A DNA stretch of 63,994 nt, counting the filler, from Atractiella rhizophila (Eukaryota): the NCBI GenBank assembly GCA_021432655.1. It is 13 parts of 11 records of this genome, joined end to end, with 100 filler letters (N's around TTAATTAATTAA, not from the genome) between each part and the next. Parts side by side here need not be neighbours in the genome. Positions count along the whole stretch, not along the records: positions 14,303 to 21,351 come from MU272245.1; 12 more parts are not named here. The stretch is one strand, 5' to 3'. Positions 1-63,994 of the stretch are shown here, in pieces (within the stretch, counting starts at the first letter, position 1; every line of letters starts with the position of its first letter). The notes under the pieces are model-generated. The model worked only from the letters and a program-made list of their open reading frames with translations. It was not told the origin of the DNA and ran no database searches. Position numbers and translations under genes: made by a program.

Positions 1-1883
<1,883 letters not shown>

Positions 1884-2161
1884 TTTGAGGATTGTGGGCT
1901 GGGAGCAATAAGGTGCTATTGGTGGTGAATGCTGAGTTGACATCGTGTAGGATTTGATGCAGATTTGATGGGGATTGTGGTGGCAACGCGTCGAGTCGCA
2001 CTTTTGAGATTGTAGATTGTAGATTTGATGGATTCACGCTCAGTCTGAAATGCGGCTTGCAGATTTTCAAACATCGCACAAACTCAGCCAACCTGCGACT
2101 TCAAACTACGATTCTCCAATCCCTCTTCCAGCTCTCCAGCCTTAAGTAAAGCCTCTTCAAG

Positions 2162-2492
2162 ATGAATATGGGTGGTCCGTGTCTTAGTTCTTTCATATTT
2201 CAAAAAAGAAAGAAAGAAGAAAGAGTCTAAATGGCAATGTTTGGCGTATAGACATGTTCGGCGGCCAAATGGGCCCTTCGCCAGCTGAGATCGAGCTCAT
2301 CCGGCTCGAGAGTAGATTGGTCATTCGAGGGTTCCTATGGACTGCCTTTTGGCTGCGTATCTGTGCGTCTCTCTTCTATCTGTTCGTGTTGCAAAAGTGG
2401 TTGGCTGAGACGTGTATGTTGGGCGAAAAGCACCGTTTGCGTGGGACGTGGTTAGGTCGGTGTGGAGGGGGCTGTTTACTTCTCGCGCATGA
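2162..2492 (+). CDS. TOM5: Mitochondrial import receptor subunit Tom5
   Basis: Exons 2162-2174, 2252-2362, 2431-2492 give MNMGDMFGGQMGPSPAEIELIRLESRLVIRGFLWTAFWLRISPFAWDVVRSVWRGLFTSRA*. MFGG..PS.EE and TM-SPF pattern typical of fungal Tom5; divergent from LYS1. Confidence 0.8.
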
Positions 2493-2918
2493 TCTTAGTA
2501 TGAGTGTGAGAGGGACGGAGGAGAAAAGTAGAAGTTTTGTCGTAGAGCGTTTAATGCTTGTGAATATATACACATGTCCTCTCCATTTTGTGACGTTGTC
2601 TTCTCGTCTATTAGTTAGGGATTGTACTCTCGAGAGAAAGGGACAGCGATTGTTCAGTGTGGGGAGTTCGAGTTCCAATATTGGGATTTGGAGACGCGTT
2701 GCCAACATTGGACTTAGGCAGCTTCCACTCCTATCAGCGATCAACAGAGCAAGACAGGGTTTTGTTGATGTTCTCAACAGCTTTGAAGGGATGAAACGAA
2801 TGAAATATTTCCATCAATTCAATAATATAAACATGACAAACAACACAATCTACAACGAACTGAAGGGTTCTCAGCCCTATTCAAACTTAAACCAACCAGT
2901 GAAACGACGACCACGAAT

Positions 2919-5111
2919 CTATCCACATAACTGAAGATTATACACAGTCCACTGAAGCCAAGCTACCGTCCACAACCGATTAGGTCAATGTTCTCGAAAA
3001 TGGAAAGAAAGAGCAGAAGACGAACCTTCCATAGCCATCGTATCCCGAAAGTGTGCACTATCTATACTCGTCCTAGCGAACGGAATCGTGCTCTCGAACC
3101 CATCGAACCACTCCATCCTCGCCCCGGGATTATCTTCCTTGAACCGAGACAACGCTTCCATTGTCTTTTCGGACCACGAAGAGAGGCGTGAGGGCGTCCG
3201 CCAATCCCGATTATCCCACCTAAACCACGTCAACCTTCAGCCGCCTGTGGGGACTTACTGTAAGGGAGGAAGGAGACGTACGAATATTTTTGGTTGCGTA
3301 ACGGGTAGGCGGGGGTGGTGATGAAGAGTATCCGAGGGAGTCTTCCAGAGTGAAAGGCTCGTGAAAGCCTGCCTAACACGCTTTGGATACCGCGAACGAA
3401 GCGGTCGGTGGACCAGTGTTCGAAGGCTTGGTGTGCTCCCTGCAAGTCATGTCGGTTTTAAGAACAAGGGTGGGTGGCAACGCACGGTGGAGAGGATAAA
3501 GGTATCTGCTCGCTTCAGTTGTTTGGACGTTAGACGAGCGAGGAAGTGGTCCCATTGGAATTGGAGCTCGACGTTTCCGATGTAATCCTTCTTATATACT
3601 CCTTTCTCCTGTATTCCAACACCCAACACAATACGTTAGTTCGCGACTCTATGACTGCCGGCAGAAGAGTCGAAACTTGACGGTCCACGAAGAGAAAACA
3701 TACGTAAGAGGCATTCCTCCCCTCGCCTTTCAGCCTCGGTACAAGGGCATCATAAAGCATCCTCATATGGCTATCTCCCCTCAACACGATCCTCCTCTTC
3801 CGCGCCAAACAAGCCTCCTTCACTTCCCTCTCTTCCGTAGTCAAACCCTCACTATCGCTCAACAAGATCATCGTGTTGCGATCAAACTTGCATCCGTAAG
3901 GAACGAAGCCGTACTTGCCCGTGCCTTCTGAGAGGGATTGGGGAAAGGAGAGCTGTGGAGAGGGGTCAGGAAGATATGTCCCGCTTATGGAGCTGTGAGG
4001 ACAAAGCGGCAGCTCTTCACTTTCNNNNNNNNNNNNNNNNNNNNNNNNNNNNNNNNNNNNNNNNNNNNNNNNNNNGAACGAGAAAGAGATGCAAGAGGAT
4101 GGACAGAGGAGAGATTGGATTGGTAGGGCTTCGGAGTTCAGTCCGGGGGATGGAATATCGGCTTGTCCTTTGGATCGAAGACTGAAGTAGGGGGCGTATC
4201 GAGGATGACTGGCTACCTGGGAATCTTTTCGTCCACGAGTTCCCCTTCATACTTCTTTCCCAGATAAACCTCCCCATCGCGTTCGAACGACTCAATCATC
4301 CCGTCCCAATTCTCGTATACCCAGTTGACAGCCAAGCGGAACGGCGAACCGCCATTCTTGACCTCCACGCCAAAAAAGTATTCGCAGCCTCCTCCCCCTA
4401 TCTCTTCCTCTCCGTCAACAGGCGTACGACGAAACCGAAACGGGCGAATGATGCTCTTCCTCTCTGAGCCTGTGATATCAATGATGAAAGAGTCAGGTCC
4501 GAGGAGTTCTTCCGCCCAACGTCGACTCTTGGCCATTTCTCGTCAATCCTCCACCTTCAATCGGAGGAAGGTGACAGCCCCTTCCTTTGTATGCGAAGGA
4601 CGAAGGAATTGCATGCCATCTGCGCGCGAAGGTGTCGAGGGGGACGACACTGTGAAACCACGAAGGGATTGGGACGCGGATATGTCCACAGCTTAGCTGA
4701 CAATTGACGCAGCGTTAGGATCGGTTCGCATTCTAATTCCTCCTCCTCTTCAGCTTCGCCTGAGGCGGGAGAGAGAGACCAATGTATCTGTTCGGCGGAG
4801 TGCAGGGATGGACATTTCAATGTTTCTTCTGTTTCTTTTTCGGAGGAGAACGCCGCTGGGACAAGCAAATCGGCATCGAGGGAATTGTTGATTTCGGGTT
4901 CGACAGCTGGATGCGGATGTGGTGGGCGAGAGAGGGAGAAGGTCGAGGGAAAGGGAGATGGAGAGTCGGAGGAAAAGAGGTATAAAAGAAAAGCAATGCC
5001 CAAAAGCAAAGCAACGGCAGACTTTGCTCTCTTAATCAAGATGGAGCGCCAGCCAGTGAATCCAGCTGGAGCAAGAACAAGAGGTGCGGCTTGTTTGTCA
5101 ACTGCGAACAT
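2919..5111 (-). CDS. Type II membrane protein with C-terminal SGNH/PC-esterase-like domain (NXPE / Cap64-Cas3-like putative O-acetyl-modifying enzyme)
   Basis: N-terminal TM (AVALLLGIAFLLYLF), RRIVLRGDSHMR (GDS), DSAH (DxxH) and C-terminal YNLQLCG*; several short introns; internal N gap 4025-4075. Confidence 0.7.
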
Positions 5112-6560
5112 GTCGACGTCGAATGTTGGAGGATGTTCCTTGAATTTCGACGGTAGGGAAGAAGAGATATTGGTATTAATATTGGTTGCTAGTGAATGGG
5201 TATCCACGGTGCGCTGCCTCTTGTGCAGACCGTTCGACAGAGCGGCTTTGAGCGATCGAGTCTTGAGATTCCACTCCTGATGAAATCCCGTTCGCATCGT
5301 TCTTGCCGTTCTTGCTCTCTCGCGCTTGTCTATAGATCTATGCGTTGGACACAACAGCTAAGTTGTTGTTCGATGGAGAGGAGAATGAGTGAATGAATGA
5401 GGAACTTGAAGCAGCCCAGTAAATCAGCGATAAAATATAAGGGAATCGAGATGTCAAAGTGAGAGAGGGAGATTCTTCTTAACCACTCAGCCAGCCTGAG
5501 AAAGCAGAATACATCGAAACGAGGCCATCCTCAAGTGTATATCGCCATTGGCAAGCGTCACAAATTAACTGCAAGATCAACGCAGATCCCTAAAACTCGC
5601 CATCACTCCAAGCGAAACTGGAATTCAACAAAACCAGGGCCTGTCTCACCACAGGATAAGTGCATAACGATCCACACCGCTCATGTTCGTGTGGTAGAGA
5701 GCGTAAATAACCGAATCAGGAACACATAATGAAAGATCGTTGCTCGCGCAATCACTTCCCTTGGCCCGCAATTCAAAATTTGGGGAGCTGGCAATCCATT
5801 GCCGTGGAGAGGTGCAGGGAATGAGCCTGGCGGGGTAAAGAGCCCATTCAAGCGGATTTGGTGGTTGGTTGTGGAAGCTTGGACTGCACGTGCCTCGAAT
5901 CTCACTGACAATATGTTCACACTTTCTCAATGCGCTGAACAGAAGCGCATGTGAACTTGAAGCTAAGAGAAAGGATAGATTTATACACTATTCATTTCAT
6001 TACTCACACCATTCCCCATTACGCCTTGCTGACAAAGAAAAGACGAGAGATGGGGTAGGAAGTTCGAAGGGGGAGGGGAAGAGGGTGCTCGAAAGACTTT
6101 GTAAGGATAAGGCCAGTAATATGGCGAGAAAGAAATGGAGAAATCGAAAAAAGAAGAGAAAGAAAAGGAAAATCATTGGTTCTTATTGTGGGAGACATAT
6201 AGAGGTTGTTGAGACCGGAGAGAAGTCGTGGAGTTACGATGAGGCTGTTTTAATACTAAAGGATAGAGAGGAGAGGGATAAGAAGACAGCTTTGAGCAAA
6301 GAAGAGGGAAGAGGAGAGAGAAAAGCCCAAATAAACCCTAACGCGGAATTTGTACTCTGAAATCGATTATCGAAATAAAAGGAAGGAAGAAGAGTGACGC
6401 GACGGGACATAAGAAAGTTGGTGTCCTCGTTTGAAGACCGACAAACGAGTTCTTTTACTCGAAATCTTCCTCCTTTCGATTTTGATTAGCCTGCTAGATC
6501 AATCCACGAATCAGTTCAAATCGAGGAGCGGATGCAAAGAAAGAAAGGTTGCGGACCTGC

Positions 6561-7053
6561 TCATTCGACGTTCGTCTCCTCCACTCCATCGCCTCCATCT
6601 CCAGTTCCATCATAATTGGCAGTGTCGTACTGTTCCACACCTCCATCTGCATCATTGTTGAATCCCCTTCCGCCTCCCCTCATCTGCCCATGATTGAATC
6701 CCATACTTCGCGGCTACACCAATCAACCAGATCAATCATCCTTCGTTTGAAAAGGCACGGGAGAAAAACGCACTGGGTTGCCGCATCGGTCCTTCCCGTA
6801 AGCGATCTTGAGCTTGGCATAGTCCTCGTGCTGCTTCATTCCCTCAATAGCCTTGATGGCGTGTGCGATGTTGGTACTATGAAACATAGACACAAGTCAG
6901 TGATGAACAAGGGAAGAGACAGAGGGATGGACGCACAAATTACAGAAAGCGCAATTCTTTTCTTTCAACAAATTCACCAATTCAATTTCACCGAAAGCCC
7001 CAAAATCAGTTCTAATCTTCTCCTCCGTGTATGTATCGAAATCATCAATACTA
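6561..7053 (-). CDS. MRN1: Multi-RRM RNA-binding protein, C-terminal part (S. cerevisiae Mrn1 / S. pombe Nrd1 family)
   Basis: Spliced translation [60 protein letters not shown]; two GTGCGT introns; TGA at 6563-6561; truncated by linker. Confidence 0.85.
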
Positions 7054-7153
7054 NNNNNNNNNNNNNNNNNNNNNNNNNNNNNNNNNNNNNNNNNNNNTTA
7101 ATTAATTAANNNNNNNNNNNNNNNNNNNNNNNNNNNNNNNNNNNNNNNNNNNN
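7054..7153. other. Artificial assembly linker N44-TTAATTAATTAA-N44 (stops in all six frames)
   Basis: The identical 12-mer sits within N runs at 7098, 14247, 21396, 24984, 32117, 39235, 46348, 48820, 50662, 57761, 60050 and 62936. Confidence 0.98.
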
Positions 7154-7812
7154 AAGTGAGGACTTTGGGATTAGTTGAAGAGAGAGAATTTCTCTACTTG
7201 GGTTTTATTTCCCTTCAACGGTCTGTTGAGATCGGAGATTTCAAAGACGTGGGCTTGAACCTGCATTTACAGCAACAACCTCCTTCTCGCTTGTCTGACT
7301 GCTTTGGATAACGCCAACACAGCATGTCATTTGGAGGAATTCAGCCATATGTGATAGCAACTCTATTACATCAGTCATAGCTTCCTCTCAATTGATGTGC
7401 TGTTGGACATTTCCCTCTGACCTTTCTAGTTCCCGTATTCTCTCCTGGAGAGCTCTTCGTTTTGGAGGATCGATCAAGACATGTTGTCCAAAGAATTAAA
7501 GATGGAAATCGACTTGGAGTATTTCAATTACACTGCTACAATTCACCATTTAAGACAATAATGATGAGCAAACACTTATTTTGGACCCATTAGTCCATTT
7601 TCATGGTGCAGATGGAAGCAATGTTCTTAGAACAATGCCGTTTAAACTACACCTAACTCAGCCAGAACCTGAAAATTCACCAACAAGAAAGTAACTCAGA
7701 TGTTCAAAGCTGACTTTCTTCCTTGCTCATCGTATCATCGTAGGAAGATATATACCCAACAGAGCCAATAACAGACGGGTCAGTTCGGCCAAGTAGCAGC
7801 CCTGAACAGTCA

Positions 7813-10325
7813 ATGTCTGCTGGACCCTCGCTTTCTTCTCACCCGTCCGGGTCGACCACTGCCTCAACAAGCTCCACAATGACCACGCAAATTGCGCCTC
7901 CTCCGCCCCATCACACCTATCCCCAACTAGTTCCACCTCCCGGCCTCATACCGCTCACTCCATCCACATCCATCCATCCAATCGGTTCTCGTTTCCTACA
8001 CCAAATACCCGAACAACCGCTCTGCGCTACCGCCCTCCCGACGATCTCAGCCTCCCAACGTCGTTCTCCCAATACCCTGAACTCGGATCGATACTTGCTC
8101 ATCGGAACCCGTTCGTCTCTGTGGGCTGTGGACATGTTTCCGGATTTGGGAAAGAACGAAAAGGTGGCGGAAGTGACGGTGGAGAATGCTCGGTGTTTTG
8201 AGGTCTGGTCCGGCCTTGGAGTCTTGCAATTGGAGGTGTTTTTGGAGGAACCTTCGAATGGGAGGAAGGATGGAGTTTCAGGGATAGTGATTGGACTGGT
8301 GGAAGGTATCGAAGAGGGTGCCAGTCCGCAAGTCAAGATGTGGCCCCTGCAATCTCTCGTCAATCTCGTCAAATGGCGGACGTTTACGGAGGACTCAGAA
8401 CCTGTGGACCTTGCCCCGGCTCCGGATAAGGAGAAGGACAGGTCGAAGAGACGGAGCGCATTGCACGGCTTGAGAAAGCTTTTCTCAGAGCTGCCGGCTN
8501 NNNNNNNNNNNNNNNNNNNNNNNNNNNNNNNNNNNNNNNNNNNNNNNNNNNNNNNNNNNNNNNNNNNNNNNNNNNNNNNNNNNNNNNNNNNNNNNNNNNN
8601 NNNNNNNNNNNNNNNNNNNNNNNNNNNNNNNNNNNNNNNNNNNNNNNNNNNNNNNNNNNNNNNNNNNNNNNNNNNNNNNNNNNNNNNNNNNNNNNNNNNN
8701 NNNNNNNNNNNNNNNNNNNNNNNNNNNNNNNNNNNNNNNNNNNNNNNNNNNNNNNNNNNNNNNNNNNNNNNNNNNNNNNNNNNNNNNNNNNNNNNNNNNN
8801 NNNNNNNNNNNNNNNNNNNNNNNNNNNNNNNNNNNNNNNNNNNNNNNNNNNNNNNNNNNNNNNNNNNNNNNNNNNNNNNNNNNNNNNNNNNNNNNNNNNN
8901 NNNNNNNNNNNNNNNNNNNNNNNNNNNNNNNNNNNNNNNNNNNNNNNNNNNNNNNNNNNNNNNNNNNNNNNNNNNNNNNNNNNNNNNNNNNNNNNNNNNN
9001 NNNNNNNNNNNNNNNNNNNNNNNNNNNNNNNNNNNNNNNNNNNNNNNNNNNNNNNNNNNNNNCAAAGAACATGGCAGGTGAGCCTCTTCCTTTAGCAATA
9101 TTAATTTCTTGACCATGGGAGACAGATTGTGAACGAGTTCTACGCTCCGTTTGCTCCAACGTTCGTAGAAGTCGTCCGTGTTGATCCCAAGATGAGAGAC
9201 GAGAAACCGCGCTCTCGAGCCGCCTCAGTGAATTCAAGAGCGTCCACCGAACCATCTGCTACAGCGCCTGACGAATTGTATCTCTTCATTGGAATGACTG
9301 ACAAAGCCGTCGTGATCCGTTTTGTCTGACTCGTCAGTTCGAGAGGTTGAACTCCCGAGACTGGTGACACAGGCAAGTCACACAGAAGCAGCGACAAAAG
9401 GATCGTTCGGCACCGTCGCCTGTGCATGCTGGAATGACAAGGAGATCGAGCAGAGATGAGATTGCGATGGGTAGGAGGAATTCGGATGGCGAGATTGGAA
9501 GCGGTTCGGCAGCTGGCGGAAAGGAGATGTTGAACGGTTGCGAGCAGATCCTCCTCCCTGTGGAAGACACGAGTGGGAAAGGCAAGAAGTTCTTCTGGGA
9601 AGAGACGATCACTAAGACCGATATATCTCGTCACTTGTGGACGAGCAAGTCATCTCGTTCGCTCGCCACTGGCTTGTCATACATCAGACTCGTTCAACGT
9701 GCCTCCCCCACAGTCATGCCTCCTCTGCGCATGCGTCCGTTACACACTTTTGTGTGGAACACGGCCGTCGATCGGGTCGTTCCCTTCCTCCCTCCCAAGG
9801 GAATGTACGACGACCAGTCCTCCATTCGTCTGGTGCTTGTTGCATTCACACCGACCGGTGTCGAGGTTCAAGAAGGCTCTATTTTATATTCCTCCATCTC
9901 ACAGTTAAACGATACTTCTTCTTCTTCTTCCAATCATCGCACTCCGTTCTTCGTCCCTCTTCGTTCGTCCAACTCTGCTCCTCCCCAAACCTTGCCGAAC
10001 GCAAGTCCTGGAGAACCAATCACGATCCCGAACTCGATGGGTTGGCGAGTTACGATTTGGGTACGAACTGTGGGTTCCTGTGCAAAGGTGGTCCTTGGTG
10101 GAAGAGCATCCAAGAGGAGCATAGTTTCATGGGGAGTCGAGAGCGAAGCATGAGCCCCGATGAAGAAGGTGATGGAGGTGCAAGTGAAAGTGCGGACGCC
10201 ATGTTCCAGTCCATGCCCGCTGGAGCCTTCTGGTGGGCGAGAAAGGCTGGCGATTGGAGGTAAGCACCTGGTTTCCGCCCTTGTGGAAGACTGAATGAAT
10301 TGTCAGGATCTTTTGGGTCGGTTGA
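7813..10325 (+). CDS. Uncharacterised protein, possibly CNH-like beta-propeller
   Basis: Long ORFs 7813-8499 and 9422-10262 with beta-rich segments (RYLLIGTRSSLWAVD, VKMWPLQSLVNLVKW); internal gap; apparent frameshift near 10030; last intron 10260-10306 gives RIFWVG*. Confidence 0.55.
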
Positions 10326-10607
10326 GTATGTTTGCATTATCTTGCCTGAAAAAAGTGTATCCAGTCAAAATTGGGACAAGTCAACTATGTTAATGTTGTA
10401 TTTCAATTGGAACGGATCAAATATGTTTGCACTCATACTAGTAGCCTCCCCAAACTACTCAGTTGGCCAGTCCCTGTTAAGACGACGAAACCAAGTGCTG
10501 GACACATTGTAGAGCATGATCACAGTGTCACACATGTCACTCTCACAAAGAAAACGAGCTCCTTACATGTGTAGTAGTTGACAAAACCGGCGCAATGTTA
10601 ATTAATC

Positions 10608-10709
10608 GGCAAGATGGCCGAGTGGTCTAAGGCGCTCGTTTCAGGACTTGCACTGTATCAGTGTGGATTTACGAGTCTTCGGGCGTGGGTTCGAATCCCA
10701 CTCTTGTCA
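10608..10709 (+). tRNA. tRNA-Leu(CAG) with 24-nt intron (10646-10669)
   Basis: Acceptor stem GGCAAGA/TCTTGTC + A73, A-box TGGCCGAGTGG, anticodon stem CTCGT/ACGAG with loop TT-CAG-G, variable arm, B-box GGTTCGAATCC, T6 Pol III terminator at 10713-10718. Confidence 0.95.
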
Positions 10710-10932
10710 TACTTTTTTCCTTTTTATTGTGTAGCCTGTTTTCTATTTTACAATCTTCTCCGCTCTGCTTCATCCTCTCTTCCTGCCAGTCCTCGAAGAA
10801 GGTGTAATCGCCTCGTATGACTCAGCTTTAGTGCCGGTTTCTCTAGTCATATGATGTAGTCACGCTGCGGATGAGGACGAGCATCAGAGAGGATCGAAGC
10901 TGTCCTTCTCACTTGTAACGGCTTGAACCTAT

Positions 10933-13900
10933 ATGCCTCCGTATACCATTACCCAGCTTATCCTCCCAACCTCAGAGCCTATCTCCTTCTCACTTCCAGA
11001 GTCCCAGAATGCCACTGTGCATGATCTCATCAGCTCCCTGTTCAACAGCGGGACGGAGGCTGGCTACATCAAGCGCACTGTTCTAGGGGAGGGCACTGAG
11101 ACCAAAGATGACGACTGGGCTATCCAATGTATATCTTCAAGGAAAAACACTAGCTGCGACGACAACGGTATGTGCTGCTTTATTCGACACTCAGGAGTTA
11201 TGGGTCATAGACGAGCTCTGTACCGCAGGCCTCGTTGCGAGAGACGCACCTGTTCGCACACTGCTCAAGGTCCCAGAGGAATCTCTCTCCCAGGACGTCG
11301 ATTACGCACTCACGGCACATCTCCACGCCCCTACATTGCGACTGGTCCATGTGCCAACATCCATCCGTGTCCATTTTGCAAACGAATTACCGTCCAGCCA
11401 TGTCCAGCACTTAAAACCGAAGATATTCTTTCTTACTCGGTTTATGGACGTGAATACTGCGATAGAAATGATCAGAGACGAAGTCGGCATCGAAGGTCGG
11501 GTAGTGCGCGGAGCAAAGAGCGCGAGGGTCATGTTTGATTTGGAGTGGCATGCCGGGGAATCAGAAGCGGGTGCGTCGTCTTTCCTGCTCGTGTATCTAT
11601 CTAATCAACTTCTGTAGACTTCATCCCCCTTCCAACCGCCACGCCCATCTTTCCAGAACTCGAGCGCCTATCTGGAACGCGTCTCGCCCCGTATGATGTC
11701 ACCCTCTGCGTTTCGAGGGCGTGGCTGGCGAAAATCGGGACGGTGGCTCGAAGTTTCGGGAAGAAGGAAAGCCCTCGTTCGATCCCTGCTTCTGTCTACC
11801 CTGAGTCTGTCAACGCAGCTCTCGCAGATAAGAAACCTTCAGCTACAGCAATGACAAAGGGCTCATCTGGCTGGAGGCCTACGACCCTCTTTGGAGGACT
11901 GTGGGGAAGCACTGCTGCTCCAGCTCTGTCCACGTCTATTTCGACAACGCCTCCAGCGGAGCCAGATCCCCTGGTCAGCTCAGAACTTAGCAATGATGAA
12001 GAGGATTCGGATGCAGAAGGTGAAGATACAATCAAGATGAAGAAGCAAGCGCCTGGCTCTTCCCCCGCTCAGGACAAACTCAACAGCCGTCTCTCACACC
12101 TTTTTGACTCTTGGCTTGCGGTGGATCCTGAGGCCGTCCCTCCTGCTTCGAAAGCCAACGGAACCAACTCTCCAAAGGTCGTCAGTCCTCCGTCTCCCGT
12201 GACGAGCGAAGGAACGCCGCGGTCGAGGAATCCAAGCGCCAAAAGAGTCACAGTCGTTGGACTTGCTGAACGGAATTCTATTGTGGAAGTACCTTTGGGT
12301 GAGGACTTGGCGGAGGGTGAATCCCTGGATCAAGAGTTTGAGCAGCTTATGGTATGTATTCCATCTTCGATCCACATCGCGTTATCTCATGCTTCCGCTA
12401 CAGGATACATTGGGCATTAAAGGACCCCAACGAATAGCCATGCGACAACTTAGCCCGGAGAGGAAACGATTCTTGATACATTCTCAAAGCAAACTACAAC
12501 ACCAAGGTTCAACATCAGTGTCCAAACCAACGTCAGAACACTCCACGTCGTCGGCACAACCAAGTACATTGGGACATTTCAAACGCCTCTCCCTTGCGAC
12601 GATCGGCTGGTCTAGCACGGACAGCCCGCCTCTCCCTTCCGCCGAAGCGGGCACTTCATCTCTTGTAGTGGAGACACCTACTGCAAGCTCCATTCGCCCA
12701 ATCAGTCCTGTTGCTGCTCAAACTCCAACGGCACCAACCTCGCTTTGGTCATCTTGGTGGACTGGCTCTGCAAGTCCGGCAAGCCCTCACAATACTGGAA
12801 AAGATGCGGGAGAGAATGCGCAAGATACACCTGCTTTCTATGTGAAGCAGCTACGGTCTGGGTACATATCGTATTCACCTTGGTTTGAGCATACCTCTGA
12901 TCATGTAATCATAGAAAAATCTCACAACGCAGTTTAGTCAAGCATCTCATCGCCCTTCGTGTCAGGTTGTCGACGGCGCAGCTCTCCTGGACAAAGAGAT
13001 TTCTAGAAGATGAGAAGGGCCTGGACGCTTTTAATTCGCTTTTGGAGAAAATCACAGGTAAAAGCACGTCCAAGTGAGCCCGTTGTCATAGTTCTGGCTT
13101 TGTCTGACGACGCGCTAAGGAAGGAAGAGCTAACAGATCTGGACGAGACTGTTCAAATCGAATGCATCAAGTGTTTAAGGGTTCTGATGAATACAGAGGT
13201 AAATGATTTTAATACCTGGTATGATATCTTACCTCATTTTAGGTTGGGTTCGACACTGTCGTCGTTCATCCCACATTGATCATCTACATCGCTTTCTCGC
13301 TTTTCACCAAATCCAACAAGCTAAGAACATTGGTCGCGGATGTTCTAGCCGCCCTTTGTGTTCTTTCCCTAAATGATGGCCATCGATCTGTCTTATCCGC
13401 TCTCTCAGATTTCCGCGTTGCACACAACGAGAAGTTCCGTTTTGAATATCTGGTCGAAAGTATCGCCTACCGCTCTTCCCCGGAGACAGGTGATGAACTT
13501 GCCATCAGTATTGCGGGTGAAGCCACACAGGTGGAAGAAGATGAAGCTGGGCGGTGGGACTATAGGACGGCTGGAATGGCTTTAGTCAATGCTCTCACGA
13601 ACAGCCCAGACGACCTAGAGACGAGGATTGGACTGCGAGAGGAGTTTAGTAGAAGAGGATTGAACGAAGTGATGGCAGTACGTTCTACCTGGTCACACTG
13701 TACCTAATAATCTGCTTTTCAGGCGCTTAAATATCTAGACGCTCCAGATTCTCTCTTGACTCAGCTGCAAGTCTACAGCGAGGAGAGACAAGAAGACCAG
13801 GACGAGTTCAACGAACGAGCAATAGGTCATTCCAGACTCCAGTATGTCTGAAGGTACATCGAAAGCAGGCTTTAACTTATGTCACAGGACCGCGACTAAT

Positions 13901-14202
13901 GTTCCCCTGGCAGAATTGCTTCGACTAGTGGAGCGTAATGAAGCTTTGTATCCAGTCCTAATGGATACCGTAAAGCGCTACGTTGAAATCTTTGAGCGAG
14001 AAATCGATGAGTGAGTTTAGTGTGTCTCCGCTTGGATTGAACTGAGTGTCGTTCTGTCAGTCAACTTCGAACTGACCTTTTGACGGTTTTGGAGAACTTC
14101 ATTAGTCACGCTGCGGACCTAGACGATTTTGATCAAGGCTGGCGCACCTTCATGCGGCAGTACCTAGCTTCTGTTCAACATATCGTGGGACAGCAAGCTG
14201 TC
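10933..14202 (+). CDS. Formin-type GTPase-binding/FH3 (Diaphanous-related) protein, 5' part
   Basis: LVKHLIALRVRLSTAQLSW, ECIKCLRVLMNTE, LRTLVADVLAALCVL, FRFEYLVESI, MALVNALTNSPDDLETRIGLREEF; many 43-61 nt introns (e.g. 11168-11228); truncated at linker. Confidence 0.85.
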
Positions 14203-14302
14203 NNNNNNNNNNNNNNNNNNNNNNNNNNNNNNNNNNNNNNNNNNNNTTAATTAATTAANNNNNNNNNNNNNNNNNNNNNNNNNNNNNNNNNNNNNNNNNN
14301 NN

Positions 14303-15511
14303 GTGCTGATCGTCTTTCCTCCTTTCTCTACCGCCGATCGGATCTCTGAAAGATAGGACACAGGGGAGGGAGCAGCTTTGGCGAAGACGTAGACGTGATT
14401 GGCGGCCATTCGTTCTTGAGCAATGAGTACCTTCTCAGATCCATTGATGACGAAATATCCTCCCTATGAACACGCCCATCACCATTTGTGGCCATCCAAG
14501 ATTAGTAAGGACGCACCTTGTCGTAAGGACACTCATTGAGCTCATACAAACTATCGTCATCCAACTCGCTAAGCGTACAAAAGTCGCTTCTCAACATGAT
14601 CGGCACCTTCCCAACGTAGACTTTACTAGCACCATCCTCCGCGCTCTCTCTCGCCGTCTCCTCCTTATCCAGCTCCCACTCATAATCTCCATCCGGTCCA
14701 GGTTCGTTCGACTTGGCGATGAGCACCCGTTTGCGGATGTCGACGTAGAGAGGGGCGGAATAGGTCAGGTTTCGAAGACGCGCTTCGTTGGGATAGAGGA
14801 GTTGCACGGACCCATCGGCTTCTGTCATCGTGGGCTTCGAGAGGTAGATTTGACCAAAGTTGATCTCGTACCGCCGCTATAGGTGCGGAAGGATAGAAGG
14901 AAAGCATGGTTCAGTATACTATTGAGTACACAACTCGACAAGAGATTCATTCGGGAGAAAATAGGACAAATCAAGAATGTGGCATCATTCATTGACTTGG
15001 CCATGCCGCGACAAATAAAGTACATCAATAGTTGATCATGCTGACGGGTAGCCAGAAACAGAAACAGTGAGGGGGAGTAAGACTTCCCGTACAGACGACG
15101 TCTCGTTCCCAAACTTTGCGTGGCAAAATTAGCAGAACAAAGACGACTCACAGTCACGTCTCCGCTCCTCCCTGTATGCTGCATTCCCTGATCCAACACC
15201 AAACTAGCATTCTCATCCACCAATTCCTGCATCGTGTTATGCACGAATTCATCAAAACTTGCCAGCTGTTGCGTGACCAGAGTCTTGTCTTGGAAGTAGG
15301 CGGCGACGACGTGCCAGCAGTCTTCTTGAGTTATCGTCTCGTTGTCATACTCATATCCTTTCTGTGGATATTGGGGTTGGGAGTAGTAAGTGTCTTGGGT
15401 GGTTTGAGTGTAACCGGGGTAGGATGAGTAGTTGGAAGAGAAACCGTCTGCCGCGACAGTGAGCGCTGACCGCACCTTACAATGAATAAAAAAAGACATA
15501 CAGGAGGACAT
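14303..15511 (-). CDS. RPB2: RNA polymerase II second-largest subunit, 5' part
   Basis: [97 protein letters not shown] 15511; 275-nt intron 15151..14877. Confidence 0.98.
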
Positions 15512-16218
15512 TATGACCGAATGGAGATAATTTATATACTTTTTATTGCGTTTTACTGATTTTCTATGCTAAACTGTTGCAAGACGCGCCACCAACCCGT
15601 TCCGAGTATTCTTTCTGCACGACCGCTTAAATTTCAGTCCCTCTCTTGATCTCTAATGTTCCCAAAACCCTGCAATGCAGCCCGTCGATCGAGAGTGTCG
15701 AGGAGGGCAAAGGGATTGAAGGTTGCTGGATGCCAAATGGTTGTCCAGTGTAAGTCAGCAATAGTAAGTTCACAAATCTTTCACAGGCTTTGCACAGGGA
15801 GAGTCATACACTTTGCTGTAGTCACAGACTACGTGATCGACTGCATCTCAAGTGGCGCAAGAACGACGACAGTTCTGAGGTCCCAGTATAGGACAGGATA
15901 GCAAGGTAGCAGGGTCAGATTGAGATATTGTAGCTGAGTGTAAGCGTTGGCTGACTACTGGTAAGCCTTCCTTCCGGTGTTGTTGGGAGTGCGAGAACCC
16001 CTTGGGTCGTCAGGAGTCTCGCAAGGATGTGATATGTTGAGCTCAAATCCTCAATAGAGCATTCTATTTCCCGATCATATTTATCTCTAGTCAAAACGTA
16101 GTACACTAGATGTGTCCATAGTGATCTCAAACGCGTAAACTGTCTGCAAGCTTGTGGATAATATAGCGTTAGCTCTTTGGCATTTATCCTCTAATATATT
16201 GCTTGGTATTAAGCTATC

Positions 16219-18515
16219 TAGTAACTCCATGAGTTTTGGAGGGAAGAAGCGGAAAAGGAGGAGACCGAGGAGAGCCCTACGTAACGGGGTCTAGTGTGTC
16301 GTGTTAAAATCCCTTAACGTGTCAAGAGAGGTAGACGAACACGTTCTCTAAGAAGCTCGTTTATATGGGTAGTTGCATGAGACTTAGGACACATGCTGGA
16401 GGACCCTAGGAGAACTAGAACTGTTTCAACGCTTATAGGTAACCTAGAGGAGCAGCTCGTAGGTTGAATTACATGAAACGCTGAAACTAGTCCTCGGACT
16501 AGTAGAGTGGGAGGGTGACAACATGTGGACCGTGAAGGTCAGATAACTCTACAACTGCTTAGTAATTGGCATCTATTAGCTTCCGCACGTAGCATTCGAG
16601 GAGAGGTCGCCCTTATCGTCATATTAAGCGCGAGCTTAGGAAAGATAGGGATCAGAGTATTTGGCCGAGGAGTTCGAGGAGCCGTGGAAACGGTAAGGGC
16701 ATTTGCGAGGTTAGCCGCACAGCGAAGCTAGGAGTAAGTGGCTGTGGAAGGACCAGCAACAGCAGCGCTCTCGGAGTCAAGACGAGAAGGAGGGTGAGAC
16801 ATTAGAGAGGTGCAGGCGAGGAAAGGGAAGTCGTAGCGGTAGCGGTAGGCGAGGAAGGAGGAGGAGTAGCTAGGAACGCGCTGAGGCTGAGTAGGAGAAG
16901 AATACAGCGCAGGACCCAGGTTTTTTCAGGTAGGAGAGGTGCTGGAATAGATAGCCGCCTCGCTACCACGAGAAGTTGGAGAAGGCAGATTTGCCACGCG
17001 CGAAGCCTAGCTCCAGGAGTAGTAGTAGCGGGCTAAGAAGGAGCTTAAGCCTTAGTCTTATCCAACTTCTCCCCCTCCCTCTGGCTCTCTGCCCTCTCTT
17101 TCACAACGACCATTCCCATAACAATACCCGCAACAACTATCCACGACTCTACGCTGGTGCCTACGCTCGCACGCTCCAGAAGGAGGTTGTCAGCAACGTG
17201 TGAGCCTGACGGCGAAGCCCCTCTGGTTCTCCTCCTGGCCCCTACTTGACTATACGCGTAACCCTCGTCTTCTAGTCTGGCGTTTGAGCTGGACAGGTAG
17301 GGTGTCGGTACCAGTTTGTGGTGACACCTTTCCTCCCTCCTCCACCCATTGCATGTTACTACGAAGGCGGCTTTGCATACTTTTACGACAAATGTTCGGA
17401 GCGTTCATAGGCATCACAGCAGGCGGTAGGTCATGAAGAATATGAGGAGTAATCGGCGAGGAGGAGGTTTGGAGGACTTGCGTACGTGGTACGACGAGAC
17501 GTAACGTGGTCGTTCTCATAACGATGAGGACTACGATGCAGATAGTAGCAGACTTAGCTACCAAAGGCAGGAGGAGTTGCTTTTAGGTCCCTACGGTTAC
17601 CTCCTATATCGCCCACAAACCTGCGGTGAGGCTACTCGCCGGCAACCTCTCTCACACCTCCGCTTTCTTACCCACCCTATCTCTCGCTCTACACCCAAGA
17701 ACTCCACCCTCCCCAAACCTCCTCCACCTGCTAAGTACCTACGGTCCCTGGGTAGCGAGGGGCAAGCGCGCGTCGATTGTCAGGGAAGTTAGCGAGCCGT
17801 CGAAGCGAGCGAAGGAGAGAGGGTCGCTGCGACAAGCGAGGCTAGCACCTTTACCGTCCCCAGCGCGAGGGCGAAGGTGACGGACATCGACAATGGCTAC
17901 TGTTCATCGATAAGCAGGGACGAAGAGAGGGTACTCATTAACAACTGCAACTTGGCCGCGACTGCCAGCTTGGTGGCCTTTGCTATGCGAAGTGGGTTGG
18001 TTCGTACGAAGGGCAGTACGGGAGTGGAAGACGAAGAGGCAGACCTAGCAGGTACAGCCCTTTTACCTGCACTACCGACACACCTTTCCTCTGCATCCAG
18101 CCTTCTCGCAGCCGCCGCCTCTACCCTCTCCGCCCAAACAACTCATCCACACCTACCCTCTACCGCGCAAACACGCCTCCTGCTCGCCTCCAACCACTCC
18201 ACCACCTTCAGTACTACTAGACCAGCCTTGTTAGCTAGAAAACAATCGTAAATAGTACGCGGTTTCGTTCAATTTGTAACGTAATACGGTTCCCGGTCTT
18301 TCGAGAGAACACTTGTATATTTGCAATTCCCTCGGTTTCAAGTCCATGCGAGTTGTGTATTTTGTCGTCCAGTTTACTAGTATTGTATTGCACAAGACGA
18401 GACGTGTACTTGTCAAGTATTGACCAGAGAGTAAGGTGCTGTTCGTCCTCAAGCGCAGTTAAAACTGATATAATGACTTCTTTGTCTTTACAAAGAGTTT
18501 GTCTACCGAATTATC
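16219..18515. other. FAB1: Mirror-image (reversed, not complemented) copy 1 of the FAB1 5' half: FYVE + Cpn60/TCP-1-like domain
   Basis: Reading + strand bases right to left: ATG at 18213-18211; YWMADDTTDTCEACKQHFHTFRRKHHC|RVCGLIFCSQC...RVCNDC (17431-17188, GTACGT...CAG intron 17355-17292); MDIRNFVKIKRIPGGRTQDSEYVDG (from 16441). Confidence 0.95.
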
Positions 18516-18540
18516 NNNNNNNNNNNNNNNNNNNNNNNNN

Positions 18541-20544
18541 AGCCCTACGTAACGGGTCTAGTGTGTCGTGTTAAAATCCCTTAACGTGTCAAGAGAGGTA
18601 GACGAACACGTTCTCTAAGAAGCTCGTTTATATGGGTAGTTGCATGAGACTTAGGACACATGCTGGAGGACCCTAGGAGAACTAGAACTGTTTCAACGCT
18701 TATAGGTAACCTAGAGGAGCAGCTCGTAGGTTGAATTACATGAAACGCTGAAACTAGTCCTCGGACTAGTAGAGTGGGAGGGTGACAACATGTGGACCGT
18801 GAAGGTCAGATAACTCTACAACTGCTTAGTAATTGGCATCTATTAGCTTCCGCACGTAGCATTCGAGGAGAGGTCGCCCTTATCGTCATATTAAGCGCGA
18901 GCTTAGGAAAGATAGGGATCAGAGTATTTGGCCCGAGGAGTTCGAGGAGCCGTGGAAACGGTAAGGGCATTTGCGAGGTTAGCCGCACAGCGAAGCTAGG
19001 AGTAAGTGGCTGTGGAAGGACCAGCAACAGCAGCGCTCTCGGAGTCAAGACGAGAAGGAGGGTGAGACATTAGAGAGGTGCAGGCGAGGAAAGGGAAGTC
19101 GTAGCGGTAGCGGTAGGCGAGGAAGGAGGAGGAGTAGCTAGGAACGCGCTGAGGCTGAGTAGGAGAAGAATACAGCGCAGGACCCAGGTTTTTTCAGGTA
19201 GGAGAGGTGCTGGAATAGATAGCCGCCTCGCTACCACGAGAAGTTGGAGAAGGCAGATTTGCCACGCGCGAAGCCTAGCTCGAGGAGTAGTAGTAGCGGA
19301 CTAAGAAGGAGCTTAAGCCTTAGCCTTATCCAACTTCTCCCCCTCCCTCTGGCTCTCTGCCCTCTCTTTCACAACGACCATTCTCATAACAATACCCGCA
19401 ACAACTATCCACGACTCTACGCTGGAGCCTACGCTCGCACGCTCCAGAAGGAGGTTGTCAGCAACGTGTGAGCCTGACGGCGAAGCCCCTCTGGTTCTCC
19501 TCCTGGCCCCTACTTGACTATACGCGTAACCCTCGTCTTCTAGTCTGGCGTTTGAGCTGGACAGGTAGGGTGTCGGTACCAGTTTGTGGTGACACCTTTC
19601 CTCCCTCCTCCACCCATTGCATGTTACTACGAAGGCGGCTTTGCATACTTTTACGACAAATGTTCGGAGCGTGCATAGGCATCACAGCAGGCGGTAGGTC
19701 ATGAAGAATATGAGGAGTAATCGGCGAGGAGGAGGTTTGGAGGACTTGCGTACGTGGTACGACGAGACGTAACGTGGTCGGTTTCATAACGATGAGGACT
19801 ACGATGCAGATAGTAGCAGACTTAGCTACCAAAGGCAGGAGGAGTTGCTTTTAGGTCCCTACGGTTACCTCCTATATCGCCCACAAACCTGCGGTGAGGC
19901 TACTCGCCAGCAACCTCTCTCACACCTCCGCTTTCTTACCCACCCTATCTCTCGCTCTACACCCAAGAACTCCACCCTCCCCAAACCTCCTCCACCTGCT
20001 AAGTACCTACGGTCCCTGGGTAGCGAGGGGGCAAGCGCACGTCGATTGTCAGGGAAGTTAGCGAGCCGTCGAAGCGAGCGAAGGAGAGAGGGTCGCTGCG
20101 ACAAGCGAGGCTAGCACCTTTACCGTCCCCAGCGCGAGGGCGAAGGTGACGGACATCGACAATGGCTACTGTTCATCGATAAGCAGGGACGAAGAGAGGG
20201 TACTCATTAACAACTGCAACTTGGCCGCGACTGCCAGCTTGGTGGCCTTTGCTATGCGAAGTGGGTTGGTTCGTACGAAGGGCAGTACGGGAGTGGAAGA
20301 CGAAGAGGCAGACCTAGCAGGTACAGCCCCTTTTACCTGCACTACCGACACACCTTTCCTCTGCATCCAGCCTTCTCGCAGCCGCCGCCTCTACCCTCTC
20401 CGCCCAAACAACTCATCCACACCTACCCTCTACCGCGCAAACACGCCTCCTGCTCGCCTCCAACCACTCCACCACCTTCAGTACCACTAGACCAAGCCTT
20501 GTTAGCTAGAAAACAATCGTAAATAGTACGCGGTTTCGTTCAAT
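18541..20544. other. FAB1: Mirror-image copy 2 (allele) of the FAB1 5' half
   Basis: Near-identical to 16273-18273. Read backwards it ends ...IVLCDLGNASR and continues in frame into the forward EEPEEEKAKKGGFEY at 20545. Confidence 0.95.
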
Positions 20545-21351
20545 GAGGAGCCAGAGGAGGAAAAGGCGAAGAAGGGAGGTTTTGAGTACCTCAATGATGT
20601 GAGGAGGCAAGAGGACATCAGAGTTCGAGCCTTGAATTCACTGGGCGATCGTGGTGCTGACGTTCTTCTCTTCTCTTTTCGAGTCCCTCGACAAGTCCTC
20701 GAGCATCTCAGCAAGAAAGGCGTTTCGGTAGCTCACGATGTCAAATATCGAACAATGGAAGCCGTCGAACGAATCACCCGAGCGAGTATAGTCACCGTTC
20801 CTGAATTAGAGGCATACATTGTGAAAATGGACGAATGGGAGACTAAAGAGACGAAAGAGAAGGAGAAGAAGGAGAGGGAAAAGGAGGACACGAAAAGGAG
20901 CGGACTTTTCTCCCTTCTCAAGTCGAAGGAGAAGGAAGAATCTCCCGCCCCACCTCCTATCACTTTCGGCGAGTGCACCACCTTCCGCCTGCACACCTAC
21001 GTCCACACCTTCATCCCTGAGCGACGAAAAACGATCATGCGTTTCGAAGGATGCCCAAAGGACCTAGGATGCTCGCTTCTCCTTCGAGGAGGGACACTAG
21101 AGAACCTGGGAAAGGTGAAGCGAACGCTTGACATGATGGTCCAGCTTGTCTACAGCCTTAAGCTTGAATGCCACCTGCTAAAAGAGGAGGGCGCCGGACC
21201 AGTTTGGCCGCTCAGGTTCGATCGAGGAGTCTCTGAAAATGCGGAGACCACCTTCTCAAAAGAGAAGAGAAATATCGCTTTTGAGACATTGGAACGGGAT
21301 CGGCATGGATTCGAGCGGGCAAGGCTGAGTCGGAGGATTCAAGATAGCTTG
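20545..21351 (+). CDS. FAB1: 1-phosphatidylinositol-3-phosphate 5-kinase Fab1/PIKfyve, internal part (CCT-like domain)
   Basis: FGECTTFRLHTYVHTFIPERRKTIMRFEGCPKDLGCSLLLRGG..LGKVK..MVQLVYSLKLE; truncated at linker. Confidence 0.9.
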
Positions 21352-23268
21352 NNNNNNNNNNNNNNNNNNNNNNNNNNNNNNNNNNNNNNNNNNNNTTAAT
21401 TAATTAANNNNNNNNNNNNNNNNNNNNNNNNNNNNNNNNNNNNNNNNNNNNTTGATCTACATGTTTTTAATGGTGTGTTCATGTTCAATTTCGCAATTTT
21501 CTCATTCATTCTCTCTTTTCACACCGCTATTCTATACTTCATTGGAATTTAATGTTCTTTTCAATGTATACTGAGAAATAGTGCCAACTGGAAGATCGAA
21601 GGAAACGGAAGCGGTTACGAAGGGGAGGGCTGATTGTTGCGGCCATAGCTGGCCGGACCAAATGCCAGCGAAACATGAAGACTGCTCAAGATGATGACTG
21701 GGGACCCAAAATTTGAGTCCCTCACGATGTCGTTATTGGCTTCCTCGGCGGGATGTACGACAGGAATACCCGCATAAAATTCAATTTCGAGTTGATCGAA
21801 ATCGCAAACCGAGCGACGCTGAGATTCCCCTCATTACAGTCCTGAGGTGGATTTCCTAGACTCCAAACTCAACCTGCCGTGTAGGCGTGAATCCCTCCTT
21901 TGGATATCCAGGACTGATTTTTGCGATATTGCAGCAATATGAATATTTCGACACAGACAACTCAAAACCGCAGTTGACATTAAAGCAGTTGTTAGTAGTG
22001 GGATGGTCATCAGCATTGTTCCGTGAGACTTGCCGCCTTGCCGCCTTGTCCTGTGAAGATCATTTGCAGGCATCAAGCCATTGTTGCGATATGTCTTTGT
22101 GGAATGACGGGATCTGCAAAGGGTTGAGAGCAAGCGCCAACTCCACCACCATGACATTTACGATTAGAAGTCAAAATCTCAAGTTCACTAAATTGCTTCA
22201 ATGAAATAGGAGGTGTGTCAGCGCTTCACAGTAACCTATGGTCTGTAATTAAATAACGAACCACAGTCGCAGTATGCCACTTTATGGGACAAGACCCTTC
22301 AGTCTAATTGATTGATCGCGTGCCTCTCGAAGCAGACGCTGCGACCCTTTTGGATACTGTTTTGGTGAGAACAATCTGATGCAGGTCCAAAGCCCCAAGG
22401 AGAGCGTCCCTCATCCCGGAAGTGCACAATATACTCCACAGTGGGAACTTTCAGGCTGCTTTCAACAAAACGCAGCTCCGCAGTCTGTTTCAGTCTCAAC
22501 AGGAGATCAATGGTGCTGGCACTTGGTCACAGCTGTGATTATGATGCACACCATACCCGAAACCCCCCTAAACATCTGTTTCAGCTAAGAACATACGGGA
22601 GTATCTTAAAGACCAAACACTCCATCATATCCCTTATCGTTGGCTTTATAAGCCACCACAAAGACAACTCCTCGTTCCGGGAAGGTTGAAGACATCGAAC
22701 CAATGGAGGAAAGCCGACAGAGACATTAGGGCAGAGGGAAGCGAAGCAGGTCTGCGGGACAGTTGAGTGCAGAGTTCTGTGAATGAGGGGGGATTGGCAG
22801 TTGCAGGCTCCATCCTTAAGAACCAGGCGGTCGGGAAAAGACGCGTCTTGGCCAAACGCAGCCAAACGCGTCTCTTTCTCAAGCTTAAACCAAGCTTTAC
22901 CTACCCCAGCCTGAGCAAGGGCTGAACGGAGACTCTACTAGCTAAACGGTCCCTTAGACAGACGCAGGATGCCGAATGAAAGCAACTCTCTCGACCTTTC
23001 TTTGGAGGGCCGTAAGCCGCAAAGACAGAAGCATAAGAAGACTGCGACGACATTTCCCAAAATCTGGAACGATTTCTTGCGGTTTAGCTGGGAGGATGGA
23101 GAGGGTGCGCGTTCTATCTTATAACTTAGACGGGTGCGGGTTCGTTGACTGTTGTTTTGTCTTGGGATTAGTGGCGGAGGGGTTGTTAACACTCGATGGA
23201 ATGGTTGGTGAAGGCTGGATACCATCTCCGTTCGCACCCTTCTCCTAAACCTCATTCTAAGCTCAAAC

Positions 23269-24939
23269 ATGCCTTTAAGAGAGCAAATTCACATCCTCCT
23301 CTCGCTTCTCCTACATCCCCCCGCTCCGAACTCCAACTCGATATCATCCACTTCCTCCGCAAGTTCCCTTACCCAAGCATCAACTCCTGGTTCTGCACTC
23401 CGCCTCCTACGACGAATACTTGCCGTAAACGGTGCAGAAGCCATCTTACGCGCCGTCCCCAGCTACTCAGCAAAAGAAGGGGAAGAGCACACTCGACGAG
23501 ACGTCTTAGAGTGGAACGTTCGATGCATGTTAGGTCTTGAAGACGCCAAAGAAGGAGAAGAGCTGCCGGACCCATTTGCTGCTCCTAAAGAGGTGGACAT
23601 CTCTTACTTCGTCGTTGCGGATTCTTCCGGTCCTAAAACTAGCGCGACGGAAGGTAGAGGGGACGACTCGGACGCTGAAGATAATGTTCCAGCCGCTCCA
23701 TTTTCCGATAGACAACTGCGCTCCTCGCTGCGTCCAGCTGCAAAAAGGGGGATGGGTAGAAGTGTTGGAAAGGACAAGGGGAGCGATGATGATGAAGAAG
23801 TTGAGAAGATAGGTCCTCTCATAAAAGCAGGATGGAGGATAAGAGATGCTGAGAATGTGTGGGACATCCTGGCCGGGAAGGCAGGGAGAGCAAAAGAGAG
23901 AAGGGAAGGTGTTGTGATTTGGAATACACCGGATGACGGCCGAGAGGATGGTTGGAAAGCTTTAGAGTTCTTTGTAGAGTGCTGGGAGTGGGACAGTGGC
24001 CGCGCTTTCAAGAATGGGAAAGGTTGTCCTCACTTCCCCTCTTACGACTTGACGATTGGACTGACATGTGGATGTTAACGGCTGTAGGCATCAAGACGCC
24101 GTGCTCCAATTGGCTGCTCCGCCAATTCATGCCTTCAGCAGGTTCAAGGAAACGAACGACGAATATGAATAAAGCGCTCGATATCGTGTTCCTTCCTTTC
24201 CTGAAAACCAGTTCTACGTTAGAAATCGGAAAAGAATATTCGACCATTCGAAAAAGGCAGCTGAGCATGCGGCTACTAAACCTTGTGAGTGGTCTTCTTC
24301 AATTCATGCTTGTGGTTGAAGACAAGCAGCTCGTAGATCTCTGCACCGCAAACCTGCTAGACGGTGAGACTCTCACGTCTTCAATCCTCACCTCCTTGCG
24401 TTCCCTTCCGTCGTCGTCCTTCCGCTCTTTCCTCTCCCTCCTCTCCTGGCCTCCTTTTCTTTATCACTTAACAACCTCCTACCTCTCTTCATTTTCCCTC
24501 CCTCCGTCCGCCTCCACACTCACGCCAAACCTCTCCCAGCCTTCTCCATCACCCAGTCCGCGAAAAGCAAGTCTCTCAAAGGATTCGAGCGGGATGATAG
24601 TGGACACACCTCGGAAGGCATGGACGGAGCTCAGGAATGGGAAGAATATCAGAGAGAGATATCTCTCGAGAACACCAATCGAAATTGGTGCAGCCCAAGC
24701 CGCTCAGGGACAGAGGAGCGGAGACGGCGATAAAGAGGCTGAAGAAGAAGAGAAAATGGACGTCGATGTGGCGTCCCCAGAAGAGAAAAAAGCTCGAAAA
24801 GTCCCACGACGTCGCGCTCAGGCAGCACAAGAAGCACAGTCGAGTTTGAGCGTGGAAGAGAAAGCGCAGATGGGGAGGGAACGGCATGCTTTGGTCAAGA
24901 TGGCGCTGGTAAGGAGCGCGGTGGAGATGGGGAAGGGTC
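23269..24939 (+). CDS. Uncharacterised protein, 3' truncated
   Basis: Long overlapping ORFs 23269-24078 and 23952-24939 joinable by short GT-AG introns; no family recognised. Confidence 0.6.
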
Positions 24940-25039
24940 NNNNNNNNNNNNNNNNNNNNNNNNNNNNNNNNNNNNNNNNNNNNTTAATTAATTAANNNNN
25001 NNNNNNNNNNNNNNNNNNNNNNNNNNNNNNNNNNNNNNN

Positions 25040-27248
25040 CCTCTTGCGAATCATCATCAGTCTGATGAACTTCTCTCAGCCTGCTAGGAGTTTTGACATT
25101 TCCGCTTTCTCCTCCCCTTCTCCCTTCCCATTTCTTCTTTTTAGCGGTCATTCCGATCTCCCAAGCAATCTCCGTCATTTCCTTCCACGCCTCCATCTCA
25201 CTTATCCCTCTCACCTTCCTTGAGCTATGGCTCTGAGTAGCTTCCCTTCCTCCTGCTCCTCCCCTTCTGGGCGGTTTCGCAGGCGTGATGAAACGCTGAA
25301 GATTTTCGTCCACTTCATCTTCATCTTCATCGTCCTCTTCACCCTCAGCTTCCAAATTTTGGGAGGGACCATCCATCCATCCAAACCCTTCTCCGTACCA
25401 CGTAAAGCCTGTCCAAAAATCCCTCTCCTGTTCTATCAGTTCCCTCTTCTTCTGCTCCATGCTCCCATCTGTGTCTGCATCTTCATCTCTGGGACGCAAG
25501 ACGGACATTCCGGGGGAGGACAAGAAGGAGGTAAAGTCGAAATTTGAGGAACCGAACCCAAACCCGAAAGGCTTTTTGGCGGTCGACATCATGATGGACG
25601 GAGAGACGGAAAAGGATGGCTCCAGAGGAGGAGGGTGAGAGATCGGGGTGCCTGAAGGTACGGGATGGATGGAACCCCAGGGAACGCCTGCGAGGAAAGG
25701 GTGGTTCTTGATCCTTGAGTAGGAGAGTCGGCGCGGATGATCCTTAAGTAATCTAGGTGATTTATTCGCGTCAATCGACATTTGAAAGGGAGAAACATTA
25801 GAGGAGGAATGGGAACTGACCCGTTGACAAATGAGCGTGAGACGGGGGAGATCCGACCTTTGGTCGTTTCTGGAAAAGAAATGTCGTTCTGAGCACTGTT
25901 GTTAGTTCCTCTTCGAAGCTAGAAAGAATATGGAAAGACTTACATTCTTGTGCGCCGTTATCATTCTATAAGTCTCATTTACAGAGTCATGGAAGAAAGG
26001 CGTTTGGGTAGTTAGGAGCTATCTTTCCGATAGTCCGTCGTGAGTATTCCGTCCAACCATGGATCGAACAAGAAGAAAGGAGCATGCCTCATATGCCATT
26101 ACCCCAGTGCTCCACCAATCGACCTCCGCACCATATCCACCGATCTCGCTTTCTTCTTCATCCGCCTCCTCGCCAGAAACCACAACTTCATGCCACTTGA
26201 GAATCTCTGGTGCGATATAGTCGCACGTTCCAATAGGGACAATGCACGCCTCTCTCGGTACTTTGCTTTCCTGGAGGAGTGGAGCGGAGGAGCCGAAATC
26301 AGTGAGAAAAATGTGCGAGGAGGATGACAAGAGGATATTTGAGGGTTTGATATCGCTAATCGATCACAGGCAGAATTAATATCGAGAGTCCGGAAGCGCG
26401 AGATGGACGGACGGACCGATGCACCCATGACCTCTCATGCAACCATCCTAACACCTCTACAAGTTCTCCGATCCAAAACCTGACCCAGTCCTCTTCAATT
26501 CCAACTCCCTCAGCGCACGCATTCAAGAGGGTTTCCAAGTCGCCTCCAGGGATGTATTCCATAATGAAGTGTAGGGAGGTCGGCGATTGGAGCGAAGCAT
26601 AGAGAGTGGGTATATAGGCACTATATGAGGTCAAGGAGGAGAGAAGTGAACGTTCGTTCCAAAGAGAGTTTTGCTGCTCATTTAGGAAGCTTAGACTGGA
26701 CATGAGAGGGAAAACGAAAGGAAGACGGACATGACGCAATTTGTACGCGAATTGTTTCCGACAGCTCTTCAGGATGTATTTCTTCTTCTTCCCACCGTTT
26801 GCTGGAACCCCTCGAGGCGTAACGAGCTTGATCTGCACACAAGCCAGTCAGAACCATTATCGCTTCCACCACACGGAAACGAGCAACGTGGGAGGAAAGT
26901 CGTACAGAGCTGAAATTGGTCGTACTTAGCGTTTTGACGACCTTAAAGTCCCTCTCTGCTTCAATCACGCTCCTTTGGAAAACCTCGAACATCCTCTCTT
27001 CCGAGGTTGACAGCTCCACATCTGTCTCCTCATCAAGATCATCAGCACCTAGAGTGTGGGCATCGAAGGGTATGAAAACATGGATTACCATCACTTGAGG
27101 AAATCACATCTGCCAGCACTCCTAAATCGGAAAGGTCCAACTGGTCGAGATAAGAAGATGCGTATTTGGTCTGGAGGCAGGAGATGAGTCGCTTGCGTAA
27201 GGTGATTAGGGTGGAGTATCGTTGGGAGAATGTGTTGGAGGAGGACAT
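25040..27248 (-). CDS. AGC-group Ser/Thr protein kinase (DMPK/ROCK-like), 3' truncated
   Basis: YILKS, MEYIPGGDL, WVHR|DIKPSNILL, LTDFGSSA, IGTCDYIAPE, VDWWSTGVMAYE, IKNHPFLAGVPW across short introns; probable ATG 27248. Confidence 0.88.
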
Positions 27249-27360
27249 TATGGTCCACGGACAGCTTGAGCCTATAGCCACGTCTATACAGAAAGCTACA
27301 AACTGTCGTGACGCTGAGGCTGAGGAAAGGCAATGAAAGCGGGAGTAATGGTCGCGTGCC

Positions 27361-30300
27361 TAGGGATGGCTACCGTACCGTATCGTCGTCTCAGCACCAC
27401 TTCCGGACGGTACGTGCCCTCTATCGGCTCGTATCGTACCGTAACAAATTTTGGTTGTCAGATACGTACGGGTACGGCGGAAAACGGGAGAATACGACGG
27501 ATTACGGGTTATATGGCATAGCAATTTCGTCACAGCCTTAGGTGTAACAATTTCATCTCTTCTGAGCCTCCCGCTCTGCAATGTCATCCTCCAATGTCTT
27601 CAGCTCCCTCTGCAACTCTGTAAGATGAGATTTCCGTTGCAAGCGCAATGTGGTCTTGAGCATGATAAGATCACGTATACTCTCAGGATCTAGACGGTGA
27701 CGGCGAATACCTATGGTATCACGAGCTCCAGAGAAGATGCGCTCGACTCCCACAGCACAACCTATAACAATCAAAACCTGAAAACAAGTGAGGACACTTT
27801 GGGAAGACACATACCCGGAATAGCCAGAATATCTCGAGCCAGACGAGACAAGTTGCGCAAGTTGTGCTTCGACTCGTGCTTCCAAAAGGTAAGTGGATCC
27901 ACTCCCCAAGCCAGTGGTGCATGCTTGAAGAGGTAGTTGATTTCCTTCATCGCTCCAACGTCATCCGCTCCTGTTTTTGGACCATGACCAATAGATGCGA
28001 GATAATCGGCCGTCAGGTTCGGATTCACCCGTGACAGCTTTGCCTGGGTTGGAATGGGTTGAACTGTTGTGTGGGGAGCTTCGTAGTAGTGATCTCGAAA
28101 GAGGTCGATGAAATTTGATTTGTGTTCTTCAATCTCGTCCCGTTCCAAGTCGAACACAGAGGAGTTGAGGAATGACACACCGAGACGAGGATCACAGACT
28201 ATTTCGCAAATTTTGTCAGTCATAGGTGCTGGTGGTTATAAGAAAGAACTTACTAATTGCATATACATAATAAGGAGAGAGATCTGAGCGATAATGGTAG
28301 TCACTCAACTTGTAATAACAGTCGAGAAGAGCCTGGCGATATTCCTTATCCACAGCTGTGTCCGTAAGCTTCGAGATCTCTCCCTTCAGAAATCCGAGCA
28401 GAGAATGGTATACTCCGAGTGTTTGAGAGAGACAAGATGTCTGGCTCATCGACATGTCATATGTCACTTGTCGGAAAACCGCGAGCCATTTGCACACCTG
28501 AGCAGTAGTCAGAATTAGAACATCTGGCATGTAGAAATGTTAAGAGTAGGAGACGCGCCTGTTCAACTGAATTCCACTCCTTCTCACTCAGATGCAGCAT
28601 GAACGGAAGCTCATGGCGATCTGAATAAGTTTCGATGACATCCTTGTATCGAATTCCAAGGTCCAGCATGTCGTGGGTTGATCCCCACCGTGTCCGAACG
28701 TCAAGGATGAGCATGCGGAGGGACTCATCGGAAAGGCTCTCGTAGGTCTTCAAAGCATCCTCCAAAAGATCTAACCAGCTCTTCTGACGTTGAGGAGAGC
28801 CACGAACGTGTTTGATGATGGCTCGAAGCTGTCAGACGATTGAGAAAGTACAGCAGCATCAATAGAAGCAACAAGCATACCTTTGGTATCGCTCCATTGA
28901 CTGTGTTCAAATCCAGTTCTACTTCATTCAATTCCTCCTCACCCAGTTGTGCAGCATTGTCTTGTGTGACTGTAGGATCCTCCGTCACGCACTCTTGGTA
29001 CAATGCATCCTTAGTGAACGTGGTCGAAGCTGAAGTTGTCGGAAGTGAAGTATCAAGTTTAGAATGCTTCGTATTTGTGACAAGAGGCATGGCGGGAGGT
29101 TTCATGATTGGAGCTGAAGGCTTTGGCCAAACGTTCAAGAAGTCCAGCAGGGCAATAACGGCCAGATGAATAATATGAGGCATGCAAAGTATGTGCCTTT
29201 CAGTGGCGTTGAACTCGATATTTCTTTTCTTTAGCCGCTGTTCGATACCGCTTAATGTTGTCTTGTTGTTAGAAGCGCCATCCGTGGTAAAGCACCAATC
29301 TATAACTCAGGTTGTTAGTAAGTGAACACAACTAGTAAAGCAGAGGCTGACCAAATTCGCCAATCCAAATTTATCGACCACCTTCATAATCACATCCGCC
29401 ATATTCTGTCCTGAATGAGCTCCGATAAGCTCTTCAAATCCCAGCACAACTTCCACCAGTTCCCAGTCGCTGTTGATGAATTGACCGATAAGACAGAGGA
29501 ATGCATAATGGTTTTCGGAAGTCCAGTTGTCAAGCGAGAGGTGAACTTTGGATCCAGATTCCTTATCACACATCAGTGAAATACATTGATAACCAAAGAG
29601 TAGACAGACCTTCAGAGTTTGCGCAAGCTTCTCATTGCTTCTTTCTGCATATGCATGTATTTGCTCCTTCAGCACCTTACGACTTGGTATCTCCATCTTC
29701 TTCTTTGGACTTTTACCAGATTCTTCCACAAATTGCAGTCCGCCTTTCGTAAGATCCGTAAGCCGTATTTCTTTGGCAGAAGGCAGTGTCCATTGGAGGT
29801 AGATGAGGAGTTCTTGAAAGGCTGGACTGTCCACAATCGAGAAGGGAAGATCTTCTTCAACAACAACTCGATTAAGCAGATCAGCAAAGATGGCGGAGTC
29901 AAACCCCTGAGAAACATTGACGTGCTCATTCAGTAGTAGCACTAGTGAATCAGTGAATCACATACCTGTGTATTATATTTCTCCATTGCCCGACTCAGAA
30001 TATCATCGATGCCCTTAGATTTTTTCTTTGAGGTCACGCCATCCATTTCTCCGATCTACAAGCCCGCTATTAAAACTTAGTACACAGTCAGGCCAGGAAC
30101 AAACTGGAATGGTTCCTGCTGCCTTCTGAAGCTCTTCCTCAGTAATCTCCATACAACTCTTTCGCTTTTCCTTTAGAAGTCTAAAGAGTGGCGCAACAGT
30201 CCTGCCATGATTTTCAACAAGATGATTGCACAGAGTTTTTGTATTTCCATTGCTGGCTACACTGGATCGCAGGACTGTGCTGCAATGGTTGCAGCCGAGA

Positions 30301-31784
30301 TATTTGTCGCCCTCCTTGTGTTTCGGTTTGAGATGACCAGGAACCTCCTTCCACTTGACAGAATGGAAAAAGTAGTGGACAACGGCACGATGGGGGTTGA
30401 TGGTGACTGATGGGCTCTAACATAAGATCAGAATGACTAAATCGTGAGGAAATAAGCACATACATCATTATCACCTGGGAGTGCATGTGATGTTGCTCCG
30501 CTGGAGAAAGTTGACTTAACGACTAAGTCTCCACCAGAATCGAGCTATCCACAGATTTCAGTCACTCAACAATCCACATGCAGACGAACATACCTTCCGC
30601 CTTTTGTTTTTCTTCTTTGAGCTAGCTATCTTCAATGGCAAAATCTACGCAACTTCAGCCGCTTTAATCTCTTCAGGCGCCGGTTCCATCCTCAGATCTT
30701 CTCCTTCTCCATCCTCATCTTGATCAGGCAGAAATAGCTGGTCTGGACCTGGCAAATCCACAAGACCTTCCGGTAGGAGGATGGCGTGAATGTGCTCGGC
30801 TGCCGCACAAAGATATGCTTTGCGGGCACATAGTGTTACCTCGGGAACGGAAGTGACGTGCTGAAGGCGTTTCCACAGGGTTGCAAACATCTTGAGCCCG
30901 TCTCGATATCCAACATCGTTGAGGGAGGAAGGGCGCCATCCTGAGAACGCTGCATGAAAGGGGTCATCGTTATCCTCTGCCTGAGAGTCGAGCTGAGTGA
31001 GAAGGGCAAGGGTCTTCTTGTATAAATCTGACGTTTTCTATATATGTCCAAGTTCAGCATCAGATCTAAGGCAATGACAGATAGCAAAAGATGTGCTCAC
31101 TCCACTGGCATGCTGAGGTGTCGTTGAGCTAGCAGACACCAGAGCTTTGACAAACTCATATCCAGGTATTCCGCAAAGCCTTGAATGTTATTCGTGCCTA
31201 AGAATGCTTCGGGTAGAGGCAAAATCACTTACTCAGCTTCCAAATCTTTCTTCCTTCGCTTCTCGCTTAACGCAGTTCCATCTTCATTATTCCACTTTGA
31301 CATATCCTTTAAAGTCTGCTGCCGCTGACTTTTTTTCCGCTCTTGTGGTGCCATTGCAGTTGTGACTGGTTGAATCAAGGACGTCGAGAATGGAGAGAGT
31401 CGAAGGTGTTTATATGTTTGAGAAGAGGAAGGACGTGTTATGGGCGTGAGCGCTCGTCTTGTTTCATAAGCTGCAGCCTCAATGTGTCAGTTTTGAAGAA
31501 TCTAAGAATGCTGCAAAGGAATCACGGACCACGGGATTGAGAGAGTATGTAACTCTCGAACTACTGTCTCCACTGTCCTCCTTTGTAACCCATGGCTCCA
31601 GCTGCATATCGTCTTCTCCACCGTAACCCGTAATACGACGGATTTTCTGGATGAAAACGGACGGGACGTGGAGGATGGCGTATCGTATCGTATCGTCCCA
31701 AAGACCAGTCAAGCGGGACGGACGGGTAAGGTACACGTATCGGACACGTACGTCCAGGACGGTGCGATCCGATCGCCATCCCTA
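27361..31784 (-). mobile_element. Full-length Ac-like hAT DNA transposon
   Basis: 10-bp TIRs TAGGGATGGC (27361-27370) / GCCATCCCTA (31775-31784); CCGTA/TACGG/AAACGG-rich subterminal repeats at both ends; encodes a transposase. Confidence 0.93.
27553..31354 (-). CDS. hAT transposase with BED zinc finger, about 13 introns
   Basis: BED CNHC...NHLVENH; LSLDNWTS (D1), FTTDGASNN (D2), LCMPHIIHL (CxxH), DVRTRWGSTHDML, AIPG|CAVGVERIFS (E) plus dimerisation domain; ATG 31354, TGA 27555-27553. Confidence 0.92.
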
Positions 31785-32331
31785 CTCAAACTGCTTTGGT
31801 GCCGACGATATCCCAATCACTCGATAACTATTTCTATTCTCTGCGCAGTAAGTATTCTTTCCCCTACGTACTTGAGTCATAACCAGTGCCCAGATATTCG
31901 TCAGATCCTCATAGACGGCGGTCACGAACGATCTGACATGATTTCCCGTCAATTTCTACGTGATCTGGCGAGACTTTCTTCTCTCATTGCGTTAGACGTT
32001 CACTGGTCTTTCATCGATCCGGAAACCATCCCGAAATTTCTGGCAACCCAGAAAGCAGATATATTCACGCCANNNNNNNNNNNNNNNNNNNNNNNNNNNN
32101 NNNNNNNNNNNNNNNNTTAATTAATTAANNNNNNNNNNNNNNNNNNNNNNNNNNNNNNNNNNNNNNNNNNNNGATCGTGTCTCACAGGACACACGAGGTT
32201 TACGTGCCTTGAGGTTGATGCATGCGCTACATGCAATCCTTCCTGCTACATTTCTGCCTTATAAAAAGCGAGGGGCAGAATCCTTTCTCACAACATCTTC
32301 ATCCAAACACCACTCAAACAGGACTTTTAAC

Positions 32332-33000
32332 ATGGCCCACTTTCGTATGCGTTTCCTCGTTGTTGGTTGTGAGAGACTCTAATATACCTCTGCAGAATAC
32401 AACCCTTCTGATGAGGTTTACTTCTGGAGTTCGAAGCATCACCTTGTTTACTCTCGCAAGAGGGTTCTGGAGCTCAAGGGTAAAGGCTACGATATCTCGG
32501 TTTGTCTCTCCTCCCCATATTTGATGATGTACCTCTCACCCTCCGCATTGCAGCACTTCGATACACCTTTAGTCTTCCAACCAGGTTCTTACATTCAATA
32601 CAGTTTGTTCTCTATCTCGTTCCTGTTCACAGCCCTAACTCTACCCAGTTACTGAGGACGGGGTGATTTACACACCCGAAGATATCAGCAATGAGTTCAT
32701 ACGTTCTCAACGCTGCTTAGAGGAGTGTCGCTTTAGCACTGCGAACAAGAAACCAGCTGTCATTAGAGAGGTAAGCGGTACATTTTGCGCTGGCAGAATG
32801 TACCTCATAGTTAAATCAGCATTTTGCAACTTGTCGATTCCGAAATCATTTCTTTCTGTCGGCTCCTGATCCTCTGGGTGATCTCTGTGCTCTCCAATTA
32901 GGCTGTCAGAGGCATCCTCAGTCTCGCAACATCAATGCACCACATAATCGCTGATAATCCCGAAGAACCCCTTCTTGTACCATATATCAATACGACCTCG
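32332..33000 (+). CDS. Small multi-exon hypothetical protein (3' end approximate)
   Basis: TATAAA near 32260, ATG 32332, and successive GTATGC/GTTTGT/GTAAGC...AG introns linking short open exons. Confidence 0.35.
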
Positions 33001-34779
33001 ACAATAATGCCCCGCAACAGCAAGACTAGTGTTTACGAGTTACCTGCACCGTATTTCGATAATCAATTCGTTTTCTTTCATCATCCTGTATCACTTTTTG
33101 GTTGTTCACTCTCTTGTTCTACCTACCCTTGATTTGCAAATAAGCACGCTAGCACATCGTCTACAAAGAGACATCCCTATGATCGCAAGAAAAGGCATAT
33201 TACTAGGGAAATAAACTTGCAAATTTCAAGTTGTAGGTTCGACGCAGCTCATCACCATTACTAACACGTTGTATCTTTGTGCACGTGCAGAAAGCTTGAT
33301 ATGAGAATGTATGAAACCGTGACGTCGAAGGCAAAGTCAGCGAGCAGCTGGAGCAGGTCCCTGGCTCCTACCAGTCTGAGTCGAAGCTCGCAAGGTCATC
33401 TAGTAAAGACCAAAAGAGCTAGGGAAAGCATTTCTCATTCAGAGAGAGACCTGGCAAACGGCGACTGACTCGGGAGTAGGACTCTTTTGAACTCCTCCTC
33501 AAGGGAATAGCAGCTTGATATCTCTCGGATTGCCTTTCCATCTCATTCCTATGACATTCACCATCAGTTCACGCTTTGCTGTGACGTCTATCTTTTCTAC
33601 TCCAGCCTTGATAGCACGTCACCATCCATCTTCCGTTCGGGTTGTCTAACTGATGATAGCAGTTCCATTTCAGGGGGAACTGCCTTCGCCTTTTGTGGTC
33701 AAGACTCGTTGCACGACCTGTATCGGACTTGGCTTCGCTCTAATTTCCGGGGGGACTTCGCGGCGAAGAAGCATATCCATTTCTAGGCTCGACTCCTTAT
33801 TTCAGCGCCGCGTTCGTTCCTCTGCGTTTTCTCGCTGGATCTCTGGAAGACAGGCTGGTTCGCTGCCCTCGTCGCACTTTAATCAAGCTGGTGCGAGCCT
33901 GCTCTCACAGTGACAGCACAAGGACCCTTACTGTTTGGCTGGACCTAAGGTATAGAACCGTTCCATGTGAAGTCCCTGCCCTTGGGATGAAGATACTAGA
34001 GCATTGATTTGCTTGGGAGACCCCATCTCATTGCTTTACAAATAAGCTCTGGCCGGTTTTGACAAACAGTCACTCCGATGGCTGCAGACTCGTTGGGAGG
34101 CTACGATGGAGCTTCACAAAGCATCCCCTCAAGTATGTGGGACCAAGCTACTCTTATCCCCTAGACCCCAGATGACGGATCGCACTGAGTTCGAAACATT
34201 TAACGTTTCAACTTCAATAGAGGCAGAATCCGTCTCAGTCTACGGTTCTGCATTATCCCTCGCCTTGATTTGTGCGATCTTGGGTATTCGGTTAGCACGG
34301 CAAAACAAGTTTACTGCAAACATCGGCTTCAAAGGCTTTTTTTCTCTCGATCATGGGTCAATACCGAAGAGGATTGGGAGAAGATCGTTCGGTTGAAGCC
34401 TTGACGGAGTTCAAAATCTTGATTGTTTTGCCACGTTTATTCCGTGACAACGATGTTCTTTTGGTAAACGGTTGTAATTTGCATACGGGTCCATGGGCAG
34501 TAGTCGGATCAGTTTTATTAATCAATCTGAGAGAGCAGCAGTGCTGGGACCCCAAGGTAGACAAGTGCCTCGCAGACCTCACCAACTTGATGACGCGCCG
34601 TGCGCAATCATGAGAAAAGATGGTCCCTTGAGATGAACGTCAGGTTGACGACATTGGAAACGCAGAACCTCAAGCTAGTTGAAATTGACACATCGCAATG
34701 GAGCACACGTAAATATGATAATCACGCTTCCAATTCATCCCATTGTTAACTTATTTTGTTTTTCGGACTTGTCCATCCT

Positions 34780-35422
34780 TTAAACAGTTCCGCTCTGGGC
34801 GATCGTGATGGTTCCAGACGTTTTGCCGCTGGAANNNNNNNNNNNNNNNNNNNNNNNNNNNNNNNNNNNNNNNNNNNNNNNNNNNNNNNNNNNNNNNNNN
34901 NNNNNNNNNNNNNNNNNNNNNNNNNNNNNNNNNNNNNNNNNNNNNNNNNNNNNNNNNNNNNNNNNNNNNNNNNNNNNNNNNNNNNNNNNNNNNNNNNNNN
35001 NNNNNNNNNNNNNNNNNNNNNNNNNNNNNNNNNNNNNNNNNNNNNNNNNNNNNNNNNNNNNNNNNNNNNNNNNNNNNNNNNNNNNNNNNNNNNNNNNNNN
35101 NNNNNNNNNNNNNNNNNNNNNNNNNNNNNNNNNNNNNNNNNNNNNNNNNNNNNNNNNNNNNNNNNNNNNNNNNNNNNNNNNNNNNNNNNNNNNNNNNNNN
35201 NNNNNNNNNNNNNNNNNNNNNNNNNNNNNNNNNNNNNNNNNNNNNNNNNNNNNNNNNNNNNNNNNNNNNNNNNNNNNNNNNNNNNNNNNNNNNNNNNNNN
35301 NGAGCACCATCAATGGTGATATCAAAATACACATCAGCCATTCTTCTGATTGACGAAGAGGCAAAGCCGCGAGATTGTTGAAAGGTACGGAAGGTGGAAG
35401 AGAAGGTGCCAAAACGATTCAT
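34780..35422 (-). CDS. CPR1: Cyclophilin A peptidyl-prolyl isomerase with mitochondrial presequence (core in N gap)
   Basis: MNRFGTFSSTFRTFQQSRGFASSSIRR-MADVYFDITIDGA ... SSGKTSGTITIAQSGTV*. Confidence 0.85.
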
Positions 35423-35885
35423 GGTGGATTTTTTTGGTGTTTCCAGAATGTTGATCGCAGATTTGCGAAAGATCGGGGAAAGTCAAGTGAAAGGAGATGA
35501 GGTATTGAGGTCAGTGAATTGAGCTTGCATAGAATGGGAAACAAAGCTGCTTACATTGCTTTACAGTTACAAGTGTTTGCTACTCGTTACAGATGGACGT
35601 TTGAGGGGATTTCAAAGAAGGGGTCCCTCCTTTTATATATCGATGGGATCGAGGTCGCATTTTGCAAGGTTCCGCTGATTGCGACTGATTGCGTCATTCA
35701 GCGTGGGACCGCGCACGTTCCACACGTGCCCCCAAAATCATATTTCCAAAAAAACGAAAAGCCGCAAAAACCCCAAAAGTGGAACAAAAATGATTTCATT
35801 GGTTCGTTTGTAGCCATAGATTCTTTTGACTTATTTAATAAGGACGTTTCTGCTACTGTTTGTCGCATTTCCACAAGTTCATTGA

Positions 35886-37160
35886 TCAAACATGTTTCTG
35901 GAGCCATTGGACGCTCTCTTTGAAAGAGTTCTCTTTGGCAAACCTGTTCAATTCCATGTCAAATTAAAAAATAGCATATAGAGGGGGCAGAATACACACT
36001 TGATTTTTTCTTGAGAAAGGTCTCCCCTGACGGCAAACCCATGTTGAGTGCCCTAAACACTGCTTCAAAATGTACGTCTTAGATACGTTTGGCAACTCAC
36101 AGGATAGAAGTTTCTCTTGTCTGTGAATGGAGTAAATGTTAGAACTCCCGAACAATTCTTTGGGAAAGAACTCACAGTTCGGGTCATCCTTGAAAATTCT
36201 GTCGGCGTCCGCTTGATATTCTTGGTTCATCTGAAAGTCATCCTCCGCAGTGTTCCAAAGGATAGGGACATTCGCCTTTTTAATCGTCTCGAACTCGCTG
36301 GGGAAGTCAAGGAGAGAAGGACTACGCAACTGAACTTAGGTGCAGCCGAAGCAATCGAAAGTGGACATACTGATTCATCACCCCAGCCTTGATCTTTCCT
36401 TCCTGGGCCAGGAGAGAAACAAATTTACCTAAAAAGGAATACCAATCAATCTTGGGTAAGAGAGAAACCCAGGACTCGTTTACCGCCAAAACAGTATCCA
36501 GTCGCGCCAAAAACTGTGATTCCCTTTTCCTCAAGGCCAGCAATGACTTTCTTTATGATGGCTTACACGACCGAGAGTAAAATTAGACATGTTATAGAGA
36601 GAGTAGACCTGGAAGTGCATACCAAGGACGTCATCTACCTTGTGCTTGCCGAAGAAGCCATGGAGGTCGAAGTTAGATCCAGGACTCAAGGCGTTGGGTT
36701 CAGCCGATCCTCCTTCAAAAAACATCAGAGTGGATCGAGGACAGGATGTAATGGACGAACCGTTGAAGAGATCAGGAGCGACGACATGGAAGCCATTGAG
36801 CGCGAAGTCATCGGCGAGAAGCAGGGCATTTTTGAGCTGAATGCCGAAAATCTGTTCGTCGCTGTTGTCAGCGATGGCCCACTGTGAAGGTTAGATCCAC
36901 TTACGTCGGTGAGCAAAAGAAGAGCTTTATCCTTAGGGTATTCCATCTCTGGGATCGCGATATATGAGTCAACACCATTGATCTGTGGATTGTTTGGCAC
37001 AGATCATCGCATTGATAGAAGAAGGAGTCAACATCACACCTGTTCGACCTTTCCCTTTGTTTCTCCCTCATGACGGACGCCAGAAACACTGATGTTCAGG
37101 ATGATAAGCACTTTGTAAGGTCGAACACGGGATGACAAACCATTGCTTGCAGAGAGACAT
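35886..37160 (-). CDS. Dienelactone hydrolase family protein (Aim2-like)
   Basis: MSLCKQC, KALLLLTD|IFGIQLKNALLLADDFALNGFHVVAPDLF, GYCFG nucleophile, GTQHGFAVRGD; multi-exon; TATATAAA upstream near 37225-37232. Confidence 0.9.
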
Positions 37161-37328
37161 GATGCTTCGAATACTTCTCCAGAACTATTCAATGGACTGG
37201 ACAAGTGGAAAGACGAGAGCTCACTTTATATACTCTGAAAGAAAGCAGACAGAGGTTTTGTGGTTTTGCCGCCACTTCCGCCGCTGATAGCATCATCCCA
37301 CTCTGAGCACGTGCAGCTAAATATAGGG

Positions 37329-37671
37329 GAGCTGGGTCAGGCTGGGCGGAGAATGAAGGGAAGGCAGATGCTCCCTTCCCTTCACCGTGCCGTGCGGGGG
37401 TGCGGCTTCTCAGTTCTTTGAGTAGGGAATGACGACGCGACGGAGGTGATCCCGGAGCTCCCGTGCGCGGGTTGCTGAGGCTTGGAAAGCGAACCACAGA
37501 ACATCGTTTGCTCATCTCAATAGCCCGGTGCAGGCGCGGGGGCTCACGGGGAGAGGTTGGCAATGAAACTCGCGTTGGGTGGTAACTTCGTCAGTACCTC
37601 TTAAAGAGAACGCGATCTCCGGGTGCTGCAGTCCCCTCCGAGTCAGGTTGAATATTCACTGGCACCAGTTC
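37329..37671 (+). ncRNA. Candidate structured non-coding RNA, family unassigned
   Basis: Terminal stem 37329-37340/37659-37671 encloses nested helices: 37354-64/37374-84 (perfect 11 bp), 37455-66/37534-45, 37468-79/37516-27, 37570-76/37609-15, 37441-46/37635-40. G-U pairs favour the + strand. Confidence 0.55.
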
Positions 37672-38010
37672 ACCTCCATCATTGATATTCTATCGCGCCG
37701 ATTGATCAAACCTGCTGCGATGACGTGTGTCTCAGCCGTGAGAAGTGTCTGTCAGATAAGCAGAAGAGACATCGCATTGAGATTGAGCCAGGAGTTTTCA
37801 TCACAGATCTGGAAGAACGACAAAAGCAAGCTAAAAACAGTGAAAGAATAAACTGGACTATGTGAAGAAAATTTTTAACGTAGAACTGAATATTTGTGGG
37901 GGTGATGATACAAATGTTGGCTTTCCTCTTTCAGGAATCAAAATGAATATAGACGAACTCGAATCCAAAGTGCGAACCGGATAATCTGAACATACGTGAA
38001 AACCCAAATC

Positions 38011-39190
38011 TCAACTCAGCTTTGCCTTCTTCAACTTATTCCCGATGACATCTGACGCCTCCCTCTTCTTCCCCTTCTTCTTCTCCTCCACCCCAAAACT
38101 GGCTTTCAAGCCCTTGAAGGCATCGTCAAACAGCCTCTCGAACTCTCGCCCGGAAGCGTAGACAGGAGTATCTGATGCGTTAAAAGTATAACAGTTTTTC
38201 AGCATCAGCTTGACGTCCGCTTCGAATTCGTCGAAATTTCGATAACGATCTTGATCAAGGTGTTTTCGAATGGTGGACAGATCTCGAGCGTCTTTGCGTG
38301 GGATGATGTCGAAATAATGCGGGATTTGGAGGGCAATAGGATCAACAGGGTTGTGGAACGGGAATGCCCTAGCATTGCGACACGTCAGGGGCGATACAAC
38401 AAGGCGACAGATGAAAAACATACGCTCCCTCTTTCCCCAACTTCGTCAACATTGCTCCCAAACTTCTTTTCTCCATATAAGAGAGATTGTTGGCCTTATG
38501 CCATTCCTTCTGCCACTGCGAAGCAAGATTCTCCACATTCTGGACAGGTTGCGTTCCAGGAGGATTGAAGATCTTACAGTTCTGGACGATTTGGCGAAAG
38601 TCTTTATCGATATCGCCGTATGTACGATAACTGTGCGAATCGAGCTTACTCTGCATTGTGGAGAGATCCATGGGCTGATCGCAGGTTAGACAACGTCAAA
38701 GATAGTCGACAAGGAATGCATACATGTTTGATCTCGTCGTAGTAAGTCTCACAACCAGGAATAGCCGGATCCACAGGCTTGCGGAACCATAAACTGTCCA
38801 TCGACTCCACAACCTTTTTCATGATGGGTTTCACCTTCTTGATATTCACCGGCTCGTCGACAAGTTCATTAGGAAGGTAACTTTCCCCGTGTTTTGTATT
38901 CGTACCATGGCCATTTGACCGTCTCGGCGCAGGATGTGCCTCTTCGATGACGGAAGTGGGAGGACTCAGAGAGGAAAGCGGTGACGGTACTCTTCTGCCA
39001 TCGTTCTCTGGAGGCGTGAGATCCATCGCCGGAACGATAGTCGGAGCAGTCTTGGTGGCGGGCTTGGGCTTGGGAGAAGACTGTGGTGGTTGAACAATGA
39101 ATTGTGAGTCAGGAGGGTTGGGTGGAGAGTCTCCAATCGATCCGCCTGAGCTGGGGTCATTTACGGGAGTGGGCAGCGCAACAATTTCAA
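38011..39190 (-). CDS. TAF2: Tandem bromodomain C-terminus, probably basidiomycete TFIID subunit Taf2
   Basis: WFRKPVDP..YYDEIKH|PMDLSTM..NCKIFNPP and FPFHNPVDPIALQIPHYFDIIPRKDARDL..NCYTFN; 5' truncated. The TAF2 call comes from recalled domain architecture. Confidence 0.7.
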
Positions 39191-39290
39191 NNNNNNNNNN
39201 NNNNNNNNNNNNNNNNNNNNNNNNNNNNNNNNNNTTAATTAATTAANNNNNNNNNNNNNNNNNNNNNNNNNNNNNNNNNNNNNNNNNNNN

Positions 39291-39930
39291 GGATACGCAA
39301 GCTCGAGCTCGAGAGTTCCAATGTAACTTCCAGCATTTGCAGAGATTGACAATCCGTGGCAGTACCGAGGACTTATCGATTGGGATGGCACAACTTGTAT
39401 TCGATCCTGCATTGCGTCCTCAGAGGCTCATGCGACTTGACACCAACGTAACGACATTCAAATCCCCAGAGGAACTCAAATCTTTCCTGCAGATGACACA
39501 ACCGCGAACGCTCGACATCTCTGTAGAGAAGTGTTTCGAGGTCTTGGACTTTCTCCTCACATCAGGTCACATGATCCCTGACATCCAAGAGATGTCCATC
39601 GCAGGCAGATTCTCCAGCTCGTATTTTAGTTCCTCGTCATTCACAAAAGGTTCTTGCGCTGCCAAACGTCTCAACTTCGGGTTTTGTATTTCGTCAAGCT
39701 TCGACAGTCAAGGATTCGAACCTCTGACCGCCTATCTTTCCGGCGCAGCCTGGACGGATCAGTTGGAAAGCCTGACATTTGAAAATCTGGCCTCACAACG
39801 TCCAACTGTTCAATTGGACCCAAGGCCCTGGTCAGACCATAAAACGTTAACAGAACGACTTGGATCAAGATTCGAGGTGATAGGACTAGGATTTTGTAGT
39901 TACGAAGAGGTGATGAAAGAGGCAGTCTGA
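39291..39930 (+). CDS. 3' part of hypothetical protein (possibly LRR/F-box-associated type)
   Basis: Open frame of about 200 aa with LxxLxI-like spacing ending at TGA 39930. Confidence 0.4.
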
Positions 39931-40935
39931 AGGACCTTGGAGAATGATGACTCACTATAAGATGTAAGCTCCAATGAATATGTGGAACATTTCAAGAATG
40001 TGCCTACCTGTTTTCTTGGATCAGACCGACAGCTGTAAGTCTTCCTCGTGCTTCAAACATTCTAGAGAAACGATCCCACTAGATTCTTAAAAAAACAAAC
40101 TCCATAACCCACACTAATAGCAATATAAACCGTTCATTAAAATACCCTCTAGGTCATATGCCTTTCTCCTCCTCATGTAAAGTGCCCGTCAGCTACCCGA
40201 AGGGAGTGGGAGAATGGAGGCGCATTGGGAAGGATGAGCGGACCGTTCGTGGGGAGGGCGTGCGCGGCTCTAATTGAACTGGAACATTGGTGTAGGGCTA
40301 TGATCATGATGAGATTGGGTGGAATCAGATGGATATGGAGACATTGACCATGTCCCGCATTTGGTCGGAACCTTCGAGATAAGTGGGAAATAATTTTTTC
40401 ACGAAATTCGCCTTCGTTCCTTCCCCATTCAACTTGTCTCCTCTAACACCAGCTTCACTCCAATAAGTAACCCTTCCACGAATGCCGACCGGTCCCGATA
40501 TCCGCCCCTAACCCTTCTCCCTCTCACCACCCCTCAATTTACTCGTGCCATTCCGCTCACACTCCATCGGCCGCTCCCCTAAAGAAGAACCTCCCTTCCA
40601 CCAATCTGACACCAGCGGCCAACCATCCACAAGCCGAAATCCGACACCACAATATCCAAATCGAATCACCACAACATTAGGCGGAAGTCCACACCGCTAC
40701 AAATCCAACAAATACAAAAAAATAAACAGTTTTAACGGCCGATAACGTGGACGCCGAAATCTGCCTCAAATGCTCCTTACAGTAGCCCAAAATCTCCGTT
40801 CCGTAAGCCACGACCTTGCTATAAAAGACCGTATAACCCCCACACAAGGGGTCCCGCGCACCAACCATTCGCGACGACGAAAAAAGAGGTATAGACATTG
40901 GGATTGGGACGTTCGAGAGCGTGTCGATAGACGAA

Positions 40936-41861
40936 ATGATGCTTTCAGAACCTCCAGGAGATTCAGGGTTCCAGAACCTGACGGACGCCACCAGTAAGTA
41001 TCAGCGAGTACGCATGTCCTTTTGTCGAGTGCCCCTGCGTTCTGAGTTCCTCCTTGTAGATTGGGCAGGCATATCTCGGTTCGTCGTTCTTTAGACTTCT
41101 GAAATATTCGGTCTGAGCGTTAGAGCATAGACCAGATAACGCCTTACACCATCTACCGTTGGATTGGCACTGGGACCCTCCTACTTCTCTTTATGGCCCG
41201 GGTTCTGCTCGCACAAGGATGGTATATCGTGTGCTACGTCCTTGGAATTGTGCGTCCCTGCATTTGACTAACCGCTCCCAGCTGACGACTCCTGAAAAGC
41301 ATCTCCTTAACCTCTTCCTTGCGTTTCTCCAACCAAAATTTGATTCATCGCTCGAAATTGACATTGCCGAGCCCGGACTTGAAGATGGAGCACCGACCCT
41401 CCCAACGTCTTCACAGATCGACCAAGATGACGAGTTCAGACCGTTCATGAGGAGATTACCTGAGTTCAAGTTTTGGTTTTCGGCCACACAAGCTATCTTC
41501 ATTTCCATGGTTGCCTCCTTCTTTAAGAGTACGTCCCTCTCTTTGCTTAGTGTGTTGGACTAACCCATCCTCAGTCCTTAATATATCTGTATTTTGGCCT
41601 ATTCTACTATGTGCGTCAATTTGATGAAGAGCATCACCGGCACTGATGGCCCTTGGACAGTTTATTTCTGTATTATGTTTGCAATTGAGATGAGAGCGCG
41701 GATTGCGCATATGAGGAAATATAGGTCAAACCTCCATCACACTTCAAAACTGAGCTGATCAAGGATGTAATAGGTATCTCCCTTGGGATATTGGGCGGAG
41801 AGGACGGTTTGTCTCGAACTCTGTCATGACGTCTTTGACTGATTCTCTTTTCCATAGATAA
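40936..41861 (+). CDS. RER1: Golgi-to-ER retrieval receptor Rer1
   Basis: TPYTIYRW, QGWYIVCYVLGI|HLLNLFLAFLQPKFD, DDEFRPFMRRLPEFKFW, VFWPILL, IAHMRKYR|YLPWDIG. Confidence 0.95.
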
Positions 41862-43499
41862 GCCGATAGAACGTTGGTTTATACGAAGTTTTTCCATGAT
41901 ACTCTGCATAATGACCTTTCTAATGAACACCAATGTCTCGTCAGCGACTGGTTTCAAGTCGGGCTGAGCGGCGCGTAACCACAGACCCCCTGTCTGTGTT
42001 AATGAAGATTTTAGCCTTGAATTGCCCAATGCTGAGTGTGCCTTGAAAGCTCCATTGAACCTGGAACACGGATCACAGTGGATGTAGAACATCATCAAAC
42101 AATAGAACTGAACCACCAGGCCCTATCTCTTCCCAACTTACGAAAGACTTCTGCGACCCTTCTTCCTCTGCACAGTTTCCCTCCAACTAAGAGGCAAGCA
42201 TTGTTCTCTTTCGCCCTAATCTCTTCTCCCAACAATGCTCACGACTCCGTCCCAGCCGCTTGGCTTTCCGTCGATATGATACCCTTCGCCGTCGCCTTCC
42301 TCTACACATGGTTGATACTCCTCCAATGGTCCTTAATCCGTCTCACACAGAATGCCAACATTGCTGGTCCACCTGTTGGGGCAGTGTGAGACTCTACTGC
42401 AAAAAGTGAGTTCCTTTAGCTCGACTAGAGCATAGAGTGAGAACTAAGAGGCTCAATCAATAGAATGAGAGCTTAAACAAAAAGGAGAGAAAGGAACCAG
42501 CTTATGCTAGCCGCAGTGAAGTGTCGGGCCGCTTATCAAGCTATCTGGTCTCAGAACAAAGAGAATCGATATTACAGTGGCGCTTCTAAGGCCCGGGGAA
42601 CTTACCTCAACGCTTACCGCACTTTCTGCTGTGAGGGCGAAGTAAGATGATGAGGAATAAGATGAATTTTACATGAACAAGTGAGCCACTTTTATGGGCC
42701 AATGTACGGATAAAAGATCAGACAAAATTGCGGGAAAACCCATAATACATGAGTAGATAGAAACATGGAATGATCAAAGAGCACGGAATGAAGAGGAAGC
42801 TGAAGGGAATCAAACGAGTCTCACCAGGGAATCGACGAATCTCGCCTTCTAGCTTCTGGATAAGGCTAAGATATCATGCAGTTATCTTTCCCTCTTCTAC
42901 TGATTGATCGTACGCGCTTGGAGCTGACAGGCAAAGTGTAGAAAGACGGGGGAGTTATGAGGTATTCAGTCAACAGGACTTCCAAGTTAGGCAGGGGCCC
43001 CTTCCAGAATAGGAAGGTATTGCCACATTTGAGCCAGTTGACCATTGTATCTCATAGATGCTCGGGCTGGTGTCACAGTCAATGTGTCTATCTCGAAGTC
43101 GACTTGTTTCCATCGTGGAGGAAGAGGCAGCCCCAGTAATTATCGCGTAGACGGCGCAGTTCAGGCGTTGCTTCAAGAGAAGAAGACCTTTGTAACAGGT
43201 GCCTCTCGCCAGGGTCCACTGCCCATCCACTGTCATAATATTAAATTGCCTCATCTCACCGGAGGTGTCGAAGAACAAGATTTCGAACTGATCCCTTAAC
43301 ACCGCGTTTGATTGGATCATCAACGCTGGTGGCTTCAGGGGCTTCAAACCCCTCTGCAGAAAACTTGCCCTTGTGATCTTGAAATTTGCGTGCCTGATCC
43401 TCATCACCATCGTTCTGCTTCATGCCATAGGCGCCATCGTTTCCATCAAAGCAAAATGGATATTCGCTCCTGTCCGCGCTGTCGACTGGATCCCTGCCA

Positions 43500-44100
43500 C
43501 CGTTTTTGATCTGGTGTCTCCATCGAATAAAAGAAGTCAGATGGTTCTGTTGAGCGCTTCAAGGCCAGATTTGTCCTCAAGGGGTTTCTCAACACCCTGG
43601 ATTCAACTACTTTGATACTTTCGCCTCTACAGTCAAATGGGCAACACTTAGGACATTTCTCTTCCTCGCTTGTGTCTTGGACATGGAGCTAGAGTCAGTG
43701 TACATCTCTATGGCATTCCTTAATGGCGATATAGACGCAGAAGTATATGCACAACAACCAGAAGGTCATCCACAGGGTCCTCCAGAGTATGTTCTCAAGT
43801 TAATCAAGCCCATCTATGGCACAAGGCAAGAGTATGTCAATTGCAGCAGAAACTCGATAAGGAACTTGTCGATATAGGATGTAAAAAGATCAAGAGCGAC
43901 TCCAGTCTGTGGATTTACTCAAACGGGGACACCAAAGTACTTGTCCCATTCCTTTTGGATGATATTATGATCACTAGCACATCTAAAGGTGCTATGGAGG
44001 ACTTCAAGAGCTAGGGAAGCGATTCAAGCTCAGGGACATTGGATCAACGGAATTCCTACCTGGGGTTCGTGTTAGGAGGGATATGAAGCGAAGAATGATG
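43500..44100 (+). mobile_element. Degenerate Ty1/copia reverse transcriptase fragment
   Basis: DGSVERFKARFVLKGF, TFASTVKWATLR, AFLNGDIDAEVYAQQPEG, LKLIKPIYG, LLDDI, RFKLRDIG, with frameshifts. Confidence 0.9.
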
Positions 44101-45149
44101 GATGATCCACGGTTCCAACACGGAAGCTGCTGCAATTGCTCAGATGTTTCCAACTGCAATGATCCTTTTGTTACTGGAACCTCCTCAAAAGTCTGATTGC
44201 ACAATCAAAGGACAAGATCAAGCCACTCCAAAAAGGAAGAACCAAGCACTAACTTAAGGCCAGGAGAGGAGGTGGAGCCAGGTGGAGCGCAGTTTTGGAC
44301 CGGTTCTTACCCTTGACATAGCCATAAATCGTTATCGCCTGAATGACGGACATAAAACGAGTTAGAATGAAAATCATATTCCAGAAAAGAGCAAAGCAAA
44401 GAAGTAAATGTACAGAGATAACACATTCTACCATTCCTCTATACTTTCACCACTGTCCGACCAATCATCGTGCATTTTGAAGCTTGAAAGTATGCCCGTT
44501 ATCTCCTCATCCACTGCTTCCTCAATCGCTGGTATCACAATCTCATTCCAATTCCGGTGCATTCCAGGGTGGTCCCAGTTGATCAGCCACCTTGCGATGA
44601 TCACTGTAAGTTTCTTGTGCTGTTCCCTGAGATCTCCCTCAATCTCTTCTAATTCTCTACAATCATCCCTCCAGAGGGAGGTTCTGCTTATGTCTGGAAG
44701 CAGTCAATGGGAAGATGTGAGTTGATGCTACTACACTGATTACTCTTACTTACGTCGTGATAGTCCGTCAATGCTTGACTCTCCCTGGGACTGGGCATCG
44801 AGAGTTCCCATCCTCTCTCGTGAAGGAAGGATGCTGATCAGGATCTTGAGGGGGAGTGCGCTAGGAGAGTGACCAACTGCCCCCAGAGTGTGATGACTGG
44901 GAGGGCCATTTTCCACTGAGAAGTCGAATGCTACACGCTTGCCAGGCTGTGCGTCTCAGCCTGAGGGGTGGTCAACTCTCGATGGCTTGTCGGCATCTCT
45001 CCCAGGCAGTGAGCTGGACACTTCGGTCCCTTTGGAGACTGTAACTGGAGGAGGAGAGGACATGCTCGACAATTTGGAAGCCTCTAGCTTCTCGCACTTG
45101 CTCACACTGACCAGAGATTTGTCAGGCTTGCCCCTATGCATTACCGAAA

Positions 45150-45566
45150 CGCACCATTTGAAATCACGTGACCTACTTTCACCACGTCATAGGATCACGT
45201 GCCTGCCCATCGCCGCTTTGCTCACGTTCGCGCTGATCGACGCCTTCCCTATCTCACACAAATCGCCGCTCAGCAAACCTTACACGTTTCGCCGGTCTGC
45301 GCCGTCTCCATTATTGCTTTATTGTCCTTTCTTACTTGTACTGCTCAGTGTGACTTATTTCCGAGTATTCCCTTTATTGCTTTCCTGATCTAGCTATCTT
45401 ATATGTTTCAAGAAACGTATGTTACAGTTTATGGCAGTGCCCTTACTTATGTATATATACATCGAGATGTAGTGGTGGCGACCTCAGAGTATTCTCGTAG
45501 GTTTACCTCCACTACAGGTTAGTCTCCTCTTGCCATAGTATTCACTTAGGTTTACCTCCACTACAG
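45150..45566 (+). repeat. Possible solo LTR / LTR U5 remnant with internal direct and inverted repeats
   Basis: TATA-rich segment, 20-nt direct repeat TAGGTTTACCTCCACTACAG (45498-45517, 45547-45566), inverted partner TGTAGTGG at 45468; lies between copia fragments; no TSD found. Confidence 0.4.
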
Positions 45567-46169
45567 ACGCATCGCCTATCGGCGACCGCACATAGTGTCA
45601 GCCCTAACAAGATTCTGCACTCAAGCATAGGAGTTTGAGCTGCATAGACGACTCTTTCATTGCCTTGGAGAGGGCGGTGACAACTGTTGAGAAGTTCTTA
45701 AGAGCCTCGTGGAAGTTGTCGCCGGGAGCACCTTCAGCCAGCAGTGACGCCACAGTGGCGGCATCTCTCGCCGCATCCTAGGTGAGCTCCGAGACTGCCC
45801 TCATTGATTGGGATGCCACCTGGCAATCTGGCTGGAAGAATCCTATCTTCTGAACACAGAAGTCGCTCGCCTCCTTGTTTCTCACTATCTCTTCATCTCT
45901 CTGTCTAAGCTCATTGTCCTTCTTGGAATCTATGTGTGTTTATCCTCCTTCTGCTCCTTTGCATTGGAGATCCGGTTTATTTACGATCGTTTCCATGTTA
46001 TCCTATACTCTTTTTGCTAACAACACGGGTGCTAAGTGACCATTTATTTTTTATCGTTCTCCTTCAATACTCCACGGAGCAGTATGTTATCGGCTATCGT
46101 TCTTGCTGATCCGCTCCCTCTACAGATAGGGATCTAACATTGAAAATGCCCTCCGTACATTAGCACCTG

Positions 46170-46303
46170 CTCCCAGTCTTTGTGGACGATATAACGATTG
46201 CTAGCACATCCAGAAGCGCTGTGGAGGAGTTCAAGAAGGAGTTAAGCAAGAGATTCAAGCTGAGGGACCTTGGAGCGACGGAATTTTTGCTTGGAGTGAG
46301 GAT
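46170..46303 (+). mobile_element. Second Ty1/copia RT fragment
   Basis: PVFVDDITIASTSRSAVEEFKKELSKRFKLRDLGATEFLLGVR, homologous to 43945-44075. Confidence 0.85.
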
Positions 46304-46403
46304 NNNNNNNNNNNNNNNNNNNNNNNNNNNNNNNNNNNNNNNNNNNNTTAATTAATTAANNNNNNNNNNNNNNNNNNNNNNNNNNNNNNNNNNNNNNNNN
46401 NNN

Positions 46404-46661
46404 CGATTACAGAAGTACGACCATCGCAGCCTACAGTTAGGCATTCCAGGTCATTTGAGCAAGAGCTATGTAGAGGAATGGATTCGAGGAATTGAGGATG
46501 TGACATGGAGAGCGACTGGATTGAAGAAAGTACTGGATGAGAACCCGGACGCGACGGAAGATGAACTGAGGGCTAGCGGTTAGTTGCCAGAAGAAAAAGT
46601 GTATAAAGTGCCAAAGGATATTGTGGCAAGACTCGAGATGTTTACTGAAGTAAAACTCTAG
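46404..46661 (+). pseudogene. DUF4291-family C-terminus with in-frame TAG
   Basis: RSLQLGIPGHLSKSYVEEWIRGIEDVT..LKKVLDE..G*LPEEKVYKVP; TAG at 46581-46583. Confidence 0.6.
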
Positions 46662-47495
46662 ATATTGAGATGGAGAAGGAAGTGTACAGATAATATTTAG
46701 AATACAGAAATGGCGCTGGGTTCTCATTTGATACAGATCTATGTTTTGTCTTACATAAGGTAACTCAATGATACACATCACCGCTAAATGGCTCTCTAAC
46801 GCCATCAGAGGTCACGAGCTAATCAAAGCATAAACCGTCGACTCTCACATTATCTTACTTGTCCTACAGCTCACTTCTTGTAGGAGGAAGAAGGCAGCAT
46901 TTGAAAGCTCATGAATCTAAACCTTCTCCCCATAAGCAAACAGGACTGACAGCAAAAGCTTGCGAAGAATGTTGAACATTGCGATTGTTGAATCCGAACA
47001 AAAGCTCAGAGACATTCTCTTGCTTTCTCTTCAGCTCTAGATTGCATCGAAAGCCACCATTTACTGTTCTTACAAAGCGTTCACACACGTCGTTCCTCAT
47101 CGTTTCTACCACAAGTAGTGATGATAGATCATTAGGAAGGTCCCTCACTCTAGAAGAACAGGATCTGAGCAGTTTCTCCTCCCCTAGCGATGCATAAATA
47201 AGTGAAAAAACTGACAGTGCAGCTTTATTCCTAAACTCTCCCCCATCCTTCCCTATACCATCACGCTCATTGGCCAGGCCGCGCTCGTGACTCAGGTCTC
47301 TCTCATACCTTCCATGCTGTCGTACACAAAGAAACCATCAATAAAACCTCAATCTCTGATCAAAGCGGTTGTTGTGGCATTGATCGGTCAACATCGGGTA
47401 TACTCGATACCTTCCCTTGATTGATCGATCACTGCACCACCGTGACAAAATTGAGCGAGCATCAAGCCATATCAATATCAAAGGATCGACCCAGA

Positions 47496-48775
47496 ATGTC
47501 CATCGAGCTCTCCTCCAGCACACTCGGCTCTCGAATCCTCTCCTGTTCAGACGAGTTCTTCGCTCCAGCCTCCTCCCTTCTGCTTCCTCATGTTTGTCCT
47601 TCCTCCTCAGCCTCTACAGTATTTATAATTGTGCTATTGCGTTTGATGATCAGGACCCGAAGAGTCTCAAAGGTCAGTACGGACCTAATGGCGCTCTATA
47701 CGATGGATGGGAGACTCGTCGACATAACCCGACATTCGATTGGTGCGTTTTTAAACACTCATTGCTTTTTCAATCTTCCTTTGTTCTTTGAGGAAGATCT
47801 TGCTAATCACAAGTAGCTGAGATCCCTAAACATGGATTTTCTCTTCATGCATATGCGCATTTGTGACTGAGGCGTAGAGCATTCTTGGTTGTACTTGCAG
47901 AACCATGCATCAACTTACGCTGATGCGCTTTAGAAATGGAGAATAATGTGCCATAGAGTCGCACAACATGATACGGTCACTGTTTCGATGCAACGCCAGA
48001 ATCCAGTACAGTCAGAGCATTGAGATACCCCCTGTTTTGAATGTCGTCCATGCTTCATTCAACTGTATTACTTTCTTCTTTGCTTAGCCACCTACTGATG
48101 TCCCTCGACCTCACTCACTATTCAGGGCTATTATCAAACTGGCATGTTTGGGACGAATCGAAAAATTTGTGCTAGACACCACACACTTTAGTGGCAACGA
48201 AGCACCAGCAGCAGACGTGTGGGGGCTACGCATCTCTGACGAAGAAGTAGAAAGAGAAGATGTGAGAGAGAACGATCAGCGGGTGGGTCTATTTTGTCCG
48301 TCATTCCGATTGAAATCTTTGCTCTTGTAGTGGACACAGCTCCTCCAACGATCCCCACTAGGTCCGTCAGCCGTACACAACTTCCAAATCTCTCCCTCGG
48401 AGCCAGTAAATCGTCTTAAAGGCATGCACTTCCTTCCTTCTTTCTCCTCCTACCTCATATCTGGTTCATCAGTACTCATGATCCCTGACGGTGGTCTTTC
48501 CCGCCTGCGAGCCATCGGCAGAGTGATCCCTCCGGCTTTCCAGCCAGGATGGAAGGGAGAGCTCGCAAGCGTTTTACTTGGCGCGACAATTGTGGAAGAG
48601 AGCGATAGACACTTTGGAGCTGGAGAAAACATCTTAAAACCCGGAAGGGGGTTTGACGTCCGTTTTTTTTGCTGCGCAGTGGATGAAAATTGAAGTTAAT
48701 ATCGTCCATTGGTGTTAGATGAGCGATGGATGGGAGACGAGGAGGAGCAGAGTGGTGGGGAAGAAGGATTGGGTC
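47496..48775 (+). CDS. DAL2: Allantoicase, 3' truncated (true start may be upstream)
   Basis: [72 protein letters not shown]. Confidence 0.95.
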
Positions 48776-49801
48776 NNNNNNNNNNNNNNNNNNNNNNNNN
48801 NNNNNNNNNNNNNNNNNNNTTAATTAATTAANNNNNNNNNNNNNNNNNNNNNNNNNNNNNNNNNNNNNNNNNNNNCACCACCAAAACAATGTGATGATGA
48901 ACCGATAGCGAAGGAAACAATATTGGAGTGCAAGAGCAAAGTGTAACGTGGGTTAGCAACGTAAGATGGGTTTGGAGGTGCCGAGAGCATTCTACACCAC
49001 AGCTGCTCGTAAGACACAGGACAAGCTGTCGGCGTGAATGAACTCCACATATTATATCCTCACCCCCATCGACGGTCCCGGTGGACAGACAAAGGGCAAA
49101 TCACCAAATCCCTAGCATGAAAACGCCGTGACTCCGCGAGCATGAAAAGTTGGCACCAAACCGGAAACATGTGTTTCCTTCCTTTGCGTGAGTACCCCAT
49201 CTATCACTTGTGATAGCGTGCCCAGTGTCCATCGCAAGACACTCCAAAATTCTATGCCAATCATTGTTACTCCCTCGAGCTTGAAGAGCATCGTCTAACA
49301 CCTGTCACCAGACATCGATGGGAGAGTGCCTCAAAATCAAAGCATCATGACGGCTGACTTGAGCCCTTTGTCATAATTCGCGCAGCGCCGACAACAACAG
49401 AATCAACTTGTCAAATTGCAGACAATAGAGAGAGGCACTTGGAGATACTATGATCGTGTCGAGTTCGTGCCAAGCATAAAAGGAGGCAGGCAGCTCTGGC
49501 GCAGATTAGCACCGTCAACACGTAGGACATAAAACCACAGTCCTCTCGCAACTACAGGAAGTCTAGAGCTAAATTATTTTCAGGATAACGTACATGTCTC
49601 TTTGTAGGCCTACGGTTCCGCTCCAAAAACATAATGCTCATAGCCTTATGGCAATTACACCCTCATCTCGTTTACGCGTCTAACCAGTCTAATCGTTTGG
49701 TGAGCGGCCTGCAGATGCCTGCTTAATCTGCTTCAAGTTAAGCCGTTTTTCAAGTTTGTCACGCCTTTTGAAATTGAGTCACAAGGCAACTGTACGCAAA
49801 C

Positions 49802-50617
49802 TGTTGTTGTTGTTGTTGTTGTTGTGATCATATTTCAGAGCGTACAGACTGTAGTCAACGGAGCTCTACATTTGGGGAACAGATCAAATTAAGTAAAAAA
49901 AAAAGGTGACTTGTGAGCAAAGTACGTCGGTGGGAGTGATATGCAATGTATGGTGACGAGAAGAGATGTGAAAGTAAGAATTATAATGAATCCCCAGCAC
50001 CCCTTGCAAGGAATATGACCGTTAAGCAGGATGACCATGAGAGGGATTCTACGTCGCGATGGCTAAGTGAAAGTTTTTAAGTTATTCTTGGAGGAGACTT
50101 ATCTTAGAGGTGGTTAGTCCTCCCAGTCTTCCCTTTTATCCTCTTCCTTTCCGCCTCCTGACTTCTTTCTCTCCTCCTTTCTCCTGTCTAACACCCTTTG
50201 TGCCCTCTTGATCCATAAGTTGAACTTGCCGCTCCTCCTAATGAATTCCCATACCGCTTGGATCGCTTCCGGCTTGCTTAAGAGGTCGCTGAGAGATCTA
50301 AACCGGATGTCCTTCTTCCGTAACCTGATCTTTAGCTTCCTCCTTTCTTCGTCATATTCTTCGCATTCGAAGAAGAAGTGGGAAACAGTATCACGCATGC
50401 CACACTGGTTGCAGCCTGGGTCCTCTTTGATCCCGATTCTGTGTAGGTAGTCGTTCACAGAGATGTGCCCGGATCGGAGCTGGACAAAGATGGATGCTTG
50501 AGCCCTGGGCATCGATGCTAGCATCTCGAATGTCTCTTCTGGCGACAATGCACGTGAGAGGGAGCGATGGTGCTTCCCCGAGGAGGATGTAGCGTTGGTG
50601 TATCTTTGGGTGAACAT
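49802..50617 (-). mobile_element. 3' end of Tad1-like non-LTR (LINE) retrotransposon
   Basis: ORF2 C-terminus VQLRSGH..YLHRIG..CNQCG..TVSHFFFEC (CCHC), stop at 50114, ~290-nt 3' UTR, (ACA)8 tail at 49825-49802. Confidence 0.88.
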
Positions 50618-50717
50618 NNNNNNNNNNNNNNNNNNNNNNNNNNNNNNNNNNNNNNNNNNNNTTAATTAATTAANNNNNNNNNNNNNNNNNNNNNNNNNNN
50701 NNNNNNNNNNNNNNNNN

Positions 50718-51793
50718 CCTTCTGGATCAAATGCTCGAAAGCATCTCGTTCCGCGACCGACTGGGACGTTATGTCGGTACGTGAACGGTGTCGAAACGTA
50801 AAACTGTCTAGCTTCTCCACCCGTCATTCCGACTGAAACAGTAAAGAGAGGTGCATTCGGGCTGAGCTTCAACACTTCTCGAGCGCGGTCGGACGCTTGA
50901 CCGTTTGGGGTTAGGACGAAGGTCACGTCGTGTCCACGAGCCTCTCGGTTGGCGTTCGTATATCTCCAGAAGAACTTTTGAAGATAGGGATTCTTTGAGT
51001 AATCAAAAGAATGCGTAACTAGAAAGCCAGCTCGTGAGTGGCAGATCAATCTCGCGTGATGACCTCGCACGTAAAACGAGAAAACACGCGTTCGTTGTTG
51101 ACTCGATAGCACCATCGTGCTGTAGATGATGATCTGCCCGCGCGTCTTCTGTCCTGTCTGGCTGTCCGTCTCTACAATGCCTCTGGTGCGAGTGCCCGGG
51201 TCGACTGTGTCTTCTAAAGGATCGCTTTCCTTTTTTATTTTGAATTCCCCAAACAATTCTGCCCGTGTCATGTCGGCCTTGTAGCCCTTGGTACCCTCAT
51301 CGCTCTGCTCGATTTCACATGACGAATGGTAAAGAGTGACATCCGGTTTACCACGATCAGACCCAAACACTGGCGCAAAGCACCGGCCATCGTTGGACTG
51401 GCTCGTATTCGCTAGTTTCCAATCCCCCACGAATGAAGACATATACTCGATCTAAGAACAATGCACATAAATATGGAGCCGTGGTAACGGAAGAGCACTC
51501 ACAAAAGGGTTATAATGCTCGAAATTCTCATTGTCGGAGAGGGTTGGAGGGACCGTCGGTTCGGGCATGACAGGACCAGGCGGCAATAAGTCCAAGAACG
51601 CCTCGACATCCATGTAGACAAAGCGTCCTTTCATTTCTTGAGCGGCAGAAAGTTTCGCTTCATCCGCCCCTTCGTTCTGCGAAGCTTGGCTGTGACAGCT
51701 GGAGCGACTGGTGGTACGTCGCGGCGTTACTTTCAGTTGATTCGAAGTCGGCGCGAGACTCGATTGTGGAGGAGTGGGAGCTCGAGAGCTCAT
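50718..51793 (-). CDS. Fungal-specific FunK1 (Pkinase_fungal) kinase, 5' part
   Basis: KPDV, EFK..DP, RGQIIIYS...QQRTRVFS...ARLICHSRAG..T..FDY, LQKFFWRY..RGHD, VGRGTRCF. Confidence 0.85.
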
Positions 51794-52389
51794 TGTTGTG
51801 AATCTTGTGGTGGGAGGACAAAACTGATGACAACAAATCTCATTAAAACCCTTCACTCCCTCTTCCCTTCGGACTAGATGACTACTTACAAGTGTTTGGG
51901 GAAAATGAAGATTGGTTCGATCCCTTGGGAGTGATGAACCTCAACAACTTCCGTGCCGTCAGGTACGGTCAAAGCTCGTGTGTACGCAATGGTGAGCGGA
52001 AGCAGTGATTGATGGGACAAAGAAATCGAAAATATCGATGCAGGAATGATGCTGAACCCCTGAAGCTCTGAAGCAAAGGGAAGAAGGGGCTGGCTCGGCG
52101 CAAACAGGTTCCGTATCGAACTTCAGTGAAGTCCATGGTGCGGACCGCCTAGTCCCAACCAAAGTGTCCAACCATGACTCATCATGACTTACATGTTCCA
52201 ATTTTTTTTAAGCCTAATTTTTCCCCTTCCTTCTCGCAAATCCTTCTCACAAGCCGAGTGCGGACCTGCAAGAGTTTGATATTCTTAGAAGCACAAATGT
52301 ATGTACATATGCATTATTAATTTGGCAAAGAACAAGAAGGCAGTATGATTCAAATGAAAGAAATATCCCCAGTTGAAGCTCATGCCCCC

Positions 52390-52998
52390 GGAATTCTTTG
52401 ATGTGAGGCATACTCCTTTACCTGGTCCAGCATCAATAACATTCTTCCCCTCCTTGTAAGCTCTGACCCAGCAATGAGAGTGATGCTCAAACTTTCTGAT
52501 TGTGGAGAGCTTGATAGACTTCAGGCTTCCGGAACTGTATGTCATAATCCTTGAAAGTGTAATCACAGTTTGCTGGAAACAGCTTCAGCATCAATCAACC
52601 ACAAAGAGCACAATGTGCTTACCACGTGTATATCGCTTTGCACGGCCCCATACAAACTCAATACAATTGATTTCCAGTGAAATTTTGGTAGGAAGATGGC
52701 ATGATGCCCTTCATGCTCAAGCAACTCCTGCAATTGAGGTTTCTGTTCAAGAAAATCAGATTGTGAGCCCAACAATCTCTCTGTGACAGCTTCAGATTTC
52801 TTCTTCAAACTGTGATAAGCAAAACTTACCTGGACAGCACATGTTGTCATCAGTGTGATCCACATCGTGCTTGCATTTTGCCCGTCCTGGACCTTGCTCC
52901 TGCAATACAGCTATCATCCCTTTTGAGACTCCTTGTACATCCATCATTGGTTGAGGTACCCTTTATACCATCCTTACACCACCACCCATCATGCCCTA
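52390..52998 (-). mobile_element. Degenerate IS630/Tc1/mariner-like transposase fragment
   Basis: KGMIAVLQEQG, RLLGSQSDFLEQKPQLQELLEHEGHHAIFLPKFH..NCIEFVWGRAKRYTR; frameshifts; CpG-poor. Confidence 0.8.
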
Positions 52999-55484
52999 GA
53001 GTTGTTCGATCTTCAGCTGCTGGCAATGGCAATGCAAGGACTTCCCGTAATCACGTAGAAAATCATGGGCGCTCAATCAGGCCGTTCTTCAGCTTTTTGA
53101 AGGAAAAGCAGGACAAGAAGATGGCGATCACGAAGGAGGAGATGCGGAAGGCAGCAGGCATAACACCAGTTTGGTCCTTTGATTGCAAAGTCATTCATGT
53201 AGAGTTCTCATGTACACCTGAAATTCCATCTGGATTGATTCGAAAGATGGATCCAGAGCTGCAAGAAAGGGCCAAGGAATCGACGATATCCTGCGACAAG
53301 TAGCGAAGAAGTATGGCTCACAGATTTGTGGCTCTTTTAGAAATCAGTAGGTGCTGACCATATGATACATAGGGTTTTAATTCTACTATCTTCGAGGACC
53401 CCCTTACTCGCTTTGTTCGCTTTGTTGTTGAAGAAGACCTTCCATTCAGCATTGTAGAAAGTCCATCCTTTCAGGAACTTCTAATATATCTTCAGTGGAC
53501 AGTACCTTCTGCCTCCAAGATAGAAATTCCTGATACTGAAAATGAAGGACTCCCCTGAAGAAAAGAATAGTGACAAGAAGTTTGAAATACCGAGCTGAAC
53601 GATTCTGAAAGAGCGTATATGTAAGGTTGCTTTGAAAACTACAGAAGAAATGGCTAGATATCTAAAGGTGCGTACTTGGACGCTTCTGTAACAGCCTACT
53701 GAAGCATGAGGAATGGCTACGGGAACAAAGATCCATCTCTCACTCGATAACTGGACTTCAGAAAAATCACTAGGCATTCCTCTGTGTTAGTGCACACTTC
53801 ATTGATAGCAAATGGGACTTGAATGAGGTATGCGTCGGGTTTGAAGAACTCATTGACCCACATACGGGGGAGAACATGGCAGATGTGATTATGAAAATAG
53901 TTGATAAGTATGGAGTGGCTGATCAAGTATGTGCCTTAATTACATTTCATGCATATTCGTTAACAGTTGTACAGATTGGGTGGTTTGTCACTGATGGAGC
54001 TTCAAACAATGGAACAATGCTGACCGGGATTGAGCAACGAATGAAGAAGCGAGGCATCGACTTTGATGCTTCTGAGCGCCACATTCTTTTATGCCCCATA
54101 TCGTTCACCTTGCAGTTCTCGCCCTCCTAGACTTTCTCAATGTATGGCCAAAATCACGGTCAGGTACAAAGGCGAAAGGGAGGACGGATACAATGAGTGG
54201 GCATGCGACAAAAGTTACATCACTTTCACGGGATGTCAACTATCAGGAGTGTGTCACGGAGAAGCCAACAAATGAACAGATGGATACCGGGAAACTAAGC
54301 GAGGAAGAGCTGAACGGAGTGGAGACAGATTTCGAGCAGATTAGAGCAGCAATACCCAAGGTATATCTTATGCTCTGTCATTGCTTCCTATTAATCAGAG
54401 GAACAGTTGCTAGCAATCATTAAGCATATACGTGGGTCTCCTCAGTGCCAGCAGAGCTGTTTCGATATTTTGGAAGATGCTCTCAAGCAACTCGAAACCA
54501 TAGCTGAAAAATCCCTTCGTATGTTGTACAACAAACACGTTGGGGATCAACACATGACATGCTTGACCTTGGAATTCGCTATAAGGATGTCATTGAAGCT
54601 TATCTGGATCGCCATGAGCTTCCAAGTTCCCTGCACCTCAGTGAAAAACAGTGGAACTCGATTGAACAGGTTTGTTATCTCTTAGAGCTATACTATTACT
54701 GAATAGCTGGATTCAGGTCTGCAGATGGCTTGCAGTTTTTCAGCAGGCAACCTAGGACATGTCAATGACCAAGTCCTCCTGCCTCTTGCAAACTCTTGGT
54801 GTCTACCATTCTCTCCTAGGACACCTGAAGACCGAAATCTCAAGTCTTACAGACAAGATAGTTCAGAAAGAGGTCCTGGCAAGCTTTGCTTGACTGTTAC
54901 TATAAGCTTGTGAATATCACTACCACTCTGATCTTTCACCTTATTACATCTACTCTATCAGTATGTCATTTTTGTTCTGCCCTTGCTCTGCAATGAGTGT
55001 GACTTCGGAACAGTTTGAGACCCTTGTCTTGATGTCGCTTTCCTTGACTCTTCAGTCTTTGATAGTGAACGTGATGAGGTCTTGCAGCACAAGGAGAATT
55101 TCATCACTCTTTTCAGATATCACTGCTATAAGATACCTGTCCCTCCTCCTGAACCAACTTCTCCCGGCTCAAAATTCTCCAGACAATCCACGAAGGCAAA
55201 GCCGAATTTAACAGCTGCTTTCCTTGCTTCCCTTCAGCACGGTGTTACTCCTGGAGCTAGTGAGGATCCTGTCATGAAAGAGATTAACCATTATTTAGAC
55301 ATAGTGTGTTACCTTGGGATTCTGATCCTTTGGCTTTCTGGAAATACTAATCAACTCACAATCTCCTGAACCTTTCAAGTTTGGCTCGGTTGGCTCGGGA
55401 TATTTTGTCAATTCCGGGTGAGCTTTCTTTTTCTTTTGTCGTACCGCTCGGAACCGTTACGATACGAGCCGATAGCCATCCCTA
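52999..55484 (+). mobile_element. Degenerate hAT element related to 27361-31784 (5' truncated, last exon deleted)
   Basis: VVEEDLPFSIVES, HLSLDNWTSE, WFVTDGASNN, MPHIVHLAV, ARLARDILSIPG with frameshifts; same TIR GCCATCCCTA at 55475-55484. Confidence 0.9.
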
Positions 55485-58400
55485 CTCAATATTGTTTCTT
55501 CACCTTGCTGGATCCGACAGGTCTTACAGAGTGTTTGGGGATGGCAAGGTGCTGTTAAATCTCATTTACCCCTCATTTTTTTCGGGCGTTGTGCATCCAA
55601 TGGACTCAATCAAGCTGCCAATTCAAGTCTCCGACGAGGAAAGAAAGAGGCGAGGAACTTGAGTGGTTAAGGTTCTGAGGGAGAGTAGGGCAGACCGTCC
55701 ATGCTGTCTCCTTGAACAGTAACTCTTTCCTTGGATTTGCACAAAATACGGTGCGGAAGTAGGATCCATCCATTTGAACCTTCAACTGCTGTTGAACCTT
55801 GCCGTCGAGACTTATATGATCAGGCACAATTTGCAATCCTGAGTGTACCTAGCTGCTCCTATGCGTCTAGGGAGTGGATTACAGTCAGCCTCTATGTATA
55901 TTCCTGGAGGAGTATTCGCTCTCTCACCTTAGGGGCTTGCGAACGTGGCTTCTAAGTTGTCAATTGGGTCCATGCATGAGGGGATTAAATTCGAATAGTT
56001 TACTATAAAAATTTAGGATATTTGCCACCTGCCTTATTATGCAACGCTGTGTAACCTCAAAATTAAATGATTGCAAGGTTTCCGTTCAAGCGAAGTTGGA
56101 AGGAAAACAGGTTGTAAAGACCCAGTGTGCAGCGTGAAAGAGTGAATAATATCCCTGCGAGGCTCTGATCGGACACACAACCTTTGAAGGCTTCGTGCGA
56201 ATCTGAGTTACCGGTGACCAAAGATACATTGGCGCTGGCTTGGGCTTTTCAATTGGAGGCGTTTAAGTGATAAATGGGATAGATTCAGGGATAGGTTAAA
56301 CCCACTGATCGAATAGGGAACAAAAAGTGTTGCGGGGAGTGAATCGATGGAGTGCAGTCAGGAACGAGAGAATGGAGACCTAGCGAAGTACAGTGTTTTC
56401 CTTTGGTTTCCAATTGAAATTGTGCAGCCGCAGGAGGATTGTGGATCGTTTGACATTAACTGAATTTCAAGAAGAGAAAGATAGATAACCTTAAAGATGT
56501 CGGAGATGGTGTGTTGGTTGCAGTCTGGGTCTCCGTTATTTCTTTCAAATTGCAAACTACGCTTTCTACATCTTCATGATTACTACATGGGGCCTACGAG
56601 CTCTTCGCTCAGCACTGGAAGATCTATCCATCCTTGATTTCCTAGCTTTTGCTCTTGCGTCTGACAAACCGCATGTCCTGATTTTCCCTCATGCTCTCGA
56701 ACTCCGCCTTCACTAATTGATCACAACAGTAATAACTCCGGTGCATCTATCACATTTTCCCCTCTCTTTCCTTTCCGTGGTCCACGGAACTAACACTTGC
56801 ACATTCGCCTGTCCAACCCTCCGAACAGGCCTCGCGCCATTATTAGCTGCCACGCTCCTTCTCAGCTGTACCTCAAGGAGACACATTTTCTGTTAACGCA
56901 CCCTCTCCACTGATCTAAGGTGGAAGTAGGTCCTGACCGACTAGGTGAGTGGGGAGCGAGCGTCCTCCACAGCAAAAGATGCAGATCAAGAAACCGTCAG
57001 TGATGCTGAAATGGATTGAAAAGGCCTAACGCAATGGGATAATTTTACAGAGGTCCAAATGCTCTTGCAAAATGGGGAAGTAAAATTTTGAAGGCATGTA
57101 TCAGTTCTGGACTACGTAACTCGAGAATGTGTGATTTTGTTTACAGTACATCTTTCCAGTTTTCTGGGATCGAGATCGCCTTCTTCGTAGGTAACCCTTG
57201 GATGTCTGAAAAATGAGTGATAAGCCACTATTAGGCGCTCGATACACTTAGACAACACCGCCGCAAACCAGTATTCTAACGTGTTATCTCCATCGTCACA
57301 ACCTCACTTGAGTATCGTGGTGGTTGTTGGTTGAAGATCTGGCTGTTGGTATGGCTCCGAAGTCGATGAGGTCGTATCCGTTCGTTGGACCTTTGACTGA
57401 CGACCTTCTTGATGCAATGCAGAGGGTTTGGTACCGCTGATCCCCAGTTTGACGTTGAATTATTTGTGAAGAAAATTGGGTCCCAGGTGTTCCATCCGTT
57501 TTAAAGTGTCCACACGCTGTGACTGGAGGAGAACCGCCTGAATTACCTCGATTAGGCATTGGCAAGCTTCCTGGTCTTCAAATAATGGCACTACTTTTTC
57601 ACCCTTTAAGAATGTCGAAAGCTCCTCTTGCTGCTCCTTCTCAGCCGGTCGTTGCAGAAATGGAGTCAAGATGGGAGATTCGTCTAGGCTTAGGAAGGTT
57701 GAGCATATCACAACACNNNNNNNNNNNNNNNNNNNNNNNNNNNNNNNNNNNNNNNNNNNNTTAATTAATTAANNNNNNNNNNNNNNNNNNNNNNNNNNNN
57801 NNNNNNNNNNNNNNNNGACAACTGCAAGAAGGAACGAATACCTCTGCCTCTTTGCGCTTCTTTAAGGTGGAAGTGCGGCATCTTAAGGTGTGATCAGGGA
57901 ATAAAATGAGACTACAAAGTAATTGCAGCAGCGGGGGTAAGTTTATGACGGTCTCGATGGTTAACCACGACGGATAAGTACTGTTTCAATCAAAGACCTG
58001 TAAACAGCATCCTACTTCAAGGGGCTCAATTTAGGAGGATGTTTGAATGTTGGTTGCGATGGTAGATCGTACTACGGTGGTCTCTGACGGGGAAGCTTGT
58101 AGGATGCGGCAGAATCCCATCATCTAAATGGTCTTTTCTCGGATACAAGTAGGTGCTTGCGGCGTGAAACAAGAGGAGCAATGCTGAATTGTTGAGCGGA
58201 CACATTTTCTGCTCAAGTAAGGTCTGCTGCTGGTTGCCCAGCTCTTGTTTTATTGTGCCCCATTTAGCACTTTAGATAATGAATTATTGAATAGACAGTT
58301 GAAGAATGCACCCAAGCCGCACAAAAGTTGTGGCCTGATCGATGTGGCATGGTTCTCCATGAAAGGTAGGCGCTACTCTACAATAGCTCCATGGCGAGCT

Positions 58401-58630
58401 CGTGGAGTAAGAGAGAAGACGAGAAGATGGCTCAATGTGATGACGACCACTAGTAATCTCGGCCAACTCTTCCTTGGGTGCATGTAATTTTAGAGCAAAA
58501 TACGTTTTCTCAATTTCTCGACAAGAGAACGCAAATCTCTGTCAATGTGAACATGGGCTACACTTGCGTCAAAGGTGAAAAGTAAAGGAAGAAAAGTCAA
58601 GAAAAGAAGAGAGAGAGAAAAGAAACTCAC

Positions 58631-58850
58631 TTCCTGTCCCTTTGCTCCCAAGCCTCCTTTCCCTTCCCCTCACCATCTTCACACATATCCGCACCACGAA
58701 TACATAGTAAACGTATCCCACGATACCTACCACCATCCCAATCGCAAACTTCCGTGCAACCCATGGATCAGGGGGTCGTAAGCCAGCCGCTTCTTGCTCT
58801 TTAAGTATGCGAAGACGCTCTGAAGGGCCGATGAATTTTCGTTTGGGCAT
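58631..58850 (-). CDS. PFA5: First exon of a probable DHHC palmitoyltransferase (Pfa5-like)
   Basis: MPKRK...DPWVARKFAIGMVVGIVGYVYYVFVVRICVKMVRG...GSKGTG then GTGAGT donor; resembles basidiomycete Pfa5 N-termini from memory; DHHC motif not in this contig. Confidence 0.5.
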
Positions 58851-59057
58851 GACTGTTCTAGGGGTGAAATGAGGCACAAGGGAGAATGGTGAAGGGGGAG
58901 CTGGATGAACAAACTTGGAAAATGACGTTGAAGACCCTCTTGTCCGGATGTGGATCACGAACGCCGGAAGAGCGACACCGCGTACAGGCAGTACGTATGC
59001 ATGATCTCTTCTGAGTCCAGTGGAAACTTTGGATTTATTTCTCATTGCGCCTTCTCA

Positions 59058-61798
59058 ATGCAACGAATTTTTCACGCTTCCACCATCAGGACCACCTCCA
59101 CCCTCCTCCGTCCGCTCGCCCTGACCAGATACGCCGTACAGCCATCGTCAAGCAGAGTCGCAGCAAGAACAATGGCCGCTTCAGCTCCAGTACAGAAGGT
59201 CAATGTGCCTCAGGACTTCAATAGCATGCTTTACACGCCTCTGAAGGAGGAGGATAGCGAGATTTGGGAGTTGATTGAGAGAGAGAAGTTTAGGCAGTTC
59301 CGTGGGTGAGTCCAATATTTTGCATGTGGAGAGGCAGTGGGGAAAGTAACAATGGGTTGTGGTTTTTCAACAATAAATGAATAACTCGCTGGTTCAGCGA
59401 TGGATGATTTGTGACAAAGATCGTTAGAATATGTCGCATGGACGACCTGTTGTCTGTTGCGTTAAGTTGCAATTGAATATCATTTCACGTCGAGATGAAA
59501 ATGAGGACAGGAACAGTCTCGTCATTGACAAATAAGCTGTTTCTTCTTTGACCATTCCAATTCTATGTTTTATCTATTCTGTTCCCATTCGCGTTTCAAG
59601 TACAGTGCTCCGTTACGAGTAGGAGGTGGGATGCCGCAACATTCGGCGGCGTCGCAGAAAGAAGCAGCAGAAGCAGAAACATATAACTCCGACGAGTTGC
59701 TTCTACTAGATAAAAGTGTTTGCAAGGGCCACTCACTCCTTCTCCGCAACTGGATTTGTTAAATTGAAAACGTCATACTGGCCATAGAGATGCCTTCTAC
59801 TTCCTTTTGAGAAGATGAACCGTCCTCTTATTAATCCCACGGCCTGGTTGAAATGCACGATTGCTTGTAGCTCCTTCTGATGAGATGGGCTTTGGGATAC
59901 TTCTTCCTTCATTCCATAACGTGAAAACTTGCTTGTATTCCCACTTTGTCTATGTGTCCATGTGGAGGGACTTGTTTCAGATGAAGCGGGTGTACACGAA
60001 ACGAGNNNNNNNNNNNNNNNNNNNNNNNNNNNNNNNNNNNNNNNNNNNNTTAATTAATTAANNNNNNNNNNNNNNNNNNNNNNNNNNNNNNNNNNNNNNN
60101 NNNNNTATAGTCGTAAACCTATAAGCCTCCTACTGATGCTTGATGCTTTCTTGTTAGGCTGGAACTAATTGCCTCAGAAAACCTTACATCCCTCGCAGTC
60201 ATGGAGGCTAATGGGTCATATCTCACGAACAAATAGTAAGCCATTTTTACCTTCCCCTTCAATTTGCCTCTCAACCCCTCACAGCTCAGAGGGACTCCCT
60301 GGAAATCGATACTACGGAGGCAACGAATTTATTGACAAGATCGAAGTGCTGTGCCAGAAAAGAGCCCTGGAATGTTTTGGTTTAGATCCCAACGTAAGTC
60401 ATTTGTTGCACAAATACATATTGATCTCATTTGTGTGTAGGTCTGGGGTGTTAACGTCCAACCTTACTCTGGATCAACGGCCAACTTTGCTGCTTTTACT
60501 GCTTTGATTCAGCCTCAGGACCGAATCATGGGCCTCGGACTCCCAGACGGTGGACGTATGGCTTTCCCCCAGACACAACGTACGATTTGTTGACGGCTAG
60601 CTCAGATTTGACACATGGATTTTACACCCCGAAGCGAAAGATTTCTGCGTCCTCGATCTACTTCCAGTCTTTGCCTTATCAAGTGCGTGGATGTCAGGGT
60701 CTGAAGGCTTTCACTCATGCTTTGGCGGCAGGTCGATTCTCAAACTGGTCACATCGATTACGAGGGTCTCGCAAAGAATGCCGGTCTGTTTAAACCTCGA
60801 GTGATCATCTGTGGAGCGTCGGCTTACCCCCGTGATTGGGAGTACGAACGATTGAGGAAGATTGCTGACAGCGAAGGAGCATACCTCTTGAGCGATATGG
60901 CACATATTTCCGGTCTCGTCGCTGCTAAGGTCCAAAACGACCCCTTCCAGTACTGTGATGTTGTCTGCACTACCACGTAAGTCTTCCTTTGGGAGTGGCT
61001 GGAGCGTTGTTAATATTGCGATAGGCACAAGACTCTGAGGGGTCCGAGAGCTGGTTTGATCTTCTTCCGGAAAGACAAGGATCCTGAAATCGAACGCCGT
61101 GTTAACGAAGCCGTGTTCCCTGCCTGCCAAGGAGGTCCTCACAACAACGTAAGATCATCTCCCATTTGTTTCCCTCAACTAACACGGATGACAGACCATC
61201 GCTGCTGTCGCTGTCGCTCTTCGTCAAGCTTCAACGCCAGAGTTCCGAGAATACGCCTCGCAGATCATCAAGAACACGCAGGTGTTGGGCAATACTCTCA
61301 CCGCTGAAGGCTACAAGCTCCAAACGGACGGATCCGACAATCACCTCATCCTTTGGGACCTTCGTCCTCTCGGTATCACCGGTTCCAAGTTCGAAAAGCT
61401 TTGCGATCTCGTCCACATCACGCTGAACAAGAATGCCGTCCCTGGTGACAAGTCGGCTCAAACCCCTGGTGGTGTTAGGATCGGAAGCAACAGTTTGACC
61501 AGCCGAAGCATGAAGGAGAAGGATATGGAGAAGGTCGCAGAGTTCTTGATCCGGGTCGTCAAGATTGCGGAAACTGTACAGAAGGAAACTGGAAAGAGCA
61601 AGTTGTTGAAGGACTTCTTGAAGACCGCTGAAGGGAACGGAGATGGCGCAAGGATGATTAGGGAATTGAAGGACGAAGTCGAGGCTTTCGCAACCTCTTT
61701 CCCGCTTCCTGGAATTCCTGTGAGTATCCTCTGGCTTCCTCGATGACTATTGTTGAACGTAAGAATAGGACTCGTCCACTTTGACCAGACATGAGTAG
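59058..61798 (+). CDS. SHM2: Serine hydroxymethyltransferase with mitochondrial presequence; split by a linker inside intron 1
   Basis: [84 protein letters not shown]. Confidence 0.97.
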
Positions 61799-62234
61799 AA
61801 GCAGTAGATGTCACCGTGGATTTCGTTCAAATGTAGAAAATTGTGGTTGCAAGGGTTTCAGTCGGTCTAAGAGTTGGATGAACAATGAAACGTCAACTGT
61901 TTGTATAGTAAGAACTTCAACGTTCTCCAAAAACAAATGGCATTTGCGTTCTTGCCTATTTATTTACTGTGCGACATTCATGAGCAAAAGTCTCATTGAA
62001 GGGAGAGGATTGATTATTATGTTTGCGACCATTTGCAGCATGAGTAAGGTGTATGATACAGCTCCCGGAAGATGGGCGAACTATTAACGAATAAATATCC
62101 ATCGAACGACGAAGAGCATGCTGCATTAAAGACATCTATGAAAAGTGCGTGAGAGTGGGGTTTAATCTATACCGTCAACGTCAATTCAACTCAAGCTGAG
62201 AGAAAGTCGTGACTTACATCTGACCCCATTTTGT

Positions 62235-62891
62235 TTACTCGAATAGAGTCTGTCCATGTCCCTCTCGTCTCCCATATCCACCCTGCTGCCCAAACCCTGC
62301 TCTACCACCGAATCCACCTTGTGCGTATCCTCCTTTCCCTCGATTTCCGTACCCCCCACGCTGCTGCCCGTCCCTGCTACCGTATCCACTGCGCTGTCCT
62401 CCAAAATTGCCTCCACGTCCAAATCCACTATTAGATCGAGACGAGTATCCATTCGACGATCTTCCACCACCAGATCCACTCATGCCAAGCTTCTGCAAGA
62501 ATGCGTGAGATAGCTCCGGTGCTTGCTCAAGGCCCAAGGCACCGACAGCCCACGCTCTACAACCTTCAAGGATGCTTTCTCGGTCCGTTCGCAGGTCGGA
62601 CGATCGAGAAGCGTAGTATCCGATGAGAGATTGGAAGACTTCTCGCGCATCTTCGTTGGGGACGATGGGAAGCACACTGTTTCGAAGGTTGCCGGGAAGT
62701 TTGGCCAGTCGTGATGCGACTTGAGGGAGGATTCCTCTTGGTTGCTCATCGGAGAAACGAGATCTGCCCACTCTGGGAGCTGGAGCTGACGCCTCAAATT
62801 TCTCACACAAATCGGAGATTTCCTTCTCCAGGTCGGCAACGGAAAGGGTGCGGAGATTGACGTCCTTCAGGCACCAGGATAGATAGCCCTT
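62235..62891 (-). CDS. MSS116: Mss116/CYT-19-like DEAD-box RNA helicase C-terminal extension with RGG-rich tail
   Basis: VFQSLIGYY...WA..LGL...PELSHAFLQKLG followed by a G/R/S-rich tail; helicase core is beyond the linker. Confidence 0.65.
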   Translation of the reverse strand, partial: KGYLSWCLKDVNLRTLSVADLEKEISDLCEKFEASAPAPRVGRSRFSDEQPRGILPQVASRLAKLPGNLRNSVLPIVPNEDAREVFQSLIGYYASRSSDLRTDRESILEGCRAWAVGALGLEQAPELSHAFLQKLGMSGSGGGRSSNGYSSRSNSGFGRGGNFGGQRSGYGSRDGQQRGGYGNRGKGGYAQGGFGGRAGFGQQGGYGRREGHGQTLFE

Positions 62892-62992
62892 NNNNNNNNN
62901 NNNNNNNNNNNNNNNNNNNNNNNNNNNNNNNNNNNTTAATTAATTAANNNNNNNNNNNNNNNNNNNNNNNNNNNNNNNNNNNNNNNNNNNNT

Positions 62993-63485
62993 TTCCTCAC
63001 ATTATTTCATTCTTGAGGCTCAAGTATCCAAACCTAGCATTTCTCCATCTTATTAACCCTCGCATCAACGGCGGCATCGAGAAGGATGACGATCCATCTC
63101 CAGAACAACTCGCTCCCCTCAGTGAGTTGCGGGCGACTTCGGCTCCACTGCCAATCATCCTCGCTGGCGGATATCTCCCAGATAATGCGGCAAAGGAGCT
63201 GCATGAGGCAGAAGGGAAAGAGACGGTTCTGATCGCAATGGGAAGGTATTTCATAAGTAATGTATGTAGTGAATTTAACTCTCGCTTAGACAGCACTGCT
63301 GACATCGAACGTCATAGCCCGACCTGGTCAATCGTATCAAAAACATCCATGAGATGTCTAAATACGATAGACAGACATTCTACACGTGAGTCCCTACTTC
63401 AAGCCTGATCCACCTGAAGACGCTCATGCATTACTATAGCGGCGGAGCTAAAGGTTACATTGACTACGGCATTGCGCACCTATAA
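62993..63485 (+). CDS. Old yellow enzyme (NADH:flavin oxidoreductase), 3' part
   Basis: LAFLHLINPR, IILAGGY, IAMGRYFISN|PDLVNRI, YDRQTFY, KGYIDY. Confidence 0.92.
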
Positions 63486-63774
63486 ATCCTTCTTCCCTAT
63501 TGTATCAATGGAAAGAACACTGTAGAAATAATGGTAATTCATTTCGTCCTTTACATGTGGCCCACAAGTACTGGAAGCTCAAACACACCCTCTTAAGAAT
63601 TGCATTTCCTTAACTGCTGCGACCAACCATCTCAGCCAGTCTGAGCACTATGGAAGCTCTTCTCAAGCTGCCAGTTTAGGTCATGTCGTGTCTCTTTGTC
63701 AGGTGATCGTGCTTTCAAACACTCACAATCAAGCCTCAATTGCCACCAGCATACGAGCTACGTTATAAATCCAA

Positions 63775-63994
63775 ATGCCTCCTAAACCAGCAGGGAAACG
63801 AATTGCGAAAGAGATAGCAGATTTAGATAAAAACACGCCTCCAAATTGTCGGTGCGTTTCTTTCTGAATCCATTGACTTACCTGATGACATGCTCACCAG
63901 GATATGGATCAAGAATGAGAGCAATCTGTTTGAGTGGGCCGCTGAACTGGAGGTGAATTCAATTCATTGTTAGCAAGATGGCAGAGTTGAATCA
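63775..63994 (+). CDS. Ubiquitin-conjugating enzyme E2, 5' part
   Basis: MPPKPAGKRIAKEIADL..PPNCR|IWIKNESNLFEWAAELE; runs off window. Confidence 0.8.

Follow-up and report, generated by a model that had tools for sequence, protein, structure and literature searches.

In natural inversions and inverted repeats a segment is flipped relative to its neighbours, a natural inversion yielding the reverse complement. Mirror repeats and H-DNA tracts equal their partner in the reversed, non-complemented sense; known examples are short, low-complexity purine or pyrimidine tracts, symmetric about their centre. The scaffold MU272245.1 of Atractiella rhizophila shares the flipped segment with the former and the absence of complementation with the latter. 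However, its two anomalous blocks have their letters reversed only, as seen from their match to the complemented sequence, and they are 2-kb complex coding blocks that mirror a gene. The FAB1 gene itself is ordinary, the public Fab1 protein P0006 (2194 aa) having the same FYVE, TCP-1-like and PIP5K domains as the phosphatidylinositol-3-phosphate 5-kinase Fab1/PIKfyve, and the damage is confined to its representation on this 7049-bp scaffold. The scaffold duplicates, over 7 kb and with differences at the 0.5-0.9% level, a locus whose intact form lies on a 144,775-bp contig, and in this it is comparable to the haplotigs or redundant small scaffolds of draft fungal assemblies. Still, colinearity with the main copy is the rule for such scaffolds, whereas this one carries backwards text.

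The flank-extension gap-filler PBJelly (PMC3504050) offers a technical parallel. In the passages of that report considered here, a gap is defined as 25 or more N, and a gap is termed 'overfilled' when two extensions lack an identifiable overlap and yet exceed the gap size. Likewise, the present scaffold has putative additions on both flanks, no recognised overlap and a sum larger than the true gap, and its residual gap is exactly 25 N, i.e. the PBJelly threshold. Conversely, the additions are here reversed without complementation, and reversed output is not described in those passages. The reversal itself may be the reason why no overlap was recognised. Full-text phrase searches of the literature for reversed but not complemented sequence found no paper on such assembly blocks, which is not proof of absence.

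Layout and polarity of the 7049-bp scaffold

The window, i.e. the whole stretch of DNA that was analysed (63,994 nt, all positions counting along it), contains MU272245.1 at 14303-21351, including both mirrored blocks and the 25-N gap. The left flank (L, 14303..16218, minus strand) is of normal polarity and comprises the first RPB2 exons (15445->14305) together with upstream intergenic DNA. Its ORFs show 100% identity to the public proteins P0156 and P0157 (RPB2) over residues 5-275/276, and the RPB2 piece matches Pfam RNA_pol_Rpb2_1 with an E value of 3.3e-57. The right flank (B, 20545..21351, plus strand) is also of normal polarity and reaches the scaffold end; it is FAB1 exon sequence encoding P0006 residues 574-842, the CCT/TCP1-like region (100% over 269 aa). 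Taken alone, flank B scores 27.4 bits against PF00118, under the 34.3 cut-off, as compared with 57.5 bits for the same domain within P0006 (residues 512-785). Between the flanks lie mirrored block 1 (16219..18515, 2297 nt), the residual gap (18516..18540, 25 N) and mirrored block 2 (18541..20544, 2004 nt), none of them assigned a strand. The blocks adjoin their flanks without N, and only the 25 N separate them from each other. Four intra-scaffold gaps are present in the window (25, 51, 563 and 467 N); 18516-18540 is the sole 25-N run, and the other three have normal polarity on their flanks.

Block 2, read from right to left, consists of a 61-nt leader and P0006 codons 1-573 with one 64-nt intron, and it meets flank B in frame at 20545. 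Block 1 in the same reading combines approximately 300 nt from upstream of FAB1, the 5' part of the gene and the initial 54 nt of flank B. The mirrored DNA is the 5' half of FAB1, reversed and uncomplemented, in keeping with the original prediction. The reversal is observed directly. Read right to left, 16219-16272 equals 20545-20598 at 54/54 nt, and when the complemented window was compared with the window by BLAST this pair was the sole match (E 1.8e-21); with a probability of 4^-54 for the agreement of random 54-mers, chance is excluded. Residues 1-573 of P0006 were found only in the backwards reading of 20323->18541, with 572/573 identical (234/234 and 338/339), while a six-frame tblastn of the deposited window with P0006 returned residues 574-842 and nothing of 1-573. 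Likewise, a BLAST of the window against itself on both strands gave no minus-strand match for either block.

The gene features noted at the outset were all recovered from the backwards reading. The start codon ATG is located at 20483->20481, the FYVE and CCT-like motifs are present, and the 64-nt intron (19623->19560) reads GTACGTTA...GGACAG and interrupts the codon of the Cys that lies between HH and RVC. The N-terminal FYVE zinc finger is called in P0006 at residues 208-273 (PF01363, E 8.8e-18, above the cut-off). Combining this Pfam call with tblastn against the reversed window places its coding part at 19441..19702, backwards and with the intron included; all of these residues (100%) are encoded by the backwards reading of copy 2. 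The in-frame continuation into flank B was also confirmed, as the P0006 residue boundary 573|574 falls precisely on the joint 20544/20545.

The composition of the blocks is flipped as well, in line with the original prediction: TA:AT is 147:76 and 125:61 in the two blocks but 103:129 in flank L, 17:37 in flank B and 2249:3552 over the remainder of the window. Polarity was further scored as the log-likelihood of a sequence minus that of its reversal, using a strand-symmetric 4th-order Markov model trained on the other scaffolds of the window and applied to 400-nt windows. The score was negative in 19/19 windows inside the blocks and in 0/10 in the two flanks. On the other scaffolds 12/250 windows were negative, all weakly and none forming a run; the minimum there was -8.8, whereas the blocks averaged -13.5. 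When the region 15300-16700 was scanned for polarity in 150-nt steps, the signal was too noisy for placing the left edge of the reversal, and a short-word search for any partner, direct or reversed, of the terminal 519 nt of flank L gave chance-level hits only (≤27 nt, E ≥0.88). The left edge was set by the 54-nt match in combination with a 12-nt overlap. The overlapping letters are at 18503..18514, which read backwards correspond to the end of flank L (16207-16218) with an 11/12 match; none of 20000 random 40-mers from another scaffold was equally good. They show where block 1 truly begins, namely where L ends, and 16219..16272 reveals that this block crossed the true gap completely and entered flank B.

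The redundancy of the two blocks is equally a direct observation. Aligned over 2005 columns, copy 1 (16273-18273) and copy 2 (18541-20544) form a direct repeat of 99.2% identity; 11 substitutions and 5 one-base indels separate them, all located within short homopolymer runs or next to one. Three of the five indels break the P0006 frame in copy 1, and variants between the copies sit as near as 14-51 nt to the block ends. Each block represents the one locus independently and with errors of its own. Merged contigs could give both the seamless joint 20544/20545 and the 12-nt redundant joint 16218/16219.

The intact locus and the public protein models

A search of proteins with the forward FAB1 piece, exhaustive in scope, led to P0006; the same query against longer proteins only gave 5 weak matches of at most 1049 aa and no full-length Fab1. 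In addition to the FYVE and PF00118 domains, P0006 contains a C-terminal PIP kinase domain (PF01504, residues 2037-2163, 87.5 bits), the coding part of which is outside the 64-kb window. P0006 and the full-length RPB2 protein P0157 (1235 aa) are each recorded on a 144,775-bp contig, presumably one and the same given the equal size, while P0007 and P0156, both truncated models, are assigned to a contig of 7049 bp, the size of the present scaffold. All four carry the same organism name. Consequently, a correct copy of the locus exists, and the 7049-bp scaffold is redundant as well as damaged. The scope of the earlier reading is corrected accordingly: the assembly is not missing the FAB1 5' half, since FAB1 is intact on the 144,775-bp contig.

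The expectation that the annotation would be affected was borne out by P0007. This model maps forward to 20254-21213 and is genuine Fab1 only in residues 66-288. Residues 1-65 are bogus, being a forward reading of mirrored DNA; their source is the stretch at 20254..20544 (plus strand), which was misread by the gene caller.

Sequencing-run evidence and the origin of the mirrored blocks

Read support at the right junction was examined in public sequencing runs. Two runs from one sample, X1 and X2, each provide one contig on 20545-21351, and both contigs depart from the deposit exactly at 20545, with 93 or 393 extra letters before this position that do not fit the deposited sequence. The last 30 letters of these loose ends are identical to 18541-18570 read backwards (30/30), a comparison that covers 30 letters of one sample at the joint 20544/20545. 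The true junction at 20545 is thereby observed with un-mirrored sequence, as expected from the original suggestion of an artefact. Compared with flank B, the run contig has 7 differences in 807 letters, all synonymous by codon count, and the runs may therefore represent another allele or strain rather than the exact scaffold source. Words sampled from 18541-21351 were not found at a share of half or more in any of three runs (best share 0.21), and 21/21 bins of 18541-20514 were uncovered in X1, X2 and X3, although absent cover proves nothing. X3, a soil metagenome, contributed only two contigs of 151 nt to flank B, with a depth of 2.

The mirrored FAB1 DNA is almost certainly an assembly artefact and not biology. 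Any letter string is possible in principle, and blocks that are real in the DNA of the organism would constitute a kilobase-scale 'reverse repeat'; no data speak in favour of this reading, and we consider it vanishingly improbable. The public-run contigs leave the deposit at 20545 and carry normal-polarity sequence, and the locus is intact on the long contig. Moreover, the backwards reading contains a 573-codon frame with a GT...AG intron and 572/573 matching residues, and selection cannot keep features in a direction that is not read. We know of no mechanism for copying with reversed polarity. A decoding error in colour space (two-base encoding) can produce exactly such a transform: a sequence and its complement share one colour string, which runs backwards for the reverse complement, and a wrong first base can therefore give the non-complemented reversal. 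Nevertheless, this origin is very unlikely, as the other two swaps (A<->C/G<->T and A<->G/C<->T) gave 0 matches in the window, the runs found date from 2016, and the copies differ partly by homopolymer indels, which are not known as the error type of that chemistry.

The anatomy of the scaffold instead argues for gap filling. Block 1 read backwards continues L (11/12) and ends 54 nt inside B, block 2 read backwards continues in frame to B, each block covers the true gap in full, and the residual 25-N gap has new sequence on both sides. The original small scaffold would have comprised flank L (RPB2 start and intergenic DNA), a gap and flank B (the middle of FAB1), and a gap-closing step during assembly finishing would have added lower-quality sequence to each flank. 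The rightward extension from L would then span the whole true gap and 54 nt of B, and the leftward extension from B approximately 2 kb. An orientation-handling error would have inserted both extension strings in reversed letter order and uncomplemented; because the left block would no longer end in an overlap with the beginning of the right one, the program would see no closure and leave a minimal 25-N gap. The outcome would be approximately 4.3 kb of backwards text in place of approximately 2.2 kb of real sequence. This route, which goes beyond the observations in taking the reversed units for gap-fill extensions and in naming the program step that failed, is probably the correct one, with one such event in the 64-kb window and the link to the 25-N gap at n = 1.

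The original prediction had instead invoked a scaffolding script that complemented minus-oriented contigs without reversing them. Joining L+, c2-, c3- and B+ in this way yields plain reversal, since the complement of a reverse complement is a reversal, and it predicts the exact order and polarity seen, namely L, rev(c2), gap, rev(c3), B. Contig c3 would repeat part of c2 in another version, placed in tandem, a situation common where near-identical versions of a locus coexist, and the sequence differences are compatible with this (0.5-0.9%, from the 11 substitutions between the copies and the 7 sites between the run contig and B, those in flank B all synonymous). However, the L/c2 and c3/B joints lack N even though a scaffolder normally inserts a gap between contigs, and the 12-nt L/c2 overlap with its mismatch, as well as the variants 14-51 nt from the block ends, misfit contigs from a k-mer graph. 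Furthermore, the other scaffold pieces in the window are unreversed, yet about half of the contigs would be expected to be minus-oriented. We therefore regard the contig-level error as a possible but not a probable origin. An orientation-handling error is common to both routes; the proposed contig units are not the only option, as gap-filler flank extensions fit the anatomy at least as well.

Consequences for databases and screening

The biological weight of the mirrored sequence is nil: FAB1 is ordinary in this organism, and the mirrored text arose from a writing error. The practical weight is slight: public databases now contain approximately 4.3 kb of meaningless DNA along with at least one chimeric model (P0007). 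Such reversal errors pass unnoticed through all standard similarity checks, because no aligner is known to try the non-complemented reversal, and this failure mode is worth knowing where orphan or unannotated sequence is mined for novelty. It is conceivable, if rather doubtful, that a systematic orientation bug in finishing or gap filling seeds kilobase-long backwards blocks beside minimal gaps in this and other public drafts. Were this the case, the blocks would go unseen by BLAST, dot plots and six-frame translation, and would inflate the amount of apparently novel sequence and spawn bogus gene models like P0007. They would nonetheless be detectable by the TA:AT ratio or by the polarity score, which separated the present blocks cleanly and could provide a cheap screen for whole assemblies.

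Mirrored blocks within the 7049-nt scaffold

The scaffold at 14303-21351 contains a sole internal N run (25 N, 18516-18540), the only 25-N gap in the window, across which two blocks (16219-18515 and 18541-20544) face each other with their letter order reversed but not complemented. Both adjoin sequence of normal polarity without any N. Read from right to left, 16219-16272 equals 20545-20598 letter for letter (54/54), exactly as had been claimed from the sequence, and when the complemented window was compared with the window by BLAST this pair was the sole match (E 1.8e-21), the two remaining base swaps giving no matches against the window. In direct orientation, copy 1 of the mirrored text (16273-18273) and copy 2 (18541-20544) are 99.2% identical over 2005 BLAST columns, with 11 substitutions and 5 one-base indels that all lie within or adjoin short homopolymer runs. 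In both blocks the dinucleotide balance is inverted: TA outnumbers AT at 147:76 and 125:61, while TA:AT stands at 2249:3552 for the remaining window, at 103:129 for the left flank and at 17:37 for the right one. This bears out the TA-richness noted previously. A strand-symmetric, 4th-order model, for which the window's other scaffolds served as training data, was also used to score polarity in 400-nt windows, the log-likelihood of the reversed letters being subtracted from that of the letters as deposited. The score was negative in 19/19 windows of the blocks, in 0/10 of the flanks and in 12/250 elsewhere, and no other piece of the window contained a run of negative windows. The two lowest scores outside the blocks (-9 and -5, 45291-45890) are isolated and far weaker, and probably represent noise or unusual composition.

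FAB1 coding content of the reversed text

Read in reversed letter order, copy 2 has open frames as long as 434 codons, compared to 275 for the piece as deposited, and its translation contains the FYVE and CCT-like motifs quoted in the original prediction. An exhaustive protein search with the forward-oriented 20545-21351 yielded the full-length Fab1 protein P0006 (2194 aa), residues 574-842 of which match the query with 100% identity (all 269 residues). On the window as deposited, tblastn of P0006 matches these residues only. The comparison of the reversed DNA with Fab1, proposed as a check, supplied the part ahead of them: residues 1-234 align at 20323->19622 (234/234 identical) and residues 235-573 at 19557->18541 (338/339). 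The two matches are separated by the predicted 64-nt intron in the coding part of the FYVE finger, located at 19623->19560 of the backwards reading with the ends GTACGTTA...GGACAG. By Pfam, P0006 has FYVE at residues 208-273 (E 8.8e-18), followed by a TCP-1-like domain (512-785) and PIP5K (2037-2163); the gene is an ordinary Fab1/PIKfyve one. Combined with the tblastn matches, the domain positions mean that, within the window, the entire FYVE finger and the initial portion of the TCP-1-like domain are represented by reversed letters only. Copy 1 specifies the same protein, but with the frame interrupted by three one-base indels. As its backwards reading has an upstream ATG (18213->18211) in frame with the P0006 start Met, adding ~52 residues, the real FAB1 start codon may lie upstream of that in the public model; in copy 2 the frame from the upstream ATG (region 20323-20483) is broken by a one-base C-run difference at 20327.

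Intact locus and public reads

The left flank (14303-16218), of normal polarity, carries the first RPB2 exons on the minus strand (Pfam E 3.3e-57), so that RPB2 and FAB1 lie side by side in divergent orientation once the reading direction of the blocks is corrected. P0006 and the full-length RPB2 P0157 (1235 aa) are proteins of one organism, each assigned to a 144,775-bp contig; the identical length suggests one and the same contig. The truncated models of Fab1 (P0007, 288 aa) and RPB2 (P0156, 275 aa) come from a contig of 7049 bp, equal in length to the studied scaffold, and share the locus-tag prefix of the full-length pair. Since full-length proteins lie on the 144,775-bp contig, there is an intact RPB2–FAB1 locus, seemingly within the annotated assembly that also includes the 7049-nt scaffold, and the latter is a redundant copy of it. 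In P0007 the first 65 residues are a forward reading of backwards DNA (20254-20544), and Fab1 follows only thereafter.

A word-index search of public runs with 18541-21351 gave a share of 0.21 for X1 and X2, two runs of a single sample, and 0.06 for the soil metagenome X3. One contig each from X1 and X2 fits 20545-21351 and carries 93 or 393 extra letters ahead of 20545 at odds with the deposit; of these loose ends, the 30 letters displayed are identical to 18541-18570 in backwards reading. At the 20544/20545 junction the run contigs thus carry the un-mirrored letters. Over the right flank 7/807 letters differ (20718, 20721, 20967, 21051, 21171, 21178 and 21192), and because all seven are synonymous by codon count the contig looks like another allele or strain (~0.9% apart) rather than sequencing error. 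X3 gave two 151-nt contigs of depth 2 (20843-20993 and 21078-21228; 1 and 2 differences from FAB1), too little to indicate habitat.

Origin of the reversed text

In the backwards reading a 573-codon frame stays open, both splice sites are in place and 572/573 residues agree; selection, we infer, could not have maintained these features on DNA never read that way. This preservation, the intact locus elsewhere and the disagreement of public reads with the deposit make it virtually certain, all artefact routes taken together, that the mirrored blocks are not a real genome feature, upholding the earlier preference for artefact over biology. An ordinary inversion is ruled out, as the blocks show no reverse-complement identity, and so is a natural mirror repeat, as they consist of complex coding sequence at kilobase scale.

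How the letters came to be reversed is suggested by the joints. Read backwards, block 1 starts by repeating the last 12 letters of the left flank (11/12 matched, equalled by 0/20000 random controls) and its far end lies 54 nt inside the right flank, which the end of block 2 meets seamlessly; each block is accordingly its own flank's continuation into the gap. Each covers all or almost all of the true gap (~2.2 kb), with small errors of its own. This anatomy most likely reflects a flank-extension gap-filler, with an unrecognised overlap between the two extensions. Each flank would have been extended into the gap and both extensions written in reversed order in place; had reversal preceded the overlap test, as seems probable, the facing ends of the two blocks would no longer have matched. 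In the PBJelly paper, for which a gap is any run of at least 25 N, 'overfilled' gaps are described in passages that do not mention reversed output (PMC3504050). The blocks resemble such an overfilled gap plus an orientation bug. The original prediction, in which whole minus-oriented contigs were complemented without reversing, would yield the same letters and was right as to an orientation-error artefact. As a contig-level script step, however, it is a distinctly less favoured possibility, since the joints with the flanks are N-free, the overlap at the left joint is only 12 nt and imperfect, and no other of the window's 17 N-free pieces is reversed. Colour-space decoding errors can give this transform too, yet nothing in the window points to one, and the other base swaps lack matches. 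A literature phrase search found no description of such reversed blocks in assemblies, which is weak evidence of absence.

The significance of the artefact is practical and slight: a normal search finds no match for ~4.3 kb of the scaffold's letters. The window itself strings together at least 13 small scaffold pieces with 100-nt spacers in between (e.g. 7054-7153, 14203-14302 and 21352-21451), each spacer holding a 12-nt stop word for all frames between two runs of 44 N, the piece lengths being partly near-equal and descending (7049, 7049, 7033, 7018, 7013, 6999) and interleaved with shorter ones (3488, 2372, 1742, 2189, 2786). True reverse-complement matches of ~82% identity occur between two other scaffolds, 28558-28693 with 54535-54670 (138 nt) and 29775-29866 with 53422-53513 (92 nt), and are probably due to two paralogous genes or a dispersed repeat.
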